Shown here in pieces: positions 1 through 10,896 of a stretch of 10,896 bases of DNA. How positions within the stretch are numbered: the stretch's first letter is position 1; the number at the start of each line of letters is the position of its first letter. The position numbers and the translations under genes are program-made. The DNA is taken from positions 1 through 10,896 of the forward strand of contig JAWBRA010000044.1 in assembly GCA_038844785.1 (NCBI GenBank). Reading direction: 5' to 3'. The stretch comes from Candidatus Caldarchaeum sp. (GTDB lineage Archaea; Thermoproteota; Nitrososphaeria_A; Caldarchaeales; Caldarchaeaceae). The notes under the pieces were generated by a model. The model ran no database searches. It worked only from the letters and a program-made list of their open reading frames with translations, and was not told the origin of the DNA.

Positions 1-361
1 CCATCAACACTCTAACATCATTCTTTGCACTCTTCGTCTTAATTCCAAGCCTTTCATACATCAGATTGAACAGCGTAAGCCGTCTGAGGTAGAAAACCCT
101 AACACCACGTCGTAAAACCTCTATGAACCCATCTGTAAGCTCTACGGGAACCGTATCCACGTAGAGCTCGTCACCTGCTTCCGCAGGAATATCGGTTATC
201 CGGCGGACTCGGCTGAAGTTTTCGCCATCGATGCTGTAAGCGTGGTAGTTCTCCTCAGTTTTCCTGCCACGTTTCTTGCTAGCAAGCCTATGTACGTCAG
301 CGAAAAACCTTCTTACTCTCCCGAGAGGCTTACAAACCTCTTTTCGGGGACAACTCCCCAT
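1..361 (-). CDS. IS110-family-like recombinase/transposase, N-terminal RuvC-like (DEDD) domain; runs off the left edge of the window
   Basis: Hand translation from ATG at 361 is open for 120 codons: MGSCPRKEVCKPLGRVRRFFADVHRL...GDELYVDTVPVELTDGFIEVLRRGVRVFYLRRLTLFNLMYERLGIKTKSAKNDVRVLM. FFADVH, LYVDT, GVRVFYL and KSAKNDVRVLM line up with IS110 motifs xGxDvxK, vxxEat, GxxVxvv and KTDxxDAxxLA. An SD-like GGAGGGGAGGGGTG lies just upstream. Confidence 0.7.
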   Translation of the reverse strand, partial: MGSCPRKEVCKPLGRVRRFFADVHRLASKKRGRKTEENYHAYSIDGENFSRVRRITDIPAEAGDELYVDTVPVELTDGFIEVLRRGVRVFYLRRLTLFNLMYERLGIKTKSAKNDVRVLM

Positions 362-390
362 CAGCGTACACCCCTCCCCTCCAGACACCT

Positions 391-578
391 GGCCTTGTCG
401 GCTCGAGGCGGCGTCCCAACCCCGAACCGCTCCCCGCCACGTCATATGACTGAGGCCCGGGAGCAGGCCCTCCCTTATCCCTGGGAGCAGGTCCTACAAC
501 CATGTCTCCTGACATGGCTCTCCCGGGAGGCCTAGGACGCCGGAGAACCATTCTCCAGCGGAAGGCCCCCCATCGGGG
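391..578 (-). ncRNA. Putative structured ncRNA upstream of the IS110-like gene (bridge/seek RNA candidate)
   Basis: About 67% GC over 391-570 (hand count). Nested complementary segments: 391-396/562-567, 409-416/535-542, 453-463/520-533 (with bulge), 470-474/483-487, 500-506/511-517, 542-547/551-556, plus palindrome GTCATATGAC at 441-450. Strand is inferred from the downstream gene. Confidence 0.5.
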
Positions 579-758
579 AAAATGTTGTAAGAAGTGTTCG
601 TCGAACACTACTTTGCCCAAAGCAGCAGAACCCATAGTAATCACAGTAGGCTGTTAAAACATGTGGGAAACACCGTAGGTTGTTGCAGTGTCGACAATGA
701 CTCTTGCCTCGACAGTTATCTAAAAATATGGAGCAGTATTACAACAGTTGTCTAAAAC

Positions 759-782
759 TATATAAATGTCAAATAATTGACA
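759..782. promoter_or_regulatory. TATA-like box with adjacent inverted repeat (possible operator)
   Basis: TATATAAA at 759-766 is immediately followed by TGTCAA-ATAA-TTGACA at 767-782. Confidence 0.35.
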
Positions 783-831
783 CAGCATGTTTGTCAGCTC
801 CTGAGCCGCTTTAACTACCTACACACCACCT

Positions 832-1108
832 TTATCCTCCGGCCACTATTATGAATACAACCCTGTCACTATAGGCTTGGTACAGCTTCTCAACTATGTT
901 GCTGCAGTGCGGGCACCACTCTATCAACAGTCCTGCCCATCAGGCTTGAAAGACCTGTTGGTTAAGCCGTTCACGTCAACCACCGTGAGCGTGAAATCCC
1001 GAGTTCTACGTCAGTGTTCTTGACAAGCTTGAAAGGCTGGAGAGAGGTGAGGCCGCTTCCAACGCTGTATGCACGTACAAGCCCTATCCCCACAGGTATC
1101 GTAGCCAT
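832..1108 (-). pseudogene. TlpA/redoxin (thioredoxin-fold CxxC) pseudogene
   Basis: Pieces in different minus frames: MATIPVGIGLVRAYSVGSG... (ATG 1108), RDFTLTVVDVNGLTNRSF (from 1001), and IEWCPHCSNIVEKLYQAYSDRVVFIIVAGG* (WCPHC at 904-918, stop 832-834). This matches the TlpA pattern PDFTL..dG...WCxxC...LY..Y.D.V. Frameshifted and truncated. Confidence 0.75.
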
Positions 1109-1138
1109 GAAGGAAAAATGGTTGCAAGCCTCTATATA
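1106..1138 (-). promoter_or_regulatory. Promoter-like motif, copy 1: TATATA-GAGGCTTGCAAC-CATTTT-N6-ATG
   Basis: 1115-1138 is 21/24 identical to 6201-6224, and both copies have a start codon at the same offset. Confidence 0.55.
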
Positions 1139-1353
1139 TTAACTAACTTTTAAACTCATTGAAGCCTAATCTTGTAAAAATTGTAATCGTTTAGCGGTTT
1201 AAAGCGAAATCCAGTATGTTAAATGCCTTTCAAGCTCATCTAACTCTCAAACCGTATAACTTTAGGCGCTCTTCCGTTAACCCATTTCATCCTGACGACA
1301 GAAATTGTTTGATCTTCCCCTAAAGAGGCACCGTCTATTCTGATGACTACACT

Positions 1354-1581
1354 GTGTCAATGAAAAGAGAATGGAAACATCCTCGCATGAAACTCGGATA
1401 GGGCCCATGGCTTCATCCAAGTGTCAATGAAAAGAGAATGGAAAAGTTTCCGTCAGGCCTCCCATCCCAGTGTTTCACCATGGGAATTTCAACTGTCAAT
1501 GAAAAGAGAATGGAAACAACTTCGTCCAGTTTCTCGGACTGTTCAACGGCCGATAACCCGCCTCGACTGTCAATGAAAGAG
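1354..1581 (+). CRISPR. Orphan CRISPR mini-array, repeat (G/C)TGTCAATGAAAAGAGAATGGAAA(C/A), 25 bp; 3 full repeats, 1 degenerate repeat, 3 spacers
   Basis: Repeats at 1354-1378, 1421-1445 and 1493-1517, partial CTGTCAATGAAAGAG at 1567-1581. Unique spacers of 42, 47 and 49 bp. The GAAAC 3' end and degenerate last repeat indicate + orientation. No cas genes in the window. Confidence 0.88.
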
Positions 1582-1633
1582 TTTCACCCGACATCCTCAA
1601 GCTTGCCGGCAAGCCGGAAAAAAGACCAACGAG

Positions 1634-1759
1634 GGTACTGTCGACTAGGTATTACGCCCCTTCCATCTTGGTTTTGGGCAGTGTGTTGTGTATGAGGGCT
1701 ATGGCTGTGGCTGTGAAGACTAGGGAGGCATAAGCCTCATCGAAAGGGGCTGTAGTCAT
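1634..1759 (-). mobile_element. Possible right-end remnant of an IS6-family element
   Basis: GGTACTGTCGAC at 1634-1645 resembles IS6 terminal inverted repeats (GG[CT][AT]CTGT). The minus-strand peptide ...ASLVFTATAIALIHNTLPKTKMEGA* (stop 1652-1654) ends just inside it and resembles a DDE transposase C-terminal helix. Confidence 0.35.
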
Positions 1760-2140
1760 GGAACCTGAAGAGCCTAGACATACTAATCGAAGGCATGCAT
1801 GAATAGGAGAGCAACATCTCAAGCCATAGGCTTAAGTTGACAATACCGGATACGCTTGCTGAAAGGATCTTAAGCAACTCCACACCAAAGCCATCAGGCC
1901 TCTAACCACCACCGTCTCCTCTACTAGGAAAACGGATACTCTACACTATCCTTGAATCCATCTCCAGACAGATACGTGACTCCCACCCACGAACGGCCTC
2001 AGAGCCCCTAGTCACACCCCTGAAGCTCAAGCCTAGGAAGATAGAGGCCCTACAAGACCAGCGGTTAGGCGTCCCCACCCCCAAAAACAAAAAAACACTA
2101 GGCCAAAGACCTTAAGTTAACAGAGACGTTCTGGAGAAGG

Positions 2141-2269
2141 GTAAGGCCCATGACCTTCTTCACAGACCTAAACTACGTCACGGTCAGGGAGTTCAGAAGC
2201 TTCAGCATAACAGTCCTAGACTACTGGGGTTATAACCATGTCTCCGTAAGCCTTGCCAGCAGTCTTTAA
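2141..2269 (+). pseudogene. IS3/IS481-like DDE (rve integrase core) transposase remnant; degraded upstream part may extend to about 1880
   Basis: VRPMTFFTDLNYVTVREFRSFSITVLDYWG resembles the rve start P....W..DITYi....g..yl..vlD.ys. Frameshifts and stops surround it. Confidence 0.45.
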
Positions 2270-2505
2270 ACATACCCGATAAAGGAGACCATATCGGTGT
2301 TGTTAGGGGGGAGAGGTTTAGGGGAAGATATGACATAACAGCGGGATGGAGGCTGGGGATTCCGAACATGTATAGGCCGTTGTTTCATTTTGAGGCTCAT
2401 GACGGGAGAGAGGTTAGAATAGCTGTTTGGGTTGAGGACAGAATACCATGTTTCAGCTATAAGGAGGATGAGGAGCCTCCGTTTGTTCCTTCAGGTTCGG
2501 CCTAA
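2236..2505 (+). pseudogene. Probable 3' fragment of an unidentified gene (open frame with no start at its 5' end)
   Basis: 90-codon stretch ...NIPDKGDHIGVVRGERFRGRYDITAGWRLGIPNMYRPLFHFEAHDGREVRIAVWVEDRIPCFSYKEDEEPPFVPSGSA*, with protein-like composition. Preceded by an in-frame stop at 2233-2235. Confidence 0.4.
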
Positions 2506-2621
2506 AATGGTATTGTAGTAAGTGTTGTCAAACGTTTATTAACAAAAGTCAACCATCTAATAATGTTGCTTCGTAGAGCGAGACTTTTATTACGGGTTCT
2601 TTAGCTATCTCTGCAAGTATT

Positions 2622-3344
2622 TTAAAAACTTTGGCCGCCTTCCCATATGGGAAGCAGGTCTAGCAGCTGGTTGAGAGATTTGATGACGTAGTCTGGTTTG
2701 ACGGGGCATGTTTTTCCTCCTGAACGGTCTAGTAGAACGGCTGTCATGCCTGCGGCTTTCGCCCCCGCTACATCGTTGACAGGGTCGTCCCCAACCATCA
2801 CACATTCAGATGGCTTGACATCAATCATCTCGGCGGCCAGCAGGAAAGGCCTTGGGCTGGGCTTGGCTTCGGGAATATCGTCACCAGCCACGACGATCAC
2901 TTTGAAGAAGCGGTTGAGGCCCTTCTTTTCCATCCTCATACGTTTCATGCCGTAAAGCCCGTCGGTGTTTGTTACAACTCCGAGGCTGTAGTGTTTGCTG
3001 AGTCTTTCGAGGACTTCGACGGTTTCGGGGAAAACCTCGCCCTTCATGAACTCCTCCCAGTAGGCCAGCGACCAGTTGCGCAACAACCCATCGTCAACCC
3101 TTCCGTCAAACCCCAGCTCCCACAAAACATGCATCCAGATCCTATCCCTGTCGTAGAGGCCCTGCATCTCCAAAACCCTCTCAACATGCTTTACAGTGCT
3201 GAAAACCATGTCCAAGTCCACGGAACCGTTGAGAAACCTAGCTATCTCCCCAGCAACCCTCCTCTGGGCGTGTGGAAGAACGCTCGCCGAGTCAACCAAT
3301 GTGTTGTCGAAGTCGAAGAAAACAGCCTTCAACCCACGCCCCAT
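2622..3344 (-). CDS. HAD-superfamily hydrolase, subfamily IA (phosphatase)
   Basis: Motif I FFDFDNTL, motif II VVTN, motif III EAKP, motif IV MVGDDPVND. Start is likely ATG 3344 (MGRGLKAVFFD); the ORF track extends to 3380. Confidence 0.93.
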   Translation of the reverse strand: MGRGLKAVFFDFDNTLVDSASVLPHAQRRVAGEIARFLNGSVDLDMVFSTVKHVERVLEMQGLYDRDRIWMHVLWELGFDGRVDDGLLRNWSLAYWEEFMKGEVFPETVEVLERLSKHYSLGVVTNTDGLYGMKRMRMEKKGLNRFFKVIVVAGDDIPEAKPSPRPFLLAAEMIDVKPSECVMVGDDPVNDVAGAKAAGMTAVLLDRSGGKTCPVKPDYVIKSLNQLLDLLPIWEGGQSF

Positions 3345-3471
3345 CAAAAAACCTGTAAATATTAACCCTGACGTCTTCATCCAAGCATGCTTCTAGAGAA
3401 AAACCAACACATGTTCTAACTATACGTACGCCATATCTCTTAAATCCAGCGTGTTCGGTGAGGTGGCTGAG

Positions 3472-5988
3472 ATGAGGCCGGCGGTGGCGTTTCTGCTTTT
3501 TTCAGCCGTTTTGTCCGGCTTTATCCTCGGCCAGCTAACCCCCCTCAACACATCGAACAACAAAACCTTTTACTCAACCATAACCGAAACCGTAACAACG
3601 ACTTCTCTAAGCACAACCACGGCAACTGTCAAAACATACCTTACATCAGCTGTGACAACAGCTGTGACAACAACTGTGGTGCGGAGGACGACAGAGACTG
3701 TTAGCCAGCTGGTTCCGCCGTCAGATTTGAGAGTGCAGGCCGCCGACTTTAGACAGATTGTGCTCAGCTGGCGGGACAACTCGGTGGGCGAGGATGGCTT
3801 CGTGATAGAGAGGAGCGAGGACGGTAAGGTCTTCTCAGCCATAGGTAGGACAGCCCCCAACGCTATCAGCTTCGCAGACGCGTCCGTTGAAAGGGAGAAA
3901 ACCTATCTCTACAGGGTAAGAGCCTTTCGTGGAAGCGTTGTAAGCAACGCGTCCAACACCGTCGTGGAAACGGCGACACCATATGGAATCCCTCTCAGCA
4001 ACTACTTCGGCGGCTTGGGAGAGGTTGAAACAGGCATTACTAACGCAGCGAACATGCGTGAGGGCTTTGCAGACATCTTCAACCCCTACTGGAACTGGCA
4101 ACCATGGCCTTCAGGCTCCAAAGGAGCCAGCGTGGAAGCATCCATAGACTTCCAAGAATACGTCTCAGGCGCCGGCAGCCAGAAAATCACTATAAAAAGG
4201 GATAACGAATCAGGCCCGGAAACAAGGCTGATCCTCTCGTCCTACGTTGTCAGGTCGAAAAACCCAAGATACTCGGTCTTCTACCCGCTTCCAGGCGACA
4301 AGGTTGTCTTCAGCTTCCAAGTCAAAACAGGAGAGAAGATTTCAAACATCCAGTATGAGGTTATGCTCTACTTCATTGTCCGCGACAACACGGGCAACGA
4401 GCGTTATCTCTCACCCCTTTACGTGCTGAGGTCGGGGAACTCGACACCATTCTGGACGAAAATCTCGTTCACTGCTGAGGCTCCTGCAAACCTAACGGCT
4501 GCGAGGGTCCTAATAGTTTTCACATGCGTGAGGTCCTGTATGGGAACGTTCTGGCTTGATGATTTTGTTTTGCGCACGGAGCCTGAGAAACGTCTCCCGC
4601 TGGTTGGCAGGGTTGGAAACAACTTCAAGCTTGCTGCAATACATGGGACAGTCGTGATGACCGAGCCTCTGGAGCTGGCTCAGAAATACGACCTGCTGCT
4701 CGGAGGCGGTTACTACAACACATACGTCAAAGGAATAAACCCACAGGTTGTCAGCCTCTACTACTTCAACGACCCGTCTCTCGTCGTCAGCGTTAGAAAC
4801 AGCTCAAACACACCTCCCTGCATGCTTCGCTGGAACGGCAGCAAACCTGTCTACGAGTTCAGACCCTACAGAACAATCTACAAGAAGGTCTTCAGCGAAT
4901 GGTTTCTAAGCTCAGCATCGTCTTCAAAATATCCACGGGAAGACGGCTCCGGATACTACATCGTCAGAGAAAAGTACTGTGAGTTTCTGCTGGACATTGG
5001 CCGCAAGGATGTTGTTGACGCGGCTCTGAAAGGTATTGAAAAGCTTCATGCCTACGCAGGCTATAACAATCCTCTACTGTCGCCCATCCTTTTCCACGAC
5101 AATCTTCCGAACTTCATTTATCTATGGAACATGGATGGGATGCCGCCGTCAAAGTATCCAGACCGCTCCGTAAGAAAGACCGTTTTGGAAAACATGCTCA
5201 GCCGGTTGAAATCAGAGCTTATAGACACGGGTCCTGAACGTAAAATCATAGCGAACATTGGGACGTATAGAGACGAAAGGTTCGAGCTTCTGCTGAGATT
5301 TGACTATGACGGAGTCTTCATCGAATACTTTACACAGATATTCAACAGAACCCATGACGACCAGCTGCTCTACAGACAGTTTCAAGTCCTAAACGCGTAT
5401 CCCGAGGATAGGTTTGTTATCCTAGTAGATGTCGTGCCCGCTGGTTATGTTGAACAATGGAATCAAGACCCGAGGCTTGTCCCTGCAGACGTTCAGAGAC
5501 GGTTCAACTTCGTCATAGCCTCCCTGTATCTCGTCAACAAGCCAAAGACATACGTCACGCTCAGAGGGGGTGAGGGTGAATATACAACACCTTCATACAT
5601 TCTGAAAGATTTCTACATCCCTGTCGGCAGCCCGTTGACAGGTATTGAAGTTGTTGGAGGAGATGAAAGAGGCGCGTTGTTTCTACGTCGTTACAGCAAC
5701 GGAATCGTTCTTCTGAACACTGCAAACGAAAGAACTTTCACATACTTTCTCGCCGAAAGACATCGTGACAGGGCGGGTAACGTGTTTCATGGCTTGATTG
5801 CGATACCGCCTCAGACCGGGTTTGTGCTTTATAGAGATGAGAGCCAGCGTTCTGCAGTTGCGTCAACCAATTTTCCAAACCCGCCGTTCTCAACGTTTGT
5901 TCACTACATGCATATGTTGGGGATGTTTTACATCGCTGTGGAACTTCTCTTCATAACAAAGCTTCTGGACAGTGCTAAAGATGCTTGA
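3472..5988 (+). CDS. Secreted/surface multidomain protein: signal/TM, Thr-rich linker, fibronectin type III, CBM4/9-like beta-sandwich, putative glycoside-hydrolase-like TIM barrel
   Basis: ATG 3472 follows GAGGTG. Hydrophobic N-terminus and a T-rich stretch. FN3 signature PSDL...LSWRDNS..EDGFVIERS...TYLYRVRAF. CBM-like ...GSQKITI...W.K.SFT...FWLDDF. C-terminal half has ILFHDN, YDGVFIEYF and RRYSNGIVLLN, typical of GHL15-like putative glycoside hydrolases. Confidence 0.8.
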   Translation: MRPAVAFLLFSAVLSGFILGQLTPLNTSNNKTFYSTITETVTTTSLSTTTATVKTYLTSAVTTAVTTTVVRRTTETVSQLVPPSDLRVQAADFRQIVLSWRDNSVGEDGFVIERSEDGKVFSAIGRTAPNAISFADASVEREKTYLYRVRAFRGSVVSNASNTVVETATPYGIPLSNYFGGLGEVETGITNAANMREGFADIFNPYWNWQPWPSGSKGASVEASIDFQEYVSGAGSQKITIKRDNESGPETRLILSSYVVRSKNPRYSVFYPLPGDKVVFSFQVKTGEKISNIQYEVMLYFIVRDNTGNERYLSPLYVLRSGNSTPFWTKISFTAEAPANLTAARVLIVFTCVRSCMGTFWLDDFVLRTEPEKRLPLVGRVGNNFKLAAIHGTVVMTEPLELAQKYDLLLGGGYYNTYVKGINPQVVSLYYFNDPSLVVSVRNSSNTPPCMLRWNGSKPVYEFRPYRTIYKKVFSEWFLSSASSSKYPREDGSGYYIVREKYCEFLLDIGRKDVVDAALKGIEKLHAYAGYNNPLLSPILFHDNLPNFIYLWNMDGMPPSKYPDRSVRKTVLENMLSRLKSELIDTGPERKIIANIGTYRDERFELLLRFDYDGVFIEYFTQIFNRTHDDQLLYRQFQVLNAYPEDRFVILVDVVPAGYVEQWNQDPRLVPADVQRRFNFVIASLYLVNKPKTYVTLRGGEGEYTTPSYILKDFYIPVGSPLTGIEVVGGDERGALFLRRYSNGIVLLNTANERTFTYFLAERHRDRAGNVFHGLIAIPPQTGFVLYRDESQRSAVASTNFPNPPFSTFVHYMHMLGMFYIAVELLFITKLLDSAKDA
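3647..3678 (+). repeat. Short in-frame 12-bp tandem repeat CAGCTGTGACAA (about 2.7 copies) encoding the AVTT linker
   Basis: Copies at 3647-3658 and 3659-3670, partial CAACTGTG at 3671-3678. Confidence 0.7.
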
Positions 5989-6194
5989 GATGCAGGAGGC
6001 TTTGTGAACGCCATGACGTACCCGACGAAGCCGATTACGAGGAAAATGAAGAGCGCCACGAGCAGGGCGACCAGCTTGACAGCATCTTCGGGGTTGAGGA
6101 AACTGATTAACCCAGCCCACCAAGCTGTGTAGAAAACCCCGCCGCCGGCGGCGAAGAACATGAGGAAATAGCCGAATAACCTTGCCGTCTTCAC
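5928..6194 (-). CDS. Small two-TM membrane protein, DPM2-like
   Basis: Two hydrophobic segments. FYTAW, FLNPEDAV and GFVGYVMAFTK resemble eukaryotic DPM2 (YYTAW, FLPRAYAV, LFISYVMLKTK; recalled sequence). Start is probably GTG 6194 (alternative ATG 6221). Confidence 0.7.
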   Translation of the reverse strand: MKTARLFGYFLMFFAAGGGVFYTAWWAGLISFLNPEDAVKLVALLVALFIFLVIGFVGYVMAFTKPPASQASLALSRSFVMKRSSTAM

Positions 6195-6224
6195 GTCTTG
6201 AAAACAGTTGCAAGCCTCCATATA
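6192..6224 (-). promoter_or_regulatory. Promoter-like motif, copy 2: TATATG-GAGGCTTGCAAC-TGTTTT-N6-GTG
   Basis: Near-identical to 1106-1138 with the same spacing to the start codon. Lies in the divergent intergenic region next to a regulator gene. Confidence 0.55.
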
Positions 6225-6278
6225 GCTCCGTCCATGAGGGAGCAGGTTTTTAAGCCCTGTTCACGGCTGTTTACAGGC

Positions 6279-6710
6279 TTGAGTGTGGACAGGAGGCGTG
6301 TCGAAGCCGAGCTGCGTGGCAGGAGCTTGGACGTTTTCCTCTACGTCATCAGGGCTGGAAGGCCTGTGGGTGTTAGGGATGTTCAAAGGGGTCTTGGGCT
6401 TTCAAGCCCCAGCGTAGCCCACCACCATCTGGAGAAGCTTCACTCGCTCGGCGTGCTGCAGAAAGACGATAAAGGCTCCTACACAGCTTCTGAGAAAGTA
6501 GACATATCTGTTCTCCAGCCCTTCATACTGGTTGGGGGAAAACTGCTGCCCCGCATGGCTTTCTACGCAGCCCTGTTCACAACCTTCACCACGCTCTACT
6601 TGGCCACCCACCTTACCTCACCAGACCCCTACGTCATCGCGCTCGGAGCATCCTCCTCGGCGGCAACCCTATACGAAGCTGTGCGCACATGGCGGAAAAA
6701 ACCATGGTAG
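6279..6710 (+). CDS. Winged helix-turn-helix transcriptional regulator with C-terminal membrane helices
   Basis: GVRDVQRGLGLSSPSVAHHHLEKLHSLGVL is a wHTH (ArsR/LexA-N-like), followed by two hydrophobic segments. TATA-like TTTTTAAG at 6247-6254 favours TTG 6279 or GTG 6285 over 6198. Confidence 0.85.
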   Translation: MSVDRRRVEAELRGRSLDVFLYVIRAGRPVGVRDVQRGLGLSSPSVAHHHLEKLHSLGVLQKDDKGSYTASEKVDISVLQPFILVGGKLLPRMAFYAALFTTFTTLYLATHLTSPDPYVIALGASSSAATLYEAVRTWRKKPW

Positions 6711-6734
6711 CCCTCTGTTCTAACGAATGGACTT

Positions 6735-7022
6735 ATGAGGGGGTTTGAGAAGGTTTTGATGTTGAAGCGGTTGGCCCCTGTTCTGCTGGGCGTGCTGGCT
6801 GCAATGCTGCTATTCGGGGGAATATACGTTGCCGAACATCGGAAAGGTGCTGAACTGGCTCAAGCAGCAAAGCCTGAAATGCCGTTAAAGACAGCTGAGA
6901 CTAATGAGCCAACGCTTTTCATCACGATTGGCACGGCGTCGCTACTGACAGCCCTGTCGATCTTCATAACCTTAACCATCATTACACGGCGTGCGTTGTC
7001 AAAACCTGCAGAATACCCATAG
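6735..7022 (+). CDS. Hypothetical small membrane protein (2 TM)
   Basis: Two clear hydrophobic helices flank a polar loop. Lies 24 nt downstream of the regulator on the same strand. Confidence 0.7.
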   Translation: MRGFEKVLMLKRLAPVLLGVLAAMLLFGGIYVAEHRKGAELAQAAKPEMPLKTAETNEPTLFITIGTASLLTALSIFITLTIITRRALSKPAEYP

Positions 7023-7096
7023 CTTACAGGCGGAATTCAATAGCACGACAGGTACCAACACTTATATGCGTGGGGGCCTTGTTAGGCTTAGAGTAG

Positions 7097-8454
7097 ATGA
7101 AGCTTAGGAGGATACGGCTGCGCAACTGGAAGTCCTTCAAAGACACGGTCGTCGAGCTGAACGACGGTCTCAACGTCCTAGTAGGCCCAAACGCCTCAGG
7201 AAAAACAAACCTGCTGGAAGCCTTCAAGTTCCTCAAGAAAGCCCTCGGCGACATCACCTCACCATACCACCCCATCTCGAATGGTGGTCCTACAGAAACA
7301 TCGTCTACGGCAACGACGAAACAAAGCCCATAACATTCGATCTTGAATTCGAATGCCCAGAAAACTACCGGACGTCCTATGAGATTGTTTTCGCCAGCAT
7401 AGAGGGCACGGTCAAACCCATCAAAGAAACAGTCAAGCTACATGGAATAGCAACAATCAGCAGAGAAGGCGACACATTAAAGATTGTTAAAGAGAAGGCG
7501 TTCATCAAAAAACACATAAACACCATTAGGGAATACATTATAGACCGCGTAAAAGAGTATGGGATCAAAATTGAGGATATAACTAGGGAAACCGAAACGG
7601 CGATCTTGGAAAGAATGCCAATAAGCATGTTACCGACATTATCATTCTTTGACATATTTTCACCCATAGGCTATATTGATCTCGCAGTGGAAAACAAAAT
7701 CGCATTAACTGGCATAAGAACACAGGAAATAATGTTCACGCTCAGTGGGCATGGAGCTCCCGCAGCAAGGATTAACTTGATAAGCCCTTACCTAGAAGAT
7801 AAAGATGAGTCGCTGTTCCGATATGTAATCAGTAATCTCAGGCTGTTTTTCGGAGGCGTATCATTCATCCGCCATCCTGACATGGGTAAGGTTCGAGAGC
7901 CCAGTATAATGGCTGGTTTTCCTTATACTCCCTCAGAAAGAGGCGAAACGCTCAACCTGCTGATCGCCCGGATGTTTCTGTCTGGTGCATTACCAGAAAG
8001 AATTGAAAATGCTCTGAAAAATCTGTTCCCCGATTTTGCAATCCAAATAAAGCCAACAGCTGACGGCCGCGTTTTTCTCTCTGTAACAGACAGGATTAAT
8101 GGGGCTGAGATACATCCGCCGAGCATACCCGACGGCTTTTACAAGCTTCTCCACATCCTGACGGCGGTTGAGAGCAAGCCCTCCATATTATGTATAGACG
8201 AGCTGGAGAACTCTCTTCACAGCGAAGTCTTAGAATACATTGTGCATGAATTGAAGAACTCTGGTGTTCTCTGCTTGGTTGCCACTCATTCGCCTGTTGT
8301 TGTTGACGTGGCTGGTTTGGAAAGCCTTTTGCTGGTGGAGAGGACATTTGAGGGCAGCGTTGTCAAGCGTGTGGAAAACCTCGAGCAAGTCAGGCGGTGG
8401 ATGAAGGAGAAGGGGTTGACGCCGAGCGAAATGTGGCTATACGGCCTACAATAA
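7097..8454 (+). pseudogene. ABC/SMC-like ATPase (AAA_21/AAA_15 type), about 452 aa, split by a single-base frameshift (real or sequencing error)
   Basis: Walker A GPNASGKTN is in 7097-7333. Signature-like IPDGF, Walker B/D-loop LCIDELENSLH and H-loop ATHSP are in the downstream frame, which is open from about 7273 (HLEWWSYRNIVYGND...) to 8454. One extra C in the C4 run at 7270-7273 fuses the two. Confidence 0.88.
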
Positions 8455-8455
8455 C

Positions 8456-8929
8456 ATGGTCAAAACTATTTTCTGCGAAGACGCATACGTAAAAGGCTTC
8501 TTTAGAAACCTGATAAAGAAAATCAAAAAAGCTGAACCCCACCAGCTAGGCATCTCCATAAAATCAACGAGAGGGCCGTTTGACAGCAAGGCGGCCAGAG
8601 CGGTCGCCGCCGCCAGAATGAGAGGCAAGGTTATAGTGGTCGTGGACGCGCACGGCAAAACCCCTCACGAAGTAGAGACTAGCGTTAAACAGGCTTGCGG
8701 CCCGATAGATGGTTTACATGTAGTGGTTGTGGAGAACACTATCGAGGATTGGATTGCGGCCAACGAATGCGTAGACCCACGGAAGGAAAACGCCCTGAGC
8801 TATCTGAGACACAACCACAGGTATGAGAAGTACAAGCTCCCGAGCTATGGCGAGAGAATAGACGCTGAGAAACTCGCGCAAAAACTGTACAGTTTTAAAG
8901 ACTTTCTTGAAGCTTTGGACGACCCGTAA
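8456..8929 (+). CDS. TOPRIM-like small protein (DUF4276/RloB/DUF4435-like), partner of the ATPase
   Basis: N-terminal strand plus Glu (TIFCED), VVVDAH (DxD-like) and IEDW. Starts 1 nt after the ATPase stop. Confidence 0.65.
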   Translation: MVKTIFCEDAYVKGFFRNLIKKIKKAEPHQLGISIKSTRGPFDSKAARAVAAARMRGKVIVVVDAHGKTPHEVETSVKQACGPIDGLHVVVVENTIEDWIAANECVDPRKENALSYLRHNHRYEKYKLPSYGERIDAEKLAQKLYSFKDFLEALDDP

Positions 8930-8957
8930 AGAGCTTGAGCCAACAGTTTCCAGCTGT

Positions 8958-10679
8958 CTATACAGCTACTCTCATAGCCTTGTACTGTTGTCTGAGTTTG
9001 TTGAAGTCCGTCCCCATCGTCTTTATGTGCGTGTATGTTTTGGCTTTGTCTATCGCCCTCTCATACTCCTTGCCAAGCCTTGTGAAATATTTTTCCAGCC
9101 TGTCGAGCCAGAACCTTGCGCCTGCGTTGAGGATTGTGGTGGTTAGGATTCGGAGCAGGAAGCTGTCTTTGGAGATTTTGAAGGCTATGGATTCGGCCAT
9201 GCGTTTTGTGTTCCGCCAGCACACGTATATCAACGCCGCCTGAGCTGGCGTCAACTTTGCGTAAACATCCGTCAAAACGTTGGTTCCTCTGAGAGAGCCG
9301 AGGTTGACCAAAGCCATGGGCGTAACCGTGAAGTAGAGGTTGAGCGAGGCCATGTAGTTTATCAGCCCTATCGTATCCCAGCTGTCTTCGTCCGTCTCTC
9401 CTTCCTGTCCCAGGATTATGGTGTAGGCGGGTATCCAGTAGGCGGCGTTGTAAACCTTCTGGCCTTCGACAACTATCTCCGCCCACGTCCCATCCACACC
9501 AACTTTCAAAGGCTTCGCCTTGTTAGCCATGTGCTTGAGGATGAGCTTGTCGCTTCCAGTCTCAAGCCCAATCTGAACACCTATATGCTTGTCAGGCCCG
9601 GCTCCAACTATCTTGGCTACACCCATCGCAGCCTCAGGGTCTGCCGCAACAGGCGCCAGCGTGGCGTGCATCGGGTTGGCTTTGCTGACCCTAGACATGA
9701 CTGTTCTGTAAAGCCTGAAGATGGCTTCCTTGTTGGGCCAGAACTGCGGGTCGCGGACCATGTAAGCCCATTGATTGTCGGTCACAAACCATGCGTTGTC
9801 GATACCTCCCGTCAGGTTGACTTCCACCTCCTCTAAGACTTTCTCAGGCGGATAGTAGCGGAGAGGCCTTGTCGTTACCTCGCAGAAGTCGCAGTCTATT
9901 CCACATCCTCGCATTATCTCAGCTTGGCCGCTTATGGCTGGGTTTACTATGGTTGGGATATCTTCAATTTTGGGAAGCCTGTATTTCGAGGCTGGGTTCC
10001 GGCAGATGAACCTTCCTTCCGGGTCTTGGACGTAGCGGATGAAAGGCCTTCCGTAGGCGTCGAAGGTTGTTGTTTTGTAGCCGTGCATGAACATTGTTTT
10101 GTCGAGGCTGTCCTCAACCAGCTGTTCGAAAAGCAGATGCACAATGTCGTCCATCTCGCCTTGGACAACATAATCTATTCCAAGCCTCTCAATCTCCTCC
10201 TTCCTGTGCTCAAACTCCCATTCGCCGGAGCCTCCGACCACAACCTTCGCCCTACATCCCGTGTTTTTCTTCGCCACAGCTATCCGGGCCATCAGTTCTT
10301 CAAACTCTTTCGTCACCCAAGATTTTTCCCTGCCGGCGTTGTTGAACATAAGGGTCAAGGGGCCTAGACCGAGTGGGTCCATCGTGTTAACGCCGATTAT
10401 CTTCGTGTCGGGGCCGATGAAGCGAGAGACAAACCTTGGATGGGCTACAACTACTTCAAGCTTGGATTTCTTGACGAGGCAGGCCTCTATCTTTCTTATT
10501 GCGTAAGGAGCCAGCAAAGCTCTTCCATGAGAGTCGTAGGGCACGTCTGGAAGCGACAGATAATGGTAGATGGGGCTTGGAACGTATCTGACGGGTGCGC
10601 ATGGAAGAAAGCTTAGGAGAGGGAAGTCGTGAAACCTATGCCCCAGAGATGGGTCGAAGGTTAGAACAACCTGAACCAT
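8958..10679 (-). CDS. B12-binding radical SAM protein, GDGT ring synthase (Grs)-like tetraether lipid-modifying family
   Basis: CxxxCxxC in EIMRGCGIDCDFC. N-terminal APYAIRKIEA, MDPLGLGP, VVVGGSG and YVVQGE fit the cobalamin-binding-like domain of archaeal Grs-related enzymes. GLETGS motif present. Confidence 0.85.
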   Translation of the reverse strand: MVQVVLTFDPSLGHRFHDFPLLSFLPCAPVRYVPSPIYHYLSLPDVPYDSHGRALLAPYAIRKIEACLVKKSKLEVVVAHPRFVSRFIGPDTKIIGVNTMDPLGLGPLTLMFNNAGREKSWVTKEFEELMARIAVAKKNTGCRAKVVVGGSGEWEFEHRKEEIERLGIDYVVQGEMDDIVHLLFEQLVEDSLDKTMFMHGYKTTTFDAYGRPFIRYVQDPEGRFICRNPASKYRLPKIEDIPTIVNPAISGQAEIMRGCGIDCDFCEVTTRPLRYYPPEKVLEEVEVNLTGGIDNAWFVTDNQWAYMVRDPQFWPNKEAIFRLYRTVMSRVSKANPMHATLAPVAADPEAAMGVAKIVGAGPDKHIGVQIGLETGSDKLILKHMANKAKPLKVGVDGTWAEIVVEGQKVYNAAYWIPAYTIILGQEGETDEDSWDTIGLINYMASLNLYFTVTPMALVNLGSLRGTNVLTDVYAKLTPAQAALIYVCWRNTKRMAESIAFKISKDSFLLRILTTTILNAGARFWLDRLEKYFTRLGKEYERAIDKAKTYTHIKTMGTDFNKLRQQYKAMRVAV

Positions 10680-10702
10680 CCTAACGTGCAGGCTTTAAAC
10701 CC

Positions 10703-10710
10703 GTATATAA
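10703..10710 (-). promoter_or_regulatory. Archaeal TATA box for the radical SAM gene (probably leaderless mRNA)
   Basis: TTATATAC lies 24-31 nt upstream of ATG 10679, with no clear SD. Confidence 0.55.
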
Positions 10711-10736
10711 GCCGTTTCAGGATACAGTCTAAGACA

Positions 10737-10895
10737 CTAATAGGAGGTATTAGACTGTTGGTTTGTATTTCTTTTTTCTTGGTTTTTCCTTATTGTTCTG
10801 TTACAATAGGGGCATCTATCCCTGTTCTCGTATGTTTTATGGCATACGCTGCAGAATGACTGTCCCCTGTCATACTGTGGCTGAACACCTGACGG
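10737..10895 (-). CDS. 3' part of a small Zn-ribbon protein (CxxC...CPxC); start lies outside the window
   Basis: Hand translation: PSGVQPQYDRGQSFCSVCHKTYENRDRCPYCNRTIRKNQEKRNTNQQSNTSY*. Confidence 0.7.
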   Translation of the reverse strand, partial: PSGVQPQYDRGQSFCSVCHKTYENRDRCPYCNRTIRKNQEKRNTNQQSNTSY

Positions 10896-10896
10896 T

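Follow-up and report, generated by a model that had tools for sequence, protein, structure and literature searches.

The window, i.e., the whole stretch of DNA that was analysed (10,896 nt), is the start of contig C44 of a genome of 1.74 Mb in 57 contigs. The following features were identified in the window.

2..361, minus strand: first 120 codons of a gene for a predicted TasR/IS110-fold protein, with an ATG at 359-361; the gene runs off the contig start
320..349, minus strand: conserved start-region hairpin (CCCCGA-AA-AGAGG / 8-nt loop / CCUCU-CGGG), at codons 5-14 of the window copy
362..598, minus strand: stretch of ~235 nt read as a GC-rich structured 5' leader of class A, from fold, composition, and comparison with L047
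599..995, no strand assigned: repeated flank module, common to contigs C1 and C35 and strain L047
1356-1516, plus strand: three exact 22-nt repeats
2622-3380, minus strand: HAD hydrolase
3451-5988, plus strand: 845-aa ORF with no Pfam family at E 0.001 or better
6198-6710, strand not given: HTH protein
7606-8454, strand not given: AAA_21/AbiEii-like ATPase, followed by a 157-aa ORF without a match
8958-10679, minus strand: radical SAM protein

The 22-nt repeats (GTCAATGAAAAGAGAATGGAAA) are placed 67 and 72 nt apart, and a partial fourth repeat was found at 1563-1578. No exact copies are expected by chance. By sequence, they appear to be a short CRISPR-like array beside the cassette to which the gene fragment and the leader belong. 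None of the window's genes was recognised as a cas gene.

On the minus strand, frame 2..445 has no stop as far as the contig start. The preliminary description had reported a 120-codon ORF running off the contig edge behind a region of ~67% GC, and both were confirmed: exactly 120 codons are counted from the ATG at 359-361, and positions 391-578 contain 67.6% G+C. The G+C content was 63.7% in 362-598, 48.5% in the CDS part, and 49.7% in the whole window. The fragment starts MGSCPRKEVCKPLGRVRRFF... (i.e., MGSCPRKEVCKPLGRVRRFFADVHR...), and the starts of homologues coincide with the same ATG, e.g., P0029 with MENCPRKEAYKPLGRE... It codes for the RuvC-like N-terminal domain, with a YADVH-type D, TDGE, and GDELYVD. 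The remainder of the gene sits on contig C22, which was linked via strain L047 (C22 vs L047, 99% identity).

The full-length protein (P0002) has 285 aa and was read from a sister copy on contig C14. No Pfam family was matched by the full protein. The IS110 and Transposase_20 domains, which were expected from the preliminary description, stayed below cut-off; PF01548 and PF02371 matched 0/2 proteins, and PF01548 reached only 14-16 bits in 4 of 20 distant members, sub-threshold to the cut-off of 29. In the own genome, no canonical IS110 (PF01548) was detected above the cut-off. The sole match in NCBIfam was RNase HII at E 0.029, which was taken as chance, and PHROGs gave weak matches only. Sequence and profile searches of PDB found no IS110 or TasR, and an hhalign comparison with a small IS110 alignment of poor quality (6 sequences) yielded no match.

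The AlphaFold2 model, built from 76 family sequences, was of high confidence (pLDDT 93.8, pTM 0.88). Through this sister-copy model, the proposed RuvC-like fold was found for the rest of the CDS. The top match in Foldseek was TIGR-TasR (9mty, E 5.4e-7), followed by the bridge recombinases ISCro4 and IS621. In VIA-align, TasR (9mty_A) scored Z 16.2, with 246 of 292 residues aligned to model residues 3-281 at an rmsd of 3.4. IS621 and ISCro4 (8wt6, 8wt9, 9t56) scored Z 14.4-14.6 over the whole length (253-257 residues aligned), TasH scored Z 12.0-12.8 over residues 112-281, and Nop56/58/Nop5 scored Z 6.8-8.2 over residues 117-281 only. An IS110 cluster of the ESM Atlas was matched at TM 0.70. 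The profile-profile comparison with 37 canonical IS110 proteins gave a probability of 30.8% (E 5.2e-4), in the C-terminal domain only.

The acidic residues D8, D31, and D55 are each conserved in 75/76 family sequences, and D100 in 76/76. [quoted passage not shown] Two residues after K95, the IS110-type D is replaced by A or S in the close group and is present in 14/76. The catalytic serine S266 of IS110, invariant in 37/37 IS110 sequences, aligns to an unconserved position of the family, and no conserved Ser was found across residues 229-238. In the model, the predicted domain order is a RuvC-like nuclease fold at the N-terminus, a coiled coil, and a Nop-like RNA-binding domain. This combination of Nop domain, coiled coil, and N-terminal RuvC fold is that of TasR, and the serine-bearing C-terminal Tnp domain of IS110 members (PF02371) was not found. 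From the structure matches, the kept Asp residues, and the unconserved Ser position, the protein therefore looks like a TasR/IS110-fold protein, possibly a nuclease, without the recombinase nucleophile. Of the IS110-like RuvC protein proposed earlier, the fold common to IS110 recombinases and TasR was upheld, but the catalytic serine and the Pfam thresholds of IS110 were not.

The gene belongs to a multicopy family. Window positions 1-700 had 19 further matches within the own genome, and tblastn with the 285-aa protein gave 28 HSPs, which are spread over 23 contigs and in many cases lie at the end of a contig. The 3' end of the cassette was found in 32-34 copies, exceeding the number of genes. 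In the protein database, 162 relatives were detected, every one named 'hypothetical', and those with a taxon label came from Caldarchaeum or 'Nitrososphaerota' MAGs, except for one Thermofilaceae MAG. Among 1.84 billion clusters, there were 97 representatives of the family. Relatives are encoded at 90 places in GTDB genomes; the best 80 of the 90 comprise 78 distinct loci, and one MAG supplies more than 35 of them. When 200 further genomes of the phylum were searched with a profile, the family was detected in 13/25 genomes of the window's own order, the Caldarchaeales, and in 0/175 of other orders.

The number of TasR-like gene copies per genome ranges from 1 to more than 12, as for insertion sequences. 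One copy lies within a 3026-bp insertion (C14:26749-29774), upstream of the S-adenosylmethionine synthetase gene, which is absent from 7/7 relatives compared. The insertion is a composite of the cassette and other high-copy repeats, including a module of 80-300 nt present at up to ~37 copies. The Caldarchaeales cassette is probably mobile. In the literature covered on TIGR-Tas, TasR/tigRNA, and IS110 bridge RNA in archaea, the Caldarchaeales family was not found; preprint supplements may list it. The parts of the supplements of Faure et al. 2025 (PMC12045711) that were covered held no Caldarchaeales record.

The region upstream of the gene is strongly structured. On the gene-sense strand, positions 300-620 folded at -156.6 kcal/mol, against -128.6 +/- 5.5 in shuffles (z -5.1, 0/100 as good), into many nested and branching helices. 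The opposite strand folded at -126.4 kcal/mol (z -4.8); because it is ~30 kcal/mol less stable, the G-U pairs favour the gene's strand. The nested and branching stems noticed at first were thus real at z -5.1 on that strand, and the RNA is indeed multibranched rather than arranged as two simple internal loops. In strain L047 (96% identity), 673 additional bases lie between window positions 587 and 599, so the leader in the window is a shortened version. Fuller leader copies have ~450 nt or more.

By sequence, the leaders were grouped into class A and class B, and the multibranched folds of the two are similar. In one 9-bp helix, the classes differ on both sides at 5 positions and the pairing is kept. 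A loose anchor search for this helix found 9 true variants among 47 matches, the rest being mostly chance, and the pair count in alignment A9 is confounded by a one-column shift between the classes. The covariance model R2 of the leader 5' domain (window 478-598) gave 12 matches in 81 sources, i.e., 5 seeds and 7 from other genomes, all in gene orientation. In its alignment, 91.8% of cells pair vs 85.1% in shuffles (0/500 reach), and 12/36 pairs change both sides. This covariation is moderate support because the alignment is model-fitted and the sequences are few and related. Covariation upstream of homologues, which the preliminary description had proposed to look for, was accordingly found to a modest degree with R2, but many homologues have no leader: among 15 N-terminus copies of the own genome, 10 have a GC-rich upstream region and 5 do not, and a 60-nt bin of at least 68% G+C within 480 nt upstream was present in just 8/29 loci profiled. 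No Rfam family was found in window 1-3000 (one chance match at E 0.44), and in 7 related loci only tRNA was detected.

At the end of the leader, the start-region hairpin is nearly identical in 11/11 motif copies of the genome, all of which precede family genes, and it is kept even where the encoded proteins are only ~30% identical. In sister copies, it lies just before a GTG start, over the purine-rich ribosome-binding stretch. Start codons are inconsistent, and in several copies neither ATG nor GTG nor TTG occurs close to the conserved frame. Contigs of one metatranscriptome run matched the window only at 121-271 and 738-782. From its position alone, the leader would most likely control mRNA stability and translation, since its end is formed by the conserved hairpin, which spans the ribosome-binding stretch and the start.

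In class B leaders, e.g., L006:1761-1880 (minus strand), a 9-codon upstream ORF was observed (ATG ACA GAT ATC CCG AAA AGA GGC TTA TAA). In an alignment read by eye, it terminates in the loop of the start-region hairpin. Its translation might be coupled to the opening of the hairpin.

The leader is not tied to the TasR-like gene. Its position is the 5' end of the cassette, whichever gene is first. On C6, L043, and L054, it stands ahead of three accessory ORFs, which themselves precede the TasR-like gene, and in L043 and L054 it is ~1.3 kb upstream of that gene. On C27 (1590-1820, minus strand), a class B leader precedes an unrelated small ORF with a predicted membrane segment and CxxC..CxxC; the next ORF has a GPTGSGKT P-loop.

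The three accessory ORFs (~148, 90-99, and 195-201 aa) were observed to separate the leader from the TasR-like gene in 12 related loci, among which the matches of L054 and L055 are identical, and on C6 of the own genome, where pieces of the leader stand ahead of these ORFs. Examples located by sequence matches, strand not given, are as follows.

L043:146-1489: three accessory ORFs
L054:147-1497: three accessory ORFs
C6:1367-2577, own genome: three accessory ORFs

No Pfam, NCBIfam, or PDB sequence match was found for these ORFs, and the AF2 model of the 201-aa ORF was poor (pLDDT 54.2). The largest has an SPPYG motif and the middle one a DPMxGxGG-like motif, which may be reminiscent of amino-methyltransferase motifs.

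Cassettes of the 'X' subtype (C1, C2, C3, C6, C12, C28, and C47) were observed to end ~40-60 nt before a tRNA gene. Most of the 9 X-type tails show a tRNA-like start such as GGGxxxGTAGCTCAG, and in L025 a tRNA lies ~280 nt past the stop. The proximity to tRNA could mean that the cassettes land there by preference, or it could point to co-processing.

The GC-rich stretch may also be considered at the DNA level, as a patchwork of hairpin repeats (MITE-like), or as an independent small RNA gene, in either case with no role in expression. As the flank module at 599..995 shows, repeats are arranged as a mosaic on the 5' side of the cassette. Pieces are combined differently among copies, solo pieces occur on C27, C20, and C6, and the 673 nt that separate L047 from the window fit the same picture. 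However, all 12 R2 matches have the gene orientation, the leader 5' domain covaries, and the gain of 30 kcal/mol from G-U pairs falls on the gene's strand. In addition, the spacing from leader to start-region hairpin was fixed in the 10 leader-bearing upstream regions aligned. A patchwork or a separate RNA gene is therefore rather unlikely, and positions 362-598 are read as the structured 5' leader of the cassette, not as a guide.

A second structured RNA was found at the other end of the gene. It is a single unit within a conserved stretch of ~165 nt, which begins in the last codons, extends to a T-run, and is present in 32-34 copies in the own genome. The unit can also be read in 3' UTRs at loci of many genomes. 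The conserved 3' tails end with GCCTCCAGCCAAAC..CTCCCCT, followed by the T-run. The outer stem P0, read by eye, pairs GGGAAAAACCC with GGGUUUCC, and a second stem stacked on it pairs GGCCGG with CCGGCC. There follow two internal-loop strands, each with a 9-nt segment varying from copy to copy. The motifs flanking the 9-nt segments covary mutually, e.g., AUGAC..AAC twice or GGCUC..UAAU twice. The sequence of the inner hairpin is wholly different between lineages, and its pairing is always kept.

With the covariance model R1 of this 3' unit, the unit was found in 60/74 sources, in gene orientation and immediately behind the gene. In the R1 alignment, which is model-fitted and takes in 10 weaker antisense shadows, 94.2% of cells pair vs 72.8% in shuffles (0/500 reach). 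Both sides change in 24/27 pairs, including all 9 of the inner hairpin, and slid controls gave 39-55% pairing. RNAalifold on the plain MAFFT alignment of 3' units recovered the outer stem only. R1 detected 12 units in the own genome, one per 3' UTR. No tandem array was seen, as 59/60 gene-sense sources have one unit and L080 has two, ~470 nt apart. By analogy, the unit appears to follow the structure grammar of stem-loop tigRNA units of TIGR-Tas, as given in the parts of Faure et al. 2025 (PMC12045711) and of the TIGRFinder preprint that were covered. A guide unit of TIGR-Tas has two spacers of 8-12 nt, each set between a box C and a box D motif, and these motifs covary from one half to the other. 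The dual-guide-like RNA of the family thus looks to be placed 3' of the gene, outside the window.

The preliminary description had considered the upstream RNA to be of the bridge type, i.e., a bridge-RNA-like guide of an IS110-type recombinase, with loops pairing to target and donor DNA. In IS621, the bridge RNA comes from the gene's strand of the 5' non-coding end. The upstream RNA of this family has the same position, it is conserved and structured, and the protein beside it has an IS110-like fold (Z 14.4-14.6). Against this, the protein has no conserved counterpart of the catalytic Ser, and it failed the PF01548 and PF02371 cut-offs as described above. Within a leader class, copies differ by scattered point changes and not by guide-like blocks, and the multibranched leader carries no copy-specific loop segments. 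It also heads genes unrelated to the family and is absent from many family members, whereas an RNA with two guide-like segments was found at the other end of the gene. A bridge RNA at 362-598 is therefore improbable. The broader idea of an RNA-guided module held in part: the system looks to be of an RNA-guided type with an IS110-like fold, closest to TasR, but the upstream RNA is read as a leader and not as the guide.

That part of the GC-rich stretch is coding, as an N-terminal extension in the 148-codon frame 2..445, can hardly be credited. In its favour, this frame has an ATG and stays open up to 445, and the reading frame that crosses the hairpin (PRKEAYKPLGRE) is without a stop in 11/11 copies. 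Against it, nothing in 40 aligned homologues corresponds to the 28 additional residues (MTWRGAVRGWDAASSRQGQVSGGEGCTL), and the same frame is closed in class B copies by a TGA just upstream of the hairpin (read by eye).

Targets of the variable 9-nt segments were searched. In the own genome, no composite site of paired 9-mers matched at 18/18, and sites of at least 15/18 numbered 244 vs 169, 220, and 185 in three controls. Over the 110 nt that follow the end of the cassette, no enrichment was found (6.65 vs 6.62; 95/200 shuffles as high), nor was any found in each unit's own locus (13.16 vs 12.99). Identical variable segments occur in copies at different loci.

The reconstructed empty site of the C14 insertion, first matched by eye as a target, scored 11/18, and this match was dropped because 1683/2000 shuffles score as well. 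The best own-locus composite matches were observed at L054:2996-3016 and L037:1691-1711, both 15/18 and ~570 nt downstream of the unit. One of them is at the end of a truncated gatD-like frame and the other covers the start of an Alba-like gene. With 25 units, two cases of this kind are near chance expectation.

The reading that we prefer, with a probability of about 0.6, is that 2-361 is the start of a decayed copy of a multicopy TasR-like cassette, 362-598 is its structured leader, and the guide-like RNA is the 3' unit. It joins the fold, the multicopy state, and the two RNA structures with their positions, which were observed here. The cassette would encode a TasR-like protein without the IS110 serine, and 362-598 would be the 3' part of a GC-rich, heat-stable 5' leader on the gene's strand. 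By analogy with TIGR-TasR, a dimer of the protein may hold the RNA of the 3' unit, and this RNA may read 9+9 nt on two DNA strands. For this, we infer that the cassette is transcribed, binds its RNA, targets DNA, and moves. The 3' part of the window copy lies at the end of contig C22, and the 5' half of the 3' unit is deleted there. Because its leader is shortened and its 3' unit is half deleted, the window copy is decayed at both ends. Given the half-deleted unit, it is probably inactive.

A bolder and quite tentative possibility is that the cassettes are mobile single-guide TasR elements, i.e., an RNA-guided nuclease, a dual-segment guide, a portable leader, and sometimes three accessory genes, which spread within Caldarchaeales genomes without the recombinase serine. 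If so, they would represent a form, still alive today, that stands between IS110 transposons and TIGR-Tas. In that case, the element may have a second functional RNA in its leader, e.g., one that serves processing, packaging, or control, and not a plain UTR.

To our knowledge, TIGR-Tas and the IS110 bridge recombinases are recent discoveries, and the evolutionary link between them has been argued from structures alone. The archaeal family combines a TasR-like fold, IS-like copy numbers, and one guide-like unit that forms part of the 3' UTR. It would widen the known range of TIGR-Tas/IS110-related systems and would allow one to test whether the gene of an RNA-guided nuclease can behave as a mobile element. 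For the window itself, the meaning is that the conspicuous GC-rich RNA is read as the leader, and that the copy is truncated at both ends. The part of the TIGRFinder preprint that was covered gives the flanking motifs as CCA/CGA/CTA/CAA and TG/CG (bioRxiv 10.64898/2026.09.09.750476). Published array finders would probably miss the flanking motifs of this family.

Structured mRNA leaders that control translation exist for transposase and mobile nuclease genes. The Caldarchaeales leader resembles them in that a selfish gene has a stable fold-back at its ribosome-binding and start region. However, it is much longer (~235 nt, and ~450 nt or more in its fuller form), multibranched, and portable between genes.

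Archaeal Nop5 proteins of box C/D sRNPs have a fibrillarin-binding N-terminal domain and act with L7Ae and a K-turn (C/D box) RNA. They share with the family the coiled coil and the Nop-like domain, together with two short guide or guide-like segments in a pseudo-symmetric RNA. However, the family aligns weakly to Nop5, over the C-terminal two thirds only. No canonical C/D boxes (UGAUGA/CUGA) or K-turn were seen on reading the 3' units of the family. The acidic RuvC residues, which are lost in Nop5 (Vaysset et al. 2024, bioRxiv 10.1101/2024.06.21.599552), are kept in the family.

The IS110-family bridge recombinases, reportedly described by Durrant et al. in 2024, share the whole-length fold with the family. 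Both are multicopy, a structured RNA occurs in the non-coding 5' end of each, and the K..D motif of the RuvC helix is common to them in an alignment read by eye. The family differs from IS110 in having no catalytic serine, no Pfam membership, and no two-loop bridge RNA.

TasR of TIGR-Tas is the closest known system. The sizes are similar (285 aa in the family vs 292 aa in TasR), the RuvC-like, coiled-coil, and Nop-like parts are predicted in the same order, and TasR is the best structural match. In both systems, the adjacent RNA has an outer stem, two variable segments of ~9 nt, covarying flanks, and an inner hairpin. However, the family has one unit per gene, starting in the last codons and lying in the 3' UTR, whereas TIGR is an array in the part of the published description that was covered. 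The flanks are ..GAC/GUC before and AAC after the segment in the family, whereas the published units, to the same extent, have CCA/UG-type boxes. Unlike TIGR-Tas, the family gene is multicopy in the manner of an insertion sequence and carries a long GC-rich 5' leader, with three accessory ORFs in some copies.
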